DNA of 64,000 bases from Candidatus Binatia bacterium (lineage in GTDB: Bacteria > Desulfobacterota > Binatia > UBA9968 > CAXXLF01). Positions within the stretch are counted from its first letter, which is position 1, and each line of letters opens with the position of its first letter. The notes beneath the pieces are model-generated. The model was not told the origin of the DNA. It made no database searches and saw nothing but the letters and a program-made list of their open reading frames with translations. The stretch lies in contig CAXXLF010000001.1 in NCBI GenBank assembly GCA_963664015.2, forward strand, positions 192,001-256,000, given 5' to 3'. This document shows, in pieces, positions 1 to 64,000 of this stretch. Both the position numbers and the translations under genes were made by a program.

Positions 1-205
1 ACAATGGCGTTATAAAGAACGAACGGGAGTCCGGTAGGGCTCCAGGTAGGGGGTAAAATCAGGTGAGTGAGGATCTTGCTCACTAATTTCCAAAGGGTCG
101 GTGTCTCATTTCATTGACAGGTTCCGCTTTGTCGAACCATATTTAGCTCAGTGCAAACACCGAATGGGAATTAAGATGAAAGGATCAGAGACTGACTCCG
201 AACTT

Positions 206-625
206 TCATGGGTTAGACTCTCTATGCTTAGTAGCCATTTCTAAAAGGATATCCATAAGCGGGAACCCGACCGCCTTTGCTTTCATAGAAGCTGTTCTAT
301 GATATCTTGCAAAGGCATAGGGCACAATTATCGCACTATCAATTACACCATGCCCTTTGGTTATCTCAAGAGCGAAGCCCACTTCTCCTCCCTCCTGTTT
401 ACTCCCGAAACCTACTAAAACCCCTGCGCCAGGATTTCGAGCCAGTCCTTTTTCCTCATAATAATGAAACACCACACTTGACAAACTTATTCCATTTTTT
501 GACAGCCACGGCTCGGCTTCGTTCAGAGCCTCGTGGCCTTTAAGTGCTTTCGTCTTTGATGATCCTCTAATGAAAAAGAACCACGCCGCAATGATTATCG
601 CTAAGAGCCAGAACAGGTTTTCCAT
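206..625 (-). CDS. hypothetical protein with N-terminal membrane anchor
   Basis: 139-aa ORF, AGGAGG RBS, hydrophobic N-terminus LFWLLAIIIAAWFFF; no family recognised. Confidence 0.65.
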   Translation of the reverse strand: MENLFWLLAIIIAAWFFFIRGSSKTKALKGHEALNEAEPWLSKNGISLSSVVFHYYEEKGLARNPGAGVLVGFGSKQEGGEVGFALEITKGHGVIDSAIIVPYAFARYHRTASMKAKAVGFPLMDILLEMATKHRESNP

Positions 626-696
626 TGAATCCTCCTAATTCACACATCCTAAACCTATTAGATCCTCATCTATGATCTTTATGAACTATTACATTC

Positions 697-900
697 TTAG
701 GCATTTTCTAAGTGAAAGTAATAGATCACGATACTAACTATCGATAGAATTAAAGTTAAAGGAGCAACTACCATTTTAGTAGTGAAGAACGTGAGAATTA
801 CCAAGAAAATCCCAATGGCCCACCAGAGGTACACAACATCCGGTCTGTCCCACAGCAAATAAAGCGCTATGGCCCCCAGGATATACGCGAAAATACTCAT
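697..900 (-). CDS. small hydrophobic membrane protein
   Basis: MSIFAYILG... almost entirely hydrophobic (2-3 TM); start chosen at internal ATG 900 of ORF 697..966. Confidence 0.5.
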   Translation of the reverse strand: MSIFAYILGAIALYLLWDRPDVVYLWWAIGIFLVILTFFTTKMVVAPLTLILSIVSIVIYYFHLENA

Positions 901-1263
901 CGTTCTGGGAGCAATAGCACGAAGGAAGAGCTGGTGTCTAGACACGGCACAGCGAGGATCGGACATCTCAAACCCAGCCGCAAATCACCCTGGATATAAG
1001 CGGGAAGGGACACGACTCGTTGGTTCTTCACTAAAGAGAGTTTTATTGTCAATGGTAATTCGGATGAGAGAGTGTTTTGAATTTAGCTTATTGGTGGGAT
1101 ATGAGTTGTGATCCGTCAATAGTATGTGGGATTACTCCTGCGTCAATTAATTCCTTCCGCGTTGGGTACCACATTTTACCCGATGGTACCCTAAATGCCT
1201 TCTCGACCATTTCCCTCTTTATCCCTGACCGGATGAACTCCTTATACACTCAGTAATGCTGGA

Positions 1264-2346
1264 TTACAGCCCGTAGAGCCGTTGTGGGTTCTCGAAGAGG
1301 ATTTTCTCTCTCAAACGCGGCGAGATATCCTCTCTCTCGCTCAACTCCTTCACCATGTCTTCCTGACGCGAAGGGTCGCCGTGAGGGTAGTCCGATCCAG
1401 TCACGAGGCTGTCTTCGCCAATAAACGAAGCGATGTAGTTGAGGTCCTCATCTGCTTCGCAGCCGACGTAGACTCTCCCATCTCGGAAATACTTTGCGGG
1501 ATCGGTAGAGTTTCCCTGCCTTCCCGGATTGGTTTTAACCTGGCGCAACACGAATGGAAGCCAGACACACCCGGATTCCAGGAACGCGAGTTTGAGACGC
1601 GGGAAGGTTTCCATCACCCCCGAGGTCATTAAGCTAAAAAACCCCATCAGGACGGGGAGTATGGCGCTGTAGAAATTCGTGCGGGCATCGAAGACCTCCG
1701 TGTGTTCGGGGCTGCCCCAACCAAGATGAACGCACAGGGGAAGGTCGAGACGTGCCGCTTCCTCGTATAGGGGGAAGAGCGTTGGGTGGCCGAGAACGGG
1801 CTTGTCCCACGCCAGACCGTGAAGCATCACCGACGCCGCGCCGATCCCCTTGACCCGTTTAAGTTCACGGATCGCTTCCGGTATATCCCTTATGGGCAAT
1901 AAGGCTGCGAACATGATACGGCCGTTTGACTGGGTAAATACGTTACCCAGAAAGCTGTTGTAGGCGCGCAGTAGCGCAGCCTCGAACTCGACATCGTCCG
2001 TGGTCGTGCTCAGAAATAGGCTAGGGTATACGATTTGCTTGTCAATCCCCATTTTGTCGAGGTCTTTGAGCCGCGCGGCTACATCGGTCAGCTCCTGGGC
2101 TGGTATCGATTCATGCTTTTGCTTTGCGGATTCCATCAGCGTGGGGGTGCGAAAGATGACCCCGCCTTTGCCAATGAGTTTGGGATACACCTTTCCATCG
2201 ATCAGCCACACTGCGTTGTTGGCGCCGTACACGGTGTCCCGGGCAAACCCGAGGGGAAGCGGCCTGCGCTCACGATACTTGTCTTCGATCAATTCAAACA
2301 TTGCTGGGGATTCTTCGATGTGCCCGTCCGCGTCAATAACAACCAT
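1264..2346 (-). CDS. amidohydrolase family protein (Amidohydro_2, decarboxylase/hydratase type)
   Basis: IDADGH N-terminal metal motif, LCVH, FLESG, GSDYPH, ENPxRLY; AGGAGG RBS. Confidence 0.9.
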   Translation of the reverse strand: MVVIDADGHIEESPAMFELIEDKYRERRPLPLGFARDTVYGANNAVWLIDGKVYPKLIGKGGVIFRTPTLMESAKQKHESIPAQELTDVAARLKDLDKMGIDKQIVYPSLFLSTTTDDVEFEAALLRAYNSFLGNVFTQSNGRIMFAALLPIRDIPEAIRELKRVKGIGAASVMLHGLAWDKPVLGHPTLFPLYEEAARLDLPLCVHLGWGSPEHTEVFDARTNFYSAILPVLMGFFSLMTSGVMETFPRLKLAFLESGCVWLPFVLRQVKTNPGRQGNSTDPAKYFRDGRVYVGCEADEDLNYIASFIGEDSLVTGSDYPHGDPSRQEDMVKELSEREDISPRLREKILFENPQRLYGL

Positions 2347-2644
2347 GTTACCCTCCTGAGCGTGTACTTAAATGTCGGAACCTACAGGCATCCTCAATAT
2401 ATCACGGCTATTGGGGGAGTAAAGGGGGTCGAGAGGAGGGCAGGGGGGGGGAGCGGCCGCCAAGAGGAGTCTTAAGAGGAACAATAAAGAGCAAACGAGA
2501 TTGAAAGGCCTCCCTAAATTCATATGCTGCTCAGTACCCTTCAAGTTACTAGACAATGCCTCATTCATGGCCTTCTCCATTCCGCCATAGAGAATATCCT
2601 AAGCCTAATCATAGTTTCGGGCTAAAGCAAAGCTGATTACCAGG

Positions 2645-2673
2645 TTGACAGCCCTTTGGAGTAGTGGGAGAAT
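2645..2673 (+). promoter_or_regulatory. putative sigma70 promoter
   Basis: TTGACA-17nt-GAGAAT upstream of the + strand genes. Confidence 0.4.
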
Positions 2674-2835
2674 TACGTCGCCTATGAGATCACCATGCAT
2701 CCGACTATGGAAGTGTCATCATAGCTTTTCTAGCTTAATGGTCAGCCTCATTTTGAGGCCATAGCACTTGCAACAGCTCAGGTCGAGCAGTCAAAGGAGA
2801 AACCTTATAATTCCTGTGCCGAAAGACCAACATTA

Positions 2836-3033
2836 TTGAGCCTAATAGATCAGAAAGAGAGTGCAGGCATTGCTATGACAATGACGGAAACTCGAACTGG
2901 TCAAAAAATGACTCCAGAAGAGGCCGTAGAGAAATATATTTCTAAATGTTATAAGAAGCTTTCAACTCTACCTGGCCTTAAAGAATTACAAATATTCACC
3001 AAACCTTTGGAAACTAAGCTGGAGTTTATGTAG
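2836..3033 (+). CDS. short hypothetical protein / possible gene remnant
   Basis: AT-rich 65-aa ORF; no family recognised. Confidence 0.3.
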   Translation: MSLIDQKESAGIAMTMTETRTGQKMTPEEAVEKYISKCYKKLSTLPGLKELQIFTKPLETKLEFM

Positions 3034-3092
3034 TGGTGTTACGGAACAGGCGAGAAAAGACTAGGCCTTAACTGGGTTCCCCAGCGTTATCC

Positions 3093-4274
3093 ATGGCCAA
3101 ATACCTTTACCGCTCCTGTTCGATTATAAGTTTAGTCGCGGCTTTCAGCACGATCTTCGCCTACGAGGTCCATGGCTGGGGAGATACAGCTCATAGAATA
3201 ATCTGTGAGATTGCCTTCCGAGAGGCGAATACTGCTGCACAAGCTGAGGTGAAGCGGCTAATTCGCTTGGACCCTGAGTTCTCCACCTTCTCAGATTCAT
3301 GCACTTGGCCAGATCATCCACGAAAACGTGCCAGTGAACATTTCGTGAATCTGCCACGTTCAGCTACTCAGCTTGAAAATTATCCATGTCCACTGGCTGA
3401 CAAGTGCCTTGTGACAGCAGTAAATGCCGACCTTGCGATTATTGCTGATTCCGCTGGCATTGACACGAATAGGCTCATGGCATTGAAGTTCCTTGGGCAT
3501 TGGGTTGGTGACGTTCACCAGCCACTGCATGTGTCTTTCAGGGATGATCGCGGGGGAAACTCCATCAAGGAGACGGGACCATGTTCAGGGAACCTTCATT
3601 CCGTGTGGGATGGCTGTATTCTTATTAGAAAACTCGGCAGGGACATCGGGAGCATTGCCACTGATCTACGTGGAGCCGTTACCCCGGCTGATCGTAACCA
3701 ATGGAACAACACAGCTCCAAAGATGTGGGCCAATGAGTCCTTCGAGATCGCAACGTCTGGCGCAGTTGAATATTGCATCAAAAAAGACAGTGAATGTTGG
3801 TACGCAGCCGACAATAGGGAACTTGACCCCAATGAGGCAAGACGAGTGGTTGTTGTTGACAACGCCTATATGGAGAGGCAACTCCCAACTGTCAAAACAC
3901 GCCTCACTCATGCTGGTGTTCGCCTTGGTCACCTGCTCAATCAGGCCTTGGGCGGTCAACATGAGAAAGACCCTATGGCAAGATTCAATATTACCAATTT
4001 AGCGACACGTATTCGTAAGACTGGGGCCATTGGCTTTTTCACGAAACTGACACTCAAAAACCAGATTGATGATCTGCTTAGCGAATTTCAAAGGTTTCAT
4101 ACAGGATCTGGTGACATTGAGCTTCCTGTTTTAAATGACCATTTCAATCTTCTGCTCATGAAAGTCATTACGTTGTTACAGGATGATGATCCAAAGTTAT
4201 TTCAGGACATTGTGAGTGCTCGGGAGATTTTATGGATTAACCTCGCCGATCCCGAAAGGTTCCAACGGTTATGA
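3093..4274 (+). CDS. secreted S1/P1 nuclease with extra ~100-aa C-terminal helical domain
   Basis: signal peptide then WGDTAH, WPD, HFVN, HWVGDVHQPLH, DRGGN, NLHSVWD motifs of S1/P1 nucleases. Confidence 0.9.
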   Translation: MAKYLYRSCSIISLVAAFSTIFAYEVHGWGDTAHRIICEIAFREANTAAQAEVKRLIRLDPEFSTFSDSCTWPDHPRKRASEHFVNLPRSATQLENYPCPLADKCLVTAVNADLAIIADSAGIDTNRLMALKFLGHWVGDVHQPLHVSFRDDRGGNSIKETGPCSGNLHSVWDGCILIRKLGRDIGSIATDLRGAVTPADRNQWNNTAPKMWANESFEIATSGAVEYCIKKDSECWYAADNRELDPNEARRVVVVDNAYMERQLPTVKTRLTHAGVRLGHLLNQALGGQHEKDPMARFNITNLATRIRKTGAIGFFTKLTLKNQIDDLLSEFQRFHTGSGDIELPVLNDHFNLLLMKVITLLQDDDPKLFQDIVSAREILWINLADPERFQRL

Positions 4275-4297
4275 TGCCGAGCGATAAGGAGAGGTCC

Positions 4298-4537
4298 ATG
4301 CGCATCAGCAATTCACCAGTTGCATTTTTGTTCACCGTTCTTTTACTGTCCCAGGCTGGTTCTTTCAATACAGCCAAGGACCTCAGCACCGTCATCACCC
4401 TTCAGGGTAAGCCCTGTGGCACGGTGACGAGTTTCGAGAAGCTCGGTGACAACGACTATCTTGCCCAGTGCTCTTCCGGTGATGTGTACCGTGTATATGT
4501 CAACAACAAGGGCCGTGTCATTGTTGTGAAGCGGTGA
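4298..4537 (+). CDS. small secreted two-cysteine hypothetical protein
   Basis: AGGAGAGG RBS before ATG 4298, signal-like N-terminus, GKPC...YLAQCSSG. Confidence 0.65.
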   Translation: MRISNSPVAFLFTVLLLSQAGSFNTAKDLSTVITLQGKPCGTVTSFEKLGDNDYLAQCSSGDVYRVYVNNKGRVIVVKR

Positions 4538-4785
4538 TTGGTTTCTATGTCCAAGTGGAGTTGATGGCAAGCAATGGCGGGTAATATGGCAACAGTAGAC
4601 AAAGGCGGACAGGTGTGGGAGTTGAGGTGATGGATTCTCAGGTTGGCGCATTCTTCACCCGCCCCCCTACTTTGCCCATTCTCAACTCTAAGGACAGGGG
4701 TTAGAGACACCTATCTGCCCGGTGTAAGGGTAGTACTAGGATTAGGGTGCTGAGAGTCCAAATTAAGAGCGTTAACGATATTGGT

Positions 4786-5241
4786 TTACTCACCCTTGGG
4801 CCCCTTATCCTCTATTATGGAAGCTGCCAGCTTGGCTAATAGCCTGTCCTCATCCTCCAGATCACGTTTGTTGATGACGGCTACGTTCTCGGTGCTCTCT
4901 CCCGCCTGAAGGCGCTCCTTGTCAAAGATGATGCCGTAGACCACCGCTGCCTGCGCTGCACTTGCTGCTGGTAGCTTGTCCTCAATCTGGATTAGACACT
5001 TTTGGGAAAGTTCCAGGGTACCGGTTTGTAGCTGCTTTTTTACCTCGTTCCGGTACTCCTTGAACCGTTCATCGTTATTCAGGATCTCACGCCATTCGGG
5101 TTCTCCATAAATGATGCCGTAAATAGTCCGTCGTGGAATCCCCGTAGCCTCGACTATCTCACCCATTCGGATTCCAGCCTCATGCAAGGCCGCGGCCCTC
5201 GCTGCATCTGGTAGGCTTGTGCGGTGTCGTCCTTTCGCCAT
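4786..5241 (-). CDS. HTH protein, phage terminase small subunit-like
   Basis: N-terminal HTH (MGEIVEATGIPRRTIYGI), helical middle, C-terminal GIIFDKERLQAGESTENV resembling TerS-like proteins; GAGG RBS. Confidence 0.55.
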   Translation of the reverse strand: MAKGRHRTSLPDAARAAALHEAGIRMGEIVEATGIPRRTIYGIIYGEPEWREILNNDERFKEYRNEVKKQLQTGTLELSQKCLIQIEDKLPAASAAQAAVVYGIIFDKERLQAGESTENVAVINKRDLEDEDRLLAKLAASIIEDKGPKGE

Positions 5242-5613
5242 TGTGTGTTACCTCTCATTGATTGAATAACCCCTTTTTTAAATTTGGTAAATCAGGCTAG
5301 GGGACCCCTTATGTGATGCCCCTGGGGGGGGCACCTTTGGTCCCGTGAGTGAATTTGCCTACCTCCCCTACCCCATATGCCCATACCGGGGGGTGTGCCG
5401 CCTTGCCCTTGTCGCTGCTCGCCCTGTAGCATCTCTCAGGGATTCAATATCGAAACACCTGGATACCACCTCGTTCACCGTGCCCGTTTACCGTTCCCGA
5501 CCCTTGGGCTTAGGCCTATCCACCTCCCCAGCGGACATGCACCCCTTGTGGTCAAGCGCCGCCTTGTGCCTTGGTTTCGCCGTTCGTTTCATCTGAACCC
5601 CCTTCTGGAGACT

Positions 5614-5812
5614 CGGACAAAACACGGACAGGCAACGAACAAGGCTTACCAGTCAAGGGATATTTAGGGAACCATAGATTGGCAGTCCAGGGTTCAGGGC
5701 CAGGATAGCCCCCAAATTCGCTGGATCTAGACCACGGTAAGGACCCACCCGTTTTGAACTGGGCGGTATATGGCCCTTGGATGGGTCCATTCCACTGTCC
5801 GATAACTGTCCG
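5614..5812. repeat. two oppositely oriented pairs of TGTCCG repeats, 11-bp period (integrase arm-site-like)
   Basis: CGGACA at 5614 and 5625; ACTGTCCG at 5794 and 5805. Confidence 0.5.
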
Positions 5813-5918
5813 TGAATAGGTCCCTACAATTCCCCAAAGATGCGTCACGGGGGCTTATCAGGCCCCAATAACCGTTGGTTTTTATTGCATGGGTTGGTTG
5901 TTGTGAGTATACGAATAC

Positions 5919-5964
5919 AATCGCACTCTAGAGGTCGTAGGTTCGATCCCCATCGGCTCCACCA
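5919..5964 (+). pseudogene. 3' half of tRNA-Ala(CGC); attR-like site
   Basis: AATCGCACTCTAGAGGTC-GTAGG-TTCGATC-CCCAT-CGGCTCC-A-CCA: anticodon loop, T-arm (one mismatch), acceptor 3' strand and CCA present, but no 5' half upstream. Confidence 0.8.
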
Positions 5965-6071
5965 TTCGATTCACCCTTCGATAAGCTCAGGGCTCGCTCA
6001 TGGCACGCCAGTAAAGATTAACTAACAACCTACCACGGCAGGTCGAATGGTGCCCCGAGCCTGTCGAGGGG
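5961..6071. repeat. REP-like palindromic element
   Basis: CCCTTCGATAAGCTCAGGGC (5974-5993) is an imperfect inverted repeat of GCCCCGAGCCTGTCGAGGGG (6052-6071); ACCATTCGA/TCGAATGGT also pair. Confidence 0.55.
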
Positions 6072-6201
6072 CAATCAATTTTCCTAGATCTTCACTTGCG
6101 GCGATTCCGCCAATTTTGCTAAACAAATTTTTGGAACATAGGACAATGGAAAATGTTTAAATGCAGTCTAATGTTCTATAGATCGACTATCCCAAGCTTC
6201 A

Positions 6202-6627
6202 TCATTCCGTCGAGTCAGGATTTGGAAACACCATTGCCTCTCTTGAAAAACGAGTCAATCCCCCATACCCCATGCTTGCAATGTAGAGGAATAGAAAAGA
6301 ATAGAAGACCGCTCGTTCTCCCTGGTTTAACATAGGCCAAAATCCACGATGGAAGTGTCCCATAAAATAGGCAACGGCCATCTCCCCACTCGCCACAAAA
6401 GCCGCGTAACCTGTAAGGAACCCCACCGCAATCATCAAACCGCCAAGGAACTCGATGGAACCGGCCAACCCCGTAAGGGAAAAGAGAGGAGCGGCCGTAT
6501 CGGTTCCTCCCCTTCCGCCAAATACTCCAAATATTTTTCGGGATCCATTACAGGCAAAGAGGAGACCTACGACAATACGCATCAACGCATAAGCATACTG
6601 GGAATACAGTCCTAAGAATCTTTCCAA
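6202..6627 (-). CDS. DoxX family membrane protein
   Basis: LMRIVVGLLF, GSRKIFG, IEFLGGLMIAVGFLT, SGEMAVAYF, NQGE motifs; TTG start after AAGGAGG. Confidence 0.85.
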   Translation of the reverse strand: MERFLGLYSQYAYALMRIVVGLLFACNGSRKIFGVFGGRGGTDTAAPLFSLTGLAGSIEFLGGLMIAVGFLTGYAAFVASGEMAVAYFMGHFHRGFWPMLNQGERAVFYSFLFLYIASMGYGGLTRFSREAMVFPNPDSTE

Positions 6628-6674
6628 AAAGTACCTCCTTGAAGGAAACAGCCTCCAATGAAGCAGGCCACAGC

Positions 6675-7856
6675 TCAATAGATAAAACGAGGACGCAACC
6701 GCAAGATGCGGTCATCCTGTGGCGTGGGGCTGCCACGACCGTCTTGGTTACTAGTGGCGAGGTACAATTCCCCCTGGGGTCCCACCAGGACATCACGGAG
6801 ACGACCGAATTTTCCCTTGAAGTGAACTTCCTGCCTAACAACACGGTTTCCATCGGGTGAAAATTGAAGGCGAAAAAGCGCCTGGCCGCGCAGGGTGGTA
6901 AAAAGTAGACTTCCCCTCCAACCGGGGATAAGATCCCCACTGTAAATGTCTGCACCCGAGGGCGCGACTGTTGGAGTCCATGCGGCCATGGGTTCAATGA
7001 TTTTATGCTTCGAGCAGAATTCTTTTTCACCCCACGCATCGCCGTCGCAGAATCCCCGCACCTTGGGCCAACCGTAGTTTCCACCCTTCACGATCCTGTT
7101 GACCTCGTCGTTATCCGCAGGACCGTGCTCCGTGATATATAGAGCTCTGTTGGATGGATGGAATACAATTCCCTGGGGGTTTCGATGCCCATAGGAATAG
7201 ACCGCGGTGCCAAAGGGATTATCTGCCGGGACTTCTCCGTTTAGCGTGAGGCGAAGGACCTTCCCTGCCAATGACGTCCTCTCCTGTGCCAGTGACTTAT
7301 CCTGGGCATCACCGGTTGTCATATAGAGCATTCGATCCGGCCCAACAACCAGGCGAGAACCGTTATGATTCCCGGCCCCTGGAATACCATCCAGAAGGAT
7401 TTGCTCGCTTACCAGCGCAGAACCGTTATAACGCATCCGTACGAGTCGATTCAGCAATTCATCGTTCTCTTCATACGAGTAAACGAGATAGACATAGGGA
7501 TTCGTAGTAAAGTCTGGGTGGAAGACCATACCCATAAGCCCGCTCTCGCTAACCTCCGTCACATCAATTCGACCGACAGGCGACACCTTTCCGGTAGCTG
7601 GATGGAGACGGAAAACCATACCCCTACGTTCGGTGAACCAGATGCTCCCGTCTGGACCCCAGTTTATGTCCCATGGGGTATCCAATCCTGATTTGATCGT
7701 CTCGAAAGAGAATTCGCCGGTGAATTTGCCGGATTGGACAGCGGCTCGTTGTTCTCGACCGGACGGTATGGGGGTTGCCCCACGTCCAGTTCCTGTCCTC
7801 AGACCCAAAAGAACAAAGAGTAAAACAATCAGGTTCAACCATCGCCAATAATTCAT
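6675..7856 (-). CDS. PQQ-dependent aldose sugar dehydrogenase (GSDH family), secreted
   Basis: GLDTPW, HNGSRL, GHRNPQG, EHGP..DEVN, NYGWP, GRLRDV motifs; signal peptide. Confidence 0.9.
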   Translation of the reverse strand: MNYWRWLNLIVLLFVLLGLRTGTGRGATPIPSGREQRAAVQSGKFTGEFSFETIKSGLDTPWDINWGPDGSIWFTERRGMVFRLHPATGKVSPVGRIDVTEVSESGLMGMVFHPDFTTNPYVYLVYSYEENDELLNRLVRMRYNGSALVSEQILLDGIPGAGNHNGSRLVVGPDRMLYMTTGDAQDKSLAQERTSLAGKVLRLTLNGEVPADNPFGTAVYSYGHRNPQGIVFHPSNRALYITEHGPADNDEVNRIVKGGNYGWPKVRGFCDGDAWGEKEFCSKHKIIEPMAAWTPTVAPSGADIYSGDLIPGWRGSLLFTTLRGQALFRLQFSPDGNRVVRQEVHFKGKFGRLRDVLVGPQGELYLATSNQDGRGSPTPQDDRILRLRPRFIY

Positions 7857-8157
7857 TGAAGGCAATCCGCTAATCAGGTTCCATCTAATTCCGCTACCAA
7901 CATCATAACAGATATCTCGAATACTTTAGCACTCCTAATTATCCTATTGGAAACCCCCGTAGGGGGCCCCATCCTATGAGCAAATAGCTCCATTAGGAAA
8001 AAAATTATCTTACATCTCGCGCCTTTTCAGCCGCCTAAGTTTTCGTTCAATAGAGTTGGGGTCATTCGTACAATTCTGTAACGCATGTCTTATTTTCAAA
8101 CGGCCACACTAAGTAGGGAAGATGCTCAAAGATCATTGGGAATCGGCACTTACCGAT

Positions 8158-8174
8158 TAGGCATATTCCTTGCT
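8158..8174 (+). promoter_or_regulatory. putative sigma54 promoter
   Basis: TAGGCATATTCCTTGCT = GG-N10-GC at -24/-12, ~100 nt before ORF 8276. Confidence 0.55.
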
Positions 8175-8275
8175 GGAGTGTCACGGAAATACACAAAGGC
8201 GGGGAGAAAAAAACACTGGAGTTTACGGCAGGCAACTGTGAGTAAAAATAAAGTTCTCTTTTTGAGAAGATAACC

Positions 8276-8902
8276 ATGAATTACCGAGGCATTAAGATTA
8301 TCGAACTTACCCGTCTGCCTCTGGCATTGATTCCAGTCACCGCTGGCGCCAATGGTTCCCACGGCCATAAAAGCAATCACGAGGACCGTAGCTACCATGG
8401 AGAAAAGGACCTCGACGAGGATAACGGGTACCGTGGCGGAAGACAGACAAGACTCAAGAAAGAACTATCCGAATCAAGCTGTAACAGTATTGAGGGACGG
8501 GGCCTTTACTACGCCTATTGCGAGGTCTTGGATTGTGACAGTGGGGAAAATAAGGACAGGAGAATCTATCAGGGCTTATCCCGTCGTTATGGACGAGTCA
8601 CCCGAACGAATACCCCGCCGTCGTGCACCGCTGCCATCGAGACCATCTCCCAATCCGCATCTTGTCCATGCTTCAGGAATCTATCTGAAGCGGGGTTTAC
8701 CAACGTTGCCATTTGCAATAATACCAATGGTATCGCCCAGGTAAGCGAATTCAACGGCACCATTTTCCTAGTCGCTGAGGGAGGGGCAACCTCTACATTT
8801 CCCGGGTGCAGTCTGAACGATGCAAAACAGTTATCGATACCAAATGACGAAGCCACTGCGTGTGTGAGTATAATCGAAGATTTTTGCCCGCCGAATGGTT
8901 AG
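8276..8902 (+). CDS. cysteine-rich hypothetical, probably secreted protein
   Basis: 208 aa, His/charged linker, AYCEVLDCD and CPCF motifs, many Cys. Confidence 0.55.
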   Translation: MNYRGIKIIELTRLPLALIPVTAGANGSHGHKSNHEDRSYHGEKDLDEDNGYRGGRQTRLKKELSESSCNSIEGRGLYYAYCEVLDCDSGENKDRRIYQGLSRRYGRVTRTNTPPSCTAAIETISQSASCPCFRNLSEAGFTNVAICNNTNGIAQVSEFNGTIFLVAEGGATSTFPGCSLNDAKQLSIPNDEATACVSIIEDFCPPNG

Positions 8903-10005
8903 TATCCTGACCAGGGGGCCACGGTCACATGAACCACATCTTCGCCACCTTCCCCCGCCACCGCACGAATGGCCTGATCCACCTCGTTTAACCCAAATCG
9001 GTGGCTGCTCATTTCATTCAGGGGGTACTTTTCCGAGGCAATAACTCGAAGCGCCATCTCCACGGACCGGTAGCTGTGTCCTCTTATCCCTTTAAGGGTC
9101 AGGCATTTTCGCTGAATCACATCCAAAGGGAAAAAGTTGATCGCTTCGCCCCTAGGCACCACAATCAACGTGCCTTGATTCCGGAGGACGGCAATGGCTG
9201 GGAGCACTGTCGACGGTCCTCCCGTTGCCACATCGATGGCAAGGTCAACGCCCCGTCCACCGGTGTACTCGTTAACCTTCTCGACCAGGTCTTCTCTTTC
9301 GACATCAATCACATGGTCAGCTCCCAGGGAACGTGCTACTTCAAAACGACGGCTATCACGTGTGAGCCCGGACACGATGATACAATCGGCACCTGCTTCC
9401 TTTGAAGCCAGGATACACCCTAAACCCTGCTGCCCGGGCCCCTGAACCAGAACGGTTTTCCCAGGGCCAGCCCCCCCATCGAAATAGGCCCACTGCCAGC
9501 CATTGCCGAAGGGAATCCCGAGAGTAGCCTGTTCGTTAGGAATATTGTTCGGAAGTTTGTGAAGCCTGGTACCTGGATGAAGATAGAGGTACTGGCTGAA
9601 ACCGCCCTGCCGTGAAGGCTGAAAGCGAATCAGCGAATCTGGGCTTTCCTCCGGGGAGTGATCCTGGCCACCTTCTTGGGGACAGAAACCGAAATATCCG
9701 GAGAGACAGGATTCGCAGTGACCGCAAACCCTATAACCCTCCGCCAGAACACGATCGCCTTCCTTCAGCCCCCACCCTTGCGCAGCCACGGAACCGATCT
9801 TGGCGATGGTCCCAACGTTTTCATGCCCCATAATGAAGGGCTCGGCCGGCATTGGCTCTAGGTAAGTGTGAACGTCAGAGCCGCAGACCCCAACGGCTTC
9901 TACTTTCAGCAACCCCGCATCGAGAGGGATTTGAGGCACTAGGAGTTGACGAATTTCAGTTTTTTGACGGGCGACTTTTACCGCCGCTGTGTTTTTCGTC
10001 TCCAT
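8899..10005 (-). CDS. zinc-dependent alcohol dehydrogenase (MDR family)
   Basis: GVCGSD, GHE, CGHCESC..C structural Zn site, GPGQQG Rossmann motif. Confidence 0.9.
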   Translation of the reverse strand: METKNTAAVKVARQKTEIRQLLVPQIPLDAGLLKVEAVGVCGSDVHTYLEPMPAEPFIMGHENVGTIAKIGSVAAQGWGLKEGDRVLAEGYRVCGHCESCLSGYFGFCPQEGGQDHSPEESPDSLIRFQPSRQGGFSQYLYLHPGTRLHKLPNNIPNEQATLGIPFGNGWQWAYFDGGAGPGKTVLVQGPGQQGLGCILASKEAGADCIIVSGLTRDSRRFEVARSLGADHVIDVEREDLVEKVNEYTGGRGVDLAIDVATGGPSTVLPAIAVLRNQGTLIVVPRGEAINFFPLDVIQRKCLTLKGIRGHSYRSVEMALRVIASEKYPLNEMSSHRFGLNEVDQAIRAVAGEGGEDVVHVTVAPWSGY

Positions 10006-10018
10006 GTGTCAATATCCC

Positions 10019-11155
10019 TCAACTCCTCAGGCCGGCTGCTTTCCATTGCTTTAGCGGGCGGCCCTCGGCGAATGCCAGCAGTTCACGCTCCCAAATCTTA
10101 CGCATCAAAATCACTCCGATATCGATCCGGCTCATGCGATCCTTCGATCGGTCCAGTTTCCCTTGGCCGACTTGCATCAGATAGTCCTCGACGGAAAACA
10201 GGGTGGCTGAACTTAGATCTTTATCCAAGTCCCGCTCTTTGATCCTTCCAGCAAGTATGGCCTCACCCATTGCAGGAGGTGAGGCGGTCCTGCCCAACTC
10301 CAACGTCTTCTTTCGGCGCTCTTTATACCGCTCGGCCTCCTCGCCGTGCACATGCATGAGGTCGACGCTGAAACTCACCGTATTCTCGTCATCGACCGGA
10401 ACACGCCAGGAAAGGCGATCCACTGCGAGAGTCGCCGCATCTTTCATAGAACCCTCAACCCGCACGTTGGCCATGACGAGATTAATGTTGGGCATATGGA
10501 ATCGGATAATCTGCTTCGGATTCTCACAGATACACTTGATGCCATAGTCGGTCTCTTCCGCCTTCACCTCACCATCACCTATCCGGTCGGGCCTGCCCGC
10601 CCGCGATATGGCCTCCTGATGGGTAAAGGTCACGTGGGCAAGGTCGCATGCGTTATCCAGCCGATTGAGATAGTTACAGGGCCAAAATTCAGGATCACAG
10701 GCCTCAAGCACACCTGGCTGCTCCATATCGGAAAAATGTCGAAAGGGTGGAGGCTCTCCTTCACCGAGATACGCAAAAACAAGCCCGATGTATTCGCGGG
10801 TCGGATAACTGCGGACCTTTACTCCTGAACACAAGGAGGGGTCCTCTCTGGGCTGCTCCACACATTGCCCGGTTCCATCGTATCTCCAACCATGGTACAT
10901 GCATTGCAGGCTATCCCCTTTCACATGCCCCACATATAACGGGGCACCACGGTGGGCACAGGTCGGAGCCATCAAGTGGAATTCTCCCCCTTCTCCCCGG
11001 TAGAGGCTGAATTTTTCGCACATGATCTTGACAGGGACTACGTCCCCAGAAGCGAGATCCTGCGACCGTAACACTGGCGTCCAGAACCTCCGCAGATAGC
11101 GACCGGCCAACGTCTCGGGTCCCGTTTGGATAAATTCATCAAAAATGATCTGCAC
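10019..11155 (-). CDS. Rieske non-heme iron oxygenase alpha subunit (phthalate 4,5-dioxygenase-like)
   Basis: GRYLRRFWTP, CAHRG...CMYHGW Rieske motif, NACDLAHVTFTH mononuclear Fe site. Confidence 0.9.
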   Translation of the reverse strand: MQIIFDEFIQTGPETLAGRYLRRFWTPVLRSQDLASGDVVPVKIMCEKFSLYRGEGGEFHLMAPTCAHRGAPLYVGHVKGDSLQCMYHGWRYDGTGQCVEQPREDPSLCSGVKVRSYPTREYIGLVFAYLGEGEPPPFRHFSDMEQPGVLEACDPEFWPCNYLNRLDNACDLAHVTFTHQEAISRAGRPDRIGDGEVKAEETDYGIKCICENPKQIIRFHMPNINLVMANVRVEGSMKDAATLAVDRLSWRVPVDDENTVSFSVDLMHVHGEEAERYKERRKKTLELGRTASPPAMGEAILAGRIKERDLDKDLSSATLFSVEDYLMQVGQGKLDRSKDRMSRIDIGVILMRKIWERELLAFAEGRPLKQWKAAGLRS

Positions 11156-11244
11156 CCTGCCCCGTCCTTTCCCTCACTTCAAGGTACGAAGAATAATCCG
11201 TCAAGACGTTAACTCATAACCCCGCCGTCTATACTGAATGGGGT

Positions 11245-12315
11245 TCACTTTCCCGATGGGAGAGGGCCAGCACCGGTGAGCTGTTTATAGACTTTTAGAA
11301 CCTTGGGGTCCCGGGGGCGTCCCGCGATGATTTTGGTATATTGATCCCCCGTTACCGGTGTGGCTTTCTGGCGCGTAATGAATTCGTATTCTTTTAGAAA
11401 CTCTGGGTCCTTCCAGACCTTATCGAATGCTTGCTTCAGTTCCTTTTGCGCCGCTTGAGGAATCTTCCTGTGAACATAGAAGATCGAACCACCCGGCGTT
11501 GCCGCATTATGCATACGGAGTATGTCTTTTTTTATCTTTGTATCGGCAAGTTCGGTCATAGTGGGAATCCCTTGAGTAATGCTGGGGTAATCTTCGACGC
11601 CCTGCCCGATGATATCCTTTAATTGTGCTACAAATGTATATCCACTTGTGGTCCACTGCGGTACATCGCGCACCACACCGGCGATGCCTGCCATATACAG
11701 ATCCATCTCACCCCGTTCCATGGCTAGATGGACTTCCCCTGAGCTGTAACCCAAAATCCACCGTGGGTCATTCATCCCGAGAACGAACGCGGAAACCCGA
11801 TCCGCATTGTAAAGACTATGTCCTACCGAGCGGTTCCCGAAGCGTAAACTCTTGCGCGCCAGGAGCTCTTCCACAGTGCGAATCTTCAGGCCAGGGCGAA
11901 CCGTCAATGCCAGCACGCCTCCAGGAGAACCGGCACCCAAGAGTAAGAGATCATCGATTTTGTAACGGACACCCCGCGCCCCTAGCAAGAAGCGAGCGAA
12001 CATCCCGCTGCTGGAATTACCAATGGTAAGCCCGTTAGGTCTCGACGAGTTGACCACATGATTGACACCCGCTGTCCCTCCTGCCCCCGGTACGTATTGA
12101 TGGACCGCCGCACCAAAACCAAGGTACTTTTTCAGGTGCTTGACCGTTACCGTAGTACGAAAGCTCCCGGTACCCCCAGGACGCCTCCCTTCAATGATCT
12201 TTATGGTCTTGCCGTCATAAAAACCGGCTTGGGCCGTTCCAGCGGGGGCGCAAATGACCAGCGCCGCCACAAATGTAAAAAGGCAATAAAACATACGTAA
12301 CATAACTAACTTCAT
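11245..12315 (-). CDS. TctC/Bug-like tripartite tricarboxylate transporter substrate-binding protein (paralog 1)
   Basis: signal peptide, FYDGKTI..PGG, PGAGG, GYSSGEVHLAMERGE; GAGGAGG RBS. Confidence 0.8.
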   Translation of the reverse strand: MKLVMLRMFYCLFTFVAALVICAPAGTAQAGFYDGKTIKIIEGRRPGGTGSFRTTVTVKHLKKYLGFGAAVHQYVPGAGGTAGVNHVVNSSRPNGLTIGNSSSGMFARFLLGARGVRYKIDDLLLLGAGSPGGVLALTVRPGLKIRTVEELLARKSLRFGNRSVGHSLYNADRVSAFVLGMNDPRWILGYSSGEVHLAMERGEMDLYMAGIAGVVRDVPQWTTSGYTFVAQLKDIIGQGVEDYPSITQGIPTMTELADTKIKKDILRMHNAATPGGSIFYVHRKIPQAAQKELKQAFDKVWKDPEFLKEYEFITRQKATPVTGDQYTKIIAGRPRDPKVLKVYKQLTGAGPLPSGK

Positions 12316-12641
12316 AGAACCTCCTCTTAACAATTAATTTTACCAACTCGATCGCAGCGGCCATCCCGACAGCCTGAGGGGGATCGCTATGGAACCCGGA
12401 TCGGATCCCTTGGCCACTATTATACCACAGTAGAAATTAATCGGAAATTTGCGTTTCTGTCAACCCGTACTTCGATGACAAAACTAAGGCATTGAGGACC
12501 ACCTTGCGCCTAAATATTCCACAGTCGACAAGCCCCCCCCAAAAGATAGAGATGTGGAGCTAATAGTTAAAAACCCCAAGCCGCCCACTCTGAAGCGGTT
12601 TTACGATTCGGGACAACTCCCTCCCGCAGATAGCAGGGACC

Positions 12642-13706
12642 TTACCTGCTGGGGGGAAGAGGCCCGGCTCCAGTAATTTGCTTATATAACTCCATGACAT
12701 CTTGATTCGTTGGACGGTTACGAATGAGATCCGAATAATCCTTACCAGTCATTGGATCAGCTTTTTGCCTGGTCATGAGTTCATAATCCCTACGGAACTC
12801 GCGATCGTTCCAGATTTTCTCGAAAGCCGATTCCACTTCTGCGAGTGCATCTTTTGGTATTCCTCGGTGCACGTAAAAGAGCGACCCTCCAGGAGTGCTC
12901 GCGTGATGGAGTCGGAGCAGCTCTTTTTTGATTTTAGTATCAGCAAACTGATCAACGGTCGCGATCCCCTGGGGAAACTCAGGATAGGCCTCAGCCCCCT
13001 GACCTCTCACATCCGTCAACACGATCGGGAATCCAAAACCATCCGTAATCCATTGAGCGGAATCCCTCAAAAGGCCGGCGATTCCGCCAAAGGCCGCATC
13101 CCCTTCCTCCCGCTCCAGCGCCAAGCGAATTTCACCGGAGCTGTAACCAAGAATCCACCTGGGATTTTTGAGTCCGAGGACATAGGCCGTAATTCGGTCC
13201 CGGTTGTACATGCTGTGCCCGACCGATCGATTCGCAAAGCGCAATCCTTTATAAGCCTTGAGCTTTTCCGCAGTATCAAGCTTCAAACCGGGCCGAACTG
13301 ATAGAACCGTCGCACCCCCTGGAGAACCGGCCCCTAAAAGCACCAGATCATCGAGTTTGTAGCGAACCCCTCGGGCGCCATGAATAACACGGGCAAACAT
13401 TCCACTGCTGGAGTTTCCAATCGTTAAACCATCTCGTTTCGCCGAGTTGACCACATGGTTAACCCCGGCCGTCCCTCCAGCACCCGGATTGTATTGAAAG
13501 ACTGCGGCACTAAAACCCAGATATTTCTTCAAATGTTTGATCGTTACCACGGTTCGGATAGACCCAGTTCCACCGGGTCGTCGACCTTCGATAACCTTTA
13601 TGGTCTTGCCATCATAGTATCCAGCCTCAGCCATTCCCGTATTTTGCACGGCGAACAACAATAACGATAGACTCAATATCAGAACACGATTAAGTTGTTT
13701 TTTCAT
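12642..13706 (-). CDS. TctC/Bug-like substrate-binding protein (paralog 2)
   Basis: clear paralog of 11245..12315 with the same motifs. Confidence 0.8.
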   Translation of the reverse strand: MKKQLNRVLILSLSLLLFAVQNTGMAEAGYYDGKTIKVIEGRRPGGTGSIRTVVTIKHLKKYLGFSAAVFQYNPGAGGTAGVNHVVNSAKRDGLTIGNSSSGMFARVIHGARGVRYKLDDLVLLGAGSPGGATVLSVRPGLKLDTAEKLKAYKGLRFANRSVGHSMYNRDRITAYVLGLKNPRWILGYSSGEIRLALEREEGDAAFGGIAGLLRDSAQWITDGFGFPIVLTDVRGQGAEAYPEFPQGIATVDQFADTKIKKELLRLHHASTPGGSLFYVHRGIPKDALAEVESAFEKIWNDREFRRDYELMTRQKADPMTGKDYSDLIRNRPTNQDVMELYKQITGAGPLPPSR

Positions 13707-13839
13707 CTCGATTCTCCCTATCCAATGACGCCATATAGTAGAGACAATACCCCGATTGTCCAGTATCTATTAAATTTGGCCCCATTGACAACGGATACTT
13801 CTCCCAAACCAATTATCACTACAAAAGATGCCCAAAGGC

Positions 13840-14910
13840 TCATCGGCTCACAGGCAATGGCCCCGTACCTGCGATTTGCTTGTAGAGCGTTAGAACCTCT
13901 GGCGCTCTAGGACGGTTCTGGAGTAGATCCGCATAGTTTTTCCCGGTCAACGGATCCGCCTTTTGCCTGGTGACCTTTTCATACTCCTTCGCAAATTCCT
14001 TATCCTGCCAGACCCTATCAAAGGCATTTTTGAGAGTGTTAAGTGCCTCCGGGGGAATCGCCTTATGCACGAAGAAGAATGTACCCCCTGGATTGCTTGC
14101 CTGCTGCAATCGAAGCAAATCCTTTTGTAATTTGCTTTCAGCAAACTGGCCTAAGTTAGGCACCCCTTGGGGAAAGTCGGGGAATACTTCGACACCGTTC
14201 CCCTGGACGTCCTTAATCGCTACTGGGAATCCGAAACCGTTTTTTATCCAATGAGGCGATCGTCTCAGCAGGCCCGCAACGCCTCCAATGGATGCGTCCG
14301 CTTCGCCACGTTCAAGGGCCAGGCGAATTTCAGATGTGTTATAGCCGAGAATCCATCTGGGATTCTTCAGTCCCAGAATATAAGCGGTTATCCGGTCGCG
14401 GTTATATATACTGTGACCTACCGCACGATTAGCAAACCGCAGCCCCTCATAGGCCTGGAGTTTTTTCACAGTATCAAGCTTTAGTCCGGGACGTATCGTA
14501 AGAACGGTTACACCACCGGCAGACCCGGCGCCCAACATGATAAAATCGTTTAAGTCGTAACGAACGGAAGGAACACCAAGAACAGAGCTAGAGAAGATGC
14601 CACTAGTGGCACTCGCAATAGTGAATCCATCTCGTTTGGCCGAATGGGCAAGATAATTGGTCGCTCCGATGCCCCCCGCCCCTGGCATGAACTGGAATAC
14701 GATTACAGGGTCTGCCCCTATATATTTTCTGAGGTGTTTGACCGTTATTCGAGCACGGAGGTTGGCCGTCCCCCCAGGCCGCCAACCACAGATAATCTTG
14801 ATCGTTTTACCCTGATAATAGGGTGCGCCTACTGCATCCGATTGTGGAAGCAAGATTAAAGGCAAAAGCCCTATGAATAGACCTGTCATCACTACGAGTA
14901 TTCGACGCAT
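13840..14910 (-). CDS. TctC/Bug-like substrate-binding protein (paralog 3)
   Basis: YYQGKTI, MPGAGG, ALERGEAD; GAGGAGG RBS before ATG 14910. Confidence 0.8.
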   Translation of the reverse strand: MRRILVVMTGLFIGLLPLILLPQSDAVGAPYYQGKTIKIICGWRPGGTANLRARITVKHLRKYIGADPVIVFQFMPGAGGIGATNYLAHSAKRDGFTIASATSGIFSSSVLGVPSVRYDLNDFIMLGAGSAGGVTVLTIRPGLKLDTVKKLQAYEGLRFANRAVGHSIYNRDRITAYILGLKNPRWILGYNTSEIRLALERGEADASIGGVAGLLRRSPHWIKNGFGFPVAIKDVQGNGVEVFPDFPQGVPNLGQFAESKLQKDLLRLQQASNPGGTFFFVHKAIPPEALNTLKNAFDRVWQDKEFAKEYEKVTRQKADPLTGKNYADLLQNRPRAPEVLTLYKQIAGTGPLPVSR

Positions 14911-15186
14911 AATATGATTCCTCCTCGTCATGTATTTTTTCTCCTGGTGCGGCACCAATCCCAAGTAATTTGCTAAATTGAGTGTTCCGTATCATTGTCG
15001 AATCTAAAGCCTAGAACACATAAGGGAGGATGGTTAGATTTCAAGGATACGTGCCATTGTCTTAATATGTGAAGAACGACAAAAGACCAAAACCATAGTA
15101 AATAGAATTCCAATCCATGGATATTTCGTTCCGGTTCGTAGGCTAGCGACCTTCCTTATATACCCAAAGAGTTCCCTTTTTAATAA

Positions 15187-17181
15187 CTATTGAAAGAGCA
15201 AACCTTCCGGCCAGATAATCTTGAACACCCCTTCAAACAATCCCCACACCGTGAAATACGCCGCTACACCATAAGTAAGGGATATCCACCATTTCTCTTT
15301 CCCTTCTATACGCATATAAAGCAGCATAAACAGAGGGAGAGAATACACGATCCCGACGAGCCAGACCCCCACGGCCCCCCCGGACAACCAACCGAAGAAG
15401 GCCAGGGTCCGCCTTATTTCCACCCCCCTATTTAGACCCTCCTTAAAGGTCTCATCCATTTCAATTCCATCGGGACGAGTAGCTCCCCCCGTGTCCCTCA
15501 CCAGTGTGTCCTGTGACAGCTGAATCAGGCCCATGACCAAACAGGGGACCGCCGCCACGTATATGGGCATGAGCTTGGCGATTAACGGCCAATCCCAGCT
15601 TCTCACGATTGCCCAGAGAAAGATGGCAATGAAAAAGAGGGTCATGTAGGACGCGGGACGAAACTGGAATTTCAGCGCAGAGCGGGCCAATAAAGCTACG
15701 GGACCCGTCCCGGCTTCCCGGCGCGACCAAATAGTGTAAAAGAGAGTACCGAAAACCAAAAGCATTAAACTCATAACACCCGGTCGGACGAGCCAGACAA
15801 AGCCGTAAGCGGCCCACGATATGTAGAGGTATTTTTCAATGAGATGCCCCAGGATCATGCCCAAGATGAGGGGAGGACGCGGGTAGGCGAGACGCTTCAT
15901 AAAGTAGCCCAGGATTCCAAAGGATACCACCATAAGCATATCCAAGGGATGCCGGGTTGCGCTCAGGGCACCCATGAGGACAAAGCCTAGGATCATGGGA
16001 ACGATCAGCGAATACCGCAATTCGGCGAGCTTGGCCAGCCTGTTAGCGAAACAAAATCCAATGAGTGTTCCAATGATGCCGGCAATACCGAGTATCCAGA
16101 CGATGCTATAGATGACATCCGAGTGTTCTTTAACCATCTGAGGGCCCGGGACATACCCCAGGGCCAGCAATGCAAAGACAAAAAGCGCCGATGTGAGACT
16201 ACCAGGAACCCCCAGGATCAAGGTGGGGATCAGGGTTCCGCCGTCCTTCGAATCGTTGGCAGACTCGGGAGCGATGACCCCGCGCACATCTCCTTTACCG
16301 AAGGTTTCCTTGGCACCCTTGCAGGTCTGTGCCGCATGGCCGTAGCTAAGCCAATCAACCACTTGTGCCCCCAGCCCCGGGACGATACCTACCCAGACCC
16401 CCAGAAAGCTGCAGCGCACGACCAGCCACCAATTCCGCAAGGTGTCCTTGACGCCGTCCATCAAACGTCCCTTAAGCGGAACGGAAGCCTGCTCCACACC
16501 GACCTTGGTCAGCGCCAGATCGAGAGCCGAAGGTATCCCGAACATGGCCAGGGCCACGATACTGAGGGGGAGCCCATCAAGGAGATAAGGCTCGTCAAAA
16601 AATACAAACCGGAACACACCGCTTTGGGGCTGCATCCCAACCACGGCGATCAATAGTCCGACGCCTGCCGCCATAAGTCCCCTTAGGGGGCGGGTGCCGG
16701 CCAGAAGAGAGACCATGGTCAATCCCCACAGCACAATTACGAAAAGCTCGGGAGAACCCAACATGTAGATGAGGGGTTTTGCTATGGGTATGGCAAAGGC
16801 CAAAGTAACCGTGCCGATGAGGCTCCCCATCATGCCGGCCATGAATGAGGCGCCCAGTGCGCGACGCGCCTCCCCCTTGCGGCCCATGGGGTAACCGTCG
16901 AGAACCGTTGATTGGGATCCTGCACCGCCGGGAATACCAAAAAGGATGGGGAGATAAGCGCTGCAGATGCTACTCACCGCGTCCATACCGATCAAGAAGG
17001 AAATGGCCACGAAAGGATCCCATCTCACGACCACAGGTAGAAACAGCGCATACATCAAGGGAGTTCCCAGTCCCTGAGGGGTTACCGCCGTCACGGTGCC
17101 CACGGCAACCCCCGCCAAGATGGCCCAGGCAACGTTCGCATGTAGTAAATTCAGGAACCCCTGAATCGCTGCGTCATACAT
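15187..17181 (-). CDS. tripartite tricarboxylate transporter permease, TctA-TctB fusion
   Basis: ILFGIPG, DGYPM, GVIAPESAND, IPTLILGVPG TctA motifs plus a C-terminal 4-TM TctB-like part. Confidence 0.85.
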   Translation of the reverse strand: MYDAAIQGFLNLLHANVAWAILAGVAVGTVTAVTPQGLGTPLMYALFLPVVVRWDPFVAISFLIGMDAVSSICSAYLPILFGIPGGAGSQSTVLDGYPMGRKGEARRALGASFMAGMMGSLIGTVTLAFAIPIAKPLIYMLGSPELFVIVLWGLTMVSLLAGTRPLRGLMAAGVGLLIAVVGMQPQSGVFRFVFFDEPYLLDGLPLSIVALAMFGIPSALDLALTKVGVEQASVPLKGRLMDGVKDTLRNWWLVVRCSFLGVWVGIVPGLGAQVVDWLSYGHAAQTCKGAKETFGKGDVRGVIAPESANDSKDGGTLIPTLILGVPGSLTSALFVFALLALGYVPGPQMVKEHSDVIYSIVWILGIAGIIGTLIGFCFANRLAKLAELRYSLIVPMILGFVLMGALSATRHPLDMLMVVSFGILGYFMKRLAYPRPPLILGMILGHLIEKYLYISWAAYGFVWLVRPGVMSLMLLVFGTLFYTIWSRREAGTGPVALLARSALKFQFRPASYMTLFFIAIFLWAIVRSWDWPLIAKLMPIYVAAVPCLVMGLIQLSQDTLVRDTGGATRPDGIEMDETFKEGLNRGVEIRRTLAFFGWLSGGAVGVWLVGIVYSLPLFMLLYMRIEGKEKWWISLTYGVAAYFTVWGLFEGVFKIIWPEGLLFQ

Positions 17182-17231
17182 AGAGTATTATGACTCCCTT
17201 AATATAATATTCTCTAAATTGGATCTCTTAT

Positions 17232-18306
17232 TTACCTGCTGGGAGGCAAGGGGCCAGCGCCAATTATCTGTCGGTAAACCTTCTGAATCTTTGGATCATT
17301 GGGGATATTTTTAAGGGCCTCCTCAATTTCCTCCCCGGTCACTGGATCCGCGGCCTCGGCCGTGAGCTGTTTGTACTCGGCGGGAAACAGGGGGTCGTCC
17401 CATGTTTGGATAAAGGCTTGACGCAACTCCTTCAGCGCCGCCTCAGGAATGCCCTTGGGCGCAAAGAACACGGAACTTCCAGGTCGACTGGAATCGTGAA
17501 AACGTAGCACCTCCCGCTTCAAAGCCGTATCTGCGAATTGATCCAGATGAGAACGCCCTTGGGGGAACTCGGGGACAAACTCAGCGCCTCGCCCTTTGGT
17601 GTTTTGCATCACAAGAGGAACCGTATAACCTTCCTTATAACCACTCCAGCTGGTTTCGCACAAATGAATTCAGATTGGTGCTCTGGGCATCTGCTTCGCC
17701 CCTTCGGAGCGCCGATTGAATCTCCGAACTGCTATAGCCGAGGACCCATTTAGGTTCTTTCAGTTCGAGAACGTATGCCATGAGTCGGTCAAGAATATAC
17801 ATGGTATGACCGACGGATCTTTGACCGAAGCGTAACCCTCTATGAGCTTTCAACTTCTCCACCGAGTCCAAACGCAAATCAGGTCGGATTATCAAAGTGT
17901 AAGGGCCCCCGGACGTTGCTGAGCCGAGAAAGGAAAAGTCGTCCAGCTTGTAGCGTACTCCCCGAGCCCCGAATAGAGCGTTGGAATACACGCCGGTGCC
18001 AATATTTGCGATCGTTAATCCATCCGGCTTTGACACGTTAGCCAGGTAATTAGCGGCGGCCGTTCCGCCTCCCCCGGGCATATACTTGAATACGATGGTG
18101 GGCTGACCGGGCAGATGCTTCTGGAGGTACTTGGCGGTGGCCTGGGCTCTAAAACTCCCGGTCCCCCCAGGCCTGCGGCCTTCGATAAGTACCAGTGTCT
18201 TACCCTTATAGTAGGGAGCAGCAGGCGTTTTCTCTACCAATCCCAAACAAACAAAAACCACTATCAGCCAAATTAAAACCAGGGGGAAGCTTCGGTTCTG
18301 CATCAT
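17232..18306 (-). pseudogene. TctC-like substrate-binding protein (paralog 4), +1 frameshift near 17638
   Basis: ORFs 17635..18306 and 17232..17663 are the N- and C-halves of the paralog; removing one base in TGGTTATAAG restores W-x-KEGYTVP. Confidence 0.8.
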
Positions 18307-18635
18307 AGTTATCCTCCGACATCTGGGAACGGAGGCAATCCAATCCTGAAAATCTAATCGGGAGTTACCTTTAATAGGGTAAGGGATGCTTCAACGGAAG
18401 CTGGCAGCAATCGCATAAATTTACTTATAACTACCCCGAACTGAAAGTCGAGGATCATATCGGTGCTCGGTGGTAAAAGCAAACAAAATTGGCTCGTATT
18501 TGGAAGCTTCCGAGGGACCCCGCCATGAACCCTCTCATTACCGCAGGGTATGGAGTTATGACGGGGCCACCCGAGACTCTAGTCTATTACAACTGATCTA
18601 TTTCACGTTTACCTAGCGTTTAATCCTTCAATGTT

Positions 18636-20198
18636 CTACTTATCCAGCCAGGTCCTGGTCAAACCTCCGCCACCCCAAACGAAGCGGCCGCCGCTGCTGT
18701 CTGTACTGAATCCCTTGACATGGTTTTTAAACGTGAAGAAGCGGGGCACGAAACCCACTGGCACAACTGGCAAATCTTCGTTCAACTGGGAGATAATCCT
18801 ACCCAATATCTTTTGCCGCTTGGCCTGATCCAGCTCGACGTCAAGTTCGAGGAACCACTTCTCCACGTCCTGGTTGCAATAACCACTCCAGTTGGATGCC
18901 CGCTTCTTGGGATCCTGACAGGTAAACTGGCTGCGGTAGGTGGAGATGGGATCAGTATAATAACCACCGCCAACCATATCCATGGTTGTATCACCGGCGC
19001 GGATCTGAGCGCGACGGGCGCCGTACTCGAACACCGCCAACTCGACATTCATCCCGATCTTTCTCATCTGGGCCTGGAAAGCAATGGACATGGCCTCCAC
19101 TGTCTCGCCCTTCTCGATCTTCATAACGATCTTTTGCCCTTTGTAACCGGACTCTTTCAGGAACTTCTTCGCCTTGGCAACGTCATAATTTGGAGCCGCT
19201 ATCCCATTGATGTACCAAAAATGGCCTTTGGGATATTTCTGGTCTGCGGTTTCGCCAAAGCCAAAGAAAGCCGCTTCAAGGATCTCCTTCTTGTCCATTC
19301 CATGAACAACGGCGAGACGCATTTTTAAATTATCGAAGGGCGTATCGACCACGTTGAAGAACATTGCGCGATAGCCAGAAGTGGCCGCTTTGGCCGTACC
19401 AAACTGTTTGAACTTACCACTGGCAACCTGTTTCACCCACTCATAGGGTGTCCTCTCGATGATATCCACATCGCCGGCGCGCAGGGCGGTAAACCGCACC
19501 GTAGAGTTTCTGATTGGACGAAGTATCACCCGGTCCAGGTAGGGCTTGGTTCCCCAGTAGTCCTTGTTAAGATCGAAAACGATTCGTTGCCGGGGTTTCC
19601 ATTCGGTAAACCGGAAGGGCCCTGTTCCCGGTGGGTACTCGGAAGGCTTGATGGACTTGATGGACCCCTTGGGAATCACAGAGAAGGCCTTGATGTCACT
19701 TAGCGCCGAAAGAAAGGCGGAACTGCGTTCCTTGAGATATATCTTCAGTGTATGCTTGTCGACCACCTTGACCCCTTCGACTAAAGCCAGTCTGGAGCGG
19801 CCATAGGCGCCATTTTCTGGGTCCATGGTATAATCCATGGCATATTTGGCATCCTCCGCCGTCACCTCTTGGCCGTTGTGAAACTTCATTCCTTTACGAA
19901 GGCGAAAGGTGTAGAGCTTACCGTCTTTGGATATCTCATACGATTCGGCCAACTGGGGCTTGATCGCTCCGGTTTCATCCAAGAACAGCAAGCTTTCAAA
20001 AATCAGGTCACGGATCGATTGGTCCGTCGACATCGTCCGGATCAGCGGGTTCAAGGTGCTGATATCTTTCCGTATACCCATGGTCAAGGTCCCCCCACGT
20101 TTGGGTTGGCCCATTACTTCTCCCACAGAGATGACCATGGGAAACATCAATCCCATGACCAATGCCAGAATTAGGAATCGATTCCTCTTCAAATTCAT
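18636..20198 (-). CDS. ABC transporter substrate-binding protein, family 5 (peptide/nickel type)
   Basis: PKRGGTL, LAESYE, LRKGMKFHNG, GTGPF motifs; AAGGAGG RBS. Confidence 0.9.
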   Translation of the reverse strand: MNLKRNRFLILALVMGLMFPMVISVGEVMGQPKRGGTLTMGIRKDISTLNPLIRTMSTDQSIRDLIFESLLFLDETGAIKPQLAESYEISKDGKLYTFRLRKGMKFHNGQEVTAEDAKYAMDYTMDPENGAYGRSRLALVEGVKVVDKHTLKIYLKERSSAFLSALSDIKAFSVIPKGSIKSIKPSEYPPGTGPFRFTEWKPRQRIVFDLNKDYWGTKPYLDRVILRPIRNSTVRFTALRAGDVDIIERTPYEWVKQVASGKFKQFGTAKAATSGYRAMFFNVVDTPFDNLKMRLAVVHGMDKKEILEAAFFGFGETADQKYPKGHFWYINGIAAPNYDVAKAKKFLKESGYKGQKIVMKIEKGETVEAMSIAFQAQMRKIGMNVELAVFEYGARRAQIRAGDTTMDMVGGGYYTDPISTYRSQFTCQDPKKRASNWSGYCNQDVEKWFLELDVELDQAKRQKILGRIISQLNEDLPVVPVGFVPRFFTFKNHVKGFSTDSSGGRFVWGGGGLTRTWLDK

Positions 20199-20258
20199 AA
20201 ACAACTCCTCCTTATTCATATCGGTGTTCAATTGGAATGAACCGTATCATTGTTAGGG

Positions 20259-21311
20259 TCAAAAATCAGCATCTTCACCATGCTCGACCATGAGGAACCC
20301 CAGATTTTCCATGTACGGCCGATCATGGTGGATAAGAAACCGCGTCGTCTCAACTCCCGTATTGAAATGCTGATGCCAGGCGAAGGGCGGGATGCAAAGC
20401 GAGTCACTTTTTTTCCAGTCAAACCTCTGGTCTTCAATGATGCTGTAACCGCTACCCGAGATCACGTAGTTGGTTTCTTCATAGGCATGGCGATGGGCTC
20501 CCGACCTCTTCCCGGACGGGATCTCAGCAACCAGGGTCCCCAGCGTTCTGACGTGAAAGCCCGCGGAGGGGTCCACCACGATGGCAACATTCCCCATGCG
20601 TGTCGATTCGAAAACCAGGTCTTCATCTCGCACCAGAACCTTGCCCGCCCTTCGATCGACCTCCTCCTGGCTGGCAAACCCCTGGGCCACAACGTAGAGC
20701 CGATCGGTCTTGTTCTTGGCCTTGTTGGGGTCCGTGCCGCCCAGGGCTACCTTCGTGCTGCCTTCCGGTGCCCCGCTCTTCCCGGGGATGAGGGTCCTCA
20801 GTTGTTCTTCGCCTTTCTGTGCGAAGATCCAATGTTCTGGGTAACGCTCGTCTTCGTAGACCGCAAGCCCAAGATACATGGAGAGCGGTCCTGTAGTCGC
20901 CGCCACGTAGGTCATATAATCGCTCTCGACAACATGACGGTGCCAGGCAAACATGGGCACACATATAAAATCCCCGGGCTTCCAGGGATAGTCGATCCCG
21001 TCGATGACGCTGAAGCCTTTACCGCCCTCGACGTAAATCACGGCCTCGACCGTATGTCGATGCCCCAGGGTTTTCCACTGCTCGTTTCTTTGCTTTGAAC
21101 TAGCTCGATCCTTCCAGAAGCGAAAACTCTTCTGGTTGGAACCGGTCCGAGGATCGAAGATGAGAATATGATTGTGATCCTTAAGTTGGTCCTCGATATC
21201 CTCAGCGGGAACATAAATCGGCGCTTTCTTTCGACGCTCCAACTCTTCTTTGGCAAAGGTCACGAGTTCCATGCCCAGCCGTTGGTGATCTTCTTTTTTT
21301 AAAACTGCCAT
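20259..21311 (-). CDS. bicupin, gentisate 1,2-dioxygenase-like
   Basis: two cupin domains: HRHTVEA...PMFAWHRH and HRHAYEE...PPFAWHQHFN. Confidence 0.8.
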   Translation of the reverse strand: MAVLKKEDHQRLGMELVTFAKEELERRKKAPIYVPAEDIEDQLKDHNHILIFDPRTGSNQKSFRFWKDRASSKQRNEQWKTLGHRHTVEAVIYVEGGKGFSVIDGIDYPWKPGDFICVPMFAWHRHVVESDYMTYVAATTGPLSMYLGLAVYEDERYPEHWIFAQKGEEQLRTLIPGKSGAPEGSTKVALGGTDPNKAKNKTDRLYVVAQGFASQEEVDRRAGKVLVRDEDLVFESTRMGNVAIVVDPSAGFHVRTLGTLVAEIPSGKRSGAHRHAYEETNYVISGSGYSIIEDQRFDWKKSDSLCIPPFAWHQHFNTGVETTRFLIHHDRPYMENLGFLMVEHGEDADF

Positions 21312-21317
21312 TTTCAG

Positions 21318-21383
21318 TTACGCTACCTTTACTTGATTTACCTCGTATACTTTCGAAGCACCCTTAGAATAGATCGTGATCAT
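21318..21383 (-). CDS. candidate 21-aa small ORF MITIYSKGASKVYEVNQVKVA
   Basis: ATG..TAA with GGGAGG 12 nt upstream; stop 6 nt before the cupin ATG, which lacks a strong RBS. Confidence 0.5.
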   Translation of the reverse strand: MITIYSKGASKVYEVNQVKVA

Positions 21384-21642
21384 GCGTGCCTAATGCCTCC
21401 CTTTTGGGGAACAGTTCCATCTGTGTGACGGATTCGCACATGATCAATTAATAATCATAGGGTGCGCGTCGGGGGAATTCGAGACTGCCTCTTCGGCCTA
21501 CACGGGAGGAAAATCTGCCCCACCACAAGTTTCTAAGTGTCGGTTGGCGATTTTTACTCCAAGTTTGTTGGGTGAACAGCTTTTACGGCTACGAAGTCGA
21601 TCCTGCTCCCCTTCCAATCCCCGTAAGCGTACCTCGCTTATT

Positions 21643-22632
21643 CTACGCCGACAGCCGCTGTTTTCCTCCATCATTGCCATAAAGCTCATCAATGAAGCCG
21701 CTATCGTCGATCATTCTCAAATAATGAGTATCCCACGTCTCCAGTGGGCCTATAAAATTAACCTTTGGATCGTGGGCTACGTCGAGGTTATAGACGTTCC
21801 ATATGGCCATCGGATGGGGATAGGGCTTTGCACTAAGCAGTTCGCTCCATTGCTGGTGCAAGTACTCAACCTCGTCGTCCCCCTTTAAACCAACCATGGG
21901 GGCCAGTTCGCGGCTCAAAATCTCGCAGACCTTCTGCTTTTCCGTCTTGAAAAAGTGGATGGTTTCGATCAGCGCCTTAAGGAACGTGGTGACCTTCTCC
22001 TCGTTGTGACGTACGAACTCGGTGCTGGCACAAATCGTAGTATTATGGATAACCGGGACCGAGGGGAGTTTGAGAACGTTTAGGCCTCGCTTTTTCGCTT
22101 GAAGATCAAAGGGGATATCCACGTTGGCTGCATCGACCTCCCCACTGGCCACCCGATCCACAGCCACGTCTCCCTTGCCGGAAAGCTTGTCGTTGAATAG
22201 AAACTCTACCTTGGAGGTATCCACACCGGCCAATGTCAGGGCATGGTCCAGGTTGCCGCTAACACAGGGCGCATTATTAGTAGTAATCCTCTTTCCTTCG
22301 AGCTGCTTCACGTCCGTAATGTCAGGACGGGCTATCAGACGGTCATCCCAATCATTCTGGGTTTGGGCTAGGTATACGAACCGCTTATCTCCCTTGGCTC
22401 GGTACACATAGGGCTCGTGGTGCAGACCGCTCAAGAAGTCGTAGTCACCGTTTAAAAGCGTGGGGGCACGGTCCGGCATGCTTCGAATCGCTCTCCCCCC
22501 TTGGGGGTACCGGGCAATATCGACTTCCAGCTCAAATCCGTGCTTCTGGGTCACCCCAGAATCCCTAAAAGTAAAGTGCAGTGGCATATGGGAAATCGCG
22601 CTGCTAAGCATTCTTATTTTTCCAAGACCCAT
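21643..22632 (-). CDS. NitT/TauT (SsuA/THI5-like) ABC substrate-binding-type protein
   Basis: DVKQLEGKRI, SGEVDAA, FLKALIETIHFFK, DDSGFIDELY; no signal peptide evident. Confidence 0.7.
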   Translation of the reverse strand: MGLGKIRMLSSAISHMPLHFTFRDSGVTQKHGFELEVDIARYPQGGRAIRSMPDRAPTLLNGDYDFLSGLHHEPYVYRAKGDKRFVYLAQTQNDWDDRLIARPDITDVKQLEGKRITTNNAPCVSGNLDHALTLAGVDTSKVEFLFNDKLSGKGDVAVDRVASGEVDAANVDIPFDLQAKKRGLNVLKLPSVPVIHNTTICASTEFVRHNEEKVTTFLKALIETIHFFKTEKQKVCEILSRELAPMVGLKGDDEVEYLHQQWSELLSAKPYPHPMAIWNVYNLDVAHDPKVNFIGPLETWDTHYLRMIDDSGFIDELYGNDGGKQRLSA

Positions 22633-22850
22633 GTTATACTACCCCTTTTCATTAGATAACCTTATGGCTCCAGATAGACTCGTTAGGATAGTATTAGGCG
22701 CCTTTGAAGTCAACACTTAAGGCGGTTCGACTGGGCGATAGGCTCAGTTATCTTGATGCCTCCAATTCGAATTAAAGCGCCATAATATTCGATAATTACC
22801 TCCATTTTGGACATAGACCTCGTGAATATCCAAAACCTCAATCCGGTCAG

Positions 22851-24275
22851 ATGAGCACTACCGAGGCTTCACCGGTTTACCGGTGGTTGATATTTGCTAT
22901 CACGGGCTCCGGGGTTTTCTTGGCCACCAGCGCCGTGACCATTGTCAACGTTGCCCTTCCATTTATCACACAGGACTTTCAATCGGAGATCTCGACAACC
23001 CAATGGGTCGTGCTTGTTTATCTCCTGACGACCTCCAGCTTCCTTATCAATTTTGGCCGTTTGGGGGACATTTTTACCCCCTACCGGCTGCACTACATTG
23101 GCCTGATCACCTTCACCTGCGGCTCCCTTCTCTGCAGTCTTGCTCAATCGGTAGAGGCACTTGTAGCACTTAGGGTTTTGCAAGGTTTGGGAGGAGCGAT
23201 GATCATTTCCAACTGCCCGGGGACCGTAACCGCCGCATTCCCACCCCAACAGAGGGGAAGAATCATCGGACTTCAAGCAGGAGTGGTTGGTTTTTCTCTT
23301 TCCATTGGCCCGACCATCGCCGGTTTTTTAATTGGATGGTTCGGATGGCGATCGGTTTTTCTTTACAACGTCCCCTTTGGGATTTTGGGAATTCTAATCG
23401 GTTGGCTCATCCCCGCTCCCCAACGAATACCCCAGAAGCTTCACATTGATATTATTGGCGGAATCTTACTATTCACTTCTGTCATCAATTTCGTTCTCGC
23501 TATCAATCGGGCCCGAGATCTCGGTTGGTCCTCCCCCGTGGTCTTATTGTTGTTCACCATTTTCCTCGTTTCTTTGATCGCATTCTTCATCACCGAGGCG
23601 CGAGTTTCGCATCCCATGCTCGACCTCCATCTCTTTCGCAATCGGGTCTTTGCCATCGCCCAAGCAGGGAACTTCCTCAGCCACATGGCCACATTCGGGA
23701 TATTTCTTCTCATTCCCTTTTACCTGATCGGTATCTTAAAAGTCTCCGCCGAGGAGTCTGGTTTGATCCTGCTTCCCTTAACTGTCACAATGGTTATCAT
23801 TAGCCCTTTCAGCGGAAGCCTTGCCGACCGTTTTGGCTCCAAGTGGCCCTCCATCTTAGGGATCTCCCTGATATGTCTCGGTCTGTATTCTCTCACCTCC
23901 CTTACCCAGGATTCCTCGGTTTTTGGAGTGGTCCTTCGTCTCACCCTGATAGGATTGGGGCGAGCCGTATATCAGGCTCCTAATACGAGCGCGACCTTGA
24001 GCTCTGCGTCCAGGGAACGGGTAGGTGTCGCAGGAGGCATTTATGCAACCATGAGGCATCTGGGGAATCTCTCCGGCATAGCGATCGTGGGTAGCTACTT
24101 TAGCGCCCGCCAGGCAGCGCGACTGGCAGATCAGAGTTTTATCGGTTCGACCGAAGACCTTCGTATTGCATCCTTTATCGGGCCGTTGCACGAAACCTTC
24201 ACGCTTTCCCTGGGCATTGCAATTCTTTTATTGGTCATAACCTTTTTTCAGAATACCTCCCCCCAAAGATCGTGA
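22851..24275 (+). CDS. MFS transporter, DHA2/EmrB-QacA type
   Basis: IVNVALP, GRLGD motif A, RVLQGLGGA, GWRSVFLYNVP, ~14 TM. Confidence 0.9.
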   Translation: MSTTEASPVYRWLIFAITGSGVFLATSAVTIVNVALPFITQDFQSEISTTQWVVLVYLLTTSSFLINFGRLGDIFTPYRLHYIGLITFTCGSLLCSLAQSVEALVALRVLQGLGGAMIISNCPGTVTAAFPPQQRGRIIGLQAGVVGFSLSIGPTIAGFLIGWFGWRSVFLYNVPFGILGILIGWLIPAPQRIPQKLHIDIIGGILLFTSVINFVLAINRARDLGWSSPVVLLLFTIFLVSLIAFFITEARVSHPMLDLHLFRNRVFAIAQAGNFLSHMATFGIFLLIPFYLIGILKVSAEESGLILLPLTVTMVIISPFSGSLADRFGSKWPSILGISLICLGLYSLTSLTQDSSVFGVVLRLTLIGLGRAVYQAPNTSATLSSASRERVGVAGGIYATMRHLGNLSGIAIVGSYFSARQAARLADQSFIGSTEDLRIASFIGPLHETFTLSLGIAILLLVITFFQNTSPQRS

Positions 24276-24426
24276 GGATGAAACCACGTCATTGGGGCGT
24301 CCATGGCAACTGTGTGTTTCACAAGAACCTTCTGGGGAAACGCCCCGCTGGGGTCCTGTGAATTGCCACGATTATTCCATTGCTTACGTTAAAACACCTA
24401 GAATCGAGAATATGGTAAGATAAGCC

Positions 24427-25680
24427 ATGCCTTCGGATCGATTTGACCTGACCGTGATAGGTGCGGGGATAGTGGGCTTATCCACGGCTATGCACCTCCA
24501 AGAGAAATATCCCAAGGCCAAGATGGCCGTGCTGGAGAAAGAACCTGCAGTGGCAATGCATCAAAGCGGTCACAATAGTGGAGTGATTCATTCGGGCATC
24601 TACTACAAGCCGGGAACCGTCAAGGCTCAACTGTGTGTTGCCGGGAGGAAGTCACTTCTGGAGTTTTGCGACCAACATGGTGTCTCATACGACCTTTGCG
24701 GCAAGGTCATTGTCGCGACCTGCAAAGAAGAGATCCCTCAGCTTGATGAACTCATGCAACGAGGCCAAGCCAATGGGGTAGAGAAACTAGAGATGATAGG
24801 TCCAGAACGACTGAGGGAGATAGAACCCCATGCCCAGGGCGTCCAGGCGCTTCACTCGCCCTCCACAGGCATCATTGATTTTCCTCAGGTCGCTCACGCC
24901 ATGGCCAAACAATTTCAGGACCTGGGAGGCGAGATTCTAACCTCGTGCCGGGTCCGTGGACTTGACCGAGGCAACTCGGGATGGACAATTAGGACAGGTT
25001 CGGGAGAGATCGGCACCCATTACTTGGTCAACTGTGCGGGACTCTTCTCCGACCGTGTAGCGCGAATGACAAAAGCCCATACCCGGGACAAAAATTCACA
25101 GGTAGGGGAATTGCAAATTGTCCCCTTTCGAGGAGAATTTTTTCAGCTGATTCCCGAAAAGCGACACCTGGTTCGGGGGTTGATCTATCCGGTACCGGAT
25201 CCTAAATTGCCCTTTTTGGGGGTCCATTGTAGCCGAACGGTGCAGGGTCAGGTAGAAATGGGACCCAATGCGGTGCTCGCTTTTGCTAGAGAAGGCTACC
25301 GAAAACACGACATCAATCTTTACGATCTATGGCAAATCATTTCCTTCAAAGGCTTCTGGACGCTAGCTCACACCCACTGGAGCACAGGGATGGATGAATT
25401 TTGGAGATCCATCAGCAAATCGGCTTTTGTGAAGTCACTTCAGCAACTCCTACCGAATGCCAGATCGGAGTATTTGACGCCTGCAAGGAGTGGCGTTCGG
25501 GCCCAGGCGGTTTCCGCCAACGGACGCTTATTAGACGACTTCGTCATAGCCCCGGAACCCAACGCCATTCATGTCTTAAATGCCCCCTCACCCGGAGCAA
25601 CGGCCTCACTTGCCATCGGGAAAGAAATTCGGGACATGATGGGAGAAATGTTTTCCTCGGCCCTGGAGAAGTTTCATTAA
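24427..25680 (+). CDS. lhgO: L-2-hydroxyglutarate oxidase
   Basis: GAGIVG, HQSGHNSGVIHSGIYY, PVPDP..PFLGVH, NAPSPGATASLAIG. Confidence 0.9.
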   Translation: MPSDRFDLTVIGAGIVGLSTAMHLQEKYPKAKMAVLEKEPAVAMHQSGHNSGVIHSGIYYKPGTVKAQLCVAGRKSLLEFCDQHGVSYDLCGKVIVATCKEEIPQLDELMQRGQANGVEKLEMIGPERLREIEPHAQGVQALHSPSTGIIDFPQVAHAMAKQFQDLGGEILTSCRVRGLDRGNSGWTIRTGSGEIGTHYLVNCAGLFSDRVARMTKAHTRDKNSQVGELQIVPFRGEFFQLIPEKRHLVRGLIYPVPDPKLPFLGVHCSRTVQGQVEMGPNAVLAFAREGYRKHDINLYDLWQIISFKGFWTLAHTHWSTGMDEFWRSISKSAFVKSLQQLLPNARSEYLTPARSGVRAQAVSANGRLLDDFVIAPEPNAIHVLNAPSPGATASLAIGKEIRDMMGEMFSSALEKFH

Positions 25681-25732
25681 CAATCAGTGATCAACTCTAA
25701 GACAAAATAGCGAATCGGAGGAATCTCTTATT

Positions 25733-26260
25733 ATGATAATCGAATTCAATGGTCACAGGCCAAAAATCTCTCCCAAAGCATTTATCGCTCCCACCGCAGT
25801 TCTCATTGGAGATGTCACCGTCGAGGAGGACTCGAGCATCTGGTTTGGAGCGGTCCTGCGTTCCGACGAGAACGAGAACCCCATTGTCGTTAAATCGCGT
25901 ACCAGCATTCAGGACAATTGTGTCATTCATTCGGGCGAGGCGCCCACGATTTTCGAAGAAGATGTAACCGTCGGCCATGGAGCGATCCTGGAAGGAGCCC
26001 TAGTACACCGGGGTGCCATCATTGGAATGAACGCTACGATTTTAGATAACACGGAAATTGGCGAGGAGTCCCTCATCGCCGCCGGTAGCGTGGTTGTTCC
26101 CCATACCAAGATCCCGCCCCGCGTTCTCGCCGCGGGTAGTCCCGCTAAAGTCAAAAAGGAAATCAGCGGCGAGGCATTGAACTGGATCCAGATGGGCTCT
26201 TCCACTTACGTAAAGCTTTGCCAACAGTATCTTGGTGGAGCCTACAAGATAATCGGATAG
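25733..26260 (+). CDS. gamma carbonic anhydrase family (hexapeptide repeat) protein
   Basis: FIAPTAVLIGDV, IWFGAVLR, QDNCVIH, VGH motifs. Confidence 0.9.
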   Translation: MIIEFNGHRPKISPKAFIAPTAVLIGDVTVEEDSSIWFGAVLRSDENENPIVVKSRTSIQDNCVIHSGEAPTIFEEDVTVGHGAILEGALVHRGAIIGMNATILDNTEIGEESLIAAGSVVVPHTKIPPRVLAAGSPAKVKKEISGEALNWIQMGSSTYVKLCQQYLGGAYKIIG

Positions 26261-26272
26261 ATGTCCGTTGGG

Positions 26273-27094
26273 TTATCTCTGACAGGTGGGGCAAAAATAA
26301 GCGCCACGATTTCCCATTCGCATCCGTTTAATCGTTCGTGAGCAAACCCGACACGGCTCCCCATCGCGATTATAAACAGCGAGCCGGCTCTGAAACTCGC
26401 CCTTGCGGTCGTTACCATCTCGGTAATCCGAGAACGACGTCCCCCTCCAACGAATGGCTTGTGCCAGAATCTGGGGAATCGCCCTTGCCAACCTTTCAGC
26501 CTCACGGATTGTGACCGTTCGTGCCCTGCGGCTTGGACGCAGCCCGGCCTGGAACAAGGCTTCGTTGGCATAGATGTTTCCAAGTCCCGCTAGCACTGTC
26601 TGATCAAGGAGCAAGTCCCGCACTTTCCGTTTGGAACCCCTCATCAACGAACGAAAATGAGGACCGTTTATCGCTTCGCTCAAAGGATCCACCCCGAGCC
26701 TACCCAACGGGGACCATCGGTCAAGGTCCCGTAAGGGAAGCACTACCGCAAGACCAAAGCGGCGTGGATCGTGAAAGACAATTCCCCCTCCGCTCTTGAA
26801 GTTAACGATAATATGGGCGTGCTTCTCCCTCGGCCGACAGGCTCTCCAATAAACCAACTTACCAGTCATACCCAGATGTATGACCCAGACCCGGTCCGAC
26901 TCCAAGCTGACCAGGATATATTTACCTTTACGTCTAACATCAGTGATGGACTGGCCGTTCAGCAGGTTTTCGAAATCCATTGGAACCGGGATCCGCAAGC
27001 GTCGCTCCCTAACCTCAACTCGGGTAATTTTCCGCCCGCGAATGAGTGGGGCCAAGGTCCGGCAAACGGTCTCAACCTCTGGAAGTTCGGGCAT
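26273..27094 (-). CDS. mutM: formamidopyrimidine-DNA glycosylase
   Basis: MPELPEVE, HLGMTG, DPRRFG, GLGNIY, C-terminal Zn finger. Confidence 0.97.
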   Translation of the reverse strand: MPELPEVETVCRTLAPLIRGRKITRVEVRERRLRIPVPMDFENLLNGQSITDVRRKGKYILVSLESDRVWVIHLGMTGKLVYWRACRPREKHAHIIVNFKSGGGIVFHDPRRFGLAVVLPLRDLDRWSPLGRLGVDPLSEAINGPHFRSLMRGSKRKVRDLLLDQTVLAGLGNIYANEALFQAGLRPSRRARTVTIREAERLARAIPQILAQAIRWRGTSFSDYRDGNDRKGEFQSRLAVYNRDGEPCRVCSRTIKRMRMGNRGAYFCPTCQR

Positions 27095-27099
27095 CAGCC

Positions 27100-27981
27100 T
27101 TAATGATGGGAGTCCAGCAGCGTGTCCCCTTTCAGGGACTCGCCTAGCTCCAGAGAAGTCGCCAAACGAATAAATTCTTCTACACTCAAAGTCTCTCCTC
27201 GACGGCGCGGGTCAATGCCCTGCTGCCGCAGCAACTGCTCCACCTCGGATCCGTTTTTTCCGAGTAACTTTCTCAATGCATTACTCAAGACCTTTCGTCT
27301 CTGACCAAAACTGGCACGCAAAAGACTACGCAGAGCGGGAAAATGTTCGGAACCAATAAGTGGTTCTGGATAAAGCCCAATCTTGAGAATGGTAGATCGC
27401 ACGTGAGGCCGAGGAAAGAAGGCTTCGGCGGAAACTCGGTGCCGGGCTAAAATCCGGCCGTGGACCTGACACCAGACGGAAAGGGTGCCGTAAGTCTTGG
27501 TCCCCCTGGATGCCGCCATACGATCGGCAACCTCTTCCTGGACCATCAACACCACAGAGGAGAAACGATCCCGCTCTTGGAAGATTTTGAATAACACGGG
27601 CGTGGCAATGCTATAGGGAAGGTTGGCAACTATTTTGACCCGGTGACTGGGTAAAATTTCCCCCAGATTAATTTTAAGGATGTCGTCTTGGATGAGCGTT
27701 AGAGATGGCTGATAGCCAATGGGACTGCGTTGCAGCCATTCGGCTAACAACCGATCGATCTCAACCGCCCAGACCTGTTTCGAACTGGCTACCAATCGAC
27801 GGGTCAGGAAACCCAATCCGGGACCAATTTCCAAGACCTCCTCGGTCCCACCCAGGTCCAAATAGCCCATAATAATATCGATGATCTGCTCATGGATGAG
27901 AAAATTCTGACCGAGGCGTTTACTCGGCCTGAGTCCCAATTCCCGACAGACCGTCCTGGCCTCTTGATACAGTGAAGCCAT
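27100..27981 (-). CDS. rsmA: 16S rRNA m6,2A dimethyltransferase
   Basis: LGQNFL, EIGPGLG, ANLPY, MVQEEVA. Confidence 0.95.
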   Translation of the reverse strand: MASLYQEARTVCRELGLRPSKRLGQNFLIHEQIIDIIMGYLDLGGTEEVLEIGPGLGFLTRRLVASSKQVWAVEIDRLLAEWLQRSPIGYQPSLTLIQDDILKINLGEILPSHRVKIVANLPYSIATPVLFKIFQERDRFSSVVLMVQEEVADRMAASRGTKTYGTLSVWCQVHGRILARHRVSAEAFFPRPHVRSTILKIGLYPEPLIGSEHFPALRSLLRASFGQRRKVLSNALRKLLGKNGSEVEQLLRQQGIDPRRRGETLSVEEFIRLATSLELGESLKGDTLLDSHH

Positions 27982-28070
27982 GATCAATAGTCAACAATTA
28001 ATAAATGACAAAAGAAGCCCGGGAAGACGGAAGGGCACTATTGAGTAATAACGAATGACGATTAACAGCT

Positions 28071-29078
28071 TCAAAGGGTTAGATCGGGATCTGCGTTTAG
28101 ACAAACCTCGTCACGCCTGCCCTGTCTGAGACTGTGGTAACCGGCCAGGGCAATCATGGCGGCATTGTCAGTGCAAAAGCGGATGGAAGAATAATAGACC
28201 TCTGCACCCACCTGGCGTCCCTTTTCCTCCATCCGAGCCCGTAACCGGCTGTTGGCTGAAACACCACCGGCTAAGACCACCCGCATAATTCCAAACTCTT
28301 CCACTGCCTTGAGAGTAGGCGTCAAGAGCATATCGACCACTGCTTCCTGAAAGCTAGCCGCGATGTCAGCTTTGTGCTCTTCCCAGCCAGCGTGTTTTTC
28401 ATCTTTCAGATAATGCAGGACAGAAGTCTTGATGCCGCTAAAGCTGAAGTCATACGACACTGGCTTAATTCGCTTAATTCGAGAACGGGGGAATGCGATA
28501 GCTCTGGGATTTCCCTTCTGTGCCAGCTCGTCGATAACTCTACCGCCGGGATAGCCCAGGCCCATGAGTTTAGCCACCTTATCATAGGCCTCACCGGCCG
28601 CATCATCCCGGGTCCCCCCGAGATAGTGATACTGACTCAATCCGCGCACCAGGTAGAGCAGCGTATGACCACCGGAAGCCAACAGGGCAATGTATGGGAA
28701 GGGCACATCCCTTTCAAGAAAGATGGCTAACAGATGGGCCTCTAGATGGTTCACCCCGACAAAGGGGATCCCCCAACGAAAAGCGAGCGCCTTAACCATG
28801 GAAAGCCCGACGAGAAGAGAGCCTGCCAGTCCAGGGCCATAAGTCACGGCCAGCCCGTCCAGATCCTTAAGGCCAATTTCCGCTTCCCTCAGAGCGCGAT
28901 CCACCATGGGAAGAACCTGGCGCACATGTTGACGCGAGGCGAGTTCAGGGACCACACCGCCGTAGGGACTGTGAACCCCGTCTTGAGAAGAAACCAAATT
29001 TGATAGGATCTCACGGCCGTCCAGAAGGACTGCCGCCGCTGTATCGTCGCATGACGTTTCGACTCCTAGGACCAACAT
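28071..29078 (-). CDS. tsaD: tRNA t6A threonylcarbamoyltransferase
   Basis: GVETSCDDT, GGVVPELASR, NHLEAH, SGGHT, DDAAGE, TDNAAM. Confidence 0.97.
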   Translation of the reverse strand: MLVLGVETSCDDTAAAVLLDGREILSNLVSSQDGVHSPYGGVVPELASRQHVRQVLPMVDRALREAEIGLKDLDGLAVTYGPGLAGSLLVGLSMVKALAFRWGIPFVGVNHLEAHLLAIFLERDVPFPYIALLASGGHTLLYLVRGLSQYHYLGGTRDDAAGEAYDKVAKLMGLGYPGGRVIDELAQKGNPRAIAFPRSRIKRIKPVSYDFSFSGIKTSVLHYLKDEKHAGWEEHKADIAASFQEAVVDMLLTPTLKAVEEFGIMRVVLAGGVSANSRLRARMEEKGRQVGAEVYYSSIRFCTDNAAMIALAGYHSLRQGRRDEVCLNADPDLTL

Positions 29079-29108
29079 ACCAATAAAGCCCTCACGGATT
29101 TATGTGGA

Positions 29109-29681
29109 TTAGCGCACTGTCGGCACCTTCAACTCCCTTTGAACACGACTCAGCCCTATAGCGGCTTCTCGGTTCTTAGGATTGAGTCGAAGGGCGGCAG
29201 TGTAACTCCGATGGGCCGGTTCGAGCAGGCCCAATTCCTGATAGTTCTTGCCTTTGAGATTGTAAACTTCCCCCAACCAAAACGCCTGGCTGCTCAAGAG
29301 AGACTCTGCCACATCGAGGAATTCAACCGATTGGCGGTACTTGGTCAGATGGAAATGGGCCTTGCCCAGAAAGTAATAAACGTATTGATTGGAGGAATCG
29401 ATCGCAAGAGCCTGTTCCATGCGTGTTAACGCTTTCTGATAGTGCCCCGAGTCAAGTAGTTTTCTGCCTTCTTCCGTCAGGCGTAGGGAGGCCGCCCGTC
29501 GGGGTGGTGTGTTGGCCTTGATCTTGGCGGCCAGGGAGGCATCCTCCGAGGAATACTCCCTAGGGGCCGTTACCGTACCCTCTCCCCGCGTCCGGGAGGA
29601 AGGCCACCAAACCTGTTCCAGTGGAGCGCAGCCTCCTGCTAGAGACAGCAGGAGCAGTAGAAGCCCGAATCTCATGCCCAT
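29109..29681 (-). CDS. TPR lipoprotein, LpoP-like PBP1B partner
   Basis: lipobox LAGGC, TPR-like repeats; ATG overlaps the mrcB stop (TGATG). Confidence 0.7.
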   Translation of the reverse strand: MGMRFGLLLLLLSLAGGCAPLEQVWWPSSRTRGEGTVTAPREYSSEDASLAAKIKANTPPRRAASLRLTEEGRKLLDSGHYQKALTRMEQALAIDSSNQYVYYFLGKAHFHLTKYRQSVEFLDVAESLLSSQAFWLGEVYNLKGKNYQELGLLEPAHRSYTAALRLNPKNREAAIGLSRVQRELKVPTVR

Positions 29682-32065
29682 CACCTTGCCGCAGGGCTGA
29701 TCGGCCACGAAGAATGATTCAAAGTGGGCGCCGCTTCCCTAAGCGCGATGGGAGCCGGGTGAAGCGGGCAGAATTCCTTCGGTCCCTTACCTTCGAGGAA
29801 GGCTTCTTGAATAACCTTCGGGCAATTGGGGGTTGCTAGGTAGCCGCTCAAAGGATCGACCTCGATCAATTCGATTCCGGGAGGCGGTCGAAAATCGGTC
29901 ACTGGGCTTCCTGCTGTCGCCCGTTTCATGAATTCGGTCCAAATGGGCAACGCCGCCTGCCCGCCGGACAAACCCAGCGAGCTCTCTTTGTCAAACCCTA
30001 CCCAGACGACGGCCAATAGATCAGGCGTGTAACCGCCAAACCAAGCGTCACGCGTGTCGTTGGTGGTTCCGGTTTTTCCAGCCGCGGGCCGAGTGAAGCC
30101 GCGCCACCTCGCACCTCGAGCCGTGCCTCGGTCCATTACCCCCTTGAGCATATGGTTCATCATATAGGCAACCTGCGGAGTGATCACCTTTTTGACCCGT
30201 ATGTTCCTTCTCTCTAAGACACGCCCCTGCTGATCCATGACTTGCTTGACAGCCAAAGGGTTGGTACGCACCCCGTTGTTGGCTAGCGTTGAAAAGGCTC
30301 TTGAAATCTCCAGTACTGTCACCTCTACCGAACCCAATGCCAATGACGGCAAAAGGAGCATTTTACTCTCTATTCCAAGACGGTAAGCCATGTCTCGTAC
30401 TTTGCGAATACCCACCCGGTTGGCGATTCGGGCGGTAGCCGTATTCAACGACATCACCAGTGCCTGCCTTAGAGTCACAATCCCATAATAGGCGTCCTGG
30501 TAATTTTCCGGCTTCCACTCCTTATCTTCGTAGTTCCAGGTGAAGGGGCTATCCTCCACAAAACTCAGTGGCGTGAATTCTTCCGTTTTATCCTCGGACC
30601 CGTGGACAAGTGCCGCCAGATAGACAAAGGGCTTGAAGATCGAACCCGGTTGGCGCTTCGCTTGAACCACCCGATTGAACTGAGACTTCTGATAATCTCG
30701 GCCTCCGACCATGGCTTTGATTTCGCCAGTCTGAGGCTTGATGACAACGATCGCTCCCTCCAATCGATCATCTTCCCCGATCTTGCGTAGATGGGGGAAC
30801 CTCTTCTCCAGGTCATCCAAACCCTCCTGCAGGGCTGTTTCGGCCTTTCTTTGGAGATTCAGATCCAAGCTGGTGAAAATCCGCAATCCCTCCGCTGTGA
30901 GCACCTCCGAGGAATAGTTTTCGGCCAACTCATTCCTTAAATAATCCACGTAGAAGGGGGCATCATTGGCATGCCTCACGAACTCTCGGGATCGGATAAT
31001 CTCCCTCAATCCTCGCTCGTACTTGGCGCGTGTGATAAATCCTTCTTCGAACATCCGGGCTAAAACAATATTCCGACGACGGGTTGCCCCCTTGACGGTT
31101 TTGTATGGGGAGTACCGATTGGGAGCCCGAATCAAACCGGCCAATAGGGCCATTTCTCCTACTGTCAACTGCCGGGGCTCCTTCGAAAAGTAAAACTGGG
31201 CGGCCTCCCAGATACCGAACACACCCCGGGTTCCCTTTTGCCCAAGATAGATTTCATTCAAATAGTTCTGAAGTATCTCATCTTTGGAATATTTCCACTC
31301 GGCTACCGTCGCCATCAATGCTTCTTTGACCTTCCGTTTGATGGTTCGCTCGCTGTCAAGAAAGAAGTTCTTCATTAACTGCTGCGTCAGGGTACTCCCC
31401 CCCTGCATAATTTCACCACGAGTCACATTCACAAGGAACGCCCGCATAACAGCTAGCGGGTCGATACCCCAATGCTGGTAAAACCTCTCGTCCTCTATGG
31501 CCAGGATTGCACGGACCAGCAGCGGGGGAACCTGTGCCAGAGTCACCAACCGGCGTTCCTCCCAAACGCTATCGTAAAACCCGGTTATCAGCTCGGGCTC
31601 GATTTCCAGGGAGAAGACCTCTGCACCCGTTGCCAGGTTGTGAATCTTTGCCGCCGTATTAGAACCGATCGTGATCCGTACCGGATAGCCTTTGAAAGGA
31701 CCCAAGGCATATTGAAAATCATGGAGATAGACCTCCACGAATCCGTCTTTTCTCGAGATACGGAATTCGCCGCCAGACCGTGGCTGTCCCTGAGACTGAC
31801 GGTAGCCTAAACGGGTAAGCTTGGTCCCGATATCATCGATGCCCAGGGTCATGCCTGGGTAAATCAGGTAGGTATCCGCATAAATCTTGGACGGGAATTT
31901 CCATTTTTGCCCTTCAAACTTGGCCGTCACGACCCCTTCCAGGTACTTTATATACCAGATCCCGAGAAAGGCACCACCGGCTAGGAACAGTGTCAAGAGC
32001 AAAAGGGTGATTTTGAGAAAGGGCAGTCGACTGAGGCTTTTTAATTTACTTTTCCAATCGAACAT
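29681..32065 (-). CDS. mrcB: penicillin-binding protein 1B
   Basis: UB2H-like domain, EDERF, GGSTLTQQ transglycosylase, SIFK/SLN/KTG transpeptidase motifs. Confidence 0.9.
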   Translation of the reverse strand: MFDWKSKLKSLSRLPFLKITLLLLTLFLAGGAFLGIWYIKYLEGVVTAKFEGQKWKFPSKIYADTYLIYPGMTLGIDDIGTKLTRLGYRQSQGQPRSGGEFRISRKDGFVEVYLHDFQYALGPFKGYPVRITIGSNTAAKIHNLATGAEVFSLEIEPELITGFYDSVWEERRLVTLAQVPPLLVRAILAIEDERFYQHWGIDPLAVMRAFLVNVTRGEIMQGGSTLTQQLMKNFFLDSERTIKRKVKEALMATVAEWKYSKDEILQNYLNEIYLGQKGTRGVFGIWEAAQFYFSKEPRQLTVGEMALLAGLIRAPNRYSPYKTVKGATRRRNIVLARMFEEGFITRAKYERGLREIIRSREFVRHANDAPFYVDYLRNELAENYSSEVLTAEGLRIFTSLDLNLQRKAETALQEGLDDLEKRFPHLRKIGEDDRLEGAIVVIKPQTGEIKAMVGGRDYQKSQFNRVVQAKRQPGSIFKPFVYLAALVHGSEDKTEEFTPLSFVEDSPFTWNYEDKEWKPENYQDAYYGIVTLRQALVMSLNTATARIANRVGIRKVRDMAYRLGIESKMLLLPSLALGSVEVTVLEISRAFSTLANNGVRTNPLAVKQVMDQQGRVLERRNIRVKKVITPQVAYMMNHMLKGVMDRGTARGARWRGFTRPAAGKTGTTNDTRDAWFGGYTPDLLAVVWVGFDKESSLGLSGGQAALPIWTEFMKRATAGSPVTDFRPPPGIELIEVDPLSGYLATPNCPKVIQEAFLEGKGPKEFCPLHPAPIALREAAPTLNHSSWPISPAAR

Positions 32066-32124
32066 CTGGCAATCCAACTACAACTTGAACTTACCACTTC
32101 CCCCTAGAGGAGTCAAAAAATGAG

Positions 32125-32157
32125 AAAAGGGACCAGATCACTTCAATCCGGTCCCTT
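32125..32157 (-). terminator. putative intrinsic terminator after degP
   Basis: AAGGGACC...GGTCCCTT stem followed by a T-run on the minus strand. Confidence 0.5.
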
Positions 32158-32194
32158 AAATCACTGAGAATCAAAAGTTTTCACCTAACGTGAA

Positions 32195-33688
32195 TCAAGG
32201 ACTTTTAAGGGCAAGGAAGAGCGTGGTGTCGCCACGCCGGAGCCAAAAAAGGACACCTTTTCCCTTTTTCATTCTGCCTATCGATTTCTCGTAATCGGCC
32301 AGGTTACGGACCGCCCGACGATCGATCTCCAATATGACATCACGGCGGCGGAGTCCTGCCCCATTGGCCGGGCTCCCGGGTTCAACCATGGTGATAACCA
32401 CTCCCTCGGCACGATCCAGTCCCAGGCTTTCTGCGATCTGTGGGGTAACTCTCTGAACAGTCAAGCCCAGCTCCCCTTTTTCCGTGACCGATGCAAAGAC
32501 CTCTTTTTCCTTCAACTCCCCAATGCTCACCTTGAGCTTGACCTCTTCCCCCTCGCGTAGGACTTTTACCGTTACCTCTTTTCCAACGGGAGCCCGAGCA
32601 ACGATGATCGGCAGGTCATTGGATTCGCGAACCTCTTGGCCATCGAACTCAATGATAACATCGCCCACCTTCACTCCAGCCAACTCTGCGGGTCCCGCTT
32701 TGAACACATCTGCGACCAGTGCGCCCCTACCCTTTCCCATACCAAGGGATTCGGCAATCGCAGGAGTTACGGCTTGGATAACGACCCCCAACCATCCCCG
32801 GGTCACCTTCCCCTTGGATTTCAATTGGGGCAATAGTTCCTTAACCAGATTGATAGGGATGGCAAACCCTATCCCAATATTTCCTCCCCCCCGGCTAAAA
32901 ATGGCCGTATTGAGCCCGACTACCTCGCCCTTAAGGTTAATCAGGGGACCGCCCGAGTTGCCTGGATTGATCGAGGCGTCGGTCTGTATAAAATTGTCGT
33001 AAGGGCCGGCACCGATGTTTCGTCCCTTCGCACTGACAATTCCGGCTGTCACACTGTGCTCCAGCCCAAAAGGATTACCTATAGCTAAAACCCACTCGCC
33101 AACTTCTAGGGCCGTCGAGTCCCCCATAAGAACAATCGGAAGTTCCCTTTTGGCATCGACCTTGATAACCGCAATGTCTGTTTTCGCATCCCGCCCGACG
33201 ATCTTGGCCTCCAATTCGACCTCATCGGATAATCTGACAATAATTTTATCAGCATCCTCAACCACATGGTTATTGGTAAGAATGTACCCTTCGTGATCCA
33301 CAATGAATCCGGAACCCAGGCTCTTTTGACGGAACTGTCCCTCCGGGAATTGGTCCCCGAAAAACCGCCTCCAGAACTCACTGCGGGGATCTTCCTCCCC
33401 GAAGGGATTAGGACCGGGCTGGCCGCCACCTCCACCAACCTGAGTGGTCGATATATTAACAACCGCGGGGGTGAGCTGTTTCGACAGATTAACGAAATCA
33501 GGCAGGCCCTGCGGATTCTTGGACCCAGCCTGCACAACCGGTACCCCGGTGGACAGGGAGACAAGCGGTCCCCACCCGGGCCGCCAGTCTTGCGCGAACA
33601 TCATTATTCCTGTCAACAAGAAACCGCCAGTTAAGATAATGATGCGCTGGATATGGCGTGATCCGCCTCGCAGGGTCATATATTTCAT
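32195..33688 (-). CDS. degP: DegP/DegQ (Do) serine endoprotease with two PDZ domains
   Basis: TNNHV, DIAV, INPGNSGGPL, RGWLGV. Confidence 0.9.
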   Translation of the reverse strand: MKYMTLRGGSRHIQRIIILTGGFLLTGIMMFAQDWRPGWGPLVSLSTGVPVVQAGSKNPQGLPDFVNLSKQLTPAVVNISTTQVGGGGGQPGPNPFGEEDPRSEFWRRFFGDQFPEGQFRQKSLGSGFIVDHEGYILTNNHVVEDADKIIVRLSDEVELEAKIVGRDAKTDIAVIKVDAKRELPIVLMGDSTALEVGEWVLAIGNPFGLEHSVTAGIVSAKGRNIGAGPYDNFIQTDASINPGNSGGPLINLKGEVVGLNTAIFSRGGGNIGIGFAIPINLVKELLPQLKSKGKVTRGWLGVVIQAVTPAIAESLGMGKGRGALVADVFKAGPAELAGVKVGDVIIEFDGQEVRESNDLPIIVARAPVGKEVTVKVLREGEEVKLKVSIGELKEKEVFASVTEKGELGLTVQRVTPQIAESLGLDRAEGVVITMVEPGSPANGAGLRRRDVILEIDRRAVRNLADYEKSIGRMKKGKGVLFWLRRGDTTLFLALKSP

Positions 33689-33697
33689 GAAGCTCTC

Positions 33698-34135
33698 CTA
33701 TTTATTCCGTACGGCTTCAACGTATTTCATACGTAATTCGAAAAGAATCTCTTCCATGAGTTTGTCCTCTTCGGGATCTAGGTTTCCCCGCGTCTTATCA
33801 CGCAAGAGGTTGATAATATCTATGGTTTGTTTGGCTATCTTAACTTCCTTTTCAATTTGGCCAGTCAATGGATTGGGGATTTCTCCCAATTGCATCAAGA
33901 CCTGGGTACTCAAACTAATAATGAAAGTTGGGAAATTGATGGCTGGCGGCACCTCGTCGGACTCGGGCGCTCTGTAGGCCTCCGGTTGCTGTGCCGTTGC
34001 CTGATCGGCGCCCGGTGGGGGAGATTGCCCCTCCGACGGCTCCGAGGGCTCCGAGGGCTCACCGGTATCCCCAGAAAATCGGCGCCGATCTTGAACCTTG
34101 AAACCCTTACCCTCTTGTTCCATATCGTCCGCCAT
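33698..34135 (-). CDS. DUF1844-like protein
   Basis: FKVQDRRRF, F..FIISL, LGEIPNP, IDIINLLRDKTRGNL. Confidence 0.8.
   Translation of the reverse strand: MADDMEQEGKGFKVQDRRRFSGDTGEPSEPSEPSEGQSPPPGADQATAQQPEAYRAPESDEVPPAINFPTFIISLSTQVLMQLGEIPNPLTGQIEKEVKIAKQTIDIINLLRDKTRGNLDPEEDKLMEEILFELRMKYVEAVRNK
34031..34060. repeat. 9-bp in-frame tandem repeat (PSE)x3
   Basis: CTCCGACGG-CTCCGAGGG-CTCCGAGGG-CTC. Confidence 0.7.
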
Positions 34136-34264
34136 AAAGCCTCCGTATGAAAGACCGCAAAAATCTTCCGAACGTTAAGTAAGTCTAGGGATTTGACGCT
34201 TACGCACGTAGGTGAGATTGAGTCGCCAAGTGTGCTGAATCGATTGCACCTCCCGCAATTAACT

Positions 34265-35332
34265 TTAAGACCACCTTTTTTCCTTGTCAAGGATACTGTG
34301 CTGATCAACGACCTGTTCCAACAACCCAACGACCTGGTCGGGGACCAGTTCCTGCAGGCAAATACGGCCCTGACAAATCCGCGCTCGGGAAAGACCGCAC
34401 GGAGAACAACCTACCCCCCTCCTCAAAATCGAGACATTTATTCCCCGCGGCGCCCATTGAACAGGATCCGTCGGTCCGAAGATAGCTACCGTTGAAACCC
34501 CCACCGCGGCCGCTAGATGAGTCGCGCCGCTATCATTTCCCAAGTAAAGATCGCAGCGGCTCTGCAAGACGGCCAGCTGTCCAAGACTCATCTCTCGGAC
34601 ACAGATCGCTTCTTTCCAGATAGGGTCGCTCCCCATTTTTTCATCTTCCACCGGACCACGCAGAACCAGCGTCTCCCCACGGGTTGTGGACCGCCACCAC
34701 TGTGACACGTTGCCATAAAAAAACGGGGGCCAGTTTTTAGCCTGTGAGCCACTGCCCGGGGCAAGGGCGAGCACCCTCTTCCCGGCAAGTCCGTTTTCTT
34801 GCCAATACCGATCACACCACTTTTGCGCATCCCCCTGTAGGAAAATGTTGGGCAATGGCGCAAGCCTATCCTCATTGAGCAGGCTCGACAAGTAATAGTC
34901 GGCCATGTGAACCCGGGTTCCCGGCGGCCGAAACGGCAGTATGTGAAGATCACCCAAATAATGAGTTCTTAGGCTATTTACAAAATCCGATTGATGAGCT
35001 CCCATCCACGAGTAAATGCAATCAAAGGAACAAAGATATTCCCGCATTGCTGGCCCCATGGCCTGCGGCCCTGCAAACAAACAGCCGATGGGGTGGCAGT
35101 CCAGAGAACGAACGGTCATGGCGGGTTCCCTGGGAAACAATAACTCAGCGTATTCGGCCCGCGCCGCCAACTCAAAATGTACCTGGGGTTCCCTCTCTAC
35201 AATTGTTCTTAGAGTGGGGAGAAAGCAGAGGAAATCACCCAGGGCTCCGGGGAAAACAATAAGCCCCTTCTTCTCAACCTGGGAGTCTGACCGGAGTGGT
35301 GAGGCTATGAGATCCTTCAATTGACTTTCCAC
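34265..35332 (-). CDS. glycosyltransferase family 9 (LPS heptosyltransferase-like)
   Basis: GALGD, APGSG..KNW, GNDSGATHLAAA, FGPT. Confidence 0.9.
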   Translation of the reverse strand: MESQLKDLIASPLRSDSQVEKKGLIVFPGALGDFLCFLPTLRTIVEREPQVHFELAARAEYAELLFPREPAMTVRSLDCHPIGCLFAGPQAMGPAMREYLCSFDCIYSWMGAHQSDFVNSLRTHYLGDLHILPFRPPGTRVHMADYYLSSLLNEDRLAPLPNIFLQGDAQKWCDRYWQENGLAGKRVLALAPGSGSQAKNWPPFFYGNVSQWWRSTTRGETLVLRGPVEDEKMGSDPIWKEAICVREMSLGQLAVLQSRCDLYLGNDSGATHLAAAVGVSTVAIFGPTDPVQWAPRGINVSILRRGVGCSPCGLSRARICQGRICLQELVPDQVVGLLEQVVDQHSILDKEKRWS

Positions 35333-35403
35333 AATGGAATATATAGCATAGCGTTGATTTTAGATAGCTTAACCTACCCCATAAATTTCATGCAAGACGA
35401 CCC

Positions 35404-36351
35404 ATGGCAGATTTAAACGGCGCCCGCTCCATACTGGATCTTATTGGATCAACGCCGGTAGTCAAATTGAGACACATTCCGGGCAAGCAAGACGCCGAGG
35501 TGTGGGGCAAACTGGAATCCCGAAATCCCGGTGGATCGGTCAAGGATCGAATATGCCTCAGCATGATTGAGGTTGCAGAGCACCAAGGGGACCTAAAGCC
35601 TGGTGGAACCATTGTAGAACCTACAAGTGGAAACACCGGCATTGGCCTTGCCCTGGTAACCGCGGTCAAGGGATATAGACTGATACTAACCATGCCGGAC
35701 ACTATGAGTGAGGAGCGCCGTAGCCTCCTCACTGCCTACGGGGCCAAGTTGATTCTAACACCGGACACCAAAGGGATGGGGGGAGCCATCCAAAAGGCGG
35801 AGCAACTCGTCCTCGAGCACCCCGATTACTTCATGCCGCAGCAATTTAATAACCCGGCAAACCCGGAGGTCCACCGCCGGACCACCGCCATTGAACTTCT
35901 CAGCCAGTTCAAGCGAATCGACGCGTTCATTTCTGCCGTAGGAACAGGAGGCACCATTACCGGGGTTGGAGAAGTTCTTAAGGACCGAATGCCGGGAATT
36001 AAAATCTATGCGGTAGAACCCGCAGCATCACCGGTTCTTTCCGGAGGGGAGGCAGGCTTCCATGGCATTCAAGGTATCGGGGCTGGATTCGTACCAAAAG
36101 TCCTAAATATCCGGATATATGACGAGGTGGTTACAGTATCCGACGAGGATGCAGCCCTTTGCGCCCGCCGTCTCACCCTGGAAGAAGGGATCTTTGTTGG
36201 AATTTCCTCTGGCGCTGCATGCCATGCTGCCCTACAGGTGGCCAAAACACTGGGACAAGGTGCCACTGTCGTCACTATATTTTGCGACACCGGGGAACGG
36301 TATCTCAGCACCAAGACCTTCGGAAGCCCACCGGTAACAGGTTCCAACTAA
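35404..36351 (+). CDS. cysK: cysteine synthase A
   Basis: [34 protein letters not shown]. Confidence 0.95.
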
Positions 36352-36370
36352 TCTAGAAGTATTTTCGAAC

Positions 36371-36619
36371 GTGCAAAACTCTTCCTATCCAATGAATATG
36401 GGCGCCCCATCGACGATTGCCTCCTCCGAACACTTCCTCAAAGGGCTTGGTTTGACTCAATGCCACGTCGGCATCCATGATGAACTCGTTAGGATCTGTA
36501 CTTCGGCCACTGAAATGAACCGTCTCATTGACCACTCCATAAGGGAAACCATTGTTCAAGGATTTAAAGAACTTGGTTTTAACTATGTGAGTTTGGATCT
36601 CGAGGAACAGTCACCGTAA
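36371..36619 (+). pseudogene. degenerate C-terminal remnant of a LarE-like sulfur transferase
   Basis: EHFLKGLGLTQCHV..H.ELVRI and FKELGFNYVSLDLE resemble the LarE C-terminus; N-terminal PP-loop absent. Confidence 0.6.
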
Positions 36620-36664
36620 TTAGGAGCATGCGTTGATCACTTCACCGGGCAACGAGTGCTGTCT

Positions 36665-37366
36665 TTACCTTGGGATCTTGCCAGAACTTAAAAGCATTTC
36701 GGCGAAGATAAGATCTTGCGGGTAGGTCACTTTAAGATTCGTCCTCTTCCCTTCCAATACGTTTACAACCTTTCCTAGTTGTTCCACCAGCATAGCGTCG
36801 TCGGTTGCCTCGACCCGCTTTAGGCTTCCTTCTAAATGAGCCTCTCGAATTATCTTGGTGGGAAACACCTGAGGGGTTTGAATACTCCACAAGCTATCCC
36901 TTGACGGAGTTTCAAGAATTCGTTTATCGGCAGAGACCACTTTGATCGTATCTTGGACTCGAACCCCCGTTACCACGCATTTTCCTTGCAACGCCTCATC
37001 GACACATCGATCGATCAGATCAGGAGAAACAAACGGGCGCGCCCCATCGTGGATAACCACCACATCACAATCATTATCCAATCGCTCCAACCCGAGGGCC
37101 ACAGAGTCTTGGCGCCTAACACCTCCCGCACAAACCTGGCAATCCAGTTCGCCCGAACTCCGATCGGAGCCAACAATTTCCTCACACCGCTCAACCTCGT
37201 CGGCAGCCGCGACAATGACAACTCGCCTCACACTCCGACTTGCGGCAAAACGGGCCAGAGTATGAAGAATCATTGGACGCCCGCCAAGAAGCAAGAATGG
37301 TTTCGGTATAGGTTGACCGATCCTTTTACCGTCTCCGGCGGCGACGATAAGCCCATTGACCTGCAT
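36665..37366 (-). CDS. ispD: 2-C-methyl-D-erythritol 4-phosphate cytidylyltransferase
   Basis: AAG.G.R, RQDSV, HDGARP, QTPQ, TDDA, NLKVT. Confidence 0.95.
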   Translation of the reverse strand: MQVNGLIVAAGDGKRIGQPIPKPFLLLGGRPMILHTLARFAASRSVRRVVIVAAADEVERCEEIVGSDRSSGELDCQVCAGGVRRQDSVALGLERLDNDCDVVVIHDGARPFVSPDLIDRCVDEALQGKCVVTGVRVQDTIKVVSADKRILETPSRDSLWSIQTPQVFPTKIIREAHLEGSLKRVEATDDAMLVEQLGKVVNVLEGKRTNLKVTYPQDLIFAEMLLSSGKIPR

Positions 37367-37381
37367 AAGAGAACTATGCCC

Positions 37382-37422
37382 ATAAAAAAGGCCAAAAGAT
37401 CAAGTCATTCGGCCTTTTTTAT
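37382..37422. terminator. intrinsic terminator after carD (bidirectional-type)
   Basis: ATAAAAAAGGCC...GGCCTTTTTTAT inverted repeat. Confidence 0.7.
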
Positions 37423-37453
37423 AAAGTAAGATATAAGGTTTTTATTTATTGGT

Positions 37454-37936
37454 TTAGGAGGTAAAGATATGCCGCAATTCCTCCATAATTCTCTTCTCAG
37501 GATGAGAGCGAGCTATGGAAAGTTCTTTAACCAGAAGGTTTTGTGCCGTATCGAGCACTTTCCGTTCACCGAAGGAAAGTTCCTTATCCCCCTTGAGGAG
37601 AAAAAGATCGCGCAATACCGTTGCAATTTCCAGCACTGACCCGGTCTTAATTTTTTCTGTGTATTCGCGGTAGCGGCGATTCCAGGTCTGCTGGTCAGTT
37701 TCCACTTTCTTTTGCCGTAACACCTTATATACACGGGATACCATTTGCTTATCGATAACCCTTCTCAACCCCACTGTCTGTACATTATCCACTGGAATCA
37801 TGATCTTCATGCCCGTATCCAGGATACGTAACATATAAAATTGTTTTTCTAATCCGGAAACAACCTGCTTACGAACATCCTCAATCACCCCGACCCCATG
37901 AGCGGGATAAACCACCTTATCTCCTACCTTAAACAT
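37454..37936 (-). CDS. carD: CarD/CdnL family transcription factor
   Basis: FKVGDKVVYPAHGVG, WNRRYRE, KELSFGE. Confidence 0.95.
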   Translation of the reverse strand: MFKVGDKVVYPAHGVGVIEDVRKQVVSGLEKQFYMLRILDTGMKIMIPVDNVQTVGLRRVIDKQMVSRVYKVLRQKKVETDQQTWNRRYREYTEKIKTGSVLEIATVLRDLFLLKGDKELSFGERKVLDTAQNLLVKELSIARSHPEKRIMEELRHIFTS

Positions 37937-38193
37937 GTTACCCTCCTTTTAATCGGTTAGTACCAGCCCAGTGGGACTCAAACATTGGGCCAGCAAAACA
38001 AGACTCAAAACCGCAAAAGCGGAAAACGGCGGAGAGTAGTGTGATTGGGGGAAAAAAAGTTGAGACTTTAAAAAAGATTCGATTCGTCAGGCGGGCAAAA
38101 TGTATTCCTTGCAATGTCAAACTCCGTCCTGCCGTAAACACGTGAGCCAAAACCAAATCGACCGGTTAAACTGGCCACATAAAACCAACTCCG

Positions 38194-38222
38194 TTTATAC
38201 TATTTGAACCTAGCGCAGTCAA
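38194..38222 (-). promoter_or_regulatory. putative sigma70 promoter of carD
   Basis: TTGACT-17nt-TATAAA on the minus strand. Confidence 0.5.
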
Positions 38223-38316
38223 GAGCTCGATACTTGCAAATAAAAACACTTTGCATTTCATTAGGTTAAAGAGATTATATAAACAAGTAGATCAACTATC
38301 TACAAAAATATAAAAC

Positions 38317-38835
38317 CTACCCCTTATTTGACGCCAACTCTAGGACCATAATGATCGCATCCTCACCATCGTTCGAATAGTATCCCCTCCGGAGCCCTTT
38401 GGGCTGAAAACCAAGGGACTCATAGAGTCTTTGCGCAATCCGATTGGATTGCCGGACTTCCAACGTCACTCGATTCAACTGTCGCTCTCTCGCATGATCG
38501 ATGGTTGCAGTCAATAGACCCTGGCCGATACCCCTTCGGCGAAAATCAGGATTCACGGCAAGGTTGTGAATATCTACATCGGTCGGAAGTTGCCAATAAA
38601 CTATATAAGCAATGACCCGTCCATCAATCTCAGCCAGAATGGATTTGGAATAGGAAACACGGATTTCCTCAAGAAAGAAACGTGCGCTCCAAGGACTGGT
38701 AAAAGAAGCCCGTTCAATGACCATGATTTGGTCAATGTCCGACGGAGACATCGCCCTTAAGTGAACGCGGTCCTTCAGAACGTTAAAATTAGGAGCCCCT
38801 ACCTTCTCTTGGATTTTTTCCCTTGGGCCTTCCAT
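38317..38835 (-). CDS. rimI: ribosomal protein S18 alanine N-acetyltransferase
   Basis: IERASFTSPWS, NLAV.P.FRRRGIG, LEVRQSN, YYSNDGEDA. Confidence 0.9.
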   Translation of the reverse strand: MEGPREKIQEKVGAPNFNVLKDRVHLRAMSPSDIDQIMVIERASFTSPWSARFFLEEIRVSYSKSILAEIDGRVIAYIVYWQLPTDVDIHNLAVNPDFRRRGIGQGLLTATIDHARERQLNRVTLEVRQSNRIAQRLYESLGFQPKGLRRGYYSNDGEDAIIMVLELASNKG

Positions 38836-38847
38836 TCCGATTCAGCT

Positions 38848-39873
38848 CTAAGTTGTCGCGGTACTTACACTTTTTCCCTTCAACAAAAGCACCTCTAGGA
38901 GTTTATCTTCATATCGGTGGGAAAAACTCTCAACCTTTTCCTTAAGAGGGATAACCGTGGTAAAACCCGGCGGGAAGGCCCCTACATTGCCCGTTAATTT
39001 TTTGACCTTCTCGTCAACGCAGCGTCCTTTAATAACAAAGTGGCCGTCTCTCAGAACCAATTCGTAAGCGTAATCGGGCATCTCCTCGGAAAGCTCCTCA
39101 CTACCGGGAAGACCAATATCAGGAGTCTTCCGTGGAAATTCCATTCGCAGGTGATAGGCCTCTCCTAGATCCTCTATGGTATAAGCTTGCCCGTAACGCC
39201 GCTCGCGCTCCAGCTTCTCGACAAATCCCTTGCCATAAAAACCTTCGACCGGCACTGGCAATCGGCGGAGCAAGCCGCTGTAGCGAGACATGATTCCCCT
39301 GATCGGGCCCACCATCGGTCCTCCATAAAACGCCCCTCGCAGAACCAGGTCCTCCTCCGGTCGCATCTGAAAAACCCCTTCCTTTAAACGATATAAACCT
39401 TCAACCAGCGCAAAGAAGAAACCCAACAAGATAAAGCTATTGAGGCTCTGGCTGAAAAGGACATCAATCCCTTTGACCGCAACGGCCAAAAGCATGAACA
39501 CTATGGGGTATGCAATAAAATTAAAAAGAATATTCAGCCCTGTCGAAACCGCTGCGCTAAAAAACATCTTGTTTTCAATCCGTGCCTCCAATTCGTCTTT
39601 GAGTTGGTGCGGGAGCGCTCCAAAAATAGGCTGTTGCAAAAAAACTAAGAGCAAAAAGCCCAGCTGGTTACGTTTGGCGATTTGTCCCAGCACTTCGTGA
39701 AAGCTAAGAGATAATTCCCCGGGGAACTGAGTTGGGGCTTGTGGTACTGGGCTTGGCTGTGACCCCGGTGCTTCCGATGTCGCCGCTATCTCCGTGTCTG
39801 CACTGTCCGCCTGAACCACGGGAGCCGATTTCTCTTCTGAGACTTCATCACCCTTGTTTTCGGTTTCCTCCAT
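38848..39873 (-). CDS. membrane protein with a C-terminal HSP20/alpha-crystallin-like domain (inferred)
   Basis: acidic N-tail, 2-3 TM helices, C-terminal beta-strand pattern resembling an ACD. Confidence 0.55.
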   Translation of the reverse strand: MEETENKGDEVSEEKSAPVVQADSADTEIAATSEAPGSQPSPVPQAPTQFPGELSLSFHEVLGQIAKRNQLGFLLLVFLQQPIFGALPHQLKDELEARIENKMFFSAAVSTGLNILFNFIAYPIVFMLLAVAVKGIDVLFSQSLNSFILLGFFFALVEGLYRLKEGVFQMRPEEDLVLRGAFYGGPMVGPIRGIMSRYSGLLRRLPVPVEGFYGKGFVEKLERERRYGQAYTIEDLGEAYHLRMEFPRKTPDIGLPGSEELSEEMPDYAYELVLRDGHFVIKGRCVDEKVKKLTGNVGAFPPGFTTVIPLKEKVESFSHRYEDKLLEVLLLKGKSVSTATT

Positions 39874-40023
39874 AATCCCTTCGTTTCCCCTGTCGTAGAT
39901 TTGTTAGTAACTACTTCCTCAACCTAAGTAAGTAAAGTAATAAGTTACTTTTCCTGCTGCTCTTGTCAATGCTTGATTACCGCGTTGAAACTCCGACAAT
40001 CCATATGTTAAGGTGGACTTTGG

Positions 40024-40099
40024 GGCGGCGTACCCAAGTGGTTAAGGGAGAGGTCTGCAAAACCTCGATGCGGCGGTTCGAATCCGCCCGCCGCCTCCA
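40024..40099 (+). tRNA. tRNA-Cys(GCA)
   Basis: GGCGGCG/CGCCGCC acceptor, GAGGT-CTGCAAA-ACCTC anticodon arm, TTCGAAT, U73, CCA. Confidence 0.97.
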
Positions 40100-40192
40100 A
40101 CAGAAACCTCCTTGTCTAAACAGTTCCCATTCCTTCCCCAGCCAACTCTCAACGGCGGGCCCCCACTCCAATTGTCAACCGTGGAGCTTCTT

Positions 40193-40837
40193 TCAAGGTC
40201 TCTGATTGGCGGCAGAGCCTAGTTTGTAGCCTTCCCGGGCTGTCATTCTTTCCACATAGTCCCTAAGGACATCGCCCAGTTGAAGTTTATGCCTGAACCC
40301 TGACAATAGGCACGTGGTCAGGAGAAGATCCGCACATGTGAAGGTATCACCGAGGATATAAGGCCCTCCATGGGTCAACTGGAGGTGGGCCACGTGGGCC
40401 TGTTTTTCAAACCCTTCAAAGGCTGCGCGAACCGCATTGGGAGCTTCTCCATAGATCTCTTTTAGGGCAACATGTTTGCGCACGATGTACGTGGTGTGCG
40501 CATCTAACTCCGTCATAGCAAAAAAACACCACTCGTAGTATTTGGCACGCTCACGGGTTCCCATGGGAGGCACCAGTCCCTGGGCCGCTCCATAGGATTC
40601 GCCCAGATAGGTAACAATGGCGGCGCTTTCGGCCAAGGTTAGATCACCGTCTTGCAAAACGGGTATCTTCTCCCTTGGATTGAGCTTCGTAAACTCCGGA
40701 TCTTGGGTCTCCCCAGTTCGAGAACCAATGGGACGTTTCTCATATTCTAGCCCCAACTCGTGAAGCATCCAGTGCCCTCTGAGCGTACGTGGCGTACCTG
40801 ACCCCCATAAAATACGACGGGTCTTTTCGCTAGTCAT
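40193..40837 (-). CDS. glutathione S-transferase family protein
   Basis: WMLHELGL, LNPREKIP, ESAAI..YL, GDTFTCADL. Confidence 0.9.
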   Translation of the reverse strand: MTSEKTRRILWGSGTPRTLRGHWMLHELGLEYEKRPIGSRTGETQDPEFTKLNPREKIPVLQDGDLTLAESAAIVTYLGESYGAAQGLVPPMGTRERAKYYEWCFFAMTELDAHTTYIVRKHVALKEIYGEAPNAVRAAFEGFEKQAHVAHLQLTHGGPYILGDTFTCADLLLTTCLLSGFRHKLQLGDVLRDYVERMTAREGYKLGSAANQRP

Positions 40838-41258
40838 TATTTTCCCACCTTACTTGCGCGCCAGCTCGAAACAGAAGGCTGCGCCCAGTTCCCACATTTA
40901 AAGTAACCGAATTATACCGCTAAGATCAAACAAAACCTTTTCTATCTAGCCGAGAGCTTGACTCCTCGAATGCATCCGAGTTGCCAACCAGAAGTGTTGC
41001 CGCGCCGAATGCAACGCATTGTTTTTACGCATTTAATTTGATCAGTTTTAAATTTACCGCCCGTAGGGCCAGGGTCACTCAACTTTTTCCCCAACTGGCC
41101 CTCCCAGGCCCATTGAGCCCCCCCCCACTTGCAATTTATTTAAGGGAAAGCTAAAACTCCTTGCCTAAACAAGCCCCTACCTATTACGAAAAGTTTGCAA
41201 TGAATACTTCGGCTCAAACGGGTTCAATACTAGAAACGAATTAGGGGAGGAGGACTCT

Positions 41259-41627
41259 ATGGAGAGAGAAGAAACCTATGAACGTTTGCTGCAGGCTCTT
41301 CTCGACATGAAGAATGAGATCCAAACAAGGATTCGCCCCTTGGAGGATCAAATCGTTCAGGCCAATGTCGAGTATCTAAAGGAAGTCTTCGAGCATCAAA
41401 ACAACTTGCTGGGGGAATGCCTCAACGCCATTGACCAAAAGATTATTGACTGCCGAAGTCACATAGAAGACTACAAGAGAATCTATGCTGACCTCAGCAC
41501 TCTCAACGATCGACTTGCCCGTTTGGGAGCCGAGGCCCCGGCAATCTCAAACTCACTGCCCAGCACGGATATTGGAGACATTGTCCGGCAGCGGATTGAG
41601 CAGTTAAAATTCCAGGGAAGACTTTAG
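41259..41627 (+). CDS. hypothetical coiled-coil protein
   Basis: strong GGAGGAGG RBS, helical heptad pattern. Confidence 0.7.
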   Translation: MEREETYERLLQALLDMKNEIQTRIRPLEDQIVQANVEYLKEVFEHQNNLLGECLNAIDQKIIDCRSHIEDYKRIYADLSTLNDRLARLGAEAPAISNSLPSTDIGDIVRQRIEQLKFQGRL

Positions 41628-41774
41628 TCTACGCTTGAGTGCTACCGGCGAGTTGTAGGATATCCTCTCTCTGATCTGACCGAAATCTTGTTCAGCCGAG
41701 TTTGCAATCCTGCTGTTTTCGGGGCTTAATACGGGTCGACCGACGATCCGAGAGTGCACCCGTCAATTCCAATC

Positions 41775-42500
41775 TCAACGGTTATAGACTCGCAGTTTAA
41801 CTGACGACTGGGGTAGTCGATTCAAATGGACAAGCGGCCCCCGGGTGATTTCGATAAGTGGCCGAGGGGCGCCTGGTGAACCCTGACGGGTTGGGGAATC
41901 CGGCCTTTCAGAGCTCCTCCCGACAAACCTACCCGCTAAGTGCAAGACGCGCCCCAAATCCCTCGCTTGCCGACCAAGGGCCAAAACCGATGCGGATGTC
42001 AGCAGAACCTGCCCTGGTCGATAGCGATTGATCACTTTTTTGATATAACTTTGTGTTTCCCGATAGGGTGGAATGCCGCTGTACCTCCGGATAACATTCT
42101 CGCCTGCATTATAGGCGGCCAGGACATGAAGAAGATTATCAAATCGAATAAGCAGATCCCGTAAATAACGCACCCCTCCTGATACATTTTCTCCTGCGTT
42201 AAACGGATTAGACACCCCATAGCGTGCCGCCGTCCCCGGCATCAGTTGCATCAGTCCCAATGCCCCCTTGGGTGACATGGCCAAGGGAGCAAAATTCGAT
42301 TCTACGGAGATGACCGCTTCCACCAGGTCGGGATCCACGCCGTAACGTGACGCCGTAGCTACGATTATGCCGCGAAGGGCACCCTCCTCCGTGAGTTGAA
42401 GGGAATTTCCCGACGCTACCTCCTCAGCAGCCAGTCGGGGGCCCTGCCCAAAGAATAGTGCGCTCAAGACGACCAAAGAGATCAAGCACGTCCTCGCCAT
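41775..42500 (-). CDS. lytic transglycosylase (SLT domain)
   Basis: VES.F, GALGLMQLMP, AAYNAG, PPYRET. Confidence 0.85.
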   Translation of the reverse strand: MARTCLISLVVLSALFFGQGPRLAAEEVASGNSLQLTEEGALRGIIVATASRYGVDPDLVEAVISVESNFAPLAMSPKGALGLMQLMPGTAARYGVSNPFNAGENVSGGVRYLRDLLIRFDNLLHVLAAYNAGENVIRRYSGIPPYRETQSYIKKVINRYRPGQVLLTSASVLALGRQARDLGRVLHLAGRFVGRSSERPDSPTRQGSPGAPRPLIEITRGPLVHLNRLPQSSVKLRVYNR

Positions 42501-42525
42501 AAACAGCCTCACTTTAAAAACATGT

Positions 42526-43499
42526 CTAATTTTCCTGCCAGGCCAAGAGAGAAAAAGCGCTGGTCGGCCCTGGAGATTGCTCGAGAACTCCTTCCACAAA
42601 TCGGAGAACCTTCCCTCCCCCCACCGCACCTTTTGACTGAATCCTAAATACACTGGATGAGACCTTTAGCTTGTTCTGGCCCACCAGGTTCGTTAACTGG
42701 GCGGCTTCCTGCGGTGACAAAGCCTCGAAGGTATTGAGCTGTTGCTCTGCGCTTCCGAGGCTAGAAAAGTTTTGGTCGTCAAAGGTCCCCAGTAAGTTGT
42801 CGGGGCCGGCGCGGTAGGGGCCCAATTTATCGGCAAACTCCTCACCCATTTTAAGAGCCAATAGGACTTCTCGCGGAGCCGTGTTCAGGTTGACCTTGCC
42901 GTCCGTATAGGCGGTGATAAATGCTCCGAAAGATTGGAAGGCTTCTTGGCTCATACCTTCTAATAGAAAAAGATCTTCCAAAACTCGAAAGGGCTTTCCT
43001 TGCACCTGTCCCAGCTTTTCCCCCGATTTTGACTGCTCAGGGCGCCAATCGAGAATGGAATCAGCAATTTCAGATGTCATTCCGGGAAGCCTGAGCAGGA
43101 CCGCTTGTGAAGCCGTATTGATATCTATCTTCCGGTCCTCATCCAAAACCCCGTATAGGACCTGCACTAACTCATCATTCCCCACCACGGCATAACTGAC
43201 CGTAAAGCGACCGTCCCCCAATTTAGCTTCCTTAAAAAGTTCCGTATTGTTTGCCCAAAGGTCTAAATAGGAGTCGACTTTGGGGGTCTCATCGTGCTCC
43301 AATTCGGCCACCGCACGATAGTATCCGGCCTTGCTAAATAAAGGGCCAGGGTCCGATCCCTTTGGTAACCCACTAGCCTCTGGTCAATTGAAGTCGAATA
43401 TCCAAGCCCGAGACCCAATAGAACCAGGAACGCCAAGATCCAAAGCACAACCATCAGAATCGAACCTTTGTCCGAAATAAGTTTACAGCTTCTGTTCAT
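42526..43499 (-). pseudogene. gspK: type II secretion minor pseudopilin GspK, frameshifted near 43330
   Basis: KG|SILMVVLWIL prepilin N-terminus, DEDRKIDINTA, ILDWR, GKVNLNTAP; split across two frames. Confidence 0.8.
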
Positions 43500-44211
43500 C
43501 GTGAAAGCCCTGGGAATAGCGGTAAATCTTTTGAATGGCGCTAGGGGTGAAGAGATTCTTGAGCGCCGCATGGCCGGCTTCCCGCATTCGAAAGGTAATC
43601 ATTCCCTCGGTATCCAAAAAATCCAGGGGTGGGATCATGGAACGGTAGCAGATACGATCCCAGAAGTTCTTCATTTTCTTGACCCGGGGGAGCAATCCCA
43701 TCTATCCCATCAGGACGAGCTGTAAGAGTTTGTACTCATTGGTCTCGTAGTTGAGCAAGGCGCGTAATATTTCCAGCGACTTTGAACTCAAACGCTGGGC
43801 TTCATCAATCAACAGTACGACGGTCTCATTTTCATTGACTCCCTTATCCTAGAGGAAGCGCACGATGGCCTCCAGGGATTCGGCTGAGGAGAGGGGCCCG
43901 GATCCGAGTTGGATCCGGAATATTTTTAGGAGTGCGGTAAGAAACTCTTCTTCGGCTTCATAAAACGGATTGAACATCAAATGGGAGGAGACCTTCTTAT
44001 CATTGTTTAGGATTTGAAACAGCCTGCGACTCAGTGTGGTCTTACCCGTACCCACATCCCCCAGGATGAGGCTCATTCCGCGCTTAAGTTTAATTGAGAC
44101 CTGCAAACGATACAGGGCATTCTTGTGAGCGGCGGACTCGTAAAAGAGTACTGGGTCCGGGCTCGTCGAAAACGGCTCTTTCTTCAAACCGAGGACTTGA
44201 TAGTAGCTCAT
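43483..44211 (-). pseudogene. ExeA/GspA-like AAA ATPase, two in-frame TAG stops, 3'-truncated
   Basis: EPFSTSPDP, GDVGTGKTT Walker A, LLIDEAQ Walker B after TAG 43849-51, second TAG 43702-04. Confidence 0.85.
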
Positions 44212-44570
44212 ATCCGCTCAGCAAGCCCCTCACTTTTAGCCAAATTTGTACGTTTTTGGACGCAATTCACCTCTTTTGTCATCCTCACCGGCTAAAGACC
44301 CACGGCTTCAGGGCCTGGATGTCATTCGTTGCCTGAATTGGACCCTCGGATCTTAAATGAGCAAGAAATATAGCAAAAATCAGGAGATGGAGTAAAAAGG
44401 GATAAATGCGGTTGAGACTAAAACTCTGTTTTAACTTTCAAATGTATCTTACCTGATGCCTCATTACCAATCTTACCAACACGTTACCAGTTTATCACCT
44501 GAACATATGGAAGGTAATTAATTTACGGGATAAGCAATGTGGGTGGGTCCGACTATCAAGATAACAAATG

Positions 44571-44831
44571 CTATTTCTCGCTGCCTAGAAGCTCGTCAAG
44601 TTCCCCTGTAGCATCGAGTTCCCGGATCTCCTGGTATCCGCCCAGGGGCTTCCCATCCACAAAGATCTGAGGCACGGTCAGCCGACCTGATAAGCGCCGA
44701 ACTTCTTTATGTAGAGCTTCATCATCGCCCATTTCCACCTCTTCGAATTCGACGCCCTTGGAGCTGAGCAAGGCCATGGCTTGCCGGCAGAAGGGGCAAG
44801 GATCTCTTGTGTAGACAACTATTTTCGCCAT
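44571..44831 (-). CDS. grxC: glutaredoxin 3
   Basis: CPFC, TVPQIF, GG motif. Confidence 0.9.
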   Translation of the reverse strand: MAKIVVYTRDPCPFCRQAMALLSSKGVEFEEVEMGDDEALHKEVRRLSGRLTVPQIFVDGKPLGGYQEIRELDATGELDELLGSEK

Positions 44832-45048
44832 AGTGCTTCAGTTATACTACTTTGTCCGTCGGGCCTTGTCCAATGCGGACTGAGGGGTCACGGAAGAAGC
44901 AGGAATCTGCCGGAGATTTTCGTCCGAATCAGAACCGCTACTAATTACTGTTTAACACTTCCTAGTTTTTTATCTTTTTTCCATAGCTCATAAATAATTA
45001 AGGCTATCCAATCAAGTGATCGATGAAACTTCAAAACACCTTTGACTC

Positions 45049-45117
45049 CTAGCCCAAAAATTCGAGCTCATTTTGGACTATATCCACCGTTGCCGGATTG
45101 TCTTCTACCTGGAGCAT
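45049..45117 (-). pseudogene. response-regulator receiver domain N-terminal remnant
   Basis: MLQVEDNPATVDIVQNELEFLG* matches beta1-alpha1 of REC domains; TAG where Tyr is usual. Confidence 0.5.
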
Positions 45118-45464
45118 TCGCCTTTCCTTGAATAGGGTAAACCCTTTATAATTTTATCATAGAGGGCATACTCAGGCTACAATTTTATCCAACGCATAAA
45201 CCTATAGCATCTCACCATATAATACAGGAGAACTAGATGATATTACTGAATTATATATCATACCTTAGAATAACCGATTAGTGAGCCTCCCGCGCCACTC
45301 CGCACACCTCTACGCAGCCTCCTTTTCCCAGGACTACGCCAGAGAGCCACACCCCGTCTCGTAGCCAAAAAACACCTCACAGGCTTTGGTCTGTGGCAAA
45401 AATAGTATATCATAACTTAAGGATTTCATGGACATTTCGACTCAGAGGTACCCAGCTAATTAAT

Positions 45465-46055
45465 ATGAATGTGATCGGTTTAACGGGCGGTATTGCAACT
45501 GGAAAGAGCGTAGTGGCCTCTCTCCTTCGGGAAATGGGGGCGGTGATCGTGGATGCCGATCAATTGGCTCGTGAAATCGTTCGTCCAGGACAAAAAGCGT
45601 GGCAAGAGATCCTTACCACCTTCGGACCTGATATCCTGAAGGATGACCAAACCATAAATCGGGAGAAACTGAGAGAGATGGTTTTTAAGGACCCGAGCGC
45701 TAGGAAAAGGCTTGAAACCATTACCCACCCCCGAATCCGGGAGTTGGCTCAGGAAAGGATCTCAGCGGCCACCGCCAAGCAGACCGAGGTGGTCGTATAC
45801 ATGGCCCCGCTACTTTTCGAGAACAAGGTCCATCTATGGATCCACCCTGTTGTTCTGGTCACCTGCGACCTGGACGTCCAGAAACAAAGGTTAAAGAAAC
45901 GGGACAAACTCAATGATTCGGAAATCGAAAGGCACCTGAGTGCCCAAATGCCCATGAAAGAAAAGAAAGAACTGGCCGATCTGGTGGTAGAAAACAACGG
46001 TGATCTTGAAGAGCTCAAAAAAACGGTTCAAGCGGTCTGGCAGGATATCAAGTAG
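45465..46055 (+). CDS. coaE: dephospho-CoA kinase
   Basis: IGLTGGIATGKS, DAD, LETITHP, PLLFE. Confidence 0.95.
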   Translation: MNVIGLTGGIATGKSVVASLLREMGAVIVDADQLAREIVRPGQKAWQEILTTFGPDILKDDQTINREKLREMVFKDPSARKRLETITHPRIRELAQERISAATAKQTEVVVYMAPLLFENKVHLWIHPVVLVTCDLDVQKQRLKKRDKLNDSEIERHLSAQMPMKEKKELADLVVENNGDLEELKKTVQAVWQDIK

Positions 46056-46617
46056 ATTTCACTCGTTCCAGATACCTCCCCTCAGAAGGGTCCACACGGA
46101 CCCGGTCACCCACCTGGATAAACGGCGGGACTTGAATCGTCACACTGGTTTCTAGTTTCGCTGGCTTGTACGATGCGCTTGCGGTAGCCCCCTTGATGAT
46201 AGGCTCGGTCTCAATAACTTCCAGATCTACCGTTTTAGGTGGATTCACACCGAGGGCCTTCCCTTCATAGAACTCGATCTCTACTACCTGGCTCGGCATT
46301 AAATAGGACAAGATATTGCCGATTTCTTCTTGAGATAAGGCAATCTGATCATAAGTCTCCGTATCCATAAAGGTGTGGAGTCCCCCGTCCTCATACAGGT
46401 ACTGCATGGAACGAGTTTCTAGAGTTGCCAACTCGATCTTGTCCTCAGAACGGAATCGGTTTTCAGTCCCCACCCTGGTTTTTATGCTTTTCAGCTTGGA
46501 TTGCACCAAACCCCGTTTGTTTCCAGGCGTCAGATGCTTTATGAGTGTTATCCGGAAAAGATCACCCTGGTAGATGATCAGCATGCCCGGTCTCAGTTGT
46601 GTTGCATTAATTTGCAT
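46048..46617 (-). CDS. efp: elongation factor P (PGNK loop variant)
   Basis: LRPGM, MQYLY, FMDTETYDQ, KPAKLET, VPPFI, YLER. Confidence 0.95.
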   Translation of the reverse strand: MQINATQLRPGMLIIYQGDLFRITLIKHLTPGNKRGLVQSKLKSIKTRVGTENRFRSEDKIELATLETRSMQYLYEDGGLHTFMDTETYDQIALSQEEIGNILSYLMPSQVVEIEFYEGKALGVNPPKTVDLEVIETEPIIKGATASASYKPAKLETSVTIQVPPFIQVGDRVRVDPSEGRYLERVKST

Positions 46618-46696
46618 AGTTCTAATTTCTAATTTGGAATTGGTAATTAGTCAACGGTGGCCCCAGCACCCAATCGAATATCCCTGTTTCGAATGG

Positions 46697-47870
46697 CTAT
46701 TGAGTGGGTCTTAGGCGTATAGCCCGCCCCACCCGTTCAACCCCGATCATCTGCGCCGCCAGTATCATGCCGATTTTCCCCCGCTGGCTCAATTGGAGAA
46801 CTTCACGGAATGCTTGCGTCATCATTTCCCTGAGCTTTTGGTTCACCTCCGCTTCGTTCCAGAAAAAATTCTGCAGGTCCTGGACTCACTCGAAATAGGG
46901 AACAATAACTCCGCCGGCATTGGCTAGTATATCGGGAATGATGAATATTTATTTATCTTCAAGTATTTTATCCGCCTCCAAATTGGTCGGGCCATTGGCC
47001 CCTTCGGCAAGAATCCTGCATTTCAGCCTAGCGGTGTTCTTCGAAGTAATCTCTAACTCATCTGCGGCTCTTTTCCTTGTGGAGAATAATTTCTTCCAGG
47101 TCCATCCCATGCTCATTAAACAGCGCACCGGACCGGTCACTGACAGCAGTCACCTTAACACCCAATGCCGCCAAATCCTTAGCGGCAACCATGCCCACAT
47201 TGCCAAAACCCTGAACCACCGCACTTGACCATTTCAAATTCAGCTTAAAGTGTTCCGCCGCCTCGACGATTGTGTAGACCAATCCCCGTCCGGTGGCCTC
47301 TTCTCTTCCCAGCGTGCCGCCGATATCCACCGGTTTTCCAGTTACGATATCGGGTACCGAATAACCCTTGTGCTGGCTATAAGGGTCCATAATCCAGAAC
47401 ATTACCTGCTCGTTGGTCCCCATATCTGGGGCAACAATGTCAATTTCCGGCCCAATGAAATTCAGGATTTCCGCGGTAAATCGCCGCGTCATACCTTGGA
47501 GTTCGCTACGGGAGAGTTCTCTGGGGTCACAGGTGATTCATCCTTTGGCTCCACCCAAAGGTAAGCCCACCAAGGCGTACTGTCCATGTCATCCACATGG
47601 ACAGTGCAAAGACCTCTCCCAGATTGACCCTCGGATGATAGCGCAATCCACCTTTGAAAGGTCCAGGACATCGTTATACTGCACCCGGTACCCGGCAAAC
47701 ATTCGAACCTCGCCATTATCCATCCTGGTTGGGACGCTAACGATCAAGGCCCGATCCGGCTGTTTCAGCCGACGGGCGATGTTGTGATCCAGGTTCAACC
47801 GCTCGGCCGCAATTTCGAACTGCTTAATCGCTAACTCGCTTGCCGGACTATCCCACTCGATGGTTTCCAT
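46697..47870 (-). pseudogene. Glu/Leu/Phe/Val dehydrogenase, multiply disrupted
   Basis: GYRVQ, GLPLGGAKG*, APDMGT, GREEATGRG, QGFGNVG, EGANGPT, PDILANAGGV, YFE*VQD spread over several frames. Confidence 0.9.
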
Positions 47871-47963
47871 ATATTCCTCCCACTCTACCCCTTCCCCATT
47901 TTTGATCTTAGATTCAATCCAAACTCCCCGATCCAAAATCTAAAAACCCTAATCTAAAATTCC

Positions 47964-48308
47964 TTATCCCGGTGGCCACTTCATCGGCCGTCCCCCCAGA
48001 AGGTGAAAGTGAATGTGAAACACACTTTGCCCCGCCGCCGCTCCACAGTTAGCTACGAGACGAAAGCCTTGTTCTGCAACACCATGTTCCCTGGCAAGCC
48101 GGGTAGCCACAGAGCAAATGTGACCCATCAGTTCCACGTCCAAATCGTTCAAATCAAGAAGAGTCTCAATGTGTCTGAGGGGAACGATGAGAAGATGTAG
48201 TGGAGCCTGGGGATTGACGTCCTCGATCGCCGCCACCGATTCATCTTGAAAGAGCACCTTCCCTTGGATTTCTCCGGCAATTATCCCACAAAAGATACAC
48301 GTGCTCAA
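47964..48308 (-). CDS. hinT: histidine triad nucleotide-binding protein
   Basis: CIFC, PQAP.H, GQSVFHIHFHLLGGR, WPPG. Confidence 0.9.
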   Translation of the reverse strand: MSTCIFCGIIAGEIQGKVLFQDESVAAIEDVNPQAPLHLLIVPLRHIETLLDLNDLDVELMGHICSVATRLAREHGVAEQGFRLVANCGAAAGQSVFHIHFHLLGGRPMKWPPG

Positions 48309-48334
48309 ATTTCACCTCTCAGAATCTACTCAAC

Positions 48335-48691
48335 TCAAATCTCAGGGCAAAAGGCAAGGATACGCCCTTCCTTGATCCGCATCGGGATGCGGACTAAAGA
48401 GGCTCCGAAGCAGGGCCCCCATACACATTCGCCCGTGTTGGGTTTGTAGGTAGCGCCGTGATTCGCGCAGATCAAGTAGCGTTTGTCGTCGGAAAAAAAT
48501 TGGTTATCCAGCCAATCCATGGAAAGAGGGATATGACAGCACTCATTGACATAGGCAAAGATATCCCCCTCGTAACAGACCAACAACCCCTCTACAGTCT
48601 TACTCTGACAACGCAGCGTAAACTTCTTGGTCGTGCCATGGATGAGTTCATCGGTCCGGCCCACCGCTTTACCTTGCGCGCTCCTCGCCAT
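48335..48691 (-). CDS. Rieske [2Fe-2S] ferredoxin-like protein
   Basis: CCH...CANHGA, GPC. Confidence 0.85.
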   Translation of the reverse strand: MARSAQGKAVGRTDELIHGTTKKFTLRCQSKTVEGLLVCYEGDIFAYVNECCHIPLSMDWLDNQFFSDDKRYLICANHGATYKPNTGECVWGPCFGASLVRIPMRIKEGRILAFCPEI

Positions 48692-48700
48692 AATGCCCCG

Positions 48701-49189
48701 TTAATCGGCCAAGTCCACCAGGAAGGATAGATCCCCTTCCGGGCAGCCAACCAAAATCTTTCCCTGTTCCACCAGCACCGGCAGCCGATAAAGAGACAGC
48801 CCCTTGCAGGGCCCATCGACACAGAGCCCAGAGTGGGGTTCATAAATCGCCCCATGCATCATGCAGATCAGGTGGCGTTGCTCGTCAGTGTGGAATTGGT
48901 TACGAACAAAATCCAGCGGAGTGGCCATGTGTCGACACCGGTTGATATACGCGTGGTAACTGCCTCCGTCGTTGAGCAGCAAACAATCGATTCGATACTT
49001 TTCGCAGATGAGCCAAAACTTCATCACGGCGCCATGCGCCAATTCACCGTCCCGAGCAATGATTCTTCCGCTCAGTCGTCCCTTTTCCTCCATCTGGGTC
49101 TTGTCCCGTAGGAGAACTCGCCGACGCACCAACAGGCCAACAACATAAAGGACGAGAAACACTAGGGAAATATAGATGGTCAATTCCAT
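48701..49189 (-). CDS. membrane-anchored Rieske [2Fe-2S] ferredoxin-like protein
   Basis: N-terminal TM, CRH...CMMHGA, GPC. Confidence 0.85.
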   Translation of the reverse strand: MELTIYISLVFLVLYVVGLLVRRRVLLRDKTQMEEKGRLSGRIIARDGELAHGAVMKFWLICEKYRIDCLLLNDGGSYHAYINRCRHMATPLDFVRNQFHTDEQRHLICMMHGAIYEPHSGLCVDGPCKGLSLYRLPVLVEQGKILVGCPEGDLSFLVDLAD

Positions 49190-49310
49190 GCCAGGTTACG
49201 GTTGCTCTACTGTTCGTGAATTTCTTGACGGACATTTCCTAAGTTTGCAAGTTTGTCGAATCGGTCGAACCACTTTGTGCTCGCCTCAAGAAGCGGGGGG
49301 TTACATTCAA

Positions 49311-49634
49311 TCAATCAGGTTCCTTATCGTTGGACTGACGAATGCGCTTCACATCCTGGGGACTCTGCCGTTCGCTCATTCCCATGACCGAAAGAAGCTC
49401 ATTGGTCATTTCCGCCGTGACCTGATCCTGGACGCTGCCCTTCCCCTCCGGATCAGCCTTGAGAAACACCAAGATCTTGTCAGGGACCACACCGGTTTCT
49501 TCCAGTCCACTTAAGAACTCCCCATAACCCACTCGTCCGCGGAGTTCCTCCACTTTTTTTAGAAGCCTTTTACAATCCTTGCAGATTTTAGACCAAAGCC
49601 CCGCCGAGTCTTCACAGTAAATACAACGCGCCAT
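49311..49634 (-). CDS. hypothetical protein with N-terminal Zn-ribbon
   Basis: CIYC...CKDC. Confidence 0.65.
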   Translation of the reverse strand: MARCIYCEDSAGLWSKICKDCKRLLKKVEELRGRVGYGEFLSGLEETGVVPDKILVFLKADPEGKGSVQDQVTAEMTNELLSVMGMSERQSPQDVKRIRQSNDKEPD

Positions 49635-49645
49635 AGGGTGAGACC

Positions 49646-50473
49646 TTACCGAGCTCGATCGAGCTGGGGTGATATGAGCTGCTGAATCTCCGGAGCCAAA
49701 TTTTGATTGGCTGCTACCAAACCGTGAAATACCGGTTCCGATTGGTTGAACTGTAGACCCTTTCCAGCGCCATCAACGGCAACGCCGCCGGCTTCCTCCA
49801 CGATCAATACCCCGGCGCACACGTCCCATTCATGGATGGAATGAAAGGTAATCGCCCCATCCCCTTCCCCTGCGGCGACCAAGGCCAATCGATAGGCAAT
49901 GCTTCCTACCGGCTCTAACTGATATCGGTTTACGAAGGGAGTGAACTTGCGCCAAGGCTCCGAACGGCTGACCATGAGGCGAGCCCCTACGGGGTCCTTA
50001 CGGGTCGAAACGCTGATGGGAGCTTCGTTGAGTGTAGCGCCACCCCCACGTACGGCCGCAAAAAGCTTCTCCGTCGCCGGATTATAAACGACCCCTAACG
50101 CGGCACTCCCATCGACGACTAGACCAATGGAAACCGAGAATTGGGGAACGCACTGAATGAAATACTTGGTCCCGTCAATAGGGTCGATCATCCAGACGCG
50201 GGATTTCCCAAGTCTCTTGGAATCATCTTGATTCTCTTCTGAGAGCCAACCATCATTGGGAAAGCGGCCCAATAGGGTTTTTTGAATTTTAAGATTGGCT
50301 TCTAAATCCGCTGTGGTCACAGGCTGACCTTTGGACTTTTCCTCGATGTGGTATTCCTTACCATAGAAGGCCATGATAATACTCCCCGCTGCCCTGGCCG
50401 CCTCCAAGGCGACATTCAGGGATTCCGAGAGATGGTTATCACCCATTACTATTTTGCCCTCTGTAAACATCAA
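49646..50473 (-). CDS. inositol monophosphatase/CysQ family phosphatase
   Basis: VTTAD, LSEE, DPIDGT, HEWDVCAG. Confidence 0.9.
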   Translation of the reverse strand: MMFTEGKIVMGDNHLSESLNVALEAARAAGSIIMAFYGKEYHIEEKSKGQPVTTADLEANLKIQKTLLGRFPNDGWLSEENQDDSKRLGKSRVWMIDPIDGTKYFIQCVPQFSVSIGLVVDGSAALGVVYNPATEKLFAAVRGGGATLNEAPISVSTRKDPVGARLMVSRSEPWRKFTPFVNRYQLEPVGSIAYRLALVAAGEGDGAITFHSIHEWDVCAGVLIVEEAGGVAVDGAGKGLQFNQSEPVFHGLVAANQNLAPEIQQLISPQLDRAR

Positions 50474-50665
50474 ACATTGGAATTACTCGGCCTATGCAAA
50501 GTGGGTTTACACGATCCTCATTGGGAATACGCCCCAAATCCTTTAGACACTGTTTTGGGGATATTTTAGCTTTGAGATCATTGGGATCAACATCTTTCCT
50601 TCTAAACCCTGCTGTAGGACAAGAAGAACCGTCAGACCTAAATCCCTAATCGCCTTTTCCACCGT

Positions 50666-51253
50666 TCAGGAACCGTTCGGCAAGTCCGATTCCACCTCCG
50701 CGCCCGCTCGGAGCATCTCTTCAACGGCGCGATCTGCGTCCCCCGGCTTCAAATCGACTCCACGAACTGCATCTTTGATCAGAACGACCTTAAACCCCTG
50801 CTTCAAACCATCGAGAACCGTCGCCTTCACACAGTAGTCCGTTGCCAACCCGCCCACGAAGAGCCTGTCTACCCCTAGTGTCCGCAGAAGATCTCCAAGC
50901 AAGGTTCCGGTTTCGTCCCGAGCCTCAAAACCCGAGAACCCGTCCTCATCGGGAGCCGTGCCAGAAGAGACAATCCTCACTTCCGGGAACAACGCCAGAT
51001 CGGGAAGAAACTCGGCGCCTCGAGTTCCTTGAATACAATGGGGCGGCCAAACTCCCCCACTATTATTAAAATGACTGGTCTTTTCCGGGTGCCAATCACG
51101 GGTGGCAAAGACCGGCAGTTTGGCTGCTCGAAAACGTTCTATGTATCGGTTCAGGACCGGTACCACCTGATCCCCTGCCGGCACCGCCAAGGCTCCACCA
51201 CGGCAGAAATCCCTTTGCACGTCGATAAGTACCAGCGCATGTCCCTTCTGCAT
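50666..51253 (-). CDS. pncA: nicotinamidase/pyrazinamidase
   Basis: DVQRDF, RDWHP, WPPHC, GLATDYCV. Confidence 0.9.
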   Translation of the reverse strand: MQKGHALVLIDVQRDFCRGGALAVPAGDQVVPVLNRYIERFRAAKLPVFATRDWHPEKTSHFNNSGGVWPPHCIQGTRGAEFLPDLALFPEVRIVSSGTAPDEDGFSGFEARDETGTLLGDLLRTLGVDRLFVGGLATDYCVKATVLDGLKQGFKVVLIKDAVRGVDLKPGDADRAVEEMLRAGAEVESDLPNGS

Positions 51254-51320
51254 AGTTTAAGTATAACGAATCATGATAAGGTTGCAATTCACCCACCGTT
51301 ATGACAAATAGCTCTCCAAC

Positions 51321-52028
51321 ATGGCCTTGAAGGGGATTCTATTGGACGCAGCCGGGACTCTCTTTAAATCGGTTCGACCGATCGGAGAGAGCTACTCCTT
51401 GTTCGCTGAGCGCCACGGCAAAGAGGTCTCAAAGGAGCAGTTGGCCGGACGTTTCCGTCAATGTCACACCACGGCTCCCCCACTTGCCTTTCCAACGGCA
51501 CAGGGTGATGAACTCAAGAAAAGGGAGCGAAACTGGTGGCGGGAATTAGTGCGGGAGGTCTTCGAGCCCTACACCCCTTTCGAACGCTTTGACGCTTATT
51601 TTGCAGAGCTTTTTGACTATTTCAGCAAGCCGGAGGCCTGGTCCCTTTTCGATGACACGGCTGAGACCCTGCATTCCCTCAGACAACGCGGGTTGACCCT
51701 CTGCGTCATATCGAATTTCGACTCCCGTCTCTTCGGCATCCTCGAAGGGCTAGAAATCAGTTCGTATTTCAATTCTATCTTGATCTCGAGCCAGGTAGGT
51801 TACGCCAAGCCGGCAGCGGAGATATTCCATGAGGCCCTCAGTCGACACGGCCTCAAGCCCGATGAGGTCCTCCACGTTGGCGACAGCCCCGAGACCGACA
51901 TTGCTGGAGCAGCAAGTGCAGGATTGGAAGCGGTCCTACTGGACCCCAAATCCAGTGGCGCGCCAAGCACCGGATCTATTCAGCATCTCAAAGAGATCCT
52001 TTCGATCGTCGACCGGAGAAACCAGTAA
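51321..52028 (+). CDS. HAD-IA family hydrolase
   Basis: DAAGTL, ISNFD, KP..IF, HVGD. Confidence 0.9.
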   Translation: MALKGILLDAAGTLFKSVRPIGESYSLFAERHGKEVSKEQLAGRFRQCHTTAPPLAFPTAQGDELKKRERNWWRELVREVFEPYTPFERFDAYFAELFDYFSKPEAWSLFDDTAETLHSLRQRGLTLCVISNFDSRLFGILEGLEISSYFNSILISSQVGYAKPAAEIFHEALSRHGLKPDEVLHVGDSPETDIAGAASAGLEAVLLDPKSSGAPSTGSIQHLKEILSIVDRRNQ

Positions 52029-52139
52029 GAAAATCCAACCCATGGGGCCGACCACTCGTTTAGCCAGACGCCTGACAGGGCTTCCAACGAACACAGCACT
52101 CGAATCGAAACGTCGCTTCAAGAAGTACTTTTTTTCAGG

Positions 52140-52168
52140 TTGACAGCCTTTCTATTGCCGGATATCCT
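52140..52168 (+). promoter_or_regulatory. putative sigma70 promoter of metF
   Basis: TTGACA-17nt-TATCCT. Confidence 0.55.
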
Positions 52169-52191
52169 CTCGTAACCTTGTTTTTTCATCC

Positions 52192-53103
52192 ATGAAGATC
52201 CACGACCTATTCGTAAAAGATGAACCTGTCTTCTCTTTCGAGTTTTTTCCTCCCAAGGACGATGGGGGAGTCGATGCACTCTTTCATACCATTGAAACCT
52301 TGAGGGGACTGAACCCGAGCTTTGTGTCGATTACCTACGGCGCCGGAGGAAGCACGCGCCGCACAACCGTCGAGATTACCAAACGCATCAAGCAAGAGAT
52401 CGGAATCGAGGCTATGGCACACCTCACCTGTGTGGGTCATAGCCGGGCAGAGATCCTACAGATTCTGGACGAATTGGAGCGTTCGGAAATCGAGAACATC
52501 ATGACCCTGAGAGGGGACCCGCCCAAGGGGGAGAGTAACTTTGTTCCACACCCGGACGGGTTCCAACATGCCAATGAACTGGTCAGCTTCATCCAATCCC
52601 GCAAGAGCTTTTGTCTGGGGGCGGCCGGGTACCCAGAGGTTCATCCTGAGGCCTCAAGCAAGGAGACGGATCTCGCTAATCTCAAACGAAAGGTTGAGGC
52701 GGGAGGGCAATTCATAATCACCCAACTCTTCTTCGACAACAGCCGCTATTTTGACTTTGTCTTACGGGCACGGGATGCCGGGATTCACGTTCCCATCATT
52801 CCAGGAATCATGCCCATCTCCAATGTAACCCAAATCAAACGGTTCAGCCAAATGTGCGGGGCTACCATTCCCCCTGAACTGATGACAGATCTGGAAAAGG
52901 TGGAGGGAAACGGCGAAGCGGTTACCCGGATGGGTATCCGGTACGCGACCACCCAGTGTGAGGAGCTTCTAACAGGCGGCGCACCGGGGATTCACTTTTA
53001 TACGTTAAACAAATCCCTTGCGACCCAGACGATACTGTCTGAACTCAAATCCCGACTGGGTAACCCAGAGCTTGCCGTGGGGAAGAGAAACAACCCGAAT
53101 TAG
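52192..53103 (+). CDS. metF: 5,10-methylenetetrahydrofolate reductase
   Basis: SFEFFPPK, TYGAGGS, AHLTC, LRGDPP, TQLFFD, HFYTLN. Confidence 0.97.
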   Translation: MKIHDLFVKDEPVFSFEFFPPKDDGGVDALFHTIETLRGLNPSFVSITYGAGGSTRRTTVEITKRIKQEIGIEAMAHLTCVGHSRAEILQILDELERSEIENIMTLRGDPPKGESNFVPHPDGFQHANELVSFIQSRKSFCLGAAGYPEVHPEASSKETDLANLKRKVEAGGQFIITQLFFDNSRYFDFVLRARDAGIHVPIIPGIMPISNVTQIKRFSQMCGATIPPELMTDLEKVEGNGEAVTRMGIRYATTQCEELLTGGAPGIHFYTLNKSLATQTILSELKSRLGNPELAVGKRNNPN

Positions 53104-53153
53104 CACCCTGGCCTGGGACGGCCACAGCTGATGAATCGCCCCTCTTCAACAGG

Positions 53154-54641
53154 CTAACCGAGAATGACATCCTTCCACTTATCAAAAACCTGCTTCTTGA
53201 GCTCCGGAGTCGATTCAGCCACCGGAGGGAAATCCTTGATCCACTCAAAGGGACGACAAGCATCGATAATCGCGCGGGAGTTGAACCCCTTCTTCCCAGG
53301 CTGGATACGTGGATCCAAGGGTCCACTCCAGCAACGCCTGAGTATGTCGATGGACTCGACGGGATCCGATCGGCTAGAGATCGCCCACAGCACATCGAAG
53401 GTGTTGGTCGGATCGATATCGTCATCAACCACAATAACGTATCGACCCAGGTAGGCCCCGGCGTGAACCTGAGAGGCCACCAGCGCCGCCTGGCGCGCGT
53501 GGCCCGGGTAGCGTTGTTTAATGGAAATAATGTTTAATAGTCTGCCACCACCGGCCTCGTGACACCAAACCCCTCGGACATCAGGCACCCCTGCCCTTTC
53601 CACCTGATCCCAGATCAATGCGGATTTGACAAAACACTTGGCTAAAGAATAGTCCGAAGGAGGCCGGCCCGGACGGGCGCAACAGAGGATCGGATTGTTT
53701 CGATGGTAGATATTCTCCACTCGGACCACAGGCTCAGGTCGAGTTGAGCTGGCATAGTAGCCTGTCCACTCGCCGAAAGGACCCTCGGACTTGACATCGC
53801 CGGGATGCATAAAGCCCTCGATCACAATTTCTGCGTCTGCCGGTAGAGGCAACCCGGTCGCCTTTCCGTGAACAACCTGGACGGGTTTTCCCTTCAAACC
53901 CCCTGCATAATCGAACTCGGAAATTCCGTAATCCACTTCGTTGCCAGATACCATGAACAGGACCGGATCCTGACCGACGCAGATAATAACAGGACACGGC
54001 TTACCCTGATCGAACCACTTCTGACGTTGAACCTGACCATGTTTTCCGGGCGAGATATAAAGCGCCATACTCTTCTCGTCATGAACCATCCCGCGATAGG
54101 TTCCGAAGTTGACCCACCCCTCCTCCGGATCTTTGGTAATGACCAGACAGGCCGTTCCCAGATAACGTCCACCGTCCAATTCGTGCATGAATGGAACGGG
54201 GAACTTCAACAAGTTGATGTCGTTGCCGGAAAGAATATTTTCTAAAACCGGTCCTTCCTTAACGACCTCATGCGGAATAGGCTTATGACCGGAAAGCTTC
54301 TGACGAAATGCCCGGACTAGATCCAACCCCGTCAAATCCATGGGCAACCCTAGGTTCAGCGCCATTCTCTTGAACGACGCGTTCTGAGCAAAGAGGACAC
54401 GAAAGCCTGCGGGATACCCCTTGATTTTATCGAACAGTACCGCGGGGACCGACCCCTTGCTCTCGCGGGCAATAAGCTCGGAGAGAGTTCCCATCTCCAG
54501 ATTCCAATCCACATTGTCGATCTTCTTGAGTTCGCCCATGCTATCTACAATTGCGAGCCAATCACGGAGATCACCATAAGTCGGTGTTTTACCGGTCCCC
54601 GTCTCCTTGACCGTTTCTTTCGTCGCCTCTAGTGCAGCCAT
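53154..54641 (-). CDS. UbiD family (prFMN-dependent) decarboxylase
   Basis: DGGRY, NFGTYR, EIVIEG, EGPFGEWTGYY, VVDDDID. Confidence 0.92.
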   Translation of the reverse strand: MAALEATKETVKETGTGKTPTYGDLRDWLAIVDSMGELKKIDNVDWNLEMGTLSELIARESKGSVPAVLFDKIKGYPAGFRVLFAQNASFKRMALNLGLPMDLTGLDLVRAFRQKLSGHKPIPHEVVKEGPVLENILSGNDINLLKFPVPFMHELDGGRYLGTACLVITKDPEEGWVNFGTYRGMVHDEKSMALYISPGKHGQVQRQKWFDQGKPCPVIICVGQDPVLFMVSGNEVDYGISEFDYAGGLKGKPVQVVHGKATGLPLPADAEIVIEGFMHPGDVKSEGPFGEWTGYYASSTRPEPVVRVENIYHRNNPILCCARPGRPPSDYSLAKCFVKSALIWDQVERAGVPDVRGVWCHEAGGGRLLNIISIKQRYPGHARQAALVASQVHAGAYLGRYVIVVDDDIDPTNTFDVLWAISSRSDPVESIDILRRCWSGPLDPRIQPGKKGFNSRAIIDACRPFEWIKDFPPVAESTPELKKQVFDKWKDVILG

Positions 54642-54679
54642 AAAGAATCTCCTGTCTAACTGGTTACTTGTCCAATCGT

Positions 54680-54792
54680 TATTCGTATACTCGGCATTCG
54701 CTATGGTTTTTGGTTAAAGTATCTTCGTTATCGTAACATTGTACCCGGAATAGCTCAGCGAGGGAATATACCGTTATACGAATATATGAATA
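54680..54792. promoter_or_regulatory. candidate operator repeats upstream of ubiD
   Basis: TATTCGTATA (54680) and inverted copies TATACGAATA (54775) / TATATGAATA (54783). Confidence 0.35.
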
Positions 54793-54798
54793 ACTACT

Positions 54799-55947
54799 TT
54801 AGGCCCCCAATGCCGAATCATCCATCCCTTCGGTATCCTCGGCAGGGAGACCGTTGCAACTCTGCGTGTCCAGGTGGAGAAACACCTTCTCTCCAGTGGT
54901 CATTTCCAGAAATGGATGGGTATGGACCCTTATTAGAAAATCATTGACGTCCACCTGACAGTGGTAGGCATCCCCCATAAAGATCGCTTCGCGTACGGTT
55001 CCCTCAACCACGTTATCCAGGTCGTCGGGTTTTTTCTTGTGAACCTCGATATGTTCGGGACGAATGGACAACACGGCGGACTGGCCGCGGACAAGACTGG
55101 GGGCAGGGACAAAAGAGAAGGTCCCTTTTTGAGTCTCTATTCTCCCCCGCTGGTTAATGCCGTCCAGCTCAATCACCTGTCCTTCAATCAAATTGGTCAG
55201 TCCCAGAAAGGTCGCAGTAAATTTTCGTTCCGGCCGGGAATAGAGTTGGTGCGGTGATCCCACCTCAATGAGCTTCCCCCCGTGCATAACGGCGATCTGG
55301 TCCGAGATGGCCAGGGCCTCCGCCTGATCGTGGGTCACGTATATCGTCGTGATATTGACCCGCCGCTGCAGGGCTTTGATCTCAAACCGCATCTGCTCCC
55401 TGAGCTTGGCATCCAGGTTACTAAGCGGCTCGTCCAGAAGCATAACCTTGGGTTCGTTGACTAGGGCTCGCGCAAAGGCCACCCTCTGCTGCTGTCCCCC
55501 GGAGAGCTTAGGGGCCGGCCGCTCCTCAAGTCCATGAAGCCCCACAACCCGTAATACATCCTCCACCCGCTTTCTGATTTCGGCTTTGGGCCGGTGCTGA
55601 ATGGTCAACGGGTAGGCCACATTTTGAAATACGGTCATGTGAGGCCAGATGGCATAGGACTGAAAAACCATTCCGATGGGACGGCGGTTCGGTGGGATAT
55701 AGGTCCAGTCTGCCGAATCGTAGACCTTTATTCCCCCGATACTGATCGATCCGATATCCGGTCGCTCGAGGCCGGCAACGCACCTCAGCGTGGTTGTCTT
55801 CCCGCAACCGCTGGGGCCCAGCAACGTGTATAGGGAACCTTCAGGTATCTCTAGAGACACACCCTTAAGAACATGGACCCTTTCCCTATCCTCACCAAAG
55901 TACTTCTCTAACCCGCTGATTTCAACCATGATTCGATAGTCCGCCAT
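54799..55947 (-). CDS. ABC transporter ATP-binding protein (PotA/FbpC-like, TOBE domain)
   Basis: GPSGCGKTT, LSGGQQQR, LLDEP, VTHD. Confidence 0.92.
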   Translation of the reverse strand: MADYRIMVEISGLEKYFGEDRERVHVLKGVSLEIPEGSLYTLLGPSGCGKTTTLRCVAGLERPDIGSISIGGIKVYDSADWTYIPPNRRPIGMVFQSYAIWPHMTVFQNVAYPLTIQHRPKAEIRKRVEDVLRVVGLHGLEERPAPKLSGGQQQRVAFARALVNEPKVMLLDEPLSNLDAKLREQMRFEIKALQRRVNITTIYVTHDQAEALAISDQIAVMHGGKLIEVGSPHQLYSRPERKFTATFLGLTNLIEGQVIELDGINQRGRIETQKGTFSFVPAPSLVRGQSAVLSIRPEHIEVHKKKPDDLDNVVEGTVREAIFMGDAYHCQVDVNDFLIRVHTHPFLEMTTGEKVFLHLDTQSCNGLPAEDTEGMDDSALGA

Positions 55948-56300
55948 ACACCCCCCTGAACAGCCATTTTAAACTGTAACCCAATCGATTTGCCCTTTAG
56001 ACCTGCGCTACGAGAGCATAGTCCGGCTACCGGCTATCCTATCTTTTCACAGGTTGTTCTAGCATTTCAAGTACAATATGCAAATCCTCAAGACGCGGTT
56101 TGGGGAACCTCACTTACCGCCCTCAGCCCGGCACCGCAAGCCCCGTGCGTTACGTAAAGATTCATGCTATTAAAAATTATTCCAGCGGCACGCGTTTCAG
56201 CAAAACTCACCCAAGCACGCGGGTGAAGTGCCGTTGCCCTTCATCTTTGTTGGGGCCTTGGACGTGGGAGCAATCACCGGGTAAAATAACAGGAAGAGTC

Positions 56301-57677
56301 ATGAACGCAGATCTAGTCATCAAAGGTGGTTGGGTGGTCACCTCGGAAAAGACCTTCAAGGGAGGGGTTGCCATCTCTGACGAAAAGTTCGTCTCTATCG
56401 GACCCGATGACACCTTGCCCACGGGCAGGGAAGAGATCGACGCCAAGGGCAATCATATCCTGCCCGGCATTATCGACGGCCACGTTCATTTCAGGGAGCC
56501 GGGCCTCACCTATAAAGAGGACTTCCGAACGGGCTCAACCGCCGCTATAGCCGGCGGCGTCGTTCTGGTAGTCGACATGCCAAACACCATTCCTCCCGTC
56601 ACGGGCCCGGAGCAGATCTTAGAAAAACAGCGTCTTGCAGAGGCGAAATCCCTGATTGACTTTGGTCTACTAGGAGTATTGGTTCAAACCAATATAGATC
56701 AAATCCAACTCATGGCCAGGGCCGGCGCCTTGGGGTTCAAGATCTTTTTGGGAGAAACCACAGGGAACCTCCCCTGCCCTGATGATGGGCTTTGTACGGA
56801 AGTATTCCCAACCGTGACCGCATCCAAGCTCCCGCTCTGCGTCCATGCGGAGAGTCGCGAGATCATGGACCACTACGTAAAAAGGTTGAAGGCCGAAGGC
56901 AAGCATGGCCCCGTTATCTGGGAGTCCTCACGCCCGGCAATTTGTGAGGCCGAGGCCGTTTCTCACGCCCTTTTCTTTGCCGAGTCCTATGGGACGAAAC
57001 TCCACATACTGCATATGAGTTCCAAGCAGGCGACCGGCATTGTGCGTGAAGCGAAGGCACGCGGGGTGAGAATCACCGCCGAGACCTCTCCGCACCACCT
57101 CCTCAGGGATTCCAAGGAAATGGAGCGATTCGGTTCTTTGCTCAAGATCAATCCACCGGTCCGGAGTCAGGATCACGGGGAAGCCCTTTGGAATGGACTT
57201 CTCAACGGCACGGTCGATATGATCGCTACCGACCATTCTCCGCACACCCTGGAAGAAAAGGGTTCGGATCCATATGGAAAGCTGCTCAAACCGACCATCT
57301 GGGAATGCATGTCGGGGTTCTGCGGAGTTGAAACAGGCCCCTCACTCATATTGACCGAGGTCAACAAAGGGAGAATGTCCATCAACCAATACGTTAAACT
57401 GACCTCGGAAAATCCGGCAAAGATATGGCAGATCTACCCACAGAAAGGGGCCATGCGGCTAGGATCCGACGGTGATGTTACGGTTGTCGATATGGATAAA
57501 GAATCGACTATTGATATCAATAAACTCCATAGTAAGAACAAGCCCTCTCCCTGGCATGGCTGGAAAGTTAAAGGGATTCCTGTAACCACGGTCGTTCGTG
57601 GCCATATCCAGATGCGCGAGGGTGAGATCGTCGGGAAGTCTATCGGGAAAATGGTCCGACCCAAACCCAGCAGTTAA
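56301..57677 (+). CDS. dihydroorotase/allantoinase family cyclic amidohydrolase
   Basis: DGHVHFREPG, DMPNT, HAE, KINPP, TDHSPH. Confidence 0.85.
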   Translation: MNADLVIKGGWVVTSEKTFKGGVAISDEKFVSIGPDDTLPTGREEIDAKGNHILPGIIDGHVHFREPGLTYKEDFRTGSTAAIAGGVVLVVDMPNTIPPVTGPEQILEKQRLAEAKSLIDFGLLGVLVQTNIDQIQLMARAGALGFKIFLGETTGNLPCPDDGLCTEVFPTVTASKLPLCVHAESREIMDHYVKRLKAEGKHGPVIWESSRPAICEAEAVSHALFFAESYGTKLHILHMSSKQATGIVREAKARGVRITAETSPHHLLRDSKEMERFGSLLKINPPVRSQDHGEALWNGLLNGTVDMIATDHSPHTLEEKGSDPYGKLLKPTIWECMSGFCGVETGPSLILTEVNKGRMSINQYVKLTSENPAKIWQIYPQKGAMRLGSDGDVTVVDMDKESTIDINKLHSKNKPSPWHGWKVKGIPVTTVVRGHIQMREGEIVGKSIGKMVRPKPSS

Positions 57678-57752
57678 CCGAATTTCAAAAGACACCCAAA
57701 AAGGATCAATTCATAACGAAGCCCATCTTCTTCCCATGGGAAAGGACGGAAT

Positions 57753-58896
57753 ATGAAGATTCCGTGCGCAATCTATCGAGGGGGAAGGAGCAAGCCGGTC
57801 TTTTTCCAGGAAAAAGACCTTCCTAGCGACCCCAAATTGAGGGACCGTACAAATCTTACGGCCTTCGGTAGCCCCGATTCACGTCAAATCGACGGACTGG
57901 GAGGTGCCGACCCCCTCACCAGTAAGGTGGCCTATATTGCACCCGCAACGGATTCGGGTGCCGATATCAATTACACCTTCGGGTACGTCGGTATTACAGC
58001 ACCGGTAATTGATTACGCTGGTAATTGCGGCAATAGTTCAGCGGCGGTGGGGCCCTTTGCCTTGCTCAGAGGGCTCATCGAACCTAAGGAGCCCGTTACC
58101 AAAATAAGAATCTTCAACACCAATACAAAGAAGATTATTGTTGCCGAGTTCGCAGTTAAAGACGGGGCCTTCCAGAGTGAAGGGGACTTCAAAGTGGACG
58201 GGGTCCCCGGCTCAGGCTCTAAGATTCTGCTCGATTTTTTGGATTCGGGCGGCTCGGTCACTGGAAAGTTACTCCCGACGGGCAAGGTCAAAGAAGTGAT
58301 AAAAACACCCACCCTTGACACCCTCACGGTTTCATTAGTAGACGCGGCCAATCCCTTTATCTTCGTCAAGGCAAAGGACCTTGGGCTTCGAGGCAACGAG
58401 ACTCTGGAGCAGGTTGCGGGTGATACCGCCTTGCTCAATCAGTGCGAAGAGATTCGATCGATTGCAGCAGAAATGATGGGGATCGCTAAGGTGGCAGAGG
58501 CCACCCGTCTGAGCCCCGGGGTACCCAGATCGCCCTGGTCTCACCCCCAACGAGCTACAAGACAGCGGACGGACAGGTGGAGAGTGGAGCTGTGAATATT
58601 GTCGCTAGGATGACCGCCCTGCAAAAACTCCATAAGACATTTGCCGTCACCGGGGCCGTATGTCTCGGCACCGCCGCTATGATCGAAGGGACCGTCGTGA
58701 ATGAAGTCTTCGAGGGCTCGCGCTCTGAAAACGCGACGTCAGTCCGGATCGGTCACCCATCAGGCACCCTCAGGTTGAAATTGAATTGGCTCAAGGAAAT
58801 GGCCGCCTGGCACTGGCCAAGGCCGCTCTGGCGCGGATAGCACGCCTGCTCGTGGATGGATCTGTTCAAGTACCTGACAAGGTGCTGGCCCGGTGA
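57753..58896 (+). pseudogene. PrpF/AcnD-accessory (aconitate isomerase) family, two frameshifts
   Basis: RGG(R)SK, QIDGLGG, TSKVA, NCGN, VDAANP, GHPSG; frame changes near 58527 and 58770. Confidence 0.85.
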
Positions 58897-59025
58897 TATT
58901 CAAGTTGGGGAGTCTGGTCTCCGTCATAGTCCTCCCAGAGGCCCCAGGAAACCGTGACGGGGATTTGGGTGCACTTCCCGGTGAGACTACGCGATGAATC
59001 CTTCTGGCGCAGTCTCAGTCCCGAA

Positions 59026-59325
59026 TTACTTCACATTGGCTTCGAAAGAGTACTTTTGAACCGTTTTATTCTTGTTGAAGATGAGGTAGAGGTCCCTATC
59101 GACCCAACCCTCTTTCGCGGTTACGCCACGAAAAGTATAACGCCAAGTCTCAAACCCACTGTCCGCCCCGGTTCGAATGGGGGTCCCAAACTTCGCTTTA
59201 ATCTGGTCCTTGGTCGTTACGTTCGGTTCTATCGTCTCCACCAAATCAGCTGGAATGGTACTGCGATACATGGAACACCCAGCCAACAAAACTGCAGCTA
59301 ACAAGATGAGGATTAGATTACGCAT
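59026..59325 (-). CDS. SmpA/BamE-like lipoprotein
   Basis: lipobox LAGC, TTKDQI..FGTP, W.Y. Confidence 0.7.
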   Translation of the reverse strand: MRNLILILLAAVLLAGCSMYRSTIPADLVETIEPNVTTKDQIKAKFGTPIRTGADSGFETWRYTFRGVTAKEGWVDRDLYLIFNKNKTVQKYSFEANVK

Positions 59326-59435
59326 ACCTTCCTTCTATTCTGTCTTCCATTTCGACCGCTGCCGGACCACACCTAGCACCTGATGGCTCGATATCTCTTG
59401 GGCACAGACGGAGACTGTTTCCAGCGCAATTCCAA

Positions 59436-59729
59436 TCATTTAGAGCTGAACGCGTAATTCCGCACAGTCCCATCGGTATTGAAGAGGATGCGGAGCTGTT
59501 TTCCTCCCCCAGCCTGGCCCAATACATAGCGATAATAGGACCATGTTTCAAACCCTGTGTCAAGGCCCTTCTCTGCAGGCTCGCCAAAGGTCGCAAAGAT
59601 TTGCCCCTTCGTGGTGACATTGGGTCGGATCTCGTTGATGGTAGCGGTTGGGAACTCCCGGCCTGCGCAACCGCCAAGGATAAGACAGAAGGCGATTACA
59701 TAGGCCGTAGCCTTAGCCATATTTTTCAT
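59436..59729 (-). CDS. SmpA/BamE-like lipoprotein (paralog)
   Basis: lipobox LGGC, TTKGQI..FGEP, GFETWSY; ATGA overlap with recR. Confidence 0.7.
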   Translation of the reverse strand: MKNMAKATAYVIAFCLILGGCAGREFPTATINEIRPNVTTKGQIFATFGEPAEKGLDTGFETWSYYRYVLGQAGGGKQLRILFNTDGTVRNYAFSSK

Positions 59730-60346
59730 AATTTTTTCCTTCCCTCGAGGGCCTGACTCAAAGTGACTGCATCAGTGTATTCCAGCTCACCTCCCATGGG
59801 TAACCCTCTGGCGATACGGCTCACTTTAACCCCCAGAGCCTTGATTTCCCTGGCCAGATAGAGGGCGGTCGCCTCGCCGGATACCGTATGGTTGGTAGCT
59901 AAAATCACCTCCCGAACGCTGGAGCCCTTGATCCGGGACAAGAGATTCCCGATTCTCAGTGACTCGGGCCCCATTCCATCCAGTGGTGAAATAGCTCCAT
60001 GCAATACGTGATAGGTGCCTTTAAATTCCCCAGATCTCTCCACCGCCATCATATCGACCGGCTCCTCGACGACACAGACCTGTTCTCTTTCCCGCTGCGG
60101 ATTTCGACACACATGACACTCCGTGCCAGCGTCGCTTCCCGGCTTCAACTCGCACAGTCCGAAACAGGTCGGACAAAGCGATATTTCCTGTTTCAACCGG
60201 CCCACGCTTTCGGACAGGGCCAGGACCTCTCTCTGGTCCGCCTTGAGCAAGTGAAAGGCCAGTCGACCGGCCGTCTTCTCACCAATACCGGGGAGCCTGG
60301 ACAATTCCTGAATCAGACGTGCAAGGGGTAATGGATAGGAACTCAT
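59726..60346 (-). CDS. recR: recombination mediator RecR
   Basis: LPGIGEKTA, C4 Zn finger, YHVLHG, GEATA, GGELEY. Confidence 0.97.
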   Translation of the reverse strand: MSSYPLPLARLIQELSRLPGIGEKTAGRLAFHLLKADQREVLALSESVGRLKQEISLCPTCFGLCELKPGSDAGTECHVCRNPQREREQVCVVEEPVDMMAVERSGEFKGTYHVLHGAISPLDGMGPESLRIGNLLSRIKGSSVREVILATNHTVSGEATALYLAREIKALGVKVSRIARGLPMGGELEYTDAVTLSQALEGRKKL

Positions 60347-60669
60347 GTCATTAATCCTGGGATCTTCATCCCCCCTGTCAACTTGCCCATCTCTTCGGAA
60401 ACCATCTCACGGGCCCGCCGCACCCCCTCGTTGACCGCCGCTTGAATTAGATCCTGCAACATCTCGATCTCCTGTGGGTTCACTACCGTAGGATCAATCT
60501 TGATCGAGGAAAGGACAAATTGTCCATTGACTGAGACCTGCACCATGCCACCGCCCGAGGAGGCGTCGACGGTCTTTTTAGCCATCTCCTCCTGAATCCG
60601 CGCGAGTTTGGTCTGGACCTCCTGTGCCTGTTTCATGAGGTTTCCCATATCACCAAAGCCTTTTGCCAT
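60343..60669 (-). CDS. ybaB: YbaB/EbfC nucleoid-associated protein
   Basis: MKQAQ, GGGMV, LQDLI.AAVN; synteny with dnaX/recR. Confidence 0.95.
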   Translation of the reverse strand: MAKGFGDMGNLMKQAQEVQTKLARIQEEMAKKTVDASSGGGMVQVSVNGQFVLSSIKIDPTVVNPQEIEMLQDLIQAAVNEGVRRAREMVSEEMGKLTGGMKIPGLMT

Positions 60670-60731
60670 AACTCCTCCAATCTAAACTCTGGAAAAATCG
60701 AATCAACACGATGGGTAATTAGTTAAATTTA

Positions 60732-62465
60732 TCATTTAATTTCCTTAATGGAACCACCAAAAATCCTTAAGGCTTCTCCAACAATACCGTCTTGCGCAGC
60801 AGTGCTTGGCGAAGCCCCTTCAAGGGAACTATCCGTAGCTTTCGGCTCTCCGGCTAAAGGGGCAACCGTCACGGATACATCACCGGAAAAAAAGCGACTG
60901 GCAAAGTCCTTCAGCGCGGAGAGGTTCTCCCGGTCCTGAAGGTAGCTCAAATGATGGCGATCCTCGACACCAATTTTTAGTTGCCCAGGGGGAAGCTTAA
61001 GGGGACGTACCTGCTCAAGGTGTGACGCCAAGAACCGTTTTTCTTTCATGACAAAGGAAACAAACTCGCCCCACAACCTGAACTCATCAGGTCCGCCGGT
61101 CGGAACCAGTACGGGCTTTTCCTCACTAGACTGGTCCAGGCCCGATGGATCAGAGGGTGTAGGTTGAATCGATTCAACCTTTTCATCCGTAACCGCATGG
61201 GAAGACGCCGTAACCGGAGCGCCCACGGATGGCTCCAATGCCTCTCCCCCGGACAGCCTCTGTTCGATTTCACTGAGCCTTTCAAGTGCGTTGGAGACGG
61301 CTATGGACTTTGGCAGCGTTGCCAATCTGACCAAGGTCGTCTCCAGAGCAAAGCGAGGATAGGCAGAGCGGGCGATATCCTCATCTCCTTTTACCATAAC
61401 CCTAAAAAAGTCCATCAGTGATTCAACCGAAAGATCCGCCACCTGTGCCCGCAGTCCTGCAATCTCTTGATCGTGGAGATCGAAGAGGGAGCCTGAGGCT
61501 CGGGACGGGGATCCCGATGGACCCTCGCCCGTACCCTGATCCAAAACCAAGCGGGCAACCAGAAGGTTACGAAAATGCTCCACCAGTTCCTGTGACAGCC
61601 GGGGTAAGTCCAGGCCGTTGATCGACGCGTCGGCAACCATTTCGATGCATCGATCCGGCTTCCCTTGAATCACCGCCCCACAGATATCGTAAAGAATCTT
61701 TCGTTCGGCAATACCGAGAATATCTTGCAACAGACGTTCATCGACCTCCACGGCGGCCCCTTCCTCCCCTAGCCCAGGAGCTGCATAGGAAAGGACCTGC
61801 TCGAGCAGTGATTGGGCGTCACGCATACTCCCCTGCGCTTCTCGGGCAATAAGGAGAAGGGCGTTTTCCGTAATCCGCAAGGATTCGACCTCGGCGATTT
61901 CTTGAAGTTTCCGGGTCATTTCCATTACCCGAATACGACGAAAATCAAACCGCTGGCAGCGAGAACGAATGGTATCGGGCAAACGATGCGCTTCGGTCGT
62001 TGCCAGAATAAATCTGACGAACGGAGGGGGCTCCTCCAACGTCTTGAGCAAGGCATTAAAGGCGTCCTTGGTGACCTGATGCACCTCATCAATGATGTAG
62101 ATCTTGAAACGGCTCTTGGCCGGCTGGTAACGGGAGTTCTCTATGATCTGGCGCACCTCGTCGATGCCCCGATTGGAGGCTCCGTCAACCTCGTAAACGT
62201 CCATGGAGTTGCCACTAACGATCTCGGTGCAGTGGGTGCATTCGTTGCAGGGTTCCGGAGTAGGCCCCTTTTCGCAGTTTAGCGCCTTAGCCAAGATTCG
62301 GGCAGCGGTGGTCTTTCCCACACCGCGCACTCCCGTGAAAAGATAGCAATGGGCAATTCGGTTATAGAGAATCGCGTTCGTCAAGATTCGGGTTATGTGC
62401 TCCTGACCAACAATATCCCCGAAATTCTGGGGTCGCCATTTTCTTGCTAGAACCAGGTAGGACAT
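60732..62465 (-). CDS. dnaX: DNA polymerase III subunit gamma/tau
   Basis: LARKWRPQ, GVGKTT, IDEVH, NALLKTLEEPP, SRC. Confidence 0.97.
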   Translation of the reverse strand: MSYLVLARKWRPQNFGDIVGQEHITRILTNAILYNRIAHCYLFTGVRGVGKTTAARILAKALNCEKGPTPEPCNECTHCTEIVSGNSMDVYEVDGASNRGIDEVRQIIENSRYQPAKSRFKIYIIDEVHQVTKDAFNALLKTLEEPPPFVRFILATTEAHRLPDTIRSRCQRFDFRRIRVMEMTRKLQEIAEVESLRITENALLLIAREAQGSMRDAQSLLEQVLSYAAPGLGEEGAAVEVDERLLQDILGIAERKILYDICGAVIQGKPDRCIEMVADASINGLDLPRLSQELVEHFRNLLVARLVLDQGTGEGPSGSPSRASGSLFDLHDQEIAGLRAQVADLSVESLMDFFRVMVKGDEDIARSAYPRFALETTLVRLATLPKSIAVSNALERLSEIEQRLSGGEALEPSVGAPVTASSHAVTDEKVESIQPTPSDPSGLDQSSEEKPVLVPTGGPDEFRLWGEFVSFVMKEKRFLASHLEQVRPLKLPPGQLKIGVEDRHHLSYLQDRENLSALKDFASRFFSGDVSVTVAPLAGEPKATDSSLEGASPSTAAQDGIVGEALRIFGGSIKEIK

Positions 62466-62481
62466 AAGGTTTGGATAGCCA

Positions 62482-62593
62482 TTGCTGACAGCCAGGTTGC
62501 CCTGTGGCACAGGGGTATGCTCGCTACCGCTGCTTCCTTCCGGACCTGACGGGGTTCACGGAACCACCTTGCACAGGACCCGGCCATCAGCAA
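62482..62593 (-). ncRNA. ffs: signal recognition particle RNA (small, 4.5S)
   Basis: GTCAGGTCCGGAAGGAAGCAGC core within a long hairpin, upstream of dnaX. Confidence 0.95.
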
Positions 62594-62744
62594 TGACGTC
62601 CCCGCTTAAAAACTTAAAGCGTAAATCATATTCGTCATTCGGCCCACGATCTTACAAGACTGGCAACCTCAACGGTAGATGAGCCCTGTGCGTAATCATT
62701 GAACATTCCATCGGCCCGGTTTAATGTCTGACCAATGCCCAAAG

Positions 62745-62838
<94 letters not shown>

Positions 62839-62982
62839 CCAATCGTCGGCCTCCCGATTTCAAATACCATACAAAACAACTATCAGAAAAATCATTATTT
62901 CGAAAACAGACAGGACACTCATTCCTCAATTGCATCGGGAACCAAGCCGGGTATATTGGGGTTATCCTTCCCAGGAGGGTTT

Positions 62983-63579
62983 ATGTTTCAGCCCCAATTT
63001 AAGACCTTCATAATCGTCTGCATATTACTCCATTTTTCCTCCCATAGCTATGCTCAGCTGGGGACTACGGAAGCAACGCCAATGGAACCCACTGACCTGG
63101 ATAGGGTCAAGGCCGACAGCCGGGCACCGGACTTTACCCTGGAAGATATGGAAGGGAAAAGGGTCTCGCTTTTCGAATTTCGCGGCAAGAAAAAGGTCGT
63201 TCTCGTTTTTTATCGAGGCCACTGATGGCCCTACTGTGCAAAACAGCTCGGTGAGCTGAAACACCTCTTAACCACTAAAGAAAAGCAAGGGGTTCAGATC
63301 CTAGCCATCAGTATCGATTCCGATGGCGCATCACAGAGGCTGGTGCAGGAGCTGGAGGAAAGGTTTCCGGGAGAGTTTGACTTTCCACTACTCGAGGACA
63401 AAAACCATCGGGTGATCGATCGATATGGGATTCTCAACCCGAGGAGTCCCGGCTGGCCTCACCCAGCCACCTACGTGATTGACAAGACAGGTGTGGTCCG
63501 TTGGCGTTTCGTTAAACGGGACTATACGCATAGGGCGAGTAACGAGGATATCTTACAGGCGTTGCGAGGTGCCCTCTAA
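62983..63579 (+). CDS. exported AhpC/TSA peroxiredoxin-like protein with in-frame UGA (putative selenoprotein)
   Basis: AGGAGG RBS; APDFTL..FYRGH-TGA(63223)-WPYC..ILAISID..FPLL.D..HPATYVID in one frame; hairpin CAGCTC-GGT-GAGCTG downstream. Confidence 0.75.
63244..63258 (+). promoter_or_regulatory. SECIS-like hairpin
   Basis: perfect 6-bp stem with G-first loop, 24 nt 3' of the UGA. Confidence 0.65.
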
Positions 63580-63844
63580 GCCAAGTCCGGCCCTCCCCTT
63601 TGTGGCCTCCAATCCATGGACTTGGACCAGCCAACCTTGCCCTTCGTTGATCCTTTCCGCTATACTTCTCCTTCTTTGAGGTATGGCATGAGCCAACCCT
63701 CGGGCCAGTCATAGTAACCTGAACCAGTCCACAACGACTGACCGCCTCTGAGAAGCTCAACCACCTAGCCTCTCTTCTTCGGCCGCGTTCGCAGGAGATG
63801 GCAACTACCGTCAAGGCATCTGGAGGGAGAACCGCAGCATTCGC

Positions 63845-64000
63845 ACCTTTCGTTCGCTCCTGCATAAGAACTACGCGATTTTTTGGTCCAGCGATATTCT
63901 GTCTTCTGTTGGGGCGCTGATCCGAGATGTTGCACTTTACTGGCTCGTATACGAGATAACCGGATCCGCTATCGCATTGGCCCTACTGGGCCTCTGTGAG
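63845..64000 (+). CDS. MFS transporter (MFS_3-like), N-terminal part, runs off the window; start unclear
   Basis: TFRSLLHKNYAIFW..S.VG...ALYWLVYEITGSAIALALLG; no in-frame ATG after the stop at 63749, so the 5' end may be frameshifted. Confidence 0.65.

Follow-up and report, generated by a model that had tools for sequence, protein, structure and literature searches.

A displaced UGA codon in the active-site motif of a peroxiredoxin-like selenoprotein gene from a Candidatus Binatia bacterium: shifted catalytic register or young pseudogene?

The gene analyzed here raises the question of what has become of a selenoprotein whose selenocysteine (Sec) codon and neighboring tryptophan codon have traded places. 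It lies in the window, the whole 64,000-nucleotide stretch of Candidatus Binatia DNA that was analyzed, and its local codons are CAC TGA TGG CCC TAC TGT, or H-U-W-P-Y-C if the UGA is decoded as Sec (U). The family motif is FYRGxW-U-P-x-C and, as the preliminary description of the locus had noted, UGA occupies the Trp site in the window and Trp the Sec site. That description left a choice between a novel U-x-x-x-C redox motif and a decaying selenoprotein. Both readings survive the present analysis. We give an even chance to a recently disabled or strongly impaired allele, that is, a young pseudogene fixed in its population, and prefer it to a selected new active site; a working U-x-x-x-C center remains a serious possibility that falls short of an even chance.

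The frame, its features, and the reality of the exchange

The open reading frames 62956..63225 and 63343..63579 share one frame broken solely by the TGA at codon 81, and readthrough from the ATG at 62983 gives a protein of 198 residues, both as initially described (Table 1). Apart from the W/U exchange, the 198 codons contain zero lesions, with no further stop or frameshift. The protein may be exported, as its N-terminus, judged by eye, is hydrophobic. The exchange itself made the perfect inverted repeat that now holds the UGA in its loop; in the ancestor, as reconstructed from ortholog codons, the arm TGACC would have had one mismatch. A promoter and terminator scan at the locus gave nothing beyond shuffled expectation, and next to none of the window's sequence words were present in the RNA runs searched.

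Table 1. Coordinates of the gene, its features, and related genes. Positions are those of the window unless a contig of the same genome (C1 or C2) is named.
Feature	Position	Strand	Basis or remark
tRNA-Ser(gga), divergent	62745-62838	-	upstream of the gene
AGGAGG ribosome-binding site	62970..62975	+	5 nt upstream of ATG 62983; read from sequence
198-codon frame	62983..63579	+	single in-frame TGA
Putative signal peptide MFQPQFKTFIIVCILLHFSSHSYA	62983..63054	+	hydrophobic N-terminus, judged by eye
Perfect 5-bp inverted repeat GGCCA-CTGA-TGGCC, UGA in loop	63217..63230	+	sequence; within MFE fold
In-frame TGA, putative displaced Sec codon	63223..63225	+	TGG (Trp) there in all orthologs
TGG, Trp82	63226..63228	+	Sec codon TGA there in 69/69 orthologs
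TGT, Cys85, retained second residue of the U-x-x-C center	63235..63237	+	alignments to 2ywn, 4xih, 1xvw
SECIS core hairpin, perfect 6-bp stem and G-first 3-nt loop: CAGCTC (63244-49), GGT (63250-52), GAGCTG (63253-58)	63244..63258	+	synonymous-site conservation in 70 orthologs
Other Trx-fold gene with in-frame UGA	C1:856054-855683	-	
Other Trx-fold gene with in-frame UGA	C1:1072317-1071874	-	
Other Trx-fold gene with in-frame UGA	C2:1090533-1090745	+	
Other Trx-fold gene with in-frame UGA	C2:1193973-1194404	+	

The TGA-TGG order is genuine DNA sequence and not an assembly artefact. It is reproduced in Logan contigs from two runs of study P1 (X1 and X3) and one run of study P2 (X4); one of these contigs may be the window's own source, and each covers 62900-63700 (801 bases) with 0 differences. 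No allele other than the swapped one was seen in these three runs from two studies. An 80-aa N-terminal fragment identical to the window's is, in addition, recorded in a protein collection from two contigs, the longer of 3.36 Mb. A sequencing or assembly error concealing a true TGG-TGA order would involve a change of only two bases, and the ancestral form would hold GGTGACC, a possible methylation site; against the agreement of the independent contigs and of the recorded fragments, we regard such an error as extremely improbable. Miscalling at a methylated GGTGACC was ruled out, the motif not being depleted in the genome (619 copies). The seawater metagenome run X6, with 0.49 of the sequence words, yielded no more than a piece of 43 bases, which has 6 differences and belongs to another gene.

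Fold, Sec machinery, and SECIS

The AhpC/TSA fold proposed earlier is borne out by a match to Pfam AhpC-TSA (PF00578; 7.6e-30, 103.8 bits, cut-off 26), and Redoxin (PF08534; 2.3e-21, 76.6 bits, cut-off 26.6) is matched as well. The NCBIfam matches (ResA, Bcp, SelL-related, and PrxU) all fall far under their cut-offs: the best, ResA (NF002854), reaches 67.4 bits against a cut-off of 170, and Bcp (NF006960; 55.7 against 140) and PrxU (NF040737; 45.3 against 270) leave the protein outside the canonical peroxiredoxins. Among solved structures, PDB alignments give small peroxiredoxins and ResA-type oxidoreductases as the best relatives. The peroxidatic Cys of the peroxiredoxins 2ywn, 4xih, and 1xvw falls opposite Cys85, but the P-x-x-x-T-x-x-C active site of a canonical peroxiredoxin is not matched: three positions before the Cys, the peroxiredoxins have Thr, the orthologs Sec, and the window protein Trp. 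Judged from sequence, the gene is the positional ortholog of a W-U-P-x-C peroxiredoxin-like (Prx-like) thiol:disulfide oxidoreductase selenoprotein, in which Sec stands three residues before Cys (U-x-x-C); the window protein, U-W-P-Y-C, departs from that spacing.

The genome of the window (3.51 Mb, 2 contigs) carries the Sec machinery that the preliminary description had proposed to look for. The selA, selB, and selD genes and tRNA-Sec (74 bits) all exceed their cut-offs and are clustered at C2:1306534-1322625 in the order selA, selB, selD, with tRNA-Sec ∼10 kb beyond (loci L001, L004, L005, and L012). The selD gene carries one in-frame TGA, and SelD is probably itself a selenoprotein in this organism. 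At least four other Trx-fold genes of the genome have an in-frame UGA (Table 1), with the motifs FTGGU (Prx type), YWUPKC, GGWUPYC, and ITUPPF; all four have a hairpin 15–27 nt past the UGA and C as the base after it.

The hairpin CAGCTC-GGT-GAGCTG was also described correctly, with its loop starting 24 nt after the UGA, and its conservation pattern identifies it as a predicted conserved SECIS. Alignment of 70 orthologs, which form 65 distinct rows, shows the stem paired in 91.3% of cells, compared with 18–56% when the partner strand is slid, and a compensatory change occurs once in each of two pairs, in L100 (CAACTC...GAGTTG) and L054 (CAGCTT...AAGCTG). The stem codons are nearly frozen (CAG in 69, CTC in 69, and CTG in 66 of the 70 sequences), with third-position entropies of 0.11, 0.11, and 0.22 bits against 1.4–1.9 bits in flanking codons, two other Leu codons included, while the loop codon varies freely. 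The hairpin lies within the MFE fold, and the 76-nt region overall is no more stable than its shuffles (z −0.96), so the support for the hairpin is comparative rather than thermodynamic. Alone, it folds at −6.7 kcal/mol, a value for the core only, to be set beside the −7.5 kcal/mol or lower that the consulted part of review PMC13188914 requires of a whole SECIS element. An Rfam search of the locus returned no SECIS family match, only a tRNA and sub-threshold matches.

The displacement of the UGA alters both its immediate context and its distance from the hairpin. Directly after the UGA, 65 of the 69 orthologs have C and the other 4 have A, whereas the window has U; in E. coli, a U in this place strengthens termination by RF2. 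The distance from UGA to loop is 21 nt in the orthologs and 24 nt in the window, and both values lie inside the 15–27 nt found in the window's own genome and the 16–37 nt of the bacterial SECIS model as given in the excerpts used of PMC13188914 and PMC10778597. In E. coli, the upper stem-loop of the SECIS is placed 11 nt from the UGA (PMC8659212, in the portion consulted). Recoding in vivo, in competition with RF2, is put at 30–40% in an excerpt of PMC4513850, and changes from Sec to Cys are called rare in one of PMC13188914.

Relatives of the gene and constraint on its sequence

A tabulation of homologs, of the kind suggested in the preliminary description, leaves TGA-TGG unique to the window when set against orthologs, protein fragments, and a pattern scan in which each species was represented by one genome. 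The 69 orthologs without exception read TGG-TGA (67 of 67 without L058 of G392 and L064 of G350, from unpublished genomes). They were drawn from 40 relatives, which gave 16 ortholog-level matches, each with one TGA, from a class-level sample of 401 genomes with matches at E ≤ 1e-40 in 58 genomes including the window's own, and from metagenome contigs, which added 7 ortholog loci. Among the best 120 of 127 matches in a protein collection of 5.8 billion clusters, all 119 nonidentical N-terminal fragments end in ...FYRGxW, and only the fragment identical to the window's ends in ...FYRGH. The scan of GTDB representatives, with the pattern F-Y-R/S-G-x-TGA-TGR-NCN-x-C, returned 51 stretches, among them five true homologs, all TGA-TGA, and no true U-W homolog. 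Three U-W matches (L112, L147, and L150) were judged to be chance, with frames of 15–48 codons and motif-driven E values of 7e-5 to 7e-4. The family shows no variation at either exchanged position, W or U; the window gene has thus lost invariant residues, as a pseudogene would.

The best ortholog identity is ∼65% in the class-level genomes, 63% in the metagenome contigs, and at most 72% among the protein fragments; with no closer relative in any of these sources, the exchange cannot be dated. In the tree, the window gene (L020) nests with the orthologs L021–L024 of the same family. The divergent tRNA-Ser(gga) upstream of it is also found upstream of L022 and L023, an arrangement kept in G002 and G004, the two genomes of the same family, and other window genes are found ∼10 kb from the ortholog in both of these.

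Elsewhere in the window, a 525-aa ORF at 56100-57677 (+) has orthologs in G002 and G004 (L191 and L192) with one in-frame TGA within the match; the ortholog shows TAA in G005 and no stop in G039, and the TGA could mark another selenoprotein or be a start-site artefact. At 53154-54641 (−) lies the gene for a 495-aa protein of a heavily expanded family, with 20–68 matches per related genome at E ≤ 1e-30. The downstream neighbor (63797-64000; positions 2316-3560 of locus L020) is a long membrane-protein-like ORF, by eye a possible transporter; it does not adjoin the ortholog in G004, which has a paralog of the 495-aa family next to it.

The five TGA-TGA genes (L113, L114, L129, L131, and L143; U-U-P-x-C) belong to a paralogous subfamily with the motif LFYRGxW-U-P-x-C-RRQLADF and come from an Entotheonella, two alphaproteobacterial MAGs, a betaproteobacterial MAG, and a Binatia MAG. 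The frame is intact in four of the five, L129 being apparently frameshifted after ...ASVDPLD, and selB exceeds its cut-off in four of the five genomes. Within the order to which G403 belongs, the ortholog is present in 67 of 78 genomes; 66 of these show one TGA and G403 alone shows two, and the 30 orthologs fetched from this order all read TGG TGA. By a rough estimate, five such cases among the many thousands of genes in the family are about what ordinary nonsense pseudogenes would yield, and since their frequency looks no higher than that, they do not demonstrate tolerance of UGA at the Trp site. A TGA-TGA intermediate, which the preliminary description had proposed, is therefore a state that exists and a first step that occurs, but one seen as isolated tips with no sign of persistence.

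The rate of change of the window gene gives a mixed picture. Its root-to-tip distance of 0.79 is the second longest of 70 (median 0.50) and its terminal branch the third longest of 70, and it mismatches 6 of 62 columns conserved at 90% or more, 2 of them the exchange itself, where the median of the others is 2. The sister clade L022/L023 is also long, and three neighboring proteins of the window's genome show no, slight, and clear acceleration, respectively, which weakens branch length as a sign of decay. Because dS is at least 2 or not computable for every pair with the window gene, dN alone was compared. To the outgroup L026, over 166 ungapped codons, it is 0.230 for the window gene, 0.254 for L022, and 0.236 for L023; the corresponding figures for the 116 codons that follow the UGA are 0.214, 0.233, and 0.225. 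Of the two findings that the preliminary description had named as jointly refuting its reading, the uniqueness of TGA-TGG is observed; the other, relaxed selection downstream of the UGA, was not seen, the window gene having no excess of dN over its sister orthologs, although with dS saturated a recent relaxation would be invisible. The absence of excess dN argues that the lineage was under purifying selection for most of its history.

The same description had argued that the intact frame favors function. The frame is indeed intact, but this carries little weight: in neutral simulation, the next frame disruption came after a median of 18 substitutions, or after 3–5 events with 10–20% indels, so an open frame is what would be expected of a young pseudogene as well. 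The precision of the exchange is less easily accommodated. An ancestral-like sequence offers 69 one-step routes to a nonsense codon, of which TGG to TGA next to the Sec codon is 1, and the chance that independent decay would exchange W and U exactly is a few percent at best.

Explanations of the exchange and its relation to known systems

The gene is the positional counterpart of a conserved Prx-like thiol:disulfide oxidoreductase selenoprotein that is probably periplasmic and has a W-U-P-x-C center. In the window's lineage, one TGG-to-TGA and one TGA-to-TGG transition have exchanged the family's two most invariant codons, and the canonical U-x-x-C is gone. Insertion of Sec would still be possible, the SECIS, start, ribosome-binding site, and frame being intact and the spacing allowed. 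The A-to-G change perfects the imperfect repeat GGCCA...TGACC, as a quasi-palindrome-templated mutation would, and such templating may have contributed to it; the G-to-A change, which sits in the loop of the inverted repeat, is not explained in this way.

The disabled allele, on which we would stake no more and no less than an even wager, is favored because both invariant residues are displaced in a state confined to one organism, and because the TGA-TGA singletons, lacking persistence and in L129 with the frame lost, have the look of ordinary nonsense lesions. The poorer context of the UGA, now followed by U in place of C or A, the long branch of the gene with its mismatches at conserved columns, and a prior that is high for pseudogenes against an active-site shift never seen point in the same direction. 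Against it stand the intact frame and perfect SECIS, the lack of excess dN, the improbability of an exact exchange, and a spacing within range. Those observations also speak for a shifted site that works, with the SECIS directing recoding of the UGA as Sec81 and either a U-x-x-x-C pair of Sec81 and Cys85 or a peroxidatic Cys85 with Sec81 as its partner, the site having been reached through a U-U (TGA-TGA) or W-W intermediate. Compensation would be expected to exchange adjacent codons exactly, an outcome that is improbable under decay. Cys85 pairs in alignments with the peroxidatic Cys of peroxiredoxins of solved structure, and the resolving residues of peroxiredoxins occur at varied positions. 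The ribosome-binding site and hydrophobic N-terminus are intact along with the frame, the Sec machinery is complete, dN is not raised relative to the sister orthologs, and the exchanged allele is the sole one in three runs from two studies. TGA-TGA genes occur in five species, four with an intact frame and four in genomes with selB, and the 24-nt spacing lies within both the range of the window's own genome and that of the model (PMC13188914 and PMC10778597, as excerpted). What tells against a working site is that 69 orthologs and 119 fragments show no variation at W and U, that the exchanged state is found in one organism and has spread to no sampled clade, that the U-U states are singletons with no sign of persistence, and that the UGA is now followed by neither C nor A. 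On balance, we consider a working shifted site plausible but not the better bet, and its more specific form, a natural one-residue register shift of the catalytic Sec through a tandem Sec-Sec intermediate to a working U-x-x-x-C center, is held more tentatively still.

A further reading dispenses with Sec altogether. UGA is leaky through tRNA-Trp, and with the ancestral UGA-C context lost and U now following the UGA, low-level near-cognate readthrough or a plain stop could yield a Sec-free, single-Cys H-W-W-P-Y-C protein, an 80-aa fragment, or both. However, an intact, in-range SECIS together with a complete Sec system makes SelB-directed decoding the default expectation, and no function suggests itself for an 80-aa piece of a thioredoxin fold; we regard this outcome as improbable.

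If the register shift is real, the spacing tolerance of the bacterial SECIS would let Sec travel along an active-site loop, and the gene would be a natural test both of the tolerance of SelB and SECIS to a 3-nt shift in spacing and of the tolerance of the thioredoxin fold to the position of the selenolate. Decoded and working, it would be, to our knowledge, the first natural one-residue move of a catalytic Sec in a conserved CxxC-type center. A narrow search of the open-access literature turned up no paper on bacterial Sec codons that are adjacent or displaced, nor any experimental data for a UGA moved by one codon with respect to a bacterial SECIS. A dead gene, as under the preferred reading, would be nothing more than a young pseudogene in a known family of selenoproteins, and a caution that an in-frame UGA with an intact SECIS and an intact frame is not proof of a functional selenoprotein.

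Among known systems, the nearest are the Prx-like UxxC/UxxU selenoproteins, which the relevant listing in review PMC13188914 gives as Prx-like thiol:disulfide oxidoreductases (PF00578) "predicted with high confidence." The window gene shares with them the AhpC/TSA-Redoxin fold, the SECIS hairpin inside the ORF, and a Sec-using, selenoprotein-rich bacterium as host; it differs in that the Sec codon has moved upstream by one codon and Trp takes the Sec site, giving U-x-x-x-C. The TGA-TGA paralogs, like it, have UGA where the Trp codon would stand, closely followed by a SECIS-like hairpin, but they also keep the canonical Sec codon and are single tips. In the ResA/TlpA-type W-C-x-x-C oxidoreductases (NF002854; PDB 4nmu and 1st9), the Trp-Cys-x-x-Cys layout matches the W-U-P-x-C of the orthologs, which have Sec for the first Cys, whereas the register of the window protein is shifted. 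The 1-Cys and atypical 2-Cys peroxiredoxins (2ywn; AhpE 1xvw and 4xih) are the best solved relatives (E 1e-12), and their peroxidatic Cys pairs with Cys85; they differ in that the Thr of their T-x-x-C is replaced by Sec in the orthologs and by Trp in the window protein.
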